Origin: Callorhinchus milii
Lineage: Eukaryota
Reading direction: 5' to 3'
NCBI RefSeq assembly: GCF_018977255.1
Contig: NW_024704742.1
Coordinates: 13,890,001-13,954,000 of the forward strand
Length of the DNA: 64,000 nucleotides
Part shown: piece after piece, positions 1 to 64,000 of the stretch
Layout: each line of letters begins with the position of its first letter
Position numbering within the stretch: position 1 is the first letter of the stretch
Program-made: the position numbers and the translations under genes
Notes under the pieces: model-generated
What the model was told of the DNA's origin: nothing
The model's input: only the letters and a program-made list of their open reading frames with translations
The model's database searches: none

Positions 1-24
1 CTGTTTCCCCCTCTCAACATGCCT

Positions 25-131
25 CAGTTCTGATGAAGGATCGTGGACCTGAAATGTTGACTCACTTTCTTTTCTCCATGGATGCTGCCTGACCTGCTGA
101 GCTTTCCCAGCTCTCTCTGTTTCTGTTCCAG
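25..131 (+). mobile_element. Penelope-like terminal repeat fragment with minimal hammerhead ribozyme motif (copy 1)
   Basis: agtt-CTGATGA-agg..cct-GAAA-tg-tt-gact, followed by 'ctccatggatgctgcctgacctgctgag'. Homologous to 12526-12629. Confidence 0.7.
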
Positions 132-184
132 CTTTACAGTTCTCTGGGACACAACTTGGAATGCTCCACAACAATTATTATTCC

Positions 185-395
185 ACAATAATAATCCGTC
201 CAAAAAAAAACAATAATAAATTGGTCATTTTCAATCTACGACTGTTTGTGGGACATTGCTATGCGCAATTGGCTGCCACGTTCGCCCACAAATATACAGT
301 CAATTCACTTTACAGTGTGTTCTGCGAAGCGCTTTGGGATGTCCTCCCAACGTGAAAAGCGCTATATCAAATGCAAGGATTATTATTATTATTAT
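185..395 (+). mobile_element. Young Deu-domain SINE, 5'-truncated
   Basis: Near-identical to the 3' two-thirds of the copy at 17755; ends in an (ATT)n tail. Confidence 0.9.
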
Positions 396-455
396 ATTCT
401 GTGAAGCACTTTGAGACATCTAGAAAGATGTGAAAAGCCTATATCAAATGCAATA
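396..455 (+). mobile_element. Second SINE 3' tail ('tctagaaga' loop variant)
   Basis: ttctgtgaagcactttgagacatctagaaagatgtgaaaagcctatatcaaatgcaa. Confidence 0.75.
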
Positions 456-609
456 ATATTATTATATTAATAATATTAATAATAATAATTATAATAATAT
501 ATTAATAATTATAATAATATATTAATAATATTAATAATATTATTATAATATTAATAATATTATTATAATATTAATAATATTATTATAATATTAATAATAT
601 TATTATTAA
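452..609. repeat. Pure-AT tandem repeat grown from a SINE tail
   Basis: Only A/T bases; the 20-mer tattataatattaataatat occurs three times exactly at 541-600. Confidence 0.95.
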
Positions 610-614
610 CTTCA

Positions 615-870
615 TGGCTCTCTGTGTGAAGAAATGTTTCCTGACCTCAGGTTTAACTCTCTTAGTTCTGACTTTAAGGCAATGTCTCCTCGTAATGGAT
701 TTCTCTACCAAAGAGAATAGTCATCATTATCTAACCTATTAATTCTTTTCATTATTTTAAATACCTCAATCAAATCTTCCTTATCCTCTGCTCTAAGGAA
801 TATAATCCAGTCTATGTAGCCTCTCATCATAGCTAAACCCCTTCAGCTCAGTTAATAATCTAGTGAGCAT
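615..870 (-). mobile_element. CR1 LINE fragment (ORF2 C-terminal region)
   Basis: Reverse complement resembles 20340-20600 (gatttgattgaggtatttaaaat; tttcttcacacagagag). Confidence 0.75.
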
Positions 871-1069
871 ATATTATCCATGTCTATCAGCATTGTAAAG
901 AATAATGTCCTCTCTCAAACTTATTTCCTCTATCAAAAGATTTTATTTCCATCGATATCTTTTTATAAAATGTCTCTTTTGTTTCTCTAAGTCTTCCCCA
1001 ACTTCTCAATGCAATTGTACAGTACAATTATACAATAGGCTATTGTATGCCTATTGCCTATTGTATAAT

Positions 1070-1926
1070 TGCCATTCAGGAACCTTGGTGTTCTGTTCGA
1101 CCCTGAGCTGTCCTTTCTTCCTCATATCCGCGCCACAACTGGCACCGCCTTCCAACACCTCCGAAATATTGCCAGACTACGGCACTACCTCACCCCTCAC
1201 GCTGCTGAAACTCTGGTCCACGCCTTTATCATCTCAAGGCTGGACTATGGGAACTCTCTCCTCACCGGCCTTCCCGGCACCTCCCTCCACAAGCTGCAGG
1301 TCATTCAGAACTCTGCAGCTCGTGTACTGTCCCGCACCAGGCTTCGCGACCACATCACTCCCACCCTCGCTCGCCTCCACTGGCTCCCATCCCCCAGAGG
1401 ATCGAATTCAAGATCCTCATCCTCACCTACAAGGCCATTCACGGCCTTGCTCCCTCCTACCTCTCCAACCTACTATCCCCCTACCTACCTGCTCGTACCC
1501 TCCATTCCTCTGGCTCCGGTCTGCTCCACATCCCCCGCCCCAACGGCCCTACCATCGGTGGTCTGGCCTTCAGCCTCTCAGCCCCCAGGCTCTGGAACTC
1601 TATCCCCCAGTGCCTTCGCCGCCTCCTCCCTTTCCTCCTTCAAGGCCGGTCTCAATACCTTTCTCTTTGACCGTGCCTTCAGCTCCCCTCTTGACTCTCT
1701 ACCCCCTCCTCGCTCCCTCCCTTCCCTCCCCTCACCCTGACCATTTCCCCCCTCCTCGCTCCCTCCCTTCCCTCCCCTCACCCTGACCATTTCCCCCCTC
1801 CTCGCTCCCTCCCTTCCCTCCCCTCACCCTGACCATTTCCCCCCTGCTCGGGTCCTGCTGTACAGCGCCTTGGGACGTCCTCCCGACGTGAAAGGCGCTC
1901 TATAAATGGAATTTTGTTGTTGTTGT
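1070..1926 (+). mobile_element. L2 LINE 3' fragment (RT C-terminus, 3' UTR, (TTG)n tail)
   Basis: Translation RNLGVLFDPELSF..HLRNIARLR..LVHAFIISRLDYGN..IQNSAARV..HITPTLARLHWLP; frameshift near 1390; 3' stem-loop and ttgttgttg tail. Confidence 0.95.
1702..1845. repeat. 46 bp tandem triplication inside the L2 3' UTR
   Basis: 'ccctgaccat' recurs at 1735, 1781 and 1827, with identical sequence between. Confidence 0.95.
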
Positions 1927-2204
1927 GGCCACATATAAAGTTAGGCTAACTTGTTTCAGCTGACATTTATCGTTCAGATGAATCCCAGGGATAACTTTAT
2001 ACAACATTCACAATTGTTGGATGTTTTTGTGAATGATCAAAAACACACTCAAATTGCTTTCCCTTTTTCCTGCTAGACACAAATTTACAAGTGAATTTTT
2101 TTCTTCCTGTTCTGTTGTCAGCGCTCCGAGACACTATCCTGCATCAATTGTGCTATATAATAACAACAACAACAACAAGATTACATTTGTAAGTGGTAAA
2201 TAAG

Positions 2205-2480
2205 TAAGTAAGTAGCAGTAAGTAGGAACCTGGTTGTTAGTCAATTGGTGGATCGCTTTTCTGGGGGTAATAAACCCTTCAAAATAAATAAATAAAAGTA
2301 ATAATTTGTTTACTCAATTCACGACTGTGTGCAATTGGCTGCCGTGTTTTGCCCACAACTTTTACAGTCAAATTCACTTTACAGTATATTCTGCAAAGAG
2401 CTTTAAAATGTCTTGAAGATATGATAAGGTATTATCTCAAATGCAAGAATTATTATTATTATTAATATTATTATTATTAT
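2205..2480 (+). mobile_element. Older Deu-SINE variant, 5'-truncated
   Basis: 'agcagtaagtaggaacctggttgtta' (also at ~21908), Deu motif gtgcaattggctgccg, and an (ATT)n tail. Confidence 0.75.
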
Positions 2481-4802
2481 GTCATTCAAATGTCTCAAAG
2501 TGCTTCAGAGGTTATACTGTGAAGTATAACGACTGGGTATTTGATAGGAAAAGTCATGATCTATTGTATCTCAGTGAACCAACAAGAATGCTTTCCACTG
2601 AACTTCACCAAAAGCTGCAGGGATTTATATTCTACCACTGTCTCTCTGTGAATACTAACTTGCCACCTACACAGGGCAGCATTTCAATCCAACTTCCTAA
2701 GCACCCTTCCTTCACTACACAAGGGCCTCTTTACAATTGTGGGTGTTGGTTGGAATTTAAGATTTTATGTTAAACTAATAATATCATTTGAGAACTAGAG
2801 CTAAAATGTAATCTGTCTGTATTGTAACAAATTTACATTACATTTTATGATGAAAAAACTGCTTTTGAAGAAAATATTCAAACTTATTAGTTTCCCCACT
2901 CCTAACTTTCCTGGTCTATTAAGGGTTGCTGCTGAGGAGCAGACAACATTAATGTGTTGAGAAGCACCTTGACCAAGGAGCGAGACACTCCATTAGCACC
3001 CCCTTTAAAAATCAGCCGCAAGTAATTATAATTAAAATAATCTTGGTTCATTCTATAAGTCTATTTTAATTTCTTTCCTAAAAATATATTTGTTCAAACA
3101 GTCAGTGCTGGTGATGACTCATCAAGGAAACTAGCTTGGCTGAATTATTGTGCCTGATAGTGTGAGGGAGTTGAATGAGCATCAGTGGATATACTCACTA
3201 ATCTGGGGTACTTCAGTAAACTTGCCATTTCTACTGTACATGTTAATTTAACTCCTTCACAATATTCTCAATTCTCAATTCTCAAGTGACTCCTCCAAGT
3301 CAGTTACCCTGATAATGTCATCAGCAATCACAGCTTAAAAAACTCAACCAACACCCCCCCCGAAATAAGCTAACCCTTAGAGTGCCATTTTGAAACAGTT
3401 GGCCCAGAGAGGCAAGTCTTCAAAGACTTACTGTGTGTCTACAAATTGAAGTTAATCATAATCAATTTATTTTATAATGGTGAGAATCCATCTTTAAACT
3501 TAATACCAATGGCTTTTTGAGTAGTTTAATGGTTTGACATTTGACCTGTGCAGAACTATAGTTTTGTCGTCCCATGACAGAAAACATAATTGGGGACAAT
3601 GGACAAATTGCTGTACAATTCTATGATTCTATAAAAATACTGCAATGACAAAGTCAGTCCACAAGTAGCAATGGGGAAATATTACATGGAGAAACAATGG
3701 GGAATATTAAATTTATCAAAATAAAATAGAAGCAGACTCCTAGAGTTGATTTTGCTTGAGAAATACAATGATTCTATAGTAATATATTGTTGTGAATTAT
3801 TAACACCTCGTATTAACAACAATATGAGTGCACGCTCTATTTTTATATATATGAAATAGAAAACTGATATTACGCAGAACAGTGTATAAGTAATTCATGA
3901 AATTAATTTTAAGAAGATGTTTTTTTAAAAACATGCCATTTTATTTCATCAGACAGTGTGGTGTTGAACTGAAAAGCAACTGGATATTGATCACTGCCTG
4001 GAAACTGATGGAAACATTAGCTATGTGCTTTCAAAGCAGTCAGGTTAATTTGCAGCTGACTCCATTGCTACAATCCTGTGATTGCAATGTTTTGACTATT
4101 TGCCTCAGGCGTTCTCTATCAGGGAGTCTGTACTAACCCTCTGTCAGCTCATTTGGTAAGACTCAAACAGCCACATTTAGTACCAAATGTCACAGCCTAA
4201 CATGATGCTGGAAACTAAAATTCTCTGTATATAGAAGAAAGTTTAATGATAGGATGTTTGAAAAAACACTGTTAGCAAAATTGCATGAACTCTAATAGGA
4301 AAGTAACAAAAGCTTTTGCTTTAACCTGAGCAATCATTGAACTGTTTGGTTATTCTTGTATTTTGTCTATTCCTTTCTATCCTAAAAAAAATTCCCTCCA
4401 ATTTTCTGTCTCTGAAAGTGGCCAAGTGGGAGCCTCCGTAGCAAGTGTCACCGGATTACTAAACCATGGGAGGTATCCAGTGAAGTTGACAATCCTGTCC
4501 ATACTGTATTTGGCCATTCATGACAACAAAGAGAGTGAATGCTGTGTGATTTTTCTTCCTCAAATAATTCCAGGTTAACTGAGACCATTTGCAGCTACCC
4601 TACCACGGAACTGGCTGACATCAGCTATCTATTTATTCCTAAATGTTTTAGCATGCATTATTTCCCATTAAAGCAACAGATTGTGTGGGTGGAGTGGGGT
4701 GGGGGGAGGGGGATAGTTAGGTCACATAAGATACCCATCAGATTGTAAAAACAAAAAAAGCAGGTATTCAATTACAGCGTCATCAAGCTTGGAATGGTTT
4801 GT

Positions 4803-5362
4803 TCATAGAACCATAGAAAACTACAACACAGTAGGAGGCCTTTCGACCCATTGTATTATTGTCAGTGTTTGCTCCTCCAACGAAGCCATCTATCCTAATC
4901 CCAATTCCCCATACCCTCTGATACTCTTCCTCCATATGTGGCTATTTGATTACCTTTTAAATGTGTCCAATAATAATAATAATAATCCTTGCATTTGATA
5001 TAGCGCTTTTCACGTCGGGAGGACGTCCCAAAGCGTTTCGCAGAACACACTGTAAAGTGAATTGACTGTATATGTGTGGGCGAACGCGGCAGCCAATTGC
5101 GCACAGCAATGTCCCACAAACAGTCGTAGATTGAAAATGACCAATTTATTATTGTTTTGGTTTTGGAGGGATTATTATTAGGCGTGTAGAGTAAGGAAAC
5201 TTGCCCAAGGTTTCACCCTGCCTGGAATTGAACTCAGGTCCCTCGCTTGCAAAGCGAGTGCTCTAACCACTGAGCTACAGGACTCCAATCAACTCTTATC
5301 CAACAACCACCACTGGCTGTTCATTCCATACTTTGATAATCCTTTGGGAGAAAGACTACCTT
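4803..5362 (-). mobile_element. CR1 3' end interrupted by a SINE
   Basis: catagaaccatagaa is the reverse complement of the ttctatg terminal repeat; CR1-like sequence resumes after 5288. Confidence 0.65.
4969..5287 (-). mobile_element. Full-length young tRNA(Ala)-derived Deu-SINE
   Basis: Reverse complement has A box TAGCTCAGTGG, B box GAGTTCAATTCC, Deu body, L2-like tail and (ATT)n. Confidence 0.95.
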
Positions 5363-5614
5363 CTAAGTGGGCACTGTCCTACACAAAAGTATTTTTGAAA
5401 TGTACAACATAACATAAATCATGCTGAAATGTCTCATCGTGTCTTTTATTTGTGACATCATCCTTAGAAAAAGAATGGATAGCTCTTCTCCATTCCCTGA
5501 CAAAGCAAGGCCAGTCATTTTCTCATGAAGGTTATTATCCTTAGATTTGACCCAGAGCCTAGAATGTTGAAATGCACTTTTCAAAAGGTAATTTACAATA
5601 ATTACTGTTTACGT

Positions 5615-6242
5615 ACAGTGATTGTGTATTTGTAAGTAAATGCTGCAGCCAAATGTTTCTCAGTAATGAGATGAATGACCAATTTATTTGGGAAGATTAT
5701 TGGCCAGGACATTGAGAAACTCCCTTCTCTTTTTGAATAGCATCATGTGTTCTTTAAAATCCACCTGGACCTTGGTTTAACATTTCATTCATAGGATAGT
5801 TGATGTCAGCCCGGCTCAGTTGTAGCACTCTTGCTTCTAAATCAGAAGTTTGTGGTGTAAAGCATCACATTGGAATAGTGAATTCAGAGTCTAGGGTGAT
5901 AGTCCAATACAGTGCCATGGGATATACTTTGATAAGATATTAAACCAAGTCTGCTTGTTCAGGTGAACATTAAATATCCCATGTTACTATTCGAAAAAAG
6001 AAGCAAGTTTCTATTAGTGGTCTGGCCAACCCCAGCTAAAATTGGTCATTCACTTCATGCTGTTTGTGAGTTGTTACTGTGCCCAAATTAACTCAATTTT
6101 TTGTCTGCAAATTGCACTTTATGGACCCTGCACTGCAGACGAGCCAGCCTAAATTTCAAGCTCAAAATACCTAATATGGGACTTGGACCTACAGCCTCAG
6201 ACCTAGAGGTAAGTGTGTTACCAACTGAGACAAACTGACATA
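5615..6242. mobile_element. Old SacSINE1-like Deu-SINE cluster: a + copy (~5802-6085) between the body and head of a - copy
   Basis: + head gtcagcccggctcagttgtagcactcttgc; - body at 5615-5800; - head ttaccaactgagacaaactgaca at ~6220-6240. Confidence 0.7.
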
Positions 6243-7189
6243 ACAGCAACAGTACAAGAGAGTACCTGATTTTTGTTCTACATTTATTCCATTCCTGTTT
6301 GCCTGCAATACTACATTGATAGAAAGTATCATACCTTTTTCTGCAGGTTAAGCAACAGCTTAAGTGCAACAATTACTGTTTTAGATTTTTTTTCCAAAGC
6401 ATTTTAGTTTCCAGTTGGAGTATTAGGTCTGCTAATGATATTATAGCCCTAACATATAATGTTCTCTCATTATAAACCTTGCCTTCAAAAACCAACAGCT
6501 GACATTGAACTGAGACGATTGCCCAGGGGCAATCTTTTGTTGTTTTCTAGCTTGTTGTTCAAACTTATTAAAATAAATTAATTGAAATGCAGTAAGTATC
6601 CTAAGCTTCAAATTAAAACATAATTTGATTAACTATTCAACTCAGTATTTATAACTCACTGGCAAATATTGAGCTATCATACACTGTAAACCAGATTGGG
6701 ATTCTTTCTTGTTACTGTGCCCAGCTGAGATTTCTATTTGATAAAGTCATTGAAATGGCTGGGTTGGGAATGATACTGGTGTTATTTATTGTGATTTGTA
6801 TATCTGATTTCACCCAGATAATTCAATTACAATTTTTACAATTTGCATTTATATGCTGCTTTTCACTTTTGAAAGTGTATGATGAAATAATAGAGAAAAA
6901 TGTGTTTCAGAACAATCAAAATGCTTTACAAAATTCAGAAGAATTTGTGCCTGACAGAAATCTGGTGTCATGGTTTGAGAATTACACTTTAATGTTCAGA
7001 ATGACACCTCTGTTCTTACACAGTTGGACAGTGACGCATAAATACAATGTTCAGTTCCCATGTTAAAATGATTTATTTCTGGTACCCAGGTAGCACATAA
7101 AATATATAACAGACAAACTATGAAGCACAACAATTACCGTAGTTAATCATAAATATAGTAATTGTTTACTGTATTTATGATAAACAATT

Positions 7190-7435
7190 ACCTCCCACCC
7201 TTTGGAACTCCATCCCACATTCCCTTCGCCTCACCCCCTCCCTTGCCTCCTTCAAGGCATGTCTCAAGACCCTCCTCTTCAACCATGCCTTCGGCCACCT
7301 TCCTACCCTTCCTGCCCTCCACCCTCCTTCATCCTAAACCCCCAGCTTGGTTCCAAATCCCTGACTGTCCAGCACCTTGGGATGTCCTCCCGATGTGAAA
7401 AGCGCTTTACAAATGTAATTTTGTATTGTATTGTG
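7190..7435 (+). mobile_element. L2 3' end fragment
   Basis: tggaactccatccc..ccttcaagg..ctcttcaaccatgcc..cagcaccttgggatgtcctcccgatgtgaaaagcgct. Confidence 0.85.
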
Positions 7436-7759
7436 TAAGTCAATAGCAGGTGGCTATTTAGAAATTTACTACAGGGTTTGTGGGTGCTTAAAGATGGCTC
7501 TGCTTAAACCTCTATCATTAAAAACATCTTTGAGGAATTTTTAACTTTGCGGGTTTGTTGGTGGCTGTTTTTGACCATGAGTATCCATGCAGGTGGCGGT
7601 TGTGGTGGTGGGGCGGCTGGGGGGTGGAGGGAGTTGGAGGAATGAATCAGTTTTCAGCAGGAATTTTCTTCTACAAAGAGCTCTTACTTTACACTGCCTC
7701 TTACAGCTATGGGAATGAGATTACCTGTATTCTCACCTGCACTAAATTTCATCCTTCCA

Positions 7760-8188
7760 TTATTCCAGTCCTTGATCAAACTCCATTGGTTCCCTGTCAT
7801 AGAGCGGATCAATTTCAAGATCCTAACTCTTGTATTTAATTCCTTCATGCCCTGGCACCACTGTATCTCTCCAGCTTGATCTCTCCCTACACTACTGTCT
7901 CACACGACTGGCTCCGGCCTCCTCCTTGTCCCCCGGACCCTCCGCCCCTCTATCGCCGGCCGTGCTTTCAATCACGACGCCCCAAAGCTGTGGAACTCTC
8001 TCCCTCAATCCCTTCGCCTTGCCCCCTCTCCCCATTTTTAGGTCGCGCTTGAAGATCTTCCTCTTTAAGTGTGCCTATGATCAACTTTCTCCTCCCCCTG
8101 TGTCGGCATCAGGTTCCACCACTATTAAGCGCTCAAGGATGCTGGACTGCGTGAAGCGCGCTGTGTAACTGCAAGTTGTTGTTGTTGT
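7760..8188 (+). mobile_element. L2 3' fragment
   Basis: ctccattggttccct (LHWFP), gatcaatttcaagatcct, and a gttgttgttg tail. Confidence 0.85.
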
Positions 8189-8474
8189 AAGCTTATAAGT
8201 GTAAGTATCATAGTTCCAAAATACTGTTGAACATCTATAAAGCCAAAACCTGTTGTGGGAAGCCGCAATCCCGCAGAAAATTTGTACAGTTGTTGTGCTT
8301 CATAGTTTGTCTATTATATATTTTACGTGGTGCCTGGGTGATGGCAATGGGTCATTTTAACAGGGGATCTTAACGCATCTGCCTCCGTGTATCTCTGCCT
8401 CCATACACCTGTTTCTGTGCACACTACCTCCATGCGCTTCTGTTTGATGATACATTAATAGTGGTGGTGTGTGT

Positions 8475-9753
8475 ACCCTTCCTGACCAAAGTTTTAGAAT
8501 GTGTCGTTGCAAATCAACTTTACTCACACCTCTCCCTCCACTCCCTACTCGAACCCTTCCAGTTTGGCTTTCACCCTGCCCACAGCACAGAGACAGCGCT
8601 CGTCATAGTAACAAATGACATGCTTTCTCTCTGTGAGCAGGGCTCCCTCTGCCTCCTCGTTCTCCTGAACCTCTCCACCACGTTTGACACAGTTGATCAC
8701 ACTATCCTCCTCTACTGCCTCTCCTCCCTAATCCACCTCAGTGGGCCTCCACTCGCATAGTTCAAGTCCTACTTAACAAACCGCCAACAATATATCTTGG
8801 CAAATGGTTTGCGGATGACACCCAAATCTACTTCTCCTCCTCCAGCTGTGACTCCCAGTCTGCTGATGTCTGGTTAGCGTGTTTGACAGACATCAAGGCC
8901 TGGATGAGCACAAATTTCTTGCCGCGTAATGTCGGCAAGATGGAAGCCATACTCTTTGGCACCTGTCAATATCTTCTTTCCTGCGGGTCTGAACTCCTCA
9001 ACCTCCCCGAGCTCTCCCTCAGACTCACCGAACTTGTGCGCAACTTAGGCATTCAGTTCAATCCCCAGCTTTCCTTTCTCCCCCACATCTGTTCCTGACC
9101 AGGATTGCTTTTTCCACCTCTGCCACATTGCTTACCTCTGTCTGTACCTCACACCCACAGCAGCCAAAACCCTCGTCCATGCCTTTGTCACTTTCCGGTT
9201 GGAAGTAGACTATTCTAATCCCCTCTTTGCTGGTCTCCCCAGCTCCACTCTACACAAAATCCAATGAATTCAAAACTTTGCCGCCTGGATTCTCACCCGC
9301 ACAAGCACTGTACCCCCATCAGAACAGTCTTAGCCAGGCTCCACTGGTTCCCAATCACCGAACGGATCAATTTCAAGATACTCTCACTCATTTTTAAATC
9401 CCTTCATGTCCTCGCACTTCCATACTTATCTGACCTGCTTACCCCTCTCCACCACCCGCTGCCTCCGCTCACCTGGCTGGCTTTGTCCCTCGTGCTCGTG
9501 CCTTCTGCTCCCACCATCGGTGGCTGTGCCTTCAATCACTCACCCGAAAGCTCTGGAACTCTCTTTCTAAATCTCTCTCTCTTGCCTCTCCTTCCACCTT
9601 CAACTCTCACCTAAAGACGCTTCTTTTTGATCGTGCTTACGGTCACCTCCCCTCTCCCTCTCCCTCTGGATTGTTGTCAGACTCCACCACTGTAAAGCAT
9701 TCCAGGGTGTTTCCCTGTGTGAAGGCACTATATAAACACAAGTTGTTGTTGTT
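8475..9753 (+). mobile_element. L2 LINE with decayed RT core through to the 3' end
   Basis: PFLTKVLECVVANQL..PFQFGFHPAHSTETAL..FDTVDH; ADDTQIY at ~8811; VRNLGI; LARLHWFP; (TTG)n tail. Contains stops, frameshifts and an internal deletion. Confidence 0.95.
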
Positions 9754-10164
9754 GACACACTGCCTTTTAAATTTCCTTTGAGTGATATTCGCTTGTTATT
9801 GAATTTGCATCTCAATTTGGGATTGTTTTCGTTGGTTATAACGCAATATCTGTGATTGTATGTCTTGCTTTGATATTTGAAGGTTTTCTTATTGGATTTT
9901 CATGCCTTTTGCTTCCTGTTCAGGATTTATATTGAGGTAATCAATGAGACTGGTTGTTTCTATACGAGTTAGAAATAGTTGTCTCTAACTTATTTCAATC
10001 TTGTTTTGGAGGTTGGTGGACATCTGTTGTTGCTACTCTTGCTAATAAGATCTATTATGTTCCATGTGTACAGCAGAAATTGCAGATGTCCTTCTTTAGG
10101 CAATTAAGAACTAATGAGAAGGAATCATTGTTAAATGGATAAATAACCACAAATGCGTTTGTGT

Positions 10165-10930
10165 ATCAGACTGGCTTAGTTGTTGCAATCTTACCTCTGA
10201 TTCAGATGGTTGTGGGTTCAAACCCCATGTGGTGATTTGGAATTCATATAGTTTAGACTAAAGCTTCAATGCAATGCTGGGGGATGGAGGGCAGTGTCAG
10301 AAGAGATGAGATGTTAAATTGAGGTTTTGTCTGCCTTGTTCAGGTGGATGTTATAGATCCCTGACAGATCGTGGAGTCCTGTAGCTCAGTGGTTAGAGCA
10401 CTCGCTTTGCAAGCGAGAGACCTGAGTTCAATTCCAGGCAGGGCGAAACCTTGGGCAAGTTTTCTTACCCACACAGAGCCTAATAATAATCCCTCCAAAA
10501 CCAAAAACAATAATAAATTGGTCATTTTCAATCTACGACTGTTTGTGGGACATTGCTGCCGCGTTCGCCCACAAATATACAGTCAATTCACTTTATAGTG
10601 TGTTCTGTGAAGCGCTTTGGGATATCCTCCCGACGTGAAAAGCGCTATATCAAATGCAAGGATTATTATTATTATTATCCCACAGCACTATTCTGAAAAT
10701 AAGAAGAGATTTTGTGCCTGTGTCCTCGCTAACAATCCTCAATTGTGCCTATTCCAATATTACTAGGTAATATAAATAAAACTGGTAATTTCACTTCATG
10801 GCTGTTTGTGGAATATTGATATATGCAAATTGGCTACTGCATTTGCCTACAAAATATATAGTTTAAAGTATATAATGTTAAGCTTTTTGAGACATCCTCA
10901 TGTTGTGAAATGTGTAAAGATTATTATTGT
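10165..10930 (+). mobile_element. Old SacSINE1-like Deu-SINE interrupted by a young SINE
   Basis: Head ggttgtgggttcaaacccca; gttcaggtggatgttatagatccc before the insert, cactattc after it; Deu motif at 10800-10850. Confidence 0.75.
10371..10678 (+). mobile_element. Young tRNA(Ala)-derived Deu-SINE with a small Deu-domain deletion
   Basis: Near-identical to the 17755 copy, but cattgctgccgcg replaces cattgctgtgcgcaattggctgccgcg. Confidence 0.95.
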
Positions 10931-12344
10931 TAAATATTATTCACTAATCTTCAACTGCATTCCAGACATAAGATTGGATGACCATAGTTATTAGAATTTC
11001 TGATGAGGTAACAACTGCCAAGAAACATTTCTGAGTGGAATTATGGAGAGGACAATATAAAACAATGAAAAAAACATTCAACAGACGAGGAAAGCAAGCT
11101 CTTGACACTGATGCTTTGGGAATGGCACATGAAGTAAAATGCCTGAACATCTCAGCAATTATACTGTGCCCTTCATGCAGGATAGCGCAGGATCTAGACC
11201 TAGTCTGCTAGTTCGGTCTGCTGCAAGCTTTACTTTGTGTAACAGACAGCAGGAGATGTGCTGCACATTCTGGATCAACATCATTAATGCAGAATACAAC
11301 TTTTCCAAACTGAAGCTCATTGAGACTTGCTGAGGTTTACAGCAAGGCAGGAAAGGCCATGTAGACTAGGTATAATCTCTGTTGAACATGAACTGATTAG
11401 TTCACTTCAGTACTATGGTCTCGTTGAGGCATTTATCGGTTAACATAAAAAACAAAAGACACCTGTTAAGTCAAGTGCTAACTAAAGGTAAATCAAAGGA
11501 ATCTTTTAAAATTTTTTAACATTCTGTGTGTTACAGTAGTGTCCTTTGTTGGGGGTAAAAAGTTTCGGAGGTAGCGAGGAAAAGGACAGGGTAGGTGGGG
11601 TACCCCATAATTAATGTCAATAGCAGTGCAATAATCCTATGGCAGACTTTACAGCATCTTATGAATGTAATCCTTAATGCCACATGGAAACATTCTTTTT
11701 CATAGATAAGAGAGTTGTGTTGAACGCTGGCTTGGCTGCATGTGAGAGAAAATCTTATCTCCACTGGAAAATGTGGAATTGAGGCATAACAATAGATTTG
11801 TTACAAACCAAGAAAATATGAAGCAAAACCTCCATATTTGGAGCCACAATTGTAAGTTCTATCATGTGCAGTTCCAATTACCATTGGAGACATTTGGGGT
11901 TTTGTTAAAAAAAGTTTTTTTGCAATTTATTTTCTGAATGCAGTGCTGCTTACTTGTCACTTTCATCAGATTCGTTTAAATTATTTTTGGTTAGCAATTT
12001 CTCCAGCACTGAACTTTAATTGTAAGACATTACGCAGTGGTCTCTGTCTGACACTCAGACTGGCAGTGAATGGCACACACCTCAGTTTATTTATATTTTG
12101 CATTAAGTGTGATTGTGCTGGAATACTGATCAACTCATTCAAGCTACAGATTCAATTTGCTGACATGGAATCAGTGATGCAAAAATAGGTTACAAGCAAA
12201 AAATTGCAGCAAACTGAAGTGAAGCACAAAAATGAGAGATGAACCACTGGACTGCTTAAATGGATCAAGAGCACAACATAATTTCAATATAGAGGATTTT
12301 TAAAAAGTAATGTTAATTGATTCATCCTCAATTAATTGGGATCA

Positions 12345-12772
12345 AGCCTCAAGGACCTTGAGCTCAAAGTCTAATCTGATACTTCAATGCAATGCTGGAA
12401 AGTGTTGTACTCCCAACCTTCAGTTGAGATGTTAAACTGAAGTTTTGTCTGCCTGTTAAAGATTCTATGGCATTATTTGAAAAGCTCTCCCAGTATCCTG
12501 GCCAACATATCCACATTCACTTCATTTGAGTTCTGATGAAAGGTCATCGACTTGAAACATTAACTCAGTTTCCTCTCTCCATAGATGGTACCTGACCAAC
12601 TGAGTGTTCCCAGCGACTTCTGTTTTTATTTCACTTCATGGCTGTTTGTGGAACATTGCTATGGTCAAATTAGCTGCCATGGTCACTTACAAAATATACA
12701 GTCACCACACTATTATAAATCCAACATCCATTATTGAGATGTTAAGCCTCTATATCAAATGCAAGAATTATT
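12345..12772 (+). mobile_element. Old Deu-SINE hosting a ribozyme-motif insertion
   Basis: gagatgttaaactga..cctggccaaca before the insert; ggctgtttgtggaacattgct and tatatcaaatgcaag tail after it. Confidence 0.75.
12526..12629 (+). mobile_element. Penelope-like terminal repeat fragment with minimal hammerhead motif (copy 2)
   Basis: tgagtt-CTGATGA-aag..ctt-GAAA-ca-tt-aactca; flanked by ttcacttcat at 12516-12525 and 12630-12639. Confidence 0.75.
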
Positions 12773-14099
12773 GACAATTGGTATTCTTCACAGGCTGGAA
12801 AGTCCTCAGGTGCATCAGACCCAACCATTGTGACAAAGTTATGTGGGTTACACTCTTAGCCAGACAATAACAGGGCAGAATTTTCTGCTGCATCAGACAT
12901 TAAATCGAGGTCCAATCTACCTGGTCAGTTGGATTTTAAAGATCCCATGGCACTATTTGGAAACAGAAGGGAGTTTCAAACTTATCCCAATTGCACATCC
13001 CAATTTCCCCCCACAAGAATTACATTTCAGTTGCTGCTATGCGATTTGCAATTTGCAGTGACAAAAAGTACAGGCAATCTTCGTTGTTATTGTTATTGCA
13101 GTCATTTATGTACTTATCATGTGCATAAAATGAGAATTCAGACATTAGGAGTACTCCAATGTTAAGGCTTGTTCTCAAATTCCAATGTCAGTTTCATGCA
13201 GTGATAAATGATTTTTTGCCACTGAACTAAAACACCAGTTGAGCTAATTATTCGGGGGGGATTCAATCAATGTAAGAGTTATGCAAAATATTACAATTAC
13301 TGTACTCCACCAGCACTGTATGTCTCACTTGGCTCATGCTTTAACAGCGTCAGGAAACAACAAAAATATTCAGTGTCTCTTTGTGTTACAGAGTTTACAA
13401 TAGAAAATGAATGAGCACCAACTACTGATGTATGTGACGGCTTCAAACAGTGATACTGATGGTTTTCTCCAACATTGTTGTACTCTGCAATATGTGTAAT
13501 GAGTCCTGTTTGCATTCCACTATATTTGTGTATTATTCTAAATGCGCACATTATAAATGGATGCAAATGCAACATTTATTTTGCTAAATAATTTCTCGGT
13601 GCAAATCCGACCATCATATGAATATTTTATGACAGAATGATCCATAGAGTAAAGAGCATAATGTATAACAAAACAATCAAGAAACTCCAACATAGGAATC
13701 CAATAAAATGAACAGCCAACAAGCTTGGGGGTTTAAATCCACACGTAATATGGTCTGAAAATTAGCATGGAATGGGAAAAACTACAGTGAATATAGATTT
13801 GAGGAAGATAAACTATGTAAAATACATTGCCCCTTTTTTAAAAACAAAATCTACATCAATGCAATTACATTCCTACTATAACTTTTGCGTTGATTTTTAT
13901 CTATAAATAGAAATAAACATATTAATCAATTTAGTAACATGGTAACAGTTTTAGACAAGAGTAGACAAATAATCCATCCCACCAACCAACCCAAATTTCC
14001 AAAACACACATTTTGGGCCAATTAAACCTGAACCCTTTTGATTTTCAGGAACCTTTCTAGTTTCTCTTAGAAACCATTTTATGGCTCTGGCAGCATCAA

Positions 14100-14820
14100 C
14101 CTCCATGGTTGCACACTACAACTCACCAAGCCAGTCAGGAACCTCGGTGCCTTGTTCGACACTCAACTGTCTTTCCTTCCCCATATCCAAGCCATGACCC
14201 GCTCTGCCTTCCCTCACCTCCGTAACATCGCCCGACTCTGTCACTACCTCACCCCTCAGGCCGCTGAAACTCTCGTTCATGCCTTCATCACCTCCAGGCT
14301 CATCGGCCTTCCCAACTCCTCCCTCCACAGGCTGCAGAACTCTGCACCAAATGCTGTGACCCCATCGCCCCCATTCTCGCCCGACTCCATTGGCTCCCTA
14401 TCCTTCAGAGGATCCAGTTCAAGATCCTGGTCCTCATCTACAAAGCCTTCCATGGCCTCGCCCCACCCTACCTCTGTGACCTCCTACCCCCCTACTAACC
14501 CGCCCACTCCCTCCGCTCAGCCGGCTCCGGCCTGCTCCACGTCCCCTGCCGCACCCGCCCCACCATTGGGTGGAAAGCCTTCAGCCACTCTGCCCCCAAC
14601 TTCTGGAATTCCATCACCCAATCACTCCCCCTCACCACCTCCTTAGCCTCCTTCAAGTCCCGCCTCAAGACCCTCCACTTCGACCATGCCATCGGCCAAC
14701 CTCTTCCCCTCCTCTCTCTTCTCCCCCCCTGACCGCAGCTCGGGTCTGAAATACTGTACACTGTCCAGCGCCTTGGGACATGAAAGGTGCTATACAAATG
14801 TAACCTTGTTGTTGTTGTTT
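14100..14820 (+). mobile_element. L2 3' fragment
   Basis: FDTQLSFLPHI..HLRNIARLCHYLTPQAAETLVHAFITSRL; (TTG)n tail. Confidence 0.93.
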
Positions 14821-15351
14821 ATAGGAGTAAAATGTGCTATGTTTCTTGTTTCTTAACACATTCCCAATGCTAATTAACATAAAGAACAAGTTAGAGAACA
14901 CTACAAAATTGTTTCTTAACTAATTAGTGTGGGATAAAGTCCACTGACTTACCTCACCATTGAGTGTGTGGTGCGGGGGCATAAGTGAGATAAACGAAAG
15001 AACTTTACACTAACCTTATTAGTTAAGGAAGAAATTTAGCTTAAAGTGGTGAGGAGCCTCGGGGTCTTGTTTAAACCCCTCCCTCTCTTTCAAGCCCACA
15101 TCCAGGCTCTCACTTTCTCTTTATCATCCTCACCCTCTTCAGCCAACATCCCACCAGCTCAGATGCCAGTAGCGTAAAGTGCTTTGAGATGTCCTCCCAA
15201 CAAAAGAGGCTCTATATTATATTGTAGTGCAAACCTTGTCTTAATTAACACAAGGAAGGCCTCAAGGAATACCCGCAAATTTTACCCTTGAGTTCCTTGT
15301 TCCTGTTCCTGTGATACTGAAACAATTCTCCTACATTTTCTATTCCTAGAT

Positions 15352-15513
15352 GTGGAGTCCTGTAGCTCAGTGGTTAGAGCACTCTTTATATATACCTATA
15401 AATATACACACATATATATACTTATATACATACTTTAAAGTATATTTTGTGAAGCACTTTGAGACGTCTAGAAGACATGAAAAGCGCGATATCAAATGCA
15501 AGGATTATTATTA
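15352..15513 (+). mobile_element. Internally deleted young SINE
   Basis: Exact SINE head (gtggagtcc..gagcactc) joined by TA/CA-rich filler to the SINE tail. Confidence 0.85.
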
Positions 15514-15614
15514 ATTCATATTTGGACAGTGAAAAAAAATCTAATTCAAAGAGATGGGAAGGGATTTACTCATGCTTCATAGTGAAAAATCTAGTCTAAA
15601 AATAATCTAATAAT

Positions 15615-15840
15615 AATAATCTATAAACATTGGGAGAACATCTCAAAATGCATCATAAAATTTACTGTGCATTTTGTGGGTAAACATGGCAGCTGATTTA
15701 TACACAGCAATACCAAACAAACCACTAGGAAGTAATTTTATCTCAGGGATCGTTGCCCCGGACACTGGGAGGAACTCCTTTCTCTTTTTTAATATATACA
15801 TGGTATCTGGTTTAATGTCTCATTCAAAGGTTTACATCTA
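15615..15840 (-). mobile_element. Old Deu-SINE, degraded
   Basis: gtgggtaaacatggcagc..cacagcaa..ctggtttaatgtctcattc. Confidence 0.6.
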
Positions 15841-17349
15841 ATTGTACTAAAATGCCCAAGCATAGGATCCATGGGATACAGGTTTTGCAGTTAAAATGAA
15901 AAAGTTTTAACATGGCTGCAGCAAGTGTAGTAGATGAATGATTATGAATCCATAGTGCACTGTACTACCTACCCTTGCAATAATGTGGCAATTCCCAGCC
16001 ATCGAATGGTCTTCACTCCATGGGGAAAAAGACTTATTTGTATAAAGATAGGTTGTCTGTCTGACTTCAATTCACTTGCTGGGGCTTAATATCAGAACTG
16101 GCTAAGAATATTTATCAGGCTGCAATGGAAAGACTTCCTCCAAGCGTGAAAAAAGGTTTACAATCTGGCTGCTGTTTCTTGTCAATTTTTCACTGAGAGT
16201 CAGAGCATGGACAAGAGAATTGCCTTTTATACTATGGTAGGTTTAACAAACAAGGGATTTGTTTTGCATAAGTGCTCATTAAGGTGAAGGTGTGGTGATG
16301 CTGGATTCAAGGTGCACACAACCATTTTATTTTATAAACTGATCCAGGGTTCACCAAAGCTGCTTACCCAATGCATGTAGCCCTAATCTCACAGGAATTT
16401 TCAACGTGATTCCTGCATTATATTGTTACTCCCCACATGCTTGGCTCCTCAATTGCCACAATGAAAATAAATTCCAATTAATGTAGAATTCTCGGCTATT
16501 TATACAATCGGTTCTTATCTGCTGGGAACACCCTTGACTGCAAACTGTTTCACTTAAAAAATATTTAAGGAAAGAAACCATTATTTCTTTTGGGGCTGGA
16601 ATCAAGCCCAGATACCAGGGTAAAAGAGAGTACCAGAGAAATTGTTCTAAAAGCATTACACATTGTCACGTACAATATTCAAAGAATGATAGCAAACACA
16701 CTTCTGAAAATACACAACAAATCAACCAAGGTCTTGAGAAAAAAGGTTACTTTTTAGTTATTTATGACTCTTCATTGGAAGATAAAAGTATCCTTTAGAC
16801 ATCACCTCTATTTTCTCACCCAGAATGCTGTAAGATTTCCTCCTTAATGACCTTCATAAGGACTTTTTGAAAAGAAATCTCCTATATTCCTTTTTTTTAC
16901 TGTAGTTTTAAAGAGATGACAGTGTTCAGAATAATACAAAAACAGTCGACTCATCCATTATCTTGAAATTCAATGGTTGTTCAATCATGTTTACATTTTT
17001 GCTAAGATTAACAAACGCAATTGTCAACTTTGAAAATACTTCTTAAATGATTGATTTCCCACTCTGCAATCACCCCATTCCAGCTGCTTATCATCTTTTG
17101 TTAAAGACAATCTTCCAGGTGGCCATCCTTTCACAACCCTGACACTGTGACCTCTTGTCCTGCTGCCTATGTGTATTTGAAAGTATTGTTTAAGGATTAC
17201 TGTCTCTGTGTTATTTGCATCTTATATTCCTCCATAAGATTCCCTATGACACATCTCCATTCGAATGTGAAGAGCGCTAGCTAAATAAGTTATTCGTCAT
17301 AGTTCACTCCTCTAACACAGAAACACTCTTGCTGAGAGCTTGCTGATTG

Positions 17350-17642
17350 TCCTTCAGCTGAGACATTAAACGAGATCCCAGCTCTCTGTTCAGGTGGACG
17401 AGAAAAATCTCATGGTCCAATTCAAAAAGAAAAAGAGTTTCTTTCAGTATTCTGGCGAAAACTGCTCCAATTAAAATAGGCCACTCACTTGGCTCTGTTT
17501 GTGGTACAGTGCTGTTCCTAAATTGGCTGCCAGGTTTGTCCTCAACATACAGTCACCACACTTAGCAGTAAGTTTTTTGAAGCACTTTGAGATGTCTTGC
17601 TGATGGTTTAAGGCACCATATAAAGATACATTGTATTGAATT
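17350..17642 (+). mobile_element. Old Deu-SINE body and tail
   Basis: gagacattaaac..tgttcaggtggac..ctgtttgtgg..aaattggctgcc..aagcactttgagatgtc. Confidence 0.75.
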
Positions 17643-17754
17643 GATTTGAGACGTGGCAATCTGTCTTTAATGACCAAAATATATTATGCATCCATGGCAA
17701 CTATTCTTTAAAACAAAATAACTGTCTTTTAACAGGCAGCATTAATGCAAAAAT

Positions 17755-18074
17755 GTGGAGTCCTGTAGCTCAGTGGTTAGAGCACTCGCTTTGCAAGCGA
17801 GAGACCTGAGTTCAATTCCAGACAGGGCGAAACCTTGGGCAAGTTTCCTTACTCTACACGCCTAATAATAATCCCTCCAAATCCAAAAACAATAATAAAT
17901 TGGTCATTTTCAATCTACGACTGTTTGTGCGACATTGCTGTGCGCAATTGGCTGCCGCGTTCGCCCACAAATATACAGTCAATTCACTTTACAGTGTGTT
18001 CTGTGAAGCGCTTTGGGACGTCCTCCTGACGTGAAAAGCGCTATATCAAATGCAAGGATTATTATTATTATTAT
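17755..18074 (+). mobile_element. Full-length young tRNA(Ala)-derived Deu-SINE
   Basis: A and B boxes, anticodon-like arm CTCGC-TTTGCAA-GCGAG, Deu domain, L2-like 3' stem-loop, (ATT)n. Confidence 0.95.
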
Positions 18075-18809
18075 AAAAGGATGTGACTGATTTGGAAAAA
18101 TGGCACCTGATTGTCCATGTATGTTTACTGGGATGGCTGCTCTCAGAAACCCAGGCCAGCATTTATAAATAGATGGTGGCCAAAGTGATTTCCCTAGGTC
18201 TGCAAATACTTTCATTTAGTCCTGACTGCTTTCTTTTATTGCATTTATTACTTGAGAAAGTAAATGTGTTGTTTGCGGCTATATCAGGTTACCTTATTGC
18301 CTCTGCCTCTCTGCTGCAATCCTTAACCTCAAAGTATTTTCCACTTCCATGAGCTTTTCCATTTTCTGCTTTCATTTATGCAAAATTATAGTCAGGAGTT
18401 CCAATCGCAACAACAAAAGTAGTTGATAAGCTTAGTTTACACCATGCATAATGTGACTGATTCTTATTCATTTAAGTTTCAGATGAAATTATTACAGTTG
18501 ATTACCTCTACAAACAGCTGAAATTGCTTTTGAAACATTGATCAATAGTCTATTCAAAGATCATGCAGCACATGACAAACAGAGTGGGCATTATTTTCCT
18601 AGAAGCCTACATTATGCCCAGATACAAATCCTGCCTTTTCATTTCTGTGTTTTGTGGTATAAATGCAAATTTGAGAGTTGCTGATACTATAAAGATCCAC
18701 AGTGGTTTCTTCTGCTGCTATAAAATGCTCCACTCACACTCCCCGCCCCTACCCCCCGCAAAAAAAATCAGAAGACAATAGACCAGATGGCAGTACAATG
18801 TGTCCTTCA

Positions 18810-19180
18810 ATCACAAGATTGATCTGGAAGAAGAAAGCCCTTTGATCCATCTGATTTAATCTCTGATTTAATACCCATCCACTCTACCATTCCCCCATCA
18901 TTGTATCAAGCTGCTTTTTATCATGATACATGATATCTCATAAAGTATTATTCTGGGGTTTCAATCCCATTTAAACTTTTAGAAAACTCAAAGAAGTTTC
19001 ATCTGAGTTCTCTCAAGATTATAGAGACCTAGTTTATCCAATCATTGCTCATAGTTCATTCCTTTAGCACTGGGGATCATCCTTGTGGCTCTTCTCTGCA
19101 TCACTTCTAGAGCGAGGACAGCTCCCTTATTTCGTGGTGACCAGAACTGTACACAGTATTCAAGGTGTGGTGTGAACAGA
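18810..19180 (-). mobile_element. CR1 fragment
   Basis: Minus-strand translation PHLEYCVQFWSPRNKG..LEVMQRRATRMIP..GMNYEQ. Confidence 0.85.
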
Positions 19181-19659
19181 GAGGGGCTCAAATCCAAACC
19201 TACTGAACAAACAAAAAGGTTCACTGGATCAGAAGATTACACAATTGATCTCACATCAGGACTTGAGTTCATAGTCTAGACTCCAGTGAGTGCTGGAGGG
19301 AATTCTCAGAGGTACCATCATTAAAGTAGGTCCAGTCTGTCGGTCTTCAGGTGAATATTGAACATCCTGTGAAGTGTGTGGGGTTTGGGGGGGTGGCTGG
19401 GCAGGGGAATCCTCCAGCACTCCCATGTTCATTTCATGCATTAGGTATATGTGTGTGCTGAACCAGTTTCAACTGAGCAGTAGAGAGAATTAAATAATTG
19501 CCACCAATATCACAAGATTAAGGGAGTTGTAAATTTGGCCACAATTTTTCTATCCTGATCCAACAACTCTTAGAAAAGTTAGGGCTCTTCTGCCTTGAAA
19601 TAAACTGTCCACAGAGGGGACCTTATTGAGGTATACAGATTTTAAATGGGATTGAGACA

Positions 19660-20819
19660 TATTTGAGACATAGACGTAGTTTATATGGATTCTCAAAAGG
19701 TGTTTGATCAAGTGCCACATAAAAGACTTGTAAGCAAAATAGAAACCCACGGATTTAAAGGGACAGTGGCAGCAGACAGAAAGCAGAGAGTGGTGGTAAA
19801 CGGTTGTTTTTCTGACTGGAGGGAAGTGGTGTCCCCTAGGGGGCAGTATTGGGACCACTGCTGTTTTTGATCTATGTAAATGACCTGGACTTGGGTACAG
19901 AGAGTACAATTTCCAAGTTTGCAGATGATACTAAGCTAGGAAAAGTAGTAAACTGTGAGGAGGATAGGACTGCAAATGGACATAGACAGATTGGTAAAAT
20001 GCGCGGCAGATGAAGTTTAATGTGGAGAAATGCAAAGTGATGCATTTTGGGAGGAAGAATGAGGAGAGGCAATATAAACTGATGGTACAATCTTAAAGGG
20101 GGTGAAGGAACAGAGAGACCTGGGGGTTCATATAAGCAAATCTTTGAAGGTATCAGGACAGGTAGATAAAGCTGTTAAAAAAGCATACAGGATACTAGGC
20201 TTTATAAATAGGGGAATAGAATACAAAAGTCAGGAAGTTATGATGAACCTTTATAAAACACTGGTTAGGCCTCAGCTAGAGACTGTGTTCAGTTCTGGGC
20301 ACCACACTTTAGGAAGGATGTCAAGGCATTGGAGAGGGTGCAAAGGAGATTTACTAGGATGATAGCAGGAATGAGGGACGTCAGTTATCAGGAGAGGCTA
20401 GAGAAGCGAGGATTATTCTCCTTGGAGCAGAGAAGATTAAGAGGAGACTTAATAGAAGTTTTCAAAATTCTGAGGGGATTCGATAGGGTGCACAAGGAGA
20501 AACTATTTCCACTGGTGGGTGGGTCGGTAACCCGAGAACACTGATTTAAAATAGTTGTTAAAAGAAACAGAGGGGAGGAGAGGAGACATTTTTTCACACA
20601 GTTTGGATCTGGAATGCATTGCCTGAAAGGGTGGTGGAAGCCGAATCGATAACAACTTTTAAGAGAGTAGATAATTATTTGGGGAGGACAAGTTTGCAGG
20701 GCTATGGGGAGAGAGCAGGGGAGTGGGATTAAATTGGACAGCTCTTTTCAAAGAGCCGACACAGACACAATGGGCTGAATGGCCTCCTTCTGTGCTGTAT
20801 AATTCTATGATTCTATGAT
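19660..20819 (+). mobile_element. CR1 LINE, 5'-truncated, RT core to 3' end
   Basis: KVFDQVPHKRL; KQRVVVNG; SKFADDTKLG; LYKTLVRPQLE; ERVQRRFTRMI; RLRGDLIEVFKI; terminal ttctatgattctatga. Confidence 0.95.
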
Positions 20820-21789
20820 ATTTCAGAACAATATTTTCAAGTATTGGGAAAATTAGACTGTCAAAGAGTTTGGTTTTCGTTAGTTTACTCAAGTTCAAAC
20901 ATTAAAGATCTTTTCATCAATAGAAACACATGCCATTCGTATTCAAAATATGAAATAATAGATCCTAAATATTGCAATTCGCAGTGAAGATCAAGAGGCT
21001 GCAGGGAAATGCAGCTTTGTTACATTTGCCATGGCTGTTGAGTAGATCAGAAGAATAACTTTATAAGATCATTGTGCACTAGGCTATGGGTTCAATTTCT
21101 CCTGTGGATTGTGCTTACTTTGTTAGCAATAATTCTTCTCAAAAAAGCAGGTTTGAATGTTAATGATGATTATATATCATGTAAAGAAAAAAAATCTTTC
21201 TTACTTCCAAAATAAAATGCAGGGAGAATAATATATAACTGCATTTATTTAGGCAGTAGCATTCTCCAAGGATAGATTGTACAAGCCAATGAATGTTAAG
21301 TGCAGGGAAGATATTGTTCATGTCTATGATTCAATATTGTGCACTGAGCAGTCAATCAGTGTTAGTGCATACCCATAAGTTATATCTTAGGAAAGGTGAG
21401 AATAAAATGGGCAGCTATCATCAAAAATGAAAGGGTAAGATATTTCTCTTTGTATTCGTCATTTTGCAGGATTACAATTGGCAGTGATATGCTTATTTCC
21501 TTCTGAAAATTTTCTAAACTTATGCAAGTGGCATATTTACCACTCAATTACATTTTCCATGATGCACTATACCCTCAATGATAACTCAAACTACCAGAGA
21601 GACTACGAGTCAATGGAGATCTAATGAGGGGTGTAACTGGGAAAAATATACTCCACGATTCTTTTCAATGCAAAATTACTGTAAAAGCACTTTAATCAGC
21701 TTGTTTGACTGGATCTAGTGTGATTTAAACACTATGCAAAACCATCTCAATTCGAATTCTTAATCTTTTTGTAACAAACATTTTATTAT

Positions 21790-22260
21790 AAGAATAATTC
21801 TTACATTTGATATTGCCCTTCCATGTTAGGAGGACATCTCAAACCACTTCTCAGGCAGCGCAAAACCTTAGGCAAGTTTCCTTACTCCACATGTCTATGT
21901 TTACTTAGCAGTAAGTAGGAACCCGGTTGTTATTTGACTTGGCTCACAATTGGCTGCCACATTTTGCCCACAAAATACACTTTAATATATATTCTGAGAA
22001 GCACTTTGAAACATCTCAAAGATGTGGTAAGGAGTTATATCAAATGCAAGAATATTATTATTACTGTAAAATATAGTAACTATTTTTCAGCAAACCTGGC
22101 AGCCAATTTGCACAAAGTAATGTTCCATAAACAACCATGAAGTGAGTAGCCAATTTTTACTCCTTTTTCTTTTTTTGAATAGTGACATTGGATCTTTAAT
22201 TTTCCACTTGAATTCCACTGTCCTCCTCCGAAGGACAGCACTTCCGACAATGCAGCAGAC
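21790..22260. mobile_element. SINE fragment cluster (- tail, + SINE remnant, - old SINE)
   Basis: gcaaaaccttaggcaagtttccttactc..caattggctgcc..atcaaatgcaag on +; ggcagccaatttgcac on -. Confidence 0.7.
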
Positions 22261-23944
22261 TAGATGGTCAAATCTACAGTTTAAGTTTAAGTAGGGCAAA
22301 ATTACTTTTTTTTGATATGCACTCCATTCCTTATTTAAGGAATTGGGTTAAATATGTTTTTAAATACCCCCTCCCTCTAACTTTTGAACAATAGTAGCAT
22401 CTAAATTCGGTTGAAAATTTCTTGAAGGAAGGATAACCTTTACTATATTGTAATGTTATAGTAGGATATTAATTTAGTTAAGTCATTACCCTATAAAGTG
22501 ATCTAGAACCATAGAAATCTCCAGCAGAGTAGGGCATTCAGCCCAATGTCTGTGTTGGTTGGCTCATTTAAGAGCAATCCTTTCAGTCCCATTTACCCTG
22601 TACCTCAGTAGTTGACTCCTTTTTAGGTATATAATGGCGGACATTAGAAACTTCCAGAATTTTTGTCGGCCTCAGTGCTGAAGTTGTTTTTTTTTAAAAC
22701 CTTGGTGCATAAATGGATGGAATAGCAACCTAGGTCAATAGTAACCCACAACCCACTAACGTAGAGGTCAGTAGTGATATACCACCTCAGCCATTTAGGT
22801 ACAGCCAAAGAGATTCTGAAGTCATACCCTTATATTTGACAAACATATAAACAAACAAAATGATTTTTAAAAAGTGTGATTGATAACATATTACAATGCA
22901 ATAATTTTCTCCTTGACTTAGAAATCTTTCGAAGATTGAACTGCTCTCTTAACTGTTGATAGGTCATTCATCTCTTTGGGCTAGGGAGGTTTTTTTGGGG
23001 AGATGTCATCCTCAATAAAGCTAATGCCAGCTTTACCATCATCACAACCCTTCCCTGCACTATAGATGTGATCTATTAATATGATTATAAATTCCAAGTT
23101 TATGGGTTTATGATTGCATTTTTTATACTCTTCTCATTTTTAAATTGATTATAGTGTCAGAGCCAGACATTCTGGGGAGAAAGCTGTTAAGTGCGCATGT
23201 GCTCCCACACAGTAGTAAGTAGAAGTGCTATTAAAACGGCAGAATGTTTAGTCTGCTCCGAATGACTGTTAGATTGTATTTTTATTAGTAGGCTCATAAC
23301 CAGATGGATTTAAGCTAAAGTTGGCCAGAGTCCTAATAAAAAAGGAATGATACCACTCAAGCTGTTTCTATCTGCATAGGCCAATTTGGTGCAAGCTGTA
23401 GCTGATGGAGTGGAAATTGTGATGGAGAGTTCATGTACACAAACCATTGAAACCCTGGGAAGAATGTTGTTCATTATAATAATAGTAAATAAAATAAATA
23501 ATTCCTCTCTTTGGACACAAAACATATTCCCTTGGGAACTCAAAAAAAGTTTTTCCATTGATCAAGCTGTGAACCAAATACTGACTATTATTGTCCAGTT
23601 GACCCACTTTAAAGCATTACCCTATCTGGAATTTGTGGCTTATGAGACATCTATTTCTTGTATAAACAGTGGCTGCTTTAGGAGGACAGGAATGAGTGTT
23701 GGGATTTCTTTTTCTTGATTCGCCTACAGAGAACCCAAATACTTGACTGAAGGTGAAAACAAAAACCTCCAAAAAGCATAAGAAAACAGTGATATATTAT
23801 CTTATCTGACTGGTGGCTAGCAGAAATATATTAAAGAAAATTGAGCTGAAAATTGCAACTTGTAATGTGTTAATTATAACATCTCGATTTATAATCGATG
23901 ATAATCAACACATCATGTTTTGCAATTTTTACCACGCAGATAAT

Positions 23945-24355
23945 AATAATCATTATAATTACATTTGATATAGTACCTTTCCTACCAGGAGGGCATCTCA
24001 AAGAGTTTCATAGGATTTTACATTAAAGAGCAGTGACTGTGTGTTTTATCATTCTCTTTTCAAGTATTGTGTGGAATCTTTAAAGTCCACCTGAGCAGAG
24101 GGATGGAATCTCAGTTTAACACCTCATCCAAAAGACGCCATCTCCGACAATACAGTGCTCCATGAGAATAATAATAGAATGTAATAGAATGTCCTTGAAC
24201 TGTGAGTTCAAAGTCCTGTTTGAACCCACACCATTCTGACGCAGAGGTGACAGTACTACCAAATGAGCCAGTTTGACATCTGAGCGCAGGGTATCCCATG
24301 GACTAGTTCTGGGATCCTTACTAGAGTGCTACCAACTGAGCCAGGCTGACACCTA
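23945..24355 (-). mobile_element. Old SacSINE1-like SINE plus a second head fragment
   Basis: gtccacctgagcag..gtttaacacctcatccaaaagacg..tttgaacccaca..ctaccaaatgagcc; second head gagtgctaccaactgagccaggctgacac. Confidence 0.75.
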
Positions 24356-24551
24356 ACCCAGGTAGGTTGACAAAGTACTGTATTCTTCTATAAAACATTA
24401 ATTAACATAAACACCCACCCACCATAAAGTTCTCAAGAAATGGAAGCATACCTGATGGATTTATTACTGGATTAAATCATTTAATTTAGAAAACTGATTT
24501 AATCTTTTATTGGCTGTTATTGGAGCCAGATTCTAGAGTAGTAAGATATAA

Positions 24552-24702
24552 TTTGGTCACTCAATCTACGACTGTTTGTGGGACACTGCTGTGCACAATT
24601 GGCTGCGCCCACAGATATACAGTCAATTCACTTTACAGTATATTCTGTGAAGTGCTTTGAGAAGTCTAGAAGATATCAAATGCAAGGATTATTATTATTA
24701 TA
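24552..24702 (+). mobile_element. Young SINE 3' half
   Basis: caatctacgactgtttgtgggac..atcaaatgcaaggattattatt. Confidence 0.9.
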
Positions 24703-27469
24703 TAGTTGATGACAGCAACCATTGATGGTCCACATTATACTATTTCCTTTCTTTGGTGCGTGTAGATAATTGCAGAATACCACATTGTATCTAAGAATAA
24801 TTTACTTAAAGTTAGTAAACTAATGCTAAAACTCTGATTTTGTTTCCAAAAATAACCTAAGTGGTGTTTTTCCTAAAAACAAGTCACACACACCAAATAT
24901 AATACATTTCCATTGTTGCCTATGCTCACATTCTTTTGTTTATAAGTCATTCTTTTATTTGAAATACTTTAATACATTAACTTTAAACACACTCTTCTGT
25001 TTATGGGAACACTTTGAGTTCTTTCACTCCAGACAGAATTCAAGCCAGCAAAGAATGAAGTGATCAATATATCATTGTCTTCAGCATATTTTTCTTTAAT
25101 AAAGTCACACTAAAGGCTAAGAGTTTCACCATCGTCCACATGGCAATTGTAGATGTCCGTATTCCAATGATTCTGAAGATAAGAATTGCATAAGCAATGA
25201 AAGATAAACAATGAAAATGACTCTTTGGGGGAAATATTCAAAATATACAGGTTACATAAGTGACATCATGGAGCTACAAGCAGCCCACAGTTAGAAATGA
25301 GGGACATTTCAAAAAAAGTTGTATGATTAATATAAGTCCTTTTGCATCCATTATTACAGTAGTTGAAAAGGATTATTCAGGTTTATATAAGTACAGTTGA
25401 GGTCTATCATGTTTGCAATTTCCTACTCTGATTTGTAAGGACAAGCATTTTTGATCATTCACAAATGCAGAAATTATGCTTCCATGATATTTCATCTTTT
25501 CAATTTCCTTTTTACGGCTAATTCCACCGGAATATTGCTGTGCGCCTAATTTCTGAAGCAATGCCCTGGTAAGACCCAGCAAAGAAAGCTACTGCAATAA
25601 TGAAAAATAATGGAATCAAAATCTTTTGCAACTGTAATATTTGAAGCAGCTCCTTATAATCTTATCATACAACTCAGAGCAGCCCATTGCAATTATGATG
25701 GTAGTCATCAAGAATTCAGGAAAGTCATTTTCCTTTGCCTTACAATAATGCAAAAACAAAACTAGGATATCAAGTGTGAAGCACTACCTAAAAAATCAAT
25801 TTCTTTTTATTTCCGTTGTAGGATCTAAAATGTGAGATTCACACAGGATTTGTAAACAGTGAATCCTGGATATGTTAAGACTAACTCTTTGCAACTCCAT
25901 TTGGATACCAGTCTTATCTTGAACCTCTGTGAATTCACTGTCTAGATGGAGTTCTAGATGAAGGTTGACTTGGGACACATCTGGATGTTCAGTATTTACA
26001 AACCCTTCTGTGAATCTCACAATTCAACCCCCTGTGTTATGGGTTTTTGGGAGCCTGTATGTGCCCAGTTGTCATGGTGGAGCTGGGAATTGGATGAGAC
26101 AAAACACTGCAGAAGCTATGAAGCAAATTGACTGTCAGTCAGTATTTTGATACAAACCTATTGTGACAAATCAAGTACAAGCAATAACATAAAGCCTTGG
26201 TTGGGTATATGAATGCTGGTTCCCAATTTTTACAGCTAGATTTGAAACAGCAGCAGTAGTTTTCTCCCCCTGGATTGAACACGGCAACTAAATGCATTAT
26301 TGGGTAGAAGGATCCAATTAATTGTAGTCTAGCTACATTTTCTAAACCATTTTGTTGAGATATAAATCACACTCAGAGCAGGACTAAATGAGACAAATAA
26401 GGCAGAAAATCCAGCAGTAGGATAGTAACATGGCATATGATCATATTTTGGTGGCCTTTGACCTATCAGAGGAGATCTGGCATAAACAAGAGATTGTAGG
26501 TAAACTGATCATCATCCACCTAATTTCAGAGAATGTCAGTGTCAAATTTAGAAATTCACATACCCGTCTGGCTGATACCAGGTGGCTCATACAGATACAT
26601 TGTACAAACATGGCATCCACAGAAAAGATTGTCAGAACAGCATGATTGATCCTCTAAAGGATAATTTGGATGTATCTTATTATCACACTTTCTTTCATTT
26701 CCTAAAACTTCTGTAACCCAGGAAAAAAAATAAAGGATTGAAATCGATTCACTTCATACAGAGTTCTCCATGTACACTCTTCATGTTTTTTCCTTTGAAA
26801 TCTGTGTCTTTTATCTCACTTTATGTTGTTGATGGATGATGGCTCATCCAACAATAGAGTATCTAATCAATGTGGTTTCTAATTGATTGTGAAAGGATCA
26901 GCATCACATATGATGATGGAGTGTCAAGGTGTGTGATGTGAAGTCTTGAATAGATGTCCTGCAGGGCTCGATTCCTTTGAATCAAAGGATATGTGGCCAA
27001 AATCAAAGAGAGGCAGTTACTTCAATGTCCATCTATCTGAAGATAGATGTTGAAGATAGATGAAGATAATCCTTATTGCTTAGATCCCAGGTCAGTTTTG
27101 TTTCCATTGCTGCTACTGTGTTAGTTGAAATTTGCCTTATTTGTGGACCGTGGTGCAACAATTTATTGTTCTAGGACATTTAGGTGTTTTTCTGAAGGTC
27201 AGTAAATTCACAGACCTCGTAGATCATATTCCCTACTGGTTGGCACATCAACCTGACTTTCCATTATAAATTTTCCAACACCAAATTTTTAAATTTACAG
27301 GCCAGTGCTGAATAAAAGGTGCTCGCTGGTCAAAGTTGGTAAATTTAATGACCTTTGGAAGATCACCCCTATTATGTTCTGCAGAGATGGATCTTTACAT
27401 TCTTTATAGCTTCACATCCATCATTGGATGCATGCAAGCAACAACATGGCTTTTTGATGTAACAGCGCT

Positions 27470-27825
27470 TCACAAGATTACACAAGATCACAGCAGAGAT
27501 TTGTCTGAGGAAGATTCTTGGTCCATTTGATTGATTCCTTCCAAAATATCTTCTCTACCATCCTCCCATTACATCAGCAGGCTGCTTTTTTAAAATGAGT
27601 CCAGTGTCCTGGACTCAACCAACCACCCTACCTGGTAACCTGATCCAGTTAATTACTCTCTGTGGAAATATATACTTCTTGGTGTCTGTCCTCAAATTGC
27701 CCTTTGCAACTCTAAACCTGTGTCCTATTGATCTGCTCTCTCAGTGATCCAAAAGTGTTGTTCTGAGTTTACTTTTTCAATCTCATTTAAAAAGTTATAT
27801 ACCTCTGTGAAGTCTCCTCCTATTT
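27470..27825 (-). mobile_element. Degraded CR1 3' fragment
   Basis: cacaagattacacaagatcac terminal-type repeats; attactctctgtgg; ttatatacctctgtgaagtctcctc (reverse complement of the RGD..EVY region). Confidence 0.6.
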
Positions 27826-29534
27826 TGAAGTTTCAATCACTGACTTCAATACCAGTACGTTGTTCTGTTTGAGCCTTGGGTCTAACCTCTCATTGATAGC
27901 TCCAGTACACCTTCAGTCTGTGGGAGTGATGGACCATTTCTGTGATTTCTCAAATATTAGGGAGTCACTAACTTCTAGAGGTACAGGTGACTCTGTAACT
28001 ATGCTGATATCTGTTAAGGCTGTGGTGAATGATTCTATAGAATCAAAATTGCCATAATCCTAAACTTATTCCATTTCTTAATTAAGGAATAGTGTTAAAA
28101 TGTCTTTTGAACTTCCTTCATCTCCTATTTCTGTTACTGCCCATATCCAGCTGTAAATAGTGTAAGCCACTATCATAGATTCCCAGCATTTAACAGGCTT
28201 GCTCTTTTCAAAATGAGAATGGGCTTTCAGGTGCCATTTTATAGGATATTGATTAGGTTAAGCCATTATCCTGTAAAGCAGCATTGAAAGGTCACAGTTT
28301 GAGATCAAAACTTTAACTTAGTCATTCAAAAAAACTAAGAACCGTCTAACACTATGTAAGCCAGAGGGGCAATTGCTGTCAGTCACACTCGCCTGAGTCC
28401 CTGCCTTATTTTGGACCTTCCTGCATGAATGCACATAATATAACCCAACTATTGAGTTATGCCAATATTCCATGCATCCCTCAATTTAGGACTACTTTGG
28501 GGAATACTAGGGAAAATAGATTAAGACTGATTTTAAGATTGTTGTTTGAAAATCTGATAAAACAATGTTTTACTTTTAAACTAAAGTAAAACATTGTGGT
28601 AGCAGAAATCTATCCCACTGTAGAGTATTACTGCACATGATGATTGCACGTTAAGTTGCTGTGGCTGCCTGAAATATTTGCTGCTTTATTAGAAACTGCA
28701 GTGTTCTTGGCCTTTCGTATCTGCAGATGGTGGCTTTGATGCCTGCCCTGAGATGGCTAATTTGTCTGAGTCAGCAGTGTGTCAGCCATTCGGTACAGAC
28801 AGCTCCACATTTAATTCCTTCAGAGTCCTGGAATTATCGTGCTGAACACATTCATCTCAAACTTCTAATTGAATAGAAAACCACACCTTGATGCTGTAAT
28901 TGTATCAAACAAATAATGAGGTATTAATTGACAATAAATTCCTGTGACAGATAGCTTGAGCATGCAGGACAGGAAGAGGGGGGAGAGCAGCTTTACCAGA
29001 GAGGTCTTTCTTCCTCACACACAATTTTTCCATAACGTAAATACTCATGGCAGCCAGAATCAGCCTGTATTTTCATGATTCCCTTTGCGAATTCTGCTTG
29101 TTTGACCATATAGAAGGGCACTTTTTGAGGTACATTCCTGTGTGAATGATGGTGCAGAATTATTGTGGTGTGATTCTTTAATTAAATAACAAGGGGGTAA
29201 AGTGCTGGCATTTCTTAGCTTTTAGTTTGAAATTGGTTCAAATTTCTAAAGATGCTCTGAAATGATGCTATCACTTTCCACTTTTAATCTTCAAAGTCTT
29301 TCCTATTATATTTCTTTAGGCTTTAATCTAATAATAGCATGCTAAGGTCGCGATAATGTACTCTTAATTGTATCCTTGAATGAGACTTTAATACATTTAG
29401 CTAGGTTTAAGAATGATTGTATATCCTAGATTGGATTATTTTAGATTTTATTTTTGTATAAGACACTATGGTATAATTAGGCAGAAAATGTAAAAGATGA
29501 TGCATCATGTCATGTTAAGAAATCAAATGTATCT

Positions 29535-29830
29535 ACTCTTGCTTCCTGTCTGCTGAAATCATCATTCTTGGTGACTTCAATATCCTCATCAACAGTAGCT
29601 CTGTTTCCCCTCTTCGACCAATCAGACATACACTGAGGCCAACTCCTTTGCTATCTTGAATGACCTTGAACAACTTGTCAATCAGCTGACACACATCTTT
29701 GATTGAGCAAATCTCTTTGCATGTTTCCCTTCTATCCAATGCTATCTGCTGGACTGTATCTATTTCCTCCACTCTGGGCTCTTCTGGCCACTGTGTCATT
29801 TCAGCATCCTGTACAATGTCTTTGAACAAA
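29535..29830 (+). mobile_element. Degraded LINE AP-endonuclease fragment (probably L2)
   Basis: gaaatcatcattcttggtgacttcaatatc translates to EIIILGDFNI, a conserved APE motif; later LEQLVNQLTH-like sequence. Confidence 0.6.
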
Positions 29831-30379
29831 CCACAGCTAGTCATTGAGACCTGACTTGCTTGTCACTGGGGTGTTTTGGGAGATTTTTATGCTGCTTTTC
29901 CCTGTTTCAAATGTTGCTAATACTCATTTAATCCTCTGTCTATGCCACTGAATTGATTAATATTTTTCTACGACAATAACAACTTGCAAGTTATATAGCA
30001 CACTTAATGTGGGTAGCGTCTGGAACGCTTAAATATTGTACTATTATTAAATTCTGATTAGCAATGGAAGGCTTCACTCCACGTTTTAACCCCAGTCATC
30101 AAATCAGTGCTTCTGGTTCAATGCTATCTGATGCTTTACTGTTTCTTACAAAGAGTCTGCCTATTACCCTGGGCGTTTAATTAGTCTGAATCGCCCGAGT
30201 TAATTTTAACTCTGCTCGATTCTGTTTGACCATTGTGACTGCATGAGGTCCTATTTCCACTAAGTTTATTGGGTCCTCCGTTCTCTAAACTCATATCTAT
30301 TCTCAATGATATATGACTTATTTTCTTATATAGACTTGCCCCTGTAAGTTTACAATTTCTCTAACCTCTTCTACCCTCA

Positions 30380-31200
30380 GTCATAAGAACACAGAAAATT
30401 CAGGATTGGAAAGGACCACTGTGGTCCATCTAGTTGGTTTTAAATAAATATTACTTCACTATAGCTCCCATTTATAATAGTAATGATGATGATGATAATA
30501 ATACTAATAAAACAATACCTGCATTTGATGTAGCGCCTTTCATGTCAGGAAGACGTCTGAAAGCAATTCTCAGTATTTTACTTTAAATTGTAGAGAATGT
30601 ATTTTGTACATTTGAATCATTTGCTCAACAGCTGCATAACTTCCTCTTGAATTTTCTAATTCAATCTACCGCTACCTTGGGTAGTCTGTTCCACACACAG
30701 ATTCCCCAATCCCTGTGCAAAACCGTTCAATCTAAACTGACTGTTCACCTTCCATCTTCTCAGCTTGAATCTGTGTCATCTTGTTATAAATGTTTAGGAA
30801 AGCAGGCAACCAGGAACAACAGGAGCAAGCCATTTGGTGGAAGTAATCTTTCACTATTGGCCCTCACAAACCCTTTCAAAATGTTGAACACTTCTATTTT
30901 AAACACTTCTATTAAATGCCTCCTTAAAACTTTCTGCTCCAGGGAATTCCACCAGAATGTTAAGCCCTTTACCATGATTGAATCCTCTGTTCCCTGGTAT
31001 CATTTTAGGGATTCTTCACTACTTTCCTGTAGCTCTGTTATCCTTTTTATAATGATTTCTCCAAAAGTGCTCTAATACGTCAGCTGTGGACGAAACATCT
31101 TGTACAATTTCATCATGACCTTTTTCCTTTGGTATTGAAAGGCTTACACATAAAAGCCCAGTAACCTCGCTGATCTTTTATAGAGTTTTTGATTCTTAAG
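30380..31200 (-). mobile_element. Degraded CR1 with a SINE tail inserted at ~30480-30590
   Basis: Minus-strand translation SLEQKVLRRHLIEVFKI..ILKGF; cataagaacacagaa terminus. Confidence 0.7.
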
Positions 31201-31234
31201 AGACAAATGACATTTTGTCCATCTGTGCCCAAGG

Positions 31235-31838
31235 CTCCTTTTGCTTCCCGTCCTCTCTGCTGCCTTTGACACTGTGGACCACTCTATCACCCTCCACCTC
31301 ACCGAGCCAGTCAGGAACCTAGGTGTCTTGTTTAACCCTCAGCTGTCCTTTCTCTTCCACACTCATACATGCCTTCATTACAACCAGGCTTGACTATGCC
31401 ATTGCCTTGCTTGATGGCCTTCCCAATTCTTCCCTTCACAAGCTGCAGATCATCTAGAACTCTGCAGCTCATGTCCTCTCTCACACCAGACTCCGTGACC
31501 CCATCACACCCACCCTTGCCCGGTTCCACTGGCTCCCCATCCCTCAGAGGATCAAGTTCAACATTTTTGTCCTCACCTTTGAGGTCCTCCATGGCCTTGC
31601 ACCCTCCTACCTCTCCAACCTGCTAACCCATTAACAACCTGTCCACTCCCTCCGCTCAGCAGGATCCGGCCTGCTCCATGTCTCCCGCCTGATCCACCCC
31701 ACCTTGGCGGTCGGGCCTTCAACCTCTCTGTCCCTATGCTCTGGAACTCCATCCCACATTACCTTGTGTATCAATACTGGGATATTCTCCCAACATGAAA
31801 AGCGCTTTATAAATGTAATTTTGTATTATATTGTATTG
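31235..31838 (+). mobile_element. L2 fragment with internal deletions
   Basis: LSAAFDTVDH joined directly to VRNLGV; HAFITTRLDY; HWLP; 3' stem-loop tail. Confidence 0.9.
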
Positions 31839-32699
31839 ACTATCTGATTCAACCATTGCTTTGGGCAGCGAGTTCAAATTGCGTATCACGATTTTGAGCT
31901 CATAGTCACAGTTGCATTTTATCAATCTGTTTATTGTTCAATATGAAATGCAAGGATTATTTTTTCATATTATTGTCCAGTTTAGGCCATATCATTCTAA
32001 GTATCCACTTCTGCTATCTGTTATCATAATCTCTTTCAGGTGCCTTCTCCTTTGAAATTCGCTCATGTTTATTTGCTCATGTTTGTCCTGACTCAAGTTT
32101 GTCCTGTCTCAAGTCTAAACAAATTCTACCTTTGATGAATTCCCATGAATTTATGCTTCTTCAATCATGATTCATTAGCTCTCCTGAACTCTTGACTCTC
32201 TTATAATGTCCACATTAAGCCAAAACGTGAATATTTCTCCTGTATTGGGGACTCTGTTCTAATTCCTCTCTTGCACTTCCTGAGTAGAATGCATTTTGTA
32301 GGTTATTCTTCCCTCATTGTTGGCCTCAATCCTCTCTCTCTCTCTAATGCAACCTTTCTGAATTGTTTTTATTAATAAAGCTTAAGAGGTTCCTCGTACT
32401 TGCTATCCAGATATTGAGGGCTCAAACGAGCACTTGTCAGGTATCAAATAACCAATTCACGGTTATCCTCCTTGGAGGTGGGGGAGTGGGTGGAGGTGAG
32501 TGCGGGCTCTTTGGAACTGAGCTCACACCAACAATGTGACAGACTTTAGCAATGGAATGTCAGAACCAAGTAAACCCTCTATGGTGGTTTCAGTCATCCG
32601 GTTACTGAACCAGGCAGGTCTGCAGTACTCCAGCGCACTGCTGATGATAACCAGCCAGCTTGGTTTATAGGCAGAACTTGGAGGGGTAGGCCAATCACA

Positions 32700-33045
32700 G
32701 GGAGCATGGACTCTTCCCACTCAGCTCCTATTAACCCCGCTAGATGATGCTAGCTGGACTAGTAGTGGGGTGTTTACCATTCTCAATGGTAAGCTATGTG
32801 TTTTTAGCTGGTTAAGCTCCAGTAGTACCCAAATGCATTAGGATCTCCAAACCTTGGCTCTTGCCATCCTCTATCTATTGCTGTCCAGAATGAGGTAAGC
32901 AGGGAGTGTCCCTCCAGGAAGAGAGTGCACATTCAATTCTAAACTTCTGGGGAAGTTTCCATGTGTAGGTAACCTGCATGGAACTCTGTCTGTTTGGATA
33001 CTCTTAAGTATGGTGATGGATTTCCAAATGTGTCAGACACGTGCT
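32700..33045 (+). repeat. Unclassified dispersed repeat, copy 1 (possibly an LTR; strand arbitrary)
   Basis: Colinear with the reverse complement of 45530-45910, e.g. ttttagctggttaa at 32802-32815 versus 45766-45779. Confidence 0.8.
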
Positions 33046-33734
33046 GAAGTCACACAAATAGGAACACCTTCTAGCAACCAGATGTACAAAATACACAGGA
33101 ACTCTACCCACGTTTGAATTACAGTCCAGAGCAGGTATCACTCGATGTTGAGAAATACCCCAAATTAGACCTCAATATTGTGAGATCCATTAAGAGTCAT
33201 TAACAGTGACGGTGAATGGCTATACATGTACTTTTTAAAGTTAAAGATGAATTTTTAAAAAATATTGTTGAGACATCATTTCTAAAGTAAAAGGGAAAAA
33301 CTGAGCATAAAATGTTAGGTCACAAGCCAACATAAGCTGTTCAGAATAATTGGAAATAAAACATGCATATCACTCCTGCCATATTCAAAGCTTTTTAAAC
33401 ATTCAAAGACTATATAATACAATGTTAAGTGACTCTTGCAAGCTAGTTGTTGCAAATCATATTTAATTTATGGAACCATGGTCAATATTTTCACTTTTTG
33501 CTTCTATCAATACAGACCTTAGCTTTGCTTCAGTTATGCAAGTTTTTACAATTGGAAATGCAATGGAGAAATTTGAATCAATTTCTCTGAGGATTCCTGA
33601 ACTCCTGGAATACTTTGGCATTCATTGGTAATCATTTTCTGCTATTGCTTTCTGCTATTCTTCATGTATTAAATTACTGATCTGAGTCTAGTCGTCTGGA
33701 GGGAATGGCATCAAGTGGTGAAGAAAAACGGGAT

Positions 33735-34575
33735 GCAAGGCTCTATTGCTAACACAGTTGAGTTTAGATATGCCAGACTCATATATAATGTATTGTGCTC
33801 TGGTCAGGCTGCACCTAGAGTACTGCATATGGTTCTGGTTACTGTGACATAAGGGGGCTGCCTTGAACCTTGAGGCAGTGCAGATGAGAGCAATGAGTTA
33901 TGAGCATCGATTGGACAAGCTGGGGCTCTACAGTTCTGAGAATTCAGATTGGACCTCATAAAAGTGTATAAAAGTTTAAATGGGATTGAAAATAAACCCA
34001 GAACAATATTTTAGGATGCATCAACAGAGGAACAAGAGGACATAGGTGTAAAGTTGTGGAGTCCTGTAGCTCAGTGGTTAGAGCACTCGCTTTGCAAGTG
34101 AGAGACCTGAATTCAATTCCAGGCAGGGCGAAACCTTGGGCAAGTTTCCTTTCTCCACACGCCTAATAATAATCCCTCCAAAAAACAAAACAATAATAAA
34201 CTGGTCATTTTCAATCCATGACTGTTTGTGGGACATTGCTGTGCACAATTGGCTGCCGTGTTCACCCACAAATATACAGTCAATTCACTTTACAGTATAT
34301 TCTGCGAAGTGCTTTGGGACATCTAGAAGACGTGAAAAGCGCTATATCAAAATGCAAGGATTATTATTAAGGACAATTTCAGGACCGATACCAGGATATT
34401 TTCTTTACTCAGAGAATAATTAATGATGAGAACATGTTGCCAAGGAGGGTGGTTGAGGCCAAGACGCTGGAATCAGCTTGATGCTGTGATGGGAGGACAG
34501 TAGGATGGATATGAAGAAAAAGATCATGTGGGATGAAGAGCCTTCTTCATCGAAACCAATTTTGCAATCTTGTGA
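33735..34575 (+). mobile_element. CR1 3' fragment interrupted by a SINE
   Basis: ctggtcaggctgcacctagagtactgc (LVRLHLEYC); resumes after the SINE with ttctttactcagaga. Confidence 0.75.
34056..34369 (+). mobile_element. Full-length young Deu-SINE ('tctagaaga' tail variant)
   Basis: Same head and body as the 17755 copy; tail gacatctagaagacgtgaaaagcgc. Confidence 0.95.
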
Positions 34576-37500
34576 GGTCTTTCCCCAATTTGAAAGAAAA
34601 TATGATCCTGTAATTTATGAGTTACTTGCAGAGTAAGGTCAATCATAATAGGCCTTGGTAAAGGTTAACAGTTTGGCTACTAGATGTTGAGAGGAGGATT
34701 TAAAGAACGAGCAAAAAGATCTAACGTAATGCACACCAAAGGAGCAAAAATAAAAATCAAAGATTAGAGGTACACATTTATCCCCTCTGTCAAGGTCACA
34801 TTCAAACCCATGTCACAGAATTGATAACGTTTTTATTTCTTGAGAACATCTTTCACCCTCTTTCTGCCTTGTATCCCTCCCTCTCTCTATCTTTCTCTTC
34901 ATCTCCTTCCAAAGCATACTCTTGCTGGTTGACAGTTCTATTGGAACGATTAAGGCTCCAGTACTTTACCCAAATTGGTTGATGTTAATTTGTATGCCCA
35001 AGTTGTGAGTTTCAACACACTATCCTATTAAGGAGAATATTGCTGTTGTTCCCAACCAATTTTTCACCTGATTTCCATCACAGACTCATTGGATAGGAAT
35101 CAGAAGCAGGAACCCCAGCAGATCTTTTCTCTTCCAAGCCCAGGTTCACTGAGGTGATTTGTAACAGCTCAATTCTATCCTGGCAGAGATTGACTAACAT
35201 CCCATAGTAATCCAACCTGAGACCTTTGTGGGTTGTATAGTGCAATGCAACACCAGGATCTGTTTCTGTGGAAGCTTGAAAGGACACATTGAACAGGTAA
35301 AGAGTATAGTTAGGTTGATGCAAGTGCCTCCTGGGTATAATAAATGTAATATTATCTGTCTGTTATGCACTTTTAACATTGTGAATTCTGGAATGAATGT
35401 TCTGCTTAGATATCAATTTTGCACAGCGCAGTGATTGTTAAAAAAAGCATTTGTTGCTTTAGGAAAGATTTTTGAAAAAAATGTACAGTGGTATTTTTGA
35501 TGAAAATATCACAGGAAGATTTTGGAAGGTCACAGCATTTTAAAGGTTAGCTTATATGATGTCCATAACCCTGTAGAGAGCAGAGCTGTGTTTCTGTGCA
35601 CAAATAAGACAAAGAAAGGCTTTTAATATTCACACTATTAGTCCATTGTAAGATCCATTTAGTGCCATTGTATTGTATACATTGAGCACTGTATTTACCT
35701 TATTAATCATTAGGTAAAATAAAGCAATAATACCTGCGCTATGTGAAAAGAAAAGCTATGCATATTTGGAAATCAAAAAGTTCTTTTGATACTCAAGCAG
35801 TTACTTTTTTTTAATGCATTTAGTAAATAGTCTTATTTGGAAGCGTCAGAATGAAAGTGTCCATTTAAAACAGCAGCAAGGGAGAGGTTATTATGTGGGT
35901 TGCTTCTAATGCCAAGGAATTGAGTATTGTACAGACAGGCTCTGATAGGTTCACTTTGGTTGCGTCTGGCAGCAGCCTGTCAGTGTAAATGAAAGTCCTG
36001 CAGTGAAGAGAATTCAAACAGCGAGCAGCATGTAAAAGTTTCCACTGGCCTGGGGGGCGTTATTAGACGCCAGTAAGATACTGCATGCACGATCTTGCCA
36101 GCTGTTAATGTTGGATGAGAGCTGGATGTTTGGAGTGAGAGGGGAAGAAAGCTGCACTTTGAGTTTGCCTTTATTAAATATAACCGGAGGCACCTTTTTA
36201 TACTGAAGGCCTTGACGAGTAAAAAGATCACAAAATCAGATGGCGTCAAGCCAGCAGGGGTGAGTGCATTACCTTCCAGCAATCGACTCTGCATTTTTTT
36301 TAAAAAAAAGGCTTTTACGCTTCTAATCCTTTTGACACTGAGAGAAGACTGAATTCACCACGCACTGAGTGAAAGGTGTGTTGCATTTATTTCGCTTTGG
36401 TTTACTACATTTGAAAAGTTTTGTTTAATGGAATCTGAAGGGCATGGTGCTGTGAGAATAAACTGACCATTATGTTCTGTAACAAGAAAGAAAACTTCCT
36501 GTGCTGTGTGAGACAGTGTATTGGTTGCATTTCTTATTACGTCTTCTATCCCACAGTTCTTAAGTTCTGTTTCTGTGTAATATTCCAGCTGTTTTAAATG
36601 AGATATACGTTACGATAGGTACCAAACAAACAAGGTTCCTATAATTTCATGATTGATGGATTAACCTGGAGCATTTATTTTTAACAGCGCAACTGTTAAC
36701 TTCTGGTCAGTTTTGTTGAAAGTTCATTGATATCTGGGTATTCATCCTTATAAAAGGCCTTTAAGGTAAGCGTACGGATTCTTAAAATAAAATTAAAACA
36801 GTAACAAACTCCAGAAAGTGACTTTACCAAATAATAGACATTTGTGGAAAGAAGAAAGATAGTTTTACTTTTGCTGGAGGTCAACGTAAATCTATAGAGG
36901 TGGGAAGAGAAATGGGAAGACTTGTGTTTTTAATTATGAGGAACTATTGTAATCAGTAACTTAATAGAGCTTCGGAAAATGTTTCAAATGCCTTGGATAA
37001 AAGGAACACATTTTGCCCAGTGTCAAATTGCATAGGTGAGTCTTGCTCATGCTGGAATCATTGGCTGCGTGGTAGGGACATGTACATGCACTTTTAGGTT
37101 TCTCGGGTGTATGCTGGTGCACATGAGATGTATTTAGGATGTAATCAGCTGGTGAACATGGGAAGCTGGTGATTTACAATCGCAGAATATGAAAATGTGT
37201 TTCAATATATAATCCATTCGATATGTAGGGAAGGTTAAGGTTAATATGAGACTCCAGCTACAGTGTTGTTGAAACCAGCTGTTCTACGTGGTGTATAAAA
37301 AGATGCTTCCCTTGATTCCTGCCTTGCTGTCAGTCCTTTGAGGGAGAAGAAAAAGCAGGTGGATTAAAGGAAGGAGTTAACTGTAAATTGTTGGTAGGTA
37401 GATCTAATGCAATGGGATTTGGGTAGCTGTATGAAGCATGGCTGTGAAACATATGAGCAACTGAGGTTTGTTCCTTTGTGGCTATAGAAACAGTATTTAT

Positions 37501-38272
37501 GGCTAAAAGCATGTAATATGCTTTGTGGAGATTTGTTGTTGAGCTTTAATTTCGTTTGCATGAAATGCAGATAGCCAATTCACTTGATAAGCTCAGGCTG
37601 TCTGCTTTAAGATAATTCTCCGGAACAAAAAGATGTCTTTGTGGTCCCAATGAACAATGCTAAAAGGGAGATGAAAGTCCAGAATATTTCTTGTGAAGAA
37701 GGGTTTGTCAAATTGACTTTTTGTCACAAAAGATTGGTTGACAGCAAAATAATATACACCGCATTTCTGCTTTAAGTGTTGTTGAAAGGAATTTTATGGA
37801 AACAGCTCAGGCTGGGGATAACTCGAGCAATATTTTTTTGGGGGTGGTGGGGGGGTGTAAACCTTAAGATGAATGTAAGAAAAGCTGATTGGAGTAAGCA
37901 CGATTTATGCAGAAAGGATCCACCAGTCTTTTTTTAAATGTATATTTTTGTACTGCAGCGTGCCATGTGTTTATTGAGCTTCCATTATACTTCAGCTCCT
38001 AACATACTTAATCCAACAGAAAAAAGGTGCAGTAGATAAAATATTCATGTTATGTAGTCTGCATTTTTAAAGAATGTTCATTCGGGTTGGGACCACTGAT
38101 GTGCTTTGTCTCGGCACGTCAGGAACTGCGCTGACAAACTGCACAATGTAAATTACCTTCATTCATTGCAATGTTCGGGGAGTGGTGGTTGTGTGATCTT
38201 TTCCTTGTCATTGGGTTGGAGGGAAAGCTGTGACATTGATGGAATTGGCCAGGAAGGAGCTGCAGGTGTTTA

Positions 38273-38275
<3 letters not shown>

Positions 38276-38303
<28 letters not shown>
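38276..38303. repeat. (GT)n microsatellite
   Basis: Read directly from the sequence. Confidence 0.97.
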
Positions 38304-38535
38304 CTGCACAGCCCGAAAGCGGTCTCTGCTCTGTGAGAAGACAGTATCAAAGTAAGTCCGTCAATGCGAGGATGTGACAATGAAGGGATCAGCATCGCTG
38401 TATGAGAAGAACACTTCTTATTCTATTGCTGACTCGCCTTCACTTTTCAAAAAAACTACTGAAAGGAATCAGCTGTTAATATGGTATATTAGCCCTAAAG
38501 ATTGTTGTTTTCCGCGCGGTGTCTGTGTGTGGTTT

Positions 38536-38574
<39 letters not shown>
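38536..38574. repeat. (AT)n(GT)n compound microsatellite
   Basis: Read directly from the sequence. Confidence 0.97.
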
Positions 38575-38657
38575 TATTGTGTAATTTCCCGGCGCTGTGT
38601 GTTGTTTCCAGCAGGAGAGAGGCTCAGGTATCCTCACCCGGGAGGTGGCAGCAGCGA

Positions 38658-39046
38658 GCCAGCCCTGCCCTGCCAGCCCTGCCCTGCCAGCCCTGCCCTG
38701 CCAGCCCTGCCCTGCCAGCCCTGGCCTGCCCTGCCCTGCCCTGGCCTGCCAGCCCTGCCCTGCCCTGGCCTGCCCTGCCCTGGCCTGCCCTGCCCTGGCC
38801 TGCCCTGCCCTGGCCTGCCAGCCCTGCCCTGCCAGCCCGCCCTGCCCCCTGCCAGCCCAGCCCTGCCAGCCCTGCCCTGCCAGCCCAGCCCTGCCAGCCC
38901 AGCCAGCCAGCCCAGCCCTGCCTGCCCTGCCAGCCCTGCCCGCCAGCCCAGCCCTGCCTGCCCTGCCAGCCCAGCCAGCCCAGCCCAGCCCTGCCTGCCC
39001 TGCCAGCCCTGCCCTGCCAGCCCAGCCCTGCCTGCCCTGCCAGCCC
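38658..39046. repeat. GC-rich complex tandem repeat of CCCTG/CCAG/CCTG/CCCAG units
   Basis: About 390 bp built almost entirely from 4-5 nt units. Confidence 0.97.
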
Positions 39047-39230
39047 GGCACCCACAGGCTGCTCAAGCTTATCGGAGCCGAACTCTTCACAAACAAAATC
39101 ATCCGCTGGTAAATTACTAAACTTTTTTATTCTCCCCACTATCACCTCCCAAACAGATGCCAGTGGTTGTTGTCCGATCCACTGTGGATTGGTTTGCAAT
39201 AATTGGTGATAATGTTCTGCACAGAGCGTC

Positions 39231-39233
<3 letters not shown>

Positions 39234-39262
<29 letters not shown>
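39234..39262. repeat. (GT)n microsatellite
   Basis: Read directly from the sequence. Confidence 0.97.
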
Positions 39263-39264
<2 letters not shown>

Positions 39265-39610
39265 ATTGGGAGAGGGTTGCGCTCGCAAATCACCATAACT
39301 TGCTCGTTTCCTGAGTACATTGCAACTATTTCTCTCACGTGGATAAATGTCCAACCTCTTAAGAGAGTCACTGTGCGAATATATCGGGTGTTTGAGTGCA
39401 ACTCTGAAGGATGTTGATCCCCTGTTCAGTCAATAAGGAAGATATAGTGGATCACACCTCACAGCTTACGTTATGCGGCGATCCTGAACTCGCAGGTACA
39501 CAGATAAAAGGCCAGTGTTGCTCTCTGATCGTTTTCTAATCCTCTTTTGTTTTAATCGCACACACAACTCGCTGTTCATGTACTGGTGGATATGAACGAC
39601 GTGTCGTGCT

Positions 39611-39633
39611 TGTGTGTGTGTGTGTGTGTGTGT
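39611..39633. repeat. (GT)n microsatellite
   Basis: Read directly from the sequence. Confidence 0.97.
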
Positions 39634-40949
39634 TTGGGGGGGAAGCAAAATTAGGGTTAGAGTGCTTGGCACTGGGGATATCTTTTTTTTAAAAAAAGAA
39701 GTGCTCTCCCCACTGTTTGATTTTTTTTTGATGTTAGACTTTTGCAAAAGCAGCAGCCAAGGTAAGATTGTGGATGAAGATGCAGACATGTAGGGAAGGT
39801 GGGAGTGGTTGGTGTGTTCAGTAGTCCAGATGATTTTTTAAAAAATGCATAAAATTCAGCAGTGGAGCTCAAATCGGTTGGGATCTCAGAATAAAGGGCT
39901 GAGTCCAATTTAAAGCTAAACCTGGCTCAATTGGTACAGGGTGAAAAGTACAGACAACTATTGGAAGACTGGATTTGCATTCAAATCTTCGAAATTAAGT
40001 AATAGGTTAAAGGAAAAGTTCCTTCCATCACACAGGTTGTATTTAATTTCAGTGGTCTTTTCATTGAGTGTTTCTTTTTTTATATATAAAACAAGTGTTT
40101 ATTCCTGTTCAACCACAAGAAATTGGCAGTTGGAATCACAGTCCTTTATTTGTGAAGCACAGAGTCGGTTTCAGTTCAGGATAACGATCTGAAGAAGCAG
40201 AGAATCCAAAGACTTTTTTGATTGGAGAGTCTTTCAATCAATGTCAAGAATATAGCAATTTCACAAAGAGGAGCCCATTTAGTGTAACAGAACTTGAACT
40301 CTTGCTTTCCGTTTCATCAGACTGTCAGTTAGTACCTCTCAAGTCACTCAGCTCCTGGTATAGTGAAACTCTTATGACTGATGCATGGGAAACAAGATTT
40401 CATTGTCGGACTGTAAAAAAACAAAGCTGTGCATGAATTGATAAAAACACACATCCCTTTGCCTGTGCCTTTGGTATAGTTTTTAAATCTTTCATTTCCA
40501 TGCTCAGTGTGCACCATTACTGTAACAAGCATTTTGAGATGTTCTTTTATGTGAAAGATATGATATATAAATGCAAGCTGTTGTTGAAGCCATAGATTCT
40601 GAAATTCCCGTGATCATTCCTGTTATTGGTTCATTTGGGCTAATTTGAAAATGACTGTGAAACGTATTGATTGTAATTCATTGTTTTTATTGGAATTCCA
40701 TCATTTGGTCAAAGGTTATTGAAATAATGATTATAATTGTTTTTTAAAAATTGCTTTTAAAAAGTGACTTAAGAATTTCACACGTGCTGTATAGTTCAAT
40801 ATTAAGCTTAAAAGGTGGAATGCTTGCATACATTTTTCCAGGAGAAAGCAACAGCAAGTTGAAAGCACTAATGGTAAGTGCTCAAGGAGATTACCTGGAG
40901 CAAATATGTTACTGATTTTGATATTCGGGATTTCAAGCCGCACAATAGG

Positions 40950-41285
40950 ATTTTGAACTCATTTAAGTCTAAACTGGCACTCCAGTGCTGGAGGAGCTCT
41001 ATACTGTTGGAGTTGTAACCCTTTGGATGAGACATTAAACTGAGGTTCCATCTGCATGTTCAGGAGGATGCTAAAGATCAGATTGTACTCTTCAAAAGAG
41101 AAGAGTTTCTCCTGAATAGCGCAAATCTCAGATAAAATTGGCCTTTTAGTTCCTGGCTATTTTTGGGACATTGCTGTGTAAAATTTGCTGCCACATTCAG
41201 CAACAAAATACAATCACTATACTTTACAGTAAATCATTTGAAGTACTTTGAGACATCCTTTTGATGTGAAGCGGATCAAATGCGT
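40950..41285 (+). mobile_element. Old Deu-SINE
   Basis: ttggatgagacattaaactgagg..gttcaggaggatg..gggacattgctgtg..ctttgagacatcc. Confidence 0.75.
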
Positions 41286-41717
41286 TTCACATCCTGGTGG
41301 AAGACTTGCACATTTGCAGTTATTCCAAAATTATTCGAGCATGGATATTCCCGTACCTCCAGGGAAGCTCCATACAGGGCAGCAGTGATGAGACGTATTG
41401 CTAGCTTGTAGAGGCGGGCTGAGTTGTCAGAAAAAAAACACATATGACTAGTGCAACCAGAGACAGCAGGAGAGATGTTCATCCTGCTGTTCTGATTGCT
41501 GTTCCCCCTGGATGTGGGATGAATCCTCACCTTGGGAGGTAATGGCAACTACTCCCAGTGATGGCAGTACTGTTGCATAGGAATAGGAGTATGTCATTCA
41601 TTCCATTGAACCAGCTCTACTATTTTACTAGCTCATGGGAGTTATTTATCTTGCTCATCCCATTCCATGATATATTTTCCTCTATGTCCTTTAATTCTGT
41701 TACTTTTCAACTATTTA

Positions 41718-41876
41718 CCACTACTGTTTGTGAGATACTGCTGTGTGCAATTGGCTGTTCCTTTCGCCCACAAAATATACAGTCAATTCACTTTACAGTA
41801 TATTCTGTGAAGCGCTTTAAGACATCTAGAAGACATGAAAAGCGCTATATCAAATGCAAGGATTATGATTATTATA
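41718..41876 (+). mobile_element. Young SINE 3' half
   Basis: gctgtgtgcaattggctg..cagtcaattcactttacag..atcaaatgcaaggatt. Confidence 0.9.
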
Positions 41877-42364
41877 ACATAACAAAAGTAGCATAGGCCT
41901 GGTGCTGTGCCACTGAAATTCAATTATTTTCCATTGGCTAAAATTGAAAAAGAAAACAGCTATTTTTGGAGGGTCAAGAGCTCTTCTACCGAATGCAAGA
42001 TGCTTTAAAAGTAATGAAAACTATTGGGTGAATGGCCTTTGATGTGTTCAGCCGTGATCCCACAGTGTACCACTTCAAATGGTATCTTCTCCATCCCTTT
42101 GCATTAATAGAAGTATTTGCATCCAATTTACACAAGACACTTATGTTTCTCAGCACTAAAGTGAAGAATCAAGCAACAATATAAACCCACATTCATTTTG
42201 TACAAGTGCAGTCTCAGCACAGTCAATCATCTGTGATTAGACCTTGCAACGAAAAATCTTAAATTAAGTTCATGTGCAATATGATGCTACAATTAAGGTA
42301 ACCTCTTCCTCCATCTCCCACCCCCCCACCCTCCCCCACCCTATTTTGCCGAATTCAGGTTAGC

Positions 42365-43896
42365 AGCTACACTGTATATGGATGATGTCACCGTCTTTTA
42401 ACAGAGCCCAAATCAGCCTTGAGCCTGCTCGGCATTTGTGACCGGTTTGAATAAGCCTCGGGAGCGAAGGTCAACCACCAGAAACGAGGAGATGTATTTT
42501 GGAGACTGGAAAGAACGCAATCACATATCTTTTGCGGGGAAGCCAGACGACATCAAAGTCCTCGGCATCTGGTTCGGGGCTGCCGGGCTGCGCCATAAAA
42601 GCTGTGAGGAGTGTCTAGGCATAGTGAGGAAGATACTGGTGATGTGGTGCCAGCGCTTGCTGTCCATCACCAGGAAAAATCTGGCGATAAAGTGTGAGGC
42701 CCTCTCAGTGTTACTGTACGTGGCCCAGGTCTGGCCTTTGACCAGGAACAACGCGACTGCAGTCACCAGAGAGGTCTTCCAACTGATCTGGGGGTCCAAG
42801 ATGGATCGTGTCCGCAGAGACATGATGCACAAAACACCGGATAAGGGGGGTGGAAAGGGGTCCCTAACATAGCCCTGATCCTCATGGCCACCTTTCTGAG
42901 GCTGTGCCTGGAGCCCCTCTACGCCGGCAACAAATGCAGCTATGTGCTGGGTTTCTACCTGTACCTGGTGCTAAGAAGATGGGTCTGGCAGAACTGCCTC
43001 GTTACCGGCTCTGACCAGCAATCATCAGGACATGGTCTGGCTGGCGATAAAAGGGACCCCTTCCCTCTCCGGACTTTCACGCACGGCTGAGGTCTGGGCC
43101 AGTCAGTTTGTTGCCCTCGGGCTGGCTGCAGAGGCCAGGAGACCATGGACCACCTCTTCCTGGAGTGTTGTTTCGCAAAGGCGGTTTGGAAAAAAGATGG
43201 AATGAATTCTCTCACGGTTCGTCCCTGGGGACCCGCTGTCATGGCACTCGGTGCTGTACGGCCTCTTCCCAGGCACTCACAGGGAAACCCACAACGAGTG
43301 TGCCTGGAGGATCATAAACTCGGTAAAAGAGGCCCTTTGGCACTCCCAAAATCAGGTGCTCTTCTGGCAGAACGAGGGGACGGTGAGGGCCTGCCTCAGG
43401 CTCACGCACACCAGGATCAGGGACGAGATACTGAGGGACAAGTTGAAGTTCAGCTCAACCACGGCAAAGGCCAGATGGTGCCTGACCCTAGCAGGAGCCG
43501 CTCCGGCACCACCTGCTCAGGGCAGACCCACCGGGTAGCCCACAAGTGCACCCAAAACTGAATGAAGTAAGAGTACAGAGGACGCTCGAGATGTAACCGA
43601 AAATGTATGTATGGCAACCATGTGCTTGTACCTTCCGAAAGTGGCAAGTGCGCCTTATCAGGGTGTGTGCGGGTGGGCACATGGATGTGGTGTACACAGG
43701 GAGCCTCCCGACTGTGTTAAAGGGAACGTCCCAAAAAAACGTGCGCGCAGCCTATGTGTGGTGAAGGAATGCACCGTAAACAACGGAATGTTTTTTGTAT
43801 CGGGAGAAAAGGAAAAAAAATTAACACAGGATGTTGCATTTTGTTTTGGATTTCTGTTGTACTAAATATTATAAATAAATATATTTTCAAAAAAAA
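42365..43896 (+). mobile_element. Tx1/L1-clade LINE, 5'-truncated and decayed
   Basis: LYMDDVTVF; ASGAKVN; MYFGDW; KVLGIWF; DKGG; zinc knuckle CPRAGC..ETMDHLFLECCFAKAVW; AATAAA at 43874 and A-tail at 43889-43896. Confidence 0.92.
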
Positions 43897-44254
43897 GTGT
43901 AGAGATATTCAGCATCTCTTCAGGGGGAGATCAGTGAATCAAGGGAGAAGTGTCTCACTCTGCTCCAGCAGACCTACAAGCTGTAGTCTGTAAAGATGTG
44001 GATGTGGCGTGTGAACACATTGCCACTTCTTCTGCTACAGTATGACTGCACAGCATGACTGAAGCACACCAACTGAGCTAGAAAAACAAAAACAAGGGAT
44101 TTTATGTAGGAAAAAACAACTTCCATATTTTATAATGCAATATTGTGTCCCAATGTCTTGAAGTGCTGCACGAGTAGCTACTGTTAGGTGTAGTGCTCTG
44201 GGACGCTATCCTTCATGAGGGGTGCTATATAAATGCAAATTGGTGTTGTAGTGA

Positions 44255-44420
44255 ATGTCTTTTATAAGGAAAACTGGCAGCAGTTTGCACCCGTAAATTC
44301 CAACAAATATCCATGAAGTGAATGACCAATGTATCTGAAGGTTTTGTGCCAAGATATTGAGAAAAAAACTGCCTTCTCTTTTTGATGGGAACCTGGGATG
44401 TTTAACATCCACCTCAAGAA
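44255..44420 (-). mobile_element. Old Deu-SINE body
   Basis: ggcagcagtttgcac..catgaagtgaatgaccaat..gggatgtttaacatccacct. Confidence 0.7.
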
Positions 44421-45529
44421 CAGACAAGCACTCTCGCAAAAACACAAATCCTTTGCATTTTTCTGTTGCATTCTCTCTTAATGGGATGTACATCCTATCA
44501 CTAACGGGTAAGAATTATTACCTGTTTTTTTTTCAAAAGCTGTTTTGAATATTTGGTAACTATTTCCAGTAAGCTACCATTGACAGTCTGGGCACTTTTG
44601 TTCTGATATTGTCATGTACAAGTAAATTGTGTCATTGTAATGGATTATTTGATAAACAAGCAACATTTAGAAAATTCTTTTGAAGAAAGACTTGTCTCTT
44701 GAATACAAGGTGACCCCATGATAAATTGCTTTGCTCTTGGGAAATCAGTATCCTTTCAACCCACAGTTACTGACCCATGGTACTCTTCTGTAGCAGACAA
44801 ACTGGCTTCCCGCACATACTGCAGGTCACAGAAAGCTGGTCAGTCAGCGTCGACTGGTCTTGCAAGGATTTTGTATTGTTAGAGTTGTGACCTGTCATTG
44901 TTTGACCTTGTTCCAGCTCATCTCTTAGGCCTTTCAGACCTCCATTTTGCCTGCCTACTCTTTTGAGTCACCTAAACTGAATTTTATCCCATTCTCTCCA
45001 TGCCTGTACTCCACCTTTCTGTTTATGACTTTCCAGGCTGACTTTTGTCAGCTCTGCCATTGAAGTGGTACAATAAGCACTACATGGCTTTACTATCTCG
45101 CACGGTGCTCCCAAGATGTTATCCTGCATGAAGGGAACTATACAGATGCAAGCAGTTCTTTTGGTTGTGTTGATGCTCAGAGTGCCTAGAGAGCACTGCT
45201 AACATAATACTTCATCTTTCATTGAGAGAGAGAGAGACACGCAAACACAATGGTAAGAAAATGAGTTATAACAATTAAGTGCAGAGGGAATTTCAAGGTA
45301 AATGGGGATTACCTGAGACATGGTAAGGGGAGTAAAAAATATGATGAGAGACTAGATCTCTGAGGAATGGTGAGAGTAGGGAGAATTTGAGAGACCTAAA
45401 GAGATCAGGAAGAATGTTAGAAATATTGGGCATTGTCAGACAAATTAAGAGAATAGATGAAATCTCAAGAGACCCGAAGAGAGTAAGAATAATCCTAATA
45501 ACAATAATAACGTTAGTTGGCTTCTTGGT

Positions 45530-45910
45530 AGCTGGATGTCTGACATGTGTGTAAACCCATCCCTATGCTTAAGAGCATCCAAATCAGACTGAGAGTTCCA
45601 CATACATATGCAACCTGCACATGGTCTTTTTGCCGTGTCTAGAATGAAATGTCCACTCTGCCTTGAGAAATACATTCCACTTATGTAATTTCAGAGAGCG
45701 CTAGGCACAGGTTGGCAGGAACTAAGGCTTTGGGACCCCAGAATGTACCTTGGCTGGTCCTAGAGTTAACCAGCTAAAACTGTATAGCTTGCCATTGAGA
45801 GCACTGTCTGGCAAATATCCTGCTGCTTGTCCAGAGAGGACCACTCTATCCATTAGCACTTTGGCTTGCAGGGTTAATAAGAGCTGAGCTAAGTGGGAAG
45901 AATTCCAGTT
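45530..45910 (-). repeat. Unclassified dispersed repeat, copy 2
   Basis: Inverted homologue of 32700-33045. Confidence 0.8.
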
Positions 45911-46744
45911 CTAAGTGACCATACTGCTCCCAGTGACTGTAGATCAAGTTATCGAGAGAGAAGGAATATCTCAGATTTGAAGAGATAAGGTTATTGCTAA
46001 AATATGGAGAGTGTAGGGATATTTCACATATGGAGATAGCAGGAGTATCTGGGAAATATGAAGAGATTACAGATATGCAGACAGAAAGGGGATCTCAGAT
46101 AAGGAGAGAAAGGGGCTATTATGTAGAGAGTAGGAGTACTCTGCCTTTGCTCTGTGTGTTATATCCGTGAGCCCCACAGATGAAGAGGAATATATTACCG
46201 TGTGGACTTGGCAAAGTCAGCTATTCTTTCGAGTTGTAAATCTAGAACAACATTTTATCAAGCAATTCCCTGGGAAGCACTTTAAAACTTTATAAGGCAC
46301 TATATCAAGTGCAAGGGTTATTATTATAAGAAAACTGCTTGTTCATCTTGTCAAAAATTTGTATATATAGCAGTTAATGAAATTGGTTATAAAAAAATCA
46401 CTGAAAATGAGTTTGCAGATATTGAAAACTTGCTAGGCTGCCAATGTACTGAAGAGTACAGTATACTGTAAATTTTGTATTCATTTCAAGTACTTCCTCA
46501 GAAAATTAGTATGCATGTACCACTATCTAACATTGCTGATCTGCAAATTGCCATTTTGCAGGATATCAAATTGGAGGAGATGCAAATTTTCTCCAAGCAT
46601 TAAGAAATTCCACAGCATTAGCACTGATTATATTTTTGATAACATTGACGTACCATGCCTAATACACAGAAGACAAAGTACAAGATGCTGCAGAATGTTA
46701 CAACTGGGCAACTTCCCTCCACAGATTTCTCAATCGGATCAGAC

Positions 46745-47090
46745 ACAAGTTAAGGCTTCACCTTGGGACTTGAGGCAACCAAGTCTCGGCTGTCACTCCA
46801 GTGCAATACTTATGAGCATTTCACTGTTGGAGGTGCTGCCTGGCGGGTGATGAATCGGCTTATTGTTCAAGTGGATATTAATGATATGATCCTATTCAAA
46901 AGAGAAGCAAGTTTTCCTGGCCAGCAGTCCTCCAGATAAATCAGTTATTTTCTACATGACTGTTCGTGGGATGTTTCTGGGTACAGGCAGGTTGCTGCAT
47001 TTGAAACAAATACACACTCTTACATTTGATGGAACTTACCTGTGAATCATTTAAAGATGTTTTGACATGTAGATGCTATATAAAAGCACC
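46745..47090 (+). mobile_element. Old Deu-SINE, degraded
   Basis: ggctgtcactccagtgcaatact..ttggaggtgctg..tgttcaagtggatatta..gatgctatataaa. Confidence 0.65.
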
Positions 47091-47097
47091 ACCAGAT

Positions 47098-47320
47098 CTG
47101 GATTCCTAAGGCTTGGCTCCTACCAACCTACACTGAATGATTCCTAAAATTAGATAAGCAACAACAATTTGCATTTATATAATGTCCTTAAGGCAGGATA
47201 GAATCTCGATGCAAGGTGCACCTTCGTTACGAGATAGTGTGCATTCTATTCAGAGAAATGGGAAATTTCTATGTGGAGGTGGTATGTATATGTGGAACTC
47301 TCAGTCTGGTTTAGATTCTT
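47098..47320 (+). repeat. Unclassified dispersed repeat, copy 3 (partial)
   Basis: tatgtggaactctcagtctg at 47289-47308 is the exact reverse complement of 45585-45604. Confidence 0.7.
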
Positions 47321-50034
47321 TCACCACTTACCTAACCAAAAGTAAATCATATACAAATGGAACGATTAGACACATGATGTGAAAGATGCTATATAAATGG
47401 AGGATTGCATTACAACAGACTTACATTTAAAGAGTGGCTTTCACATTGGGAGGACGTTCCAAGCTGCTGAAAGATTATTAGCAGTCTCTTGGAAAATAAT
47501 TATTTATTCTTTCTAGAGAGTAAATGAGAGCATTTTGCCATTTTAATATATCCATTTCTCAGAAAGATAGCCATACTTTTTTAAAAATTGCATACAGTAA
47601 CAATTCAACCTCCAACTAACGAAAACCCACTGAAATCTATAACATGTTAAGCCTCTGTAGGACTCAATAACTGGTGCTAATGAGCTACAACTGGAAATTC
47701 GATACTCAAATTAAGAAATCCTGAACCGCAAATTTCAGTGCTTCCTCAATGTGCATATTAAATTATTAACTGTCTTTTTTTAAATTTTTAATGTTAACTA
47801 TACAAGTGTTTCACTAACACTGCTGTAACTAAGCAGAGAGTGATGTTGTAGTTCACTGTACCAGCTCAGATAAGACTACCCAGGTTATGATGATGAACTT
47901 AGCCTAATGTACTTCACTTGATTATGTGCAATTGCTTCTAAATTAAAATTCCTATGTGTTTAGTGTTCCAAATGACAAATGTTTTAAACTGCTTCCTTCC
48001 CTCTTATATTAAAAAAAGTATTAACAATTGTAGCAGTAGTGACCACATATCATTTATTTTATAGAAACGGAAGAGCTGTGGTGTGGCTACTAGATTGCAT
48101 TGCCACACATCCATATATTTCTCATGCCTTTTATTGGCTTATAGTCCCATGTTAAAAGTGCACATTGTAGTTTTGAGACTTCTTGCAGGTTCTCTCACTA
48201 TCTCAGTGCATTTGAAGCAGTTTGTGTATGTTTGTAATACATTGACTTTGAAGGCTGGGTCAGAATGAGATTTAAATAATAGATCAGGTTGGATAGTGGC
48301 AGTCTGAAAGATATACAGTGAATTTATTTGCAAACAATTGATCAATTCCCCTCCCTCACATCATCCGGGGTGGGTGAGGGCTGGGCAGGGGAATGGTGGG
48401 GGGTGAAAAGAGGAGACACCTGTCCTATGCAGATCACTGAAATCAGTGATCTTCACCATATCTTTCATAGAGAAATCTATTTGTAAAAAAAGTAGCAAAA
48501 AGATCATTATTTTTTATTAGCAATGAACATAAGATAGACCTCAGTGTCAGTACCTCCGTCATTGAGCACCAAGCAGATTAGTCACAACCTAAAGAAGAAT
48601 GACTAGAAATAGCTCTCGGTTACTTTTATACTAAACCCTTTCAACACTTTGCAGCCATGTTGGTTTATCTGAAGAGGAGGTGCCATTACCATTTTGTCTA
48701 AGGTTACATTTAAAGTGAAAAACATGTTTCTTGATGGTGAAATACAAATATTTTGAAAGATACCAAGAAACAAAGGGTTATGAGGATAAAGAAGGTATCA
48801 ACCAGTTAGCGGACTGATGGAGAAGTGTCAGAAGAAATTTAATACAGTAACTGGTAGGAACTGGTGCAAATTCGTCGGTGTGATGTGCCCTTGATTACCG
48901 TCCAGATTCAAATATTTACAAAGTCTATGGGGCCAAAACAGTTTGCATTAGTTGTCATGGAGGAACTGACACCATGGTGCACTCAGTGAACTAACTGGAC
49001 TGCTCCTGTGCTGTAATTTCTATGATTGTATCTGAATAATTAAGCAATCAATCCTTAATCCAGAAAATTCTGCCCTGGTTTCACTTTATTAATAGTCAGC
49101 TTGAGTGACATGCAAGGTTGTTAGACCTATTGCCAAATGCACCTGTGGTCTGCTCACCCAAAGCAGCTTCTGAAAAGTGAACCTGTCAAGGGCTGAGGCA
49201 GGGGAACAGAAAGTGCTACTCTACTACTGATTAGCTGGTGAATATACATTAATAATTTATTTATATCCAACCAATTATCAGTGATAAGCTTAAATATCAG
49301 TGTTTCCACCATGACCCTCAACAATTCTAAATGAAAGCTTGATGTTCCTCCAGTGCTTATTATTCAGTAGAACTCGCAGACTGCTGATGAGAAACCGCTG
49401 CTTGGAATTGATGGTCACATCTTCATGTTTAGTTCTGTGCTCGTGATTTTCATTTTCGTGATAATTTTTATATCTTTTTGGAGCCCCTACGGCCAGAGGT
49501 TTTACAGACCCCTTAAAATGTTTAATGCAATTATATCTAACACTTTTTTAATTTAAAAGACATTCCCATTTTTATTGTATTGCCTCACTCTACCGATTGT
49601 TCCTCTGCTAAATCATTCTCAGTGCACACAGATAGCCAATCAGATGATTTCAAATGTATTGAAATGAGAAGCAGAGTCACTTGAATGAGGAAATGAGCGG
49701 TGCCAATTCAGAAAAAAAAATCTTATGCCATAAGTAATTATGCCTTCATTCGATAAAGCTTGAAAATAAAATGTATTTGGAAATAAAATATTGCAATTTT
49801 ATGATATTTGCCTGTTATATTCAGGTGAGGGTGATGCTCTTCATGTTAACACACTTTCACTAGATTTGTCGTTAATAGGATTTACAGTGCAAGTGAACCA
49901 GAGATTTCTGGATGCCAATACTCAACATGGACGACATGTAAAACTATTAGGCTAACAGGACATAGTGGCCCAATTGTAATGTCATTTTGAATTCATGAAT
50001 CAATTCTGCCAAAATGGGTCTGATTTGGAAGAAC

Positions 50035-50345
50035 GATAATAATAATAGTAATAATATTCCTTGTATTTGATATTGCGTCCAATCAGGTCATCGGAAATTG
50101 TCAAAGGATTTACAGTCAAAGTCTAATTCACAGGATTTACCGTAGATTGTAGTGACTGTTTTGTAGAATAACAGATAGGCAATGTCCACAGCCCAGCAGT
50201 GTCCTAGCAATGGAGTGAACGATCTAGGGAATTGTTGACCAGGACACCAGTAGAGTCTCCCTTCTCTTTTTGAATCACACCATGGGATCTTTACACTTTA
50301 ACAGGCTGGTTGGGATCTCATTTTAATGTTGCCTCTGAAGACTGG
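50035..50345 (-). mobile_element. Old Deu-SINE, degraded
   Basis: (AAT)n ccttgtatttgata; gaccaggacacc..ctctttttgaat..catgggatcttt. Confidence 0.65.
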
Positions 50346-51387
50346 GCTAACAACATATGTGCCAAAATTGCAGGTTTTGCTAACCATGTGCAAAGATGTG
50401 TGCACAGAAGGTATCACAGGATGCCCTTAATTGTGTAATAAAAGGATTATACTATGTTATGTTGAATGTCATTGTTTACCATACCAGAATTCAGAAAATA
50501 ATGATAGTCTGTACCTTGCCCTTGCTTTGCAGAGCTCACCTACCTGAAATGTATTGAAATTGTTTCTTGACTTAGCTGATCTCAATCAGGGCACTAGAGC
50601 AGGTCTCAGCAGCTCTGGCTTGGAGAGAAGTATGCATAAATTTGTGGCATGTATTAAGGTAGGACATAAAATGTTGGAAATGGCATAGCATGCAGCATTT
50701 TGCTTGTATTTCTGGATGTCTTTGTGAAATTTTCTCAAGTATCATTTTTCTCTCATTCAACTTGAGTGACATTTAGGTGTATATAAATTAATTAGGAAAT
50801 TGTTTCAGTTCAGCACTTATTTTAGCTTAATTTGCTAGCTAGTGCTTTTGCGCTGTTCAGCTGCGAAGACCTGGGAATTCTATTCCCTTGCACTCTTCCT
50901 GAGTAACTGATGATGTTCAAACCAATTCACAGTCAAATGAGCATCTTACAAAATGGCCATTGTTTAGTGATTTTTTTGTTACAAAAATATTATTGTATTA
51001 AGACATATAAAAACATTGCCCACTTTTGACATACACGCTAATGTCTGTCAAGCATTCATCAACTGCATCTATGGACCAGCTGAAGATTGATCCTGGTTTT
51101 ATTTGGGTGGTGGTGTTAAGGAGTAGAACAATTAGGCTGCTGTGACCAAGGATATAGAGCCACACCTAGGACATCACTAAAATGAGGTTAAATTACAACC
51201 CAGCTAGATATGGATCAGTGATGAATGAAATGTTGTAATGGGAAAACACTATAGTGTTACTGGATGTAGTGCAACTTCGATAAGCTTATTTTTCCCTTTA
51301 GTTTGTAATTGGTTGCAGTTTTTAATAACAGTATTCGAATAAGGGTATCAGCGATATGGTAAAAGAGAAATGGGTTTAAAGTAAAGT

Positions 51388-52020
51388 AACAACAAAATTA
51401 CATCTGTAAAATACCTTTCACATTGGGAGAACATCCCAAGGCGTTAGACAGACTGAGTTACAGACCCGAGCTGGGAGTCGGGGAGGGTGGAGGGCAGGCG
51501 GGAAGCAGGGAGATCGAAAGCACGGTCAAAGAGGAGGGTCTTGAGATGGGTCTTGAAGTTGGCAAGGGAGGGGGCAAGGCAGAGGGACTGCAGGATAGAG
51601 TTCTAGAGGGTGGGGGCAGAGTGGTAGAAGGCCCGCCCGCCAATAATGGGGCGAGCGAGGCAGGGGACGTGAAGCAGGCTGCAGCCCGCTGAGTGGAGGG
51701 AGTGAGCAGGATGGTAGGGGGTTAGGACGTTGGAGTGGGAGGGGGGGAGCAAGATCATGGAGGGCTTTGAAGGTGAGGACCAGGATCTTGTATCCTCTGT
51801 GTGATGGGAAGCCAGTGGAGTTGGGCAAGGATATGGGGTGATAGGGTCACGGAGCCTAGTGCAGGAGATGATGCGAGCTGCAGAGTTCTGATTGATCTGT
51901 AGCCTATGGAGGAGGAGTTGGGGAGGCCAACAAGCAATGAGTTTGCATAGTCAAGCCTCGATGTAATGAAAGCATGTATGAGGGCTTTGGTGGCCTGCGA
52001 TGTGAGACAATGGCGGTGAT
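51388..52020 (-). mobile_element. L2 3' fragment
   Basis: Minus-strand translation LIHAFITSRLDYANSLLVGLP..LAQLHWLPI; KILVLTFKALH. Confidence 0.93.
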
Positions 52021-53285
52021 AAAATGGTGGTGAAGGCTCAACTGAAGGAGTGGCCAACCTATGCTCCCATATTCTTATCAATCTGAGTGAAATATCTGTG
52101 ACCTAAGACAGGTAATTCACCGCAATATTTCAACCTATTTAGACTTACTCCTGACAACCTGTCCAGTTGTGTTTTTCACTTCTGGAGTTTGGTTTGCATG
52201 GAACAAATGAAAACGATAACTTGAACCAAATTGATTGAGGCAAGTCGATGCCCAGAGATTTCCTCTTTACTATTCTTATTTTCTTATTTTCTCCACCAGC
52301 ATTTTTAAGCTAAACAGTGTTATTTACAAATCAGATGCACAATCTATAATTGATTTTGTTGGGGGGTGTTTTCTAAGTTTAGGGATCTTATAATGTGTTT
52401 TTGTGATTGGAATTTCCCATCCAAGCGAACATTGTTAAAAGCCACTGAACATAGTGATAAAGAGAATTCACTCATAATAATAATGATAATAAATAATAAT
52501 CCTTCTATTTATACTTCTGTGATGGGTGATTCTCTGATTATAGGAAATTTATCAGTGAGGAAACATATATATTGTAGTATCTTATCGTGAGCATATAGTA
52601 TGTGTACTTTCACGGATCATGGTGTGTGAGTTTATATCATGTTTGTATTTACTGATCGTGGTATGAGTTTATAGTACAACGCACTAGTGATTATTCATCA
52701 GGAATCAGAAAAATCACCTTTGACACATTTCATACATCTTCTATTAGCTTCAATACACTAAGTTGCAGAATTGAAACAAATTAGTTTGCCCGTTTTGCTG
52801 TACAATCAAATGTTTTGTAAAGTAAAATATTTGTACAGTTAGTATTACGTGTCAAGAAAAGTTCACTGGAAGCTAGCATTTTGTGTTCAAGGCTCCGCTG
52901 CGATGATGCTATGAATGAGAAACAATGCCCACAGCTCAAGTCTTCAAAGTACAGTAATGAACTGCAATCTTCAATTATACCATGTTATTTTCTATGCAAA
53001 AAATCTACCCACAGACTATCCACGAGCAGTTTTGCAGCATAAAGCAGTAGTAAATATTGACAGATACTCGTAATTATTTGTATTCTTCACAACATTTAGC
53101 CTTTTTGTTAATTCTGATCAATTAGCTCCACCCATTAACACAGTGTGAATCTGACTAAGTGCTCTTTACCTGCAGATTCAATTCAGATTCAATGAAACCC
53201 ATTCACAGAAACTGTTTCCTCAGGCCACTGAAATACCTGATGTGATTTGCCGTTTCAGAGGCTTGAAATGTAGCATTATGGAGGT

Positions 53286-53330
53286 AGCTGGTACATTTTG
53301 AGCTGGTACATTTTGAGCTGGTACGTTTTG
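53286..53330. repeat. 15 bp x3 tandem repeat
   Basis: agctggtacattttg three times, with one substitution. Confidence 0.9.
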
Positions 53331-53464
53331 CGTTGCCTCCGTACTTCTGGATGAAGTTTTGTGTACCCATGAGTGTTTAATTTCATTGGGGTCAGATGTT
53401 CATGCCCACGTAAAATGTTATGACAACTTTATTTTCACAATCTACACTACCCAAAGAGGAAAAG

Positions 53465-53670
53465 TGTCAGCCTGCCTTATTTTGTAGCACTTTTGCCATG
53501 GGATCAGAAGGTTGTGGGTTCAAGCTCCACATCAGGACTTGAACTGGCTGAACAATTTAAACTGACACAATAGTTGAGTACTGGGTGAATGCTGCATTGT
53601 CAGAGGATCTGTCCTTCAGATAAGACATTAAACTAAGGTCCTGTCTGCCTGTTTCAGGTAAACAATGAAC
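53465..53670 (+). mobile_element. Old SINE 5' half
   Basis: tcagaaggttgtgggttcaagctccac..gctgcattgtcagagg..agacattaaactaaggtcctgtctgcctg. Confidence 0.75.
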
Positions 53671-54101
53671 ATTTGATACCGCTTAATTGTTTGACATTCA
53701 GCCAATAATTCACATAATTGTGCCAGAGCGTTGAATTAAAATTTAGTAATTAATTGAACTAATAGAGTAGTTTAAATTATGTGCATATTCTTTTGTGCAG
53801 GAAAAGGCTGGAGAATGTGAGCAACGAATTAAACTTAAAAAGACTGGGGATAAAAAGAATTTCAACACAGAAAAAATGTTTGTATTTAGCAAATAGAACT
53901 TAGTGTTTTGGTTACTGTACCTCTCGTGATCTTGAAACAAGGTCAATAAAGGCTAGCCATAAAAAAACTGTAATGCCATTCACTGGTGTTTGGTCAAAGC
54001 TTCGAAAGAATTGGCAGAAAGTATATCTAGAAGAGGCAGGGGAAGGCACACTTGACATCTGGAATGTCGGCACCATTTACCTCCAGAGGTGCAGAGAAAA
54101 A

Positions 54102-54392
54102 GGAGTTCTGTAGCTCAGTGGTTAGAGCACTCACCTCGCAAGCGAGAGACCTGGATTCGATTCCGGGCAAGTTTCCTTATTCCACATGCTTGATAATAAT
54201 CCCTCAAGAAAAAAATAATAAAATTGGTCACTTCAATCCACGACCGTTTGTGGGACACTGCTGTGCGCAATTGGCTGCCGCATTTCGCCCACAAATATAC
54301 AGTCAATTCACTTTACAGTATAATCTGTGATGCGCTTTGAGACGTCTAGAAGACGTGAAAAACACTATATCAAATGCAAGGATTATTATTAT
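54102..54392 (+). mobile_element. Deu-SINE variant with target-site duplication
   Basis: Head ggagttctgtagctcagtgg; agaaaaag at 54095-54102 and again at 54393-54400. Confidence 0.93.
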
Positions 54393-57300
54393 AGAAAAAG
54401 CACTTGCAGACTTGGTACGTGCTCCTTGTGAGTCTACCCTCGCAGCAATGTTGTGAAGGAGGAGGTCTTTGATCACTACAGAAGTGATCAAAGGTAATTG
54501 TGTCAAAGCAACAACAACAAATTGCATTGGAATGATTATTATTAATGACTGGATCAGATTACTAAGAAAGGTGATTGAGGCTGAGGCACTAGATTAATTA
54601 AAAAACAGCTTGATGGTGTCATAGAAGGTGTGTCCTTCTCTCCCCTTCATGGTTGTAGGATATATGTTCTTCTTTGGTTCTGTAAACTGGGATCGATCTC
54701 ATCAATCCCAGTTTTCCAAACAATGTGGATTCCTTGGGGACCGATCTCATCAACCCCAATCTCTCCAACTGGTTTCTTATCCGTGCTGAGCTGTGGTCTT
54801 GTGTTATTCTGCAGATAGCATCAGGTTGAAGAAACTAGCAGCAATTAAGGGAATGAAAAGGAGTGTTTAAGGTAAGCAGAGGCATTGTGAGAAAACAATC
54901 GAGATAAAAAAAACACTAAATGCAATTGGTCAGAGAAGCCTTCTGCTTAAAAAATCTCGTTACGAATAGACAAGGAGGAATTGTTGATGACAAAATGTCT
55001 GGCACTTGAACTTTGTGTATTGGGTCATGCCTTAACCATATATGAGTAAACGGTTTGAGACTTGAGGTATAAGACCTGTGTGCTTAGCACAAGAGAGTTG
55101 AAGCGAGGCAAAATGTGAGGCAAGTAAAGGAATGAACAGGGTCAACTCGCTTCCCAGCGGAATCGGGTAATACCATTTTCTCTGTAAAACTGCTGCTTTA
55201 AGCTTTGTGTAGGCTAACTTTGTACTTGTTGGCCGAATAAAATTGCTTGTCATTGCTCATCATTTTAATAGTCTACTTCTCTGAATAATTTTGAATGACT
55301 TACAATGGAGGATAGAATATTATTAGCAGACATATTAGAAAAAGAATCATAAATATAACAGTGCTGTTTTCTTAGACTGCCTGAATATTTACACATCAAA
55401 TGGTACAGATATTCAAAGGGAATGCTGGAGTTTGAGGCGCAGGTTCAAGCCTTATTTGATTTTGGTGTCTAAATATCTCATCAAAGAGTCAGGTAATATT
55501 TGTGTAATGACTGAATTATCACTGTGAACTGAATTGCTTCCTTTTTAATTTTCATTTGAAAGAATGTTGTGCTTATAAAAAATGTTATTCCAGGGGGAAC
55601 AAAAGTCATCTATCTGACAATTTTGGAGAAATACTGGTATATAGGTTTGGACACCTTTTTATACCAGTTATACAAAGATAGGCTCATGACAGAAAACAAC
55701 TATGCATAATGAGGGGCAGAGTGCACTCGCTTTTTGTTGTTACTTTGATAAAATGCTATTTTAAGGACAGATCGCCAAAGTTGCTGAAATTATTGGTATA
55801 TAACTCCCAACATTTTTATTTTGATGCAGGTAAAACCTATCCACCAAAACTCAGCTTATTTTATGAACCACTGTGTAGGAATCTCTTCATTTCTGCAATA
55901 ATTTTTGTGTCATTTATAATCCATGAAAGACAATGATAGTCACAGATGTTCTTAAATGGCCGCATTCTGGATGAAAGTTATAAACCAAAAATAACCTTGA
56001 GATTGCAGACATTTTTTGCAAAATACAACATCCAGATCCGGGATGATTGCCTTCTGCAACGTGTGATTCATCACTGGTCACTTGAGGTTGGAACTAAACA
56101 TTTTTACTGAATAAGATTTATAGTCTATCAGGTGTCAGGTCACTTTAGACATTTACACAACAAGGGTCAAATAGATTAAGCCTGTTTCTGAGCTGTCACT
56201 AAATGATAAGCTTTAGACTTGGGCTAAAAACATTATGCTTTCATATCTTGTCACTTGGAAAAATTATCAGGACTTTGATCAAAAGTTAGAGCAGGGATCA
56301 AGAAAAAGAACTAGATTTTGCTATTGTGATACTCTTATTACGAGTGTAAATGCATGAACCGCTCACTTAAGCATTTCTGCTTTGACATTGAATTTTATTA
56401 GATTTTGTGATAAAGTATAATGTTCGAAGTAGTCAGTTCCACAATGCTCAGGAGGATTTCAAGCTCAAGTAATGGCAGGAAATAAGAAAGAAACAGGGCT
56501 AATAAAGATACAAATGCACCAACAGGGAATACAGAGTCAAAAAGAGGGTAAAACAAGCAAAAGCAAATAATGAAATAACATCTTGCGTTAAAAAAAGACG
56601 CAGAACTTTTGACACAAACAATCCCTGAACAATCAAGAGGCAGATCCCAACAGTTGGAGAGATTGGTCTAGGCTTCAAAGAATGAGCATCATTAGGAAGG
56701 AACAAGTGTATTTGGCTGTAGATCACAGTGAATATAAGCATTTACTGGAACTGGAAAGCTCCCATTTGTGGGATCTTTCCAGCAATGCCCCTCATTACAA
56801 TATTTCCTACACTGTTCAGTTATTTCCTTCTGAGGCCAATTACTACACTTCCGAATTAATGTTGAGGCTGAGATTAGCTAACTCAGCACATACTTAAACA
56901 GAATATTGCACCTTCTGGAGGTTTAAGAGATATACCAAGATGTGCCATGGGATAATGTTGCATTAGCAGGCAGTGCTTTTACAGTACTTTGTATATTTGC
57001 AGAAGTTCTCATTAGAGTTCTTTTTTTAAAAAAAGAAAAATCTTTAACTTTTTTTGACAGATGATTTGCTTTCCTGCTGGAATGTTTTGACAAATTATTG
57101 GGTTTATTTGATTTATGATAAATCTCATGAGAATGATTTATCAATTGTGAAAGATGTCTCTTGCAGGAGTTATGTTAGGCAACTGCTAGTATCCTAGTAT
57201 TCAATATTGCAACAAACAAACTGTCACTACAATTGTACGTCTAGGTGAAAACTTAACAGTGGTTAATGTGCTAAGAATTTGCATACAAAACACTATTCCA

Positions 57301-59064
57301 ATAGTATGAAGAGGTTAATTGAATAATTTCTATTACATACTACTTACATCATTATTAGATGAGGTGCAGTAATGGGATACTTAATTTATTTATTTTGCTA
57401 CAGTTGATTTCCATTTCTTCTCAGCTTTCTTATGAACTCATATTTAATTAATAGTATTCACCCCTTCTATTGATCCTGCTTTCCTCCAACCCCTCGTTTC
57501 TTCCCCCCACAATATCACAGTATATACTGGGGTGAAAATAGTGATGTGTAATCCGGTTATTGTCCCTAGTGATAATTATCACGTCACCACATTACAGAAA
57601 ATTCTACTTCTGTTAATGCCTGCCTAGGTGTGACCTGCTCCTCTTCCCCTCACCACTACACTCTCATAGTGGCTCGCAGTCACTGTTGGGTGCTCAGGGT
57701 CAAATTTGAGTGCTGATTCCCAAGATACTGACATAATACCCAAGAGTTAAACAGCACTTGGTAAGAATTGAAAAAGTAAACCCAGAATAATACTTTAAGA
57801 TGCACTAAGATAATAGTGGACACAACATAAAATTGTATAAATACAGGGTGATCCAACCTTTTGGTTGCTGAGGACCAGATGCCTATTTGAGAAACACCCG
57901 TTGGCCACATAAGCAATATTTTTGTGTTTCGCTTTTAGAAACATAACATTTACAAGTTATGGAGGGAGTGGATGGGCCAAGATGAAGAGATGAAATGGAG
58001 GGGGTTGGAGAGGGTGAATCATTCTATTTTTATGATTCGTCTTGGAAGAAGGCTGAGATGCTAAGAAATTGATAGATAACACTGAAGTCAAAAGGCTTTG
58101 AACTTGAAATTATCATCCTCCAATTTCATTCATTTTGCTAAACAATGGACAGTTTGTGTAGGAGCCATGAAAGTGAACTGGTGCCGTCCTCAGTACAGAT
58201 GTACATCCATTATACTGTGTGAATGAAAATTATTCCATTGTGCCAGCCAGGTAATGTTTATCTGGCTCAGTCAAACACACTTTAAATGTTTTATGCATCT
58301 TATCCATTCTCTTTGTTTCCTGTGCAGCAAAACAGTGTATCTTTGCCGGCATGTTTCATTCAGAATAACATCAATTTGTTTCGCCTGACAATGCACTACA
58401 AAACAGCTTTTTCCATGTTAAAGTACATTTGGAATGACAGCAGTGTGTACTCAGATCTGTATAAAGCTACTTTGGGCGAAATGGGGAGCAAAAGAAAATA
58501 AACCAAAACTGGCAATAAGACACAAACAGCATGTGAGTTGAATTCTTTGTTCTACTTGTATCACATCAGTCACTGTCTGCTTTCCGCAATGGTGTCCCTA
58601 TGCTGTACTCAGCACTGATCATAATGCTGGACCTCACTAGAATTATTTACACAAAGACATCGTCAATTGACTAACTACATGTCAAATTGTTTTTGGATTC
58701 TGGTGATTCATTCAATGAGTAAAATGATGCAGTGGCAGAAAGAATTTTTAAATAATCGTTAAGATTGCATAATCTGTTGGCATATGTTGACAAATTTCCT
58801 TATGGTGTCAATAAATTAGACCATAAAACAGGTAGAGGCTACTGGTGCTTACATGCCAGTGCAAATTCTGGAATTGGTGGGTAAATTAATCAAGAAGCTA
58901 TGTTTGTTGCAGGAATTTGCTGATAGGATTTTTGGCATTATGTGGACCCGAATGAACCACCTGCAAAAACTCTTTTGCTTGTGTACTGGCACTCGGAAAA
59001 ACAATCTGGTTTAAATGAATATGTTAATGCATTTGAAAGCATCGTTGGAGGTGTCGCCCTTTGG

Positions 59065-59460
59065 ATATGATTCCAGGGTTGAAGGGCTATAGTTATGAGT
59101 AGAGATTGGAGAGGCAGAGCCTGTTTTCATTGGAGAAAAGAAGCCTGAGGGGGGCCTGCTTGAAATGTAGAAAATCATGAGGGGTTTTATTCGGATAGTT
59201 AAAGAGAAGTTAATTCCATTGATAGGGGAGAACGTTGGAGGAATTTGTTCACCCAGAGAGTGATTAGCTGTAGAACACCCTGCCGAGTACGATGATAGAA
59301 ATGGATTCCATTATAGCTTTCAAGAGGGAAGTAGATAGGCATATAAAAAAGAGAAACTTGAAGAGGATAAGGTGGAGCAGTGGGATTAAAGAGATATCCT
59401 TTCTTAGTGAACCTGTGTAGTCCTGATAATCCTTTTGTGCTCTAGGTCTCTATGTTCTTA
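59065..59460 (+). mobile_element. CR1 3' fragment
   Basis: MIPGLKGYSYE*RLERQSLFSLEKRSLRG-like translation; tttgttcacccagagagtg. Confidence 0.85.
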
Positions 59461-59744
59461 TCAAATCCAAGAAATATTCTTCTCTTTAAATAAGGTTATT
59501 TTCCACGCATAAAATTTCAGATTGAATCCTCCACTCAAAATTGTTCAAATATTATCATTGGGATCTAATTTTGTGGATTTGGTTACCAAACCATGCGTTA
59601 AATTTACATGTTGTGCAAATATGTACAGATGCCCTAATTAGCATCTAATAGAATGGATTCTAGAATTACCTGGAATCCAATTCATTGGTTATTTCACTAC
59701 ATAATTAAAGGCACCTGTATTTTCCACTGTACACATGGTCAGCC

Positions 59745-59882
59745 CAACCAGCATGTTCGGCCACCGCCCTACCCTCCTGGTCCCAACCCCCTACTCAGGT
59801 CCAAATCTCTGACTGATCAGCACCTTGGGACGTCCTCCTGATGTGAGAGGTGCTGTATCAAATGTAATTTTGTGCTGTATGT
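59745..59882 (+). mobile_element. L2 3' tail
   Basis: Matches 7285-7435 (ggtccaaatctctgactg..cagcaccttgggacgtcctcctgatgtga). Confidence 0.8.
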
Positions 59883-60034
59883 TATCTAATTGGATTACTA
59901 AATGATCCTGCAAATTAGACCCCAATACATTTTTATTTTCCATTCCATTTTTCCCCATGGATATAATTAAATTGCCAGAAAGGGACTGAAATTAAGACAC
60001 CTATATGTTTTCAAACCAAATGGAGCATTATACC

Positions 60035-60512
60035 ATGAAATCCATCCATGGCCTCACTCCCCTTGTGCAATTTCAGGCAACCATACCACCTGACCACTCC
60101 CTCCACCAAAGAATACCGGCCTGTTTCATCTCTCCAACTCGGTTCCCCCCCATCATAGGTGAGAGAGCTTTCAGACAATCCATTCAAGAGGAAGTTGGAC
60201 CTTCACATGAGGGAGAGGAGAATAGAAGGGTGTGGGAGAGAATAAGAAGTGGGTGGAGACCTGTGTAGAGTATAAACACAGGCTGGACTGGTTGGGCAAA
60301 GTATCCTGTTTCTGTGAGCCTCTCTGCATCACTCCCTGTACAGTTAAAGCTCCTCCTAAGGCCTTTTTGATTGAGCTTTTGGTCATCTCCCCCCCCACCA
60401 CCACCTTCCTCAAGGTCCCTCACCTTTAGCTCAGGCTTGCAGTTAAGTATATGAAACACTTTGAGACACCCTCTCGACGTGAAAGGTGCTATGTAAATGT
60501 AAAATTGTTGTT
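60035..60512 (+). mobile_element. Degraded L2 3' fragment, apparently interrupted
   Basis: aaatccatccatggcctc..cccatcataggtg; tail gacgtgaaaggtgctatgtaaatg. Confidence 0.6.
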
Positions 60513-61284
60513 GGTGTATACATCCACTGCATATCAGTATCTAAAAGAAATACACATTGCTCGCAATGATCACCAATCCTGGTGCTCCATGCATAAAATT
60601 AGACTAGCAGCATTGACACAACAATATTTGACAAGCCTTCCTGGAATGTTCGTATAACTGAATATTGAGTGAAGCCACTCAAGGTGCAACAATGCCAATC
60701 ATGTCATCAGTGTAAGTTGCAATGAAAAAGTAAAAGTAATTATTTGAAAGTATATTGAAAGCCTAACCCTGCATTCCAGAAATTGCATTATAAAGGTCTG
60801 AGTTCTGAGCAAATATCACATCTACAGCAGCACAAATATTCCCAATACAGTGTCTCCACAATCGATTTTCAAAGCAGCCACTTCCTGGACCCAAGCTCTC
60901 AAAACTCAACCCTTCCTAATAAGTGCAGCTGTACCCGTTTAAGAGTCCTTTAAACGGATTGTCTTTATTAGTTGTGCTAATATGTAATTACTTAATATAA
61001 ATGATATTTGTTATGCTGTTCCACTTCAGTATTAAACATCTGTGGGCAACCACAAGGGAGTTATATTTCTGTATAACAGTAATGACCCAAGTTACGCCCA
61101 GCTCACTGACCAATGTAGGAAAACCCTGCTAGCCAAAGGTTTTCAATAGTGATATAAGGTCTTGCAGTCTCTGTCACACGTAGGCAAGTAGAAATACAGG
61201 CTGTTTCACTGATATATCATGGGGATGCTGCAGTTGTGTGTTCCTTATCCAGATGCCAAATAACTATCATTATTGCACCTCAGC

Positions 61285-61590
61285 TAATAATAATAAAATA
61301 ATAATTCTTGTATATGATAGAACCCGTTCCACTTTGGGAGGATGTCTCAAAGTGATTCCACGATTTACTGTCAAGAAAATGACTAATTTTTGAGTGAACA
61401 AGGCAGCCAATCTGCACACAGCAATGTTCCAGAAACAGGCATAAAGTGAGTCCCAATTTTTATTTCGGAGATTGTTGGCAAGAAAAATGGGAAAAACTCC
61501 CCTCTCTTTTTGAGTAGTTTACTTATGGGATTGTTAACGTCCACCTGAATGGGCAGACACGACCTCGATATAGCATCTTGCAAGGATTAT
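61285..61590 (-). mobile_element. Old Deu-SINE
   Basis: gggaggatgtctcaaagtg..ggcagccaatctgcacacagcaatg..gtccacctgaat. Confidence 0.75.
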
Positions 61591-61594
61591 TTTT

Positions 61595-61985
61595 ATCATT
61601 CTCGTAAACCTCCTCTGCAAATGCTCAGAATTGGACACAGTACTCCAGTTGCAGCCTAACCCATGATTTATTTGATTTAATTGATTTAATTACTTTTGTA
61701 CTCTATGCACATGTATATAAAGCTCAGGATCTATTAGACTCACTGGCGATGCCACTTTCATGTGTACCAGCACTCTCAAATCCCTTTGCTCCTCAGCTCC
61801 CAGCAAGACACTGCCATTCATTATATACAGTACTCTGTTCCCTCAATTTGTTTTAACCAAAATGAATCTCACATTTTCTTTCACTGAAGCTCATCTGCTA
61901 CTGATCAGATCATTGTGCTAATCTTTTTAAATCCTCTTGCAGTCTCTTGCTATCTTTACACTATTCACAATACTTTCTAACTTGG
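61595..61985 (-). mobile_element. CR1 RT fragment
   Basis: ggacacagtactccagttgcagcctaac (reverse complement of VRLQLEYCVQ); ttcactgaagctcatctgc. Confidence 0.8.
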
Positions 61986-62430
61986 GATATAGCACTTTCA
62001 CGTCAGGAGGACTTATGTAGAGTGCAGAATGGATCAATGTCTGTGTATTTTGTAAGTGAACCCAGCTCGGGTTGGATTCGGTTGGGTGTGGGGGGGAATG
62101 AATGATGATGCGTTCAAAGAGAAAGATCAGTGAAATGGACCTTGAAGGAGCCGAGGGAAGGGGAGAGGGACTCCGGGACGGAGTTCCAGAGGACTGAGGC
62201 AGAAAAGCTGAAAGCCTCACCGCTGACGGTGAGGCCGGCAGGGCAAACCACACAGGCCAATGCCTGGCAAAACGGAAGGAGGGAACGGGCAGGTTGATAA
62301 GGTTTCAGAAGATAGAAGAGGTTGGATGAGGCAAGACCATGGAGAGATTTAAAAGTGAGGATGAGGATCTTTAACTCAATCCTCTGGGGGATGGGGAGCC
62401 AGTGGAGCCGGGCGATGATGGGGGTGACAC
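61986..62430 (-). mobile_element. L2 3' fragment
   Basis: gggagccagtggagccgggc (reverse complement of ARLHWLP); tail agcactttcacgtcaggaggac. Confidence 0.85.
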
Positions 62431-63279
62431 ACTAAGTATTATGGAATCAGAAAATACAGCACCTTGGGAGGCTGTTCTATCTATTAAGCCTTTGCTGGTG
62501 CCAGCCGTCCACTGTTCTTGTCTGATCCTAATTATTTGCTCCCAGGCCCATATCTTTTCAAATTTTTCCATGTCAAATATTCATTGAATATCCATTTAAA
62601 TGTTGTTATGGTCTCACCCTCAAAAGCTACTTCAGCATGTGAATGTTTCTTCTAACTTTCCTCTTAACTCATCCAGTCCTTATCAATCTTTAGCTCACAA
62701 TTTACTGATTTACCAACCATTGGAAATAATTTTTCACTGTTTTTTTAAATTAATCCCTAATTAATTAATCAATCCCTTATTAATGATCTCTTATCCTTCT
62801 CTGTTTCCATTGTGACTACTTCCTTTGTATTTCAACTGACTGAAGGAATGTAAAGTATTGTACGATTGAAATAGTGAGCAGGTAGAGTGGGCTACCACAG
62901 TTTCCTTCAATAGGTAGGAGCTGATCTGAATACATACTGATGAGGAAGTTTCCTCTCTCTGCCGAGTACAAGAATCCTAAATGAAAATAGGCTCAGTCCT
63001 GTAATTTGGCTTTAATTATAACTTGCTCAAAGAAACGTAAATTTGCAGAGTGCAGTGGGGAGCAATCTTTGAGATTGGAATTAAGTGCGTAACATAAAGG
63101 GAACTGTGGATTTTGTATCAGTGCTGAAAGTGCTTTATCCTGAATGCAACCTATGCTGTAACTGGCTTTTGAGCACACTTGTGGATTTTGATGCAAGAAA
63201 CATTGAATGTGAAAATAACAAAAAAGATTGCCTGTCTTAAGCTTTCACAAGCGATGCATATTTTTTTTTCTGTCCTTTA

Positions 63280-63545
63280 TCTGTGAGACGTTAATTGAGG
63301 TCCTGTCTGCTTGTTTACGTGGACATTAAAAATCCACCTTAACACTATTCAAAAAGTGCTGTGTGTGCAAATTGACTGCCATATTTGTCCAAAACTACAC
63401 AGTCCAATTTCTCGTGAATCCTGTAAAGTGCTTTGAGACGTCCTCCCGACGTGAAAGCCTCTATATCAAATATAATGATTATCATCCTTGCTTTTGTTGT
63501 AGCAAGCTAACACGTTGTCAAGACATTTCAAAGTGCTTCACAGGA
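63280..63545. mobile_element. Old SINE (+) followed tail-to-tail by a - strand tail
   Basis: gagacgttaa..gtggacattaa..tgcaaattgactgcc..gacgtcctcccgacgtgaaa, then gacatttcaaagtgcttcacagg. Confidence 0.75.
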
Positions 63546-63956
63546 TTTCACTCTGAAGTGTCGTATCTATGTATGTGTAGATGAACAAATGTATACCTTT
63601 CTGAAGAGTCCCCTCTTGGCAAATTCCGACTACTTCAGAGCAATGTAAGTAATTATTGATAGTTAGCTACAGTGTAGATATATCCTTAACCCTATGAATC
63701 AAAGCTCCAATGGGTCGGGAGGTGATGGGAGCACAGCTACTGTGTTGCACAGTACACTCATGGAATATTATCATATCATGTACCTTCTTATGCCATGGGA
63801 TGGTGGGAGTTATAGTAATAGAATATTGCCAAATTGAATCCCACTGCGACGTTTAGTACACTGATCTTTTCCGGACACTTCATGAGTGCTTTCAGACCAG
63901 TTGAAGACTGATTGCATCAAGCCTTGCCTTGTCAGTTCCTTGAAGTCCATAATACT

Positions 63957-64000
63957 AACAACAACAAGAACAAGATTTCATTTATAGAGCGCCTTTCACG
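63957..64000 (-). mobile_element. L2 3' tail cut by the window edge
   Basis: aacaacaac..catttatagagcgcctttcacg is the reverse complement of the tail at 1887-1907. Confidence 0.85.

Follow-up and report, generated by a model that had tools for sequence, protein, structure and literature searches.

Minimal type I hammerhead ribozymes are carried in the pseudo-LTRs (pLTRs) of metazoan Penelope-like elements (PLEs). Their consensus has an extra nucleotide after CUGANGA, a stem II of at least 5 bp, no loop III and palindromic positions 15.2-16.2 (Cervera and De la Pena 2014, PMC4209133). A G10.1-C11.1 pair closing stem II is a >80% consensus feature, and A-U closings occur among the published motifs (PMC4209133). 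Single minimal hammerheads gave no detectable cleavage and dimers cleave weakly (PMC4209133). Published PLE insertions can be 5'-truncated, carry or lack a 30-40-bp tail, and have inverted or partial-tandem partners (Craig et al. 2021, PMC8557442); duplication lengths of 8, 9 and 10 bp are on record, as are solo pLTRs (Arkhipova et al. 2013, PMC3846280). For an anole element, two internal positions of the RNA serve as starting points of reverse transcription and thereby set the tail (Frangieh et al. 2024, PMC11167929); the cut DNA is AT-rich, and the main substrate is unprocessed RNA (PMC11167929). No cartilaginous fish is among the organisms of Table S1 and Fig. S3 of PMC4209133, and our search of the literature found no paper that connects Penelope hammerheads with cartilaginous fishes. 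Retrozymes have been reported from one chondrichthyan in a 2026 preprint, which may cover the family described here (bioRxiv 10.64898/2026.07.22.740005). CmiSINE and SacSINE1-CM are, respectively, a younger tRNA-headed SINE and an old SINE, and the 3' part is common to both (Luchetti et al. 2017, PMC5499810).

The window analysed here is a 64-kb stretch of Callorhinchus milii DNA in which a short hammerhead-bearing fragment, the focal copy, interrupts an old SINE. Architecture and literature make its membership in the PLEs probable, and we think it likely that the insert arose by retro-copying of the 3' end (pseudo-LTR) of a PLE with an endonuclease, the copy being 5'-truncated and now dead. 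The insert and its host consist of the following parts.

12341-12525, + strand: left arm of the old host SINE, SacSINE1/Deu-type by architecture rather than by consensus comparison (profile model positions 7-169, E 2.4e-9)
12516-12525, + strand: left duplicated word TTCACTTCAT, from the sequence
12526-12633, + strand: inserted high-copy repeat fragment, read as a probable PLE 3' end (pseudo-LTR); its last 4 nt are common to the right duplicated word
12630-12639, + strand: right duplicated word TTCACTTCAT, from the sequence
12630-12711, + strand: right arm of the host SINE (profile model positions 162-241, E 2.7e-16)

The SINE profile represents seven other old SINE copies in the window. Both arms align to it as one SINE and overlap on the duplicated word, which bears out the insertion inside an old SINE proposed in the earlier, sequence-only reading. 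That reading had also given a duplication of 10 bp. Ten nucleotides are duplicated on the SINE side, but 12630-12633 are element letters as well. Because these positions belong to the element and the right word alike, the safe statement is a duplication of 6-10 nt with at most 4 nt of microhomology. The SINE copies near 6050 and 10790, cited as uninterrupted with the word present once, do carry a single word, but the copy near 10790 has a younger tRNA-SINE inserted upstream. In all, TTCACTTCAT is single in SINE copies at 6049, 10790 and 44313. The host repeat is likely a Deu-SINE of the SacSINE1 type, judging from its architecture. An exact 12-nt direct repeat is also present here (12424-12435 and 12734-12745, 310 bp apart), with one unit inside the left SINE arm and the other beyond the right SINE end.

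The younger SINE of the window is headed by a tRNA and has its 3' part in common with the old one. Five Rfam tRNA matches are the heads of this approximately 310-bp repeat, the copies of which are 76-97% alike, and it is the 3' half that is common to the old host SINE. One of these copies interrupts an old SINE copy at about 10240-10900.

5213-5284, - strand: young SINE tRNA head (Rfam tRNA)
10375-10446, + strand: young SINE tRNA head (Rfam tRNA)
17759-17830, + strand: young SINE tRNA head (Rfam tRNA)
34060-34131, + strand: young SINE tRNA head (Rfam tRNA)
54104-54175, + strand: young SINE tRNA head (Rfam tRNA)

Against its sister copies, the left SINE arm has gaps of 12, 10 and 13 nt. The gap of about 13 nt sits just before the duplicated word, 2-3 nt to the left of TTCACTTCAT; contigs of paralogous SINEs have 21-23 letters where the focal copy has 8 (two rows, 12507 to 12630). 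This gap is not accounted for by a PLE-end insertion and counts against it. Repair without any nuclease would explain it: a family fragment (cDNA or DNA) would have been patched into a double-strand break by microhomology-mediated repair, producing both the duplication and the 13-nt loss, and both the 4-nt microhomology at the right junction and the position of the gap next to the duplicated word suit such an event. However, the 12- and 10-nt gaps lie elsewhere in the same arm, far from the junction, and small losses are common in that arm, so the 13-nt loss may be independent of the insertion. The length of the duplication also fits PLE insertions (PMC3846280). We find a nuclease-free origin scarcely credible. 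For an insertion of a PLE end, the duplication of 6-10 nt and the solo end match the duplication lengths and solo pLTRs described for these elements.

A type I hammerhead layout is present as had been claimed, with stem I, CTGATGA and GAAA all found at 12527-12567 on the + strand.

12527-12567, + strand: whole type I minimal hammerhead, by comparison with the published consensus (PMC4209133, Fig. S3)
12527-12532 with 12562-12567, + strand: stem I, 6 Watson-Crick pairs
12533-12539, + strand: core CTGATGA (CUGAUGA), followed by unpaired A12540
12541-12545 with 12549-12553, + strand: stem II, 5 bp, pair probabilities 0.81-0.86
12554-12557, + strand: GAAA, followed by CA-TT at 12558-12561
12557-12560, + strand: stem III word, non-palindromic in the focal copy
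after 12561, + strand: predicted cut, from the hammerhead layout

A descriptor of the minimal hammerhead, with stems I and II of at least 4 bp each, matched only 12527-12567 on both strands of the 64-kb window, and none of 300 dinucleotide shuffles contained any match. The folding energy of 12526-12570 is by itself unremarkable (z -1.35). Rfam hammerhead models, a check that had been suggested earlier, gave no match at the gathering score in the window and none at E<=10 in 12300-12900. Across stems I and II, ten of the eleven pairs have probabilities of 0.80-0.87 and one has 0.40. The stem II register of 3 bp (aag/ctt) named in the sequence-only reading was rejected: its pair probability is 0.01 against 0.81-0.86 for the register with a bulged A12540 and 5 bp.

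The motif has the NUH triplet (A-T-T, 12559-12561), the core with its extra nucleotide (CTGATGA-A) and GAAA. At the palindromic positions 15.2-16.2, which would form stem III in a dimer, the focal copy has a C-A mismatch. The G10.1-C11.1 closing pair of stem II is replaced by A-U in the focal copy and by G-U in a second copy in the window (24-138). An A-U closing instead of the usual G-C counts against a PLE end, though A-U is found among published motifs. Overall, the motif fits the metazoan PLE minimal-hammerhead consensus, which supports the reading as a PLE end.

The second copy had gone unmentioned in the sequence-only reading and is more decayed.

24-138, ends approximate, left context cut by the window edge, + strand: second, more decayed copy of the insert (76% identity over 105 nt, 26-130)

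It shows 25 differences from the focal copy, 18 of them transitions, with the opposite CpG decay product in stem III and one broken pair in each stem. We found no clear duplication around it, its left side being cut by the window edge, and a profile of the two copies detected nothing better than E 0.9 as a third copy in the window. Between these two sequences (n=2) stem covariation amounts to no two-sided change, three one-sided changes and two broken cells of 22; the lack of a two-sided compensatory change would count against a PLE end, two sequences being few for judging covariation. The ATG within the hammerhead core opens a 19-codon frame at 12535-12594 (+) and 32-91 (+), which by eye has the same TGA stop in both copies.

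To place the insert in its family, contigs of four of the 24 listed public runs were compared with 12396-12755 at 80% likeness. Run X1 had 8,524 matched contigs, counting SINE and insert together. In the same run, summed contig depth, which is no copy number, was 8-13 in the unique flank, 72 at 12516-12527, 7,721 at 12528-12539 and up to 233,963 at 12600-12611. The repeat family is clearly present in great abundance. Depth in the 3' part of the insert is about 30 times that in the 5' part, as 5' truncation predicts, and divergent subfamilies of the hammerhead part that fail the 80% cut-off could give the same gradient. Pattern scans of metagenome contigs, viral contigs and prokaryote genomes for copies elsewhere returned no matches. 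The left junction is bridged without differences in runs X3 and X4, which is no evidence of fixation since contigs drop rare variants. Run X10 is only guessed to be RNA, and the unique flanks are not covered by it. As for an empty allele, no removal of the insert alone is among the 15 of 72 joints listed. Skips from 12507 to 12630 were considered as such an allele and rejected; they are paralogous SINE copies with other letters between.

Seven listed positions of the focal copy depart from the majority letters of the family, and at all seven the second window copy agrees with the majority. A change of 12552 T>C (93-95% of summed depth in 4/4 runs) restores a G-C pair and makes stem II all Watson-Crick, while 12559 A>G (54-68% in 4/4 runs) turns the stem III word into a palindrome. 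The other CpG decay product, 12558 C>T, has 9-12% of summed depth and is found in the second copy. No alternative letter at 5% or more is listed at the core positions, in a contig set biased towards sequences like the focal copy. Because the majority letters restore both the stem II pair and the stem III palindrome, the family ancestor would have had a dimer-competent motif, a feature lost in the focal copy. The focal copy is unlikely to be an efficient ribozyme because its stem III word is not the palindrome found in most contigs of the family.

The sequence-only reading had proposed that the short unit moved alone, as a non-autonomous element or as a heavily truncated Penelope insertion, and had looked to the ends of further copies to settle whether the unit is fixed. 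A retro-inserted unit with a Penelope-type minimal hammerhead agrees with what we see. On the 3' side, a fixed end does not: the family extends past 12633. Behind this position, contigs have a loose end with a single shared consensus (227, 233, 222 and 108 contigs in four runs, the counts of 222-233 being those per DNA-like run; 24 of 1128 rows listed). Agreement with the consensus of this continuation is 0.52-0.65 over up to 30 letters, and a scan of the window that allowed up to 3 mismatches found no match to the continuation motif. The second window copy also extends a few bases past the equivalent right end. The right end of the focal copy is thus not the family end. Because the family and the second copy both run on, a heavily truncated Penelope insertion is favored over a fixed-end element. 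The shared continuation is as expected of the optional 30-40-bp PLE tail.

The 3' part of the family also possibly reads like the splice acceptor of a PLE 5' intron.

12592-12633, + strand: putative 3'-splice-site-like stretch, from reading the sequence

CTGAC is found at 12592-12596, and 12612-12632 consist of 71% pyrimidines. A12633 is followed by G in the family, the first letter of the loose end, and not in the focal copy, which ends one base short of the family's AG; the second copy has CAG at 129-131. Words resembling branch points and acceptors are common in pyrimidine-rich DNA. We speculate that the family could be a separate, non-autonomous partner of PLEs: its RNA would begin precisely at stem I and serve as template without being cleaved, and its tail-less 3' end would coincide with a spliceosomal 3' splice site. 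Many copies would then derive by reverse transcription from the 3' portion of a hammerhead-bearing intron, whether excised or retained. PLEs do keep introns in their 5' regions (PMC4209133). We hold this partner to be quite improbable. If it were true, thousands of copies would map template ends in vivo and bear on why PLEs keep introns and hammerheads.

At the left end, the 5' starts of both window copies (2/2) are alike, at 12527-12529 and 24-26 on the 5' strand of stem I. Alike starts are not predicted by random truncation and count against a truncated PLE end. They would be expected if a PLE end had given rise to a short non-autonomous element of its own (~105-135 nt), transcribed from just upstream of stem I, mobilized in trans by PLE protein and ending at either of two 3' positions, with the tail or without it. 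The family is highly abundant, yet no ORF-bearing part was seen in the window, and PLE derivatives of that sort as well as trans mobilization via pLTR sequence are described (PMC8557442, PMC3846280). However, the right end of the focal copy is not shared by the family, and the first hammerhead bin reaches only about 1/30 of the peak summed depth. No site with many contig starts or ends is listed, though contigs show ends poorly, and a reverse transcriptase stalling at stem I would presumably cluster 5' ends equally. We judge such a dedicated element unlikely and retain the truncated PLE end.

The focal copy starts 35 nt upstream of the predicted cut and includes the whole hammerhead. Its RNA template was most likely uncleaved, because a cleaved linear template would give a copy starting at 12562. 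There is no upstream loose end among the 24 of 1128 rows listed, and neither a depth step nor a pile-up of contig ends was seen at the predicted cut, though contigs show such features poorly. Opposite-strand joints (2 among 15 of 72 rows listed) and back-stepping joints (2 among 12 of 89 rows listed) are present in few contigs each. In single contigs these joints resemble the inverted and partial-tandem units of PLEs, and the focal locus has no inverted or partial-tandem partner.

Back-stepping joints in single contigs would also suit a monomer offspring of a non-LTR retrozyme. In that scheme, the hammerheads of a tandem repeat release a small circular RNA, which is then reverse-transcribed and integrated. 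Retrozymes with dispersed monomers, related to pLTRs, have been reported from vertebrates, one chondrichthyan among them (bioRxiv 10.64898/2026.07.22.740005). Such a monomer should start at the cut site, but the focal copy starts upstream of it. A unit-length head-to-tail joint (~12633 back to ~12527) is missing from the 15 of 72 joints and the 12 of 89 inter-joint rows listed, and the unit is solo at the focal locus, with no tandem repeat over it. Retrozymes are moreover described with canonical hammerheads in 150-450-bp tandem units, and minimal variants are assigned to PLEs (PMC7229834). We rate a retrozyme origin as very unlikely.

Starting from the observed motif, duplication, split SINE, copy number, right-end extension and majority letters, we infer a link to a PLE ORF, the enzymology below and the inactivity of the copy. 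An element-encoded GIY-YIG nuclease would have made staggered nicks 6-10 nt apart at an AT-rich site in the old SINE. Reverse transcription would have been initiated at an internal position of the element RNA, some 70 nt downstream of the cut site and short of the family's further tail, perhaps aided by 4 nt of matching sequence. It may then have copied the hammerhead, still uncleaved, and ended at the 5' strand of stem I, with repair duplicating the target word. Later CpG-type decay could have broken the stem III palindrome and weakened stem II, so that the solo copy would cleave poorly or not at all. No reverse transcriptase or GIY-YIG Pfam family was found in the 19 of 68 long frames of the window that were scanned, a point against a PLE end. 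Two sub-threshold Pfam matches were found among these 19 frames, and neither lies near the insert.

The window holds several other repeats. A sub-threshold Pfam match to zf-RVT (43091-43561, + strand, E 0.0013) lies in a GC-richer stretch, which suggests a LINE remnant unrelated to the insert. A pyrimidine-skewed family of 300-700 bp, 67-77% alike and without a Pfam match in the frames scanned, probably represents LINE remnants as well. A GC-rich imperfect tandem repeat with periods 5, 9 and 14 (38658-39046) lies in a CpG-richer stretch and gives long open frames on both strands.

1071-1692, 7781-8187, 9333-9754, 14112-14821, 31288-31765, 51388-51982, 62111-62427: pyrimidine-skewed repeats

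The insert at 12526-12633 is ordinary, one worn copy of an abundant repeat, and the kind of element is already known. As decayed retroelement debris, the single locus matters little. The family, on the other hand, preserves on a large scale the points at which PLE reverse transcription began and ended. If its 5' ends really cluster at the hammerhead's upstream edge rather than at the cut site, this would give in vivo support to the uncleaved-RNA template seen in vitro. The role of PLE hammerheads could then be tested by counting ends in one genome.

Set beside the described systems, the two SINE classes of the window are like the SacSINE1-CM/CmiSINE pair in their shared 3' part, a likeness of architecture rather than of aligned consensus sequences. 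The short, non-coding insert resembles animal non-LTR retrozymes in its type I hammerhead, its dispersed monomers and its relation to pLTRs (PMC7229834, bioRxiv 10.64898/2026.07.22.740005). It differs from them in that it is not tandem, has a minimal rather than a canonical hammerhead and does not start at the cut site (PMC7229834). Compared with the minimal hammerheads in metazoan PLE pseudo-LTRs (PMC4209133), it differs in the A-U closing of stem II, the non-palindromic stem III and the lack of a linked ORF in the window frames scanned. It agrees with them in the type I layout, the extra nucleotide, the 5-bp stem II and the missing loop III (Cervera and De la Pena 2014, PMC4209133), and also in the stem III palindrome of the family majority and in mostly single, dispersed motifs in thousands (PMC4209133). 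Among endonuclease-positive PLEs, an optional 30-40-bp tail is known that is absent from the focal copy (PMC8557442, PMC11167929), as is an inverted neighbor, of which the focal locus has none (PMC8557442). Reverse transcription of the anole element starts, by subtraction, 85-92 nt past the cut, against 68-72 nt past the predicted cut for the focal 3' end (PMC11167929). Insertions of these endonuclease-positive PLEs are like the insert in their short duplication (8-10 bp), AT-rich target, 3' end downstream of the hammerhead and uncleaved template, the last of these most likely so for the focal copy (PMC3846280, PMC8557442, PMC11167929).
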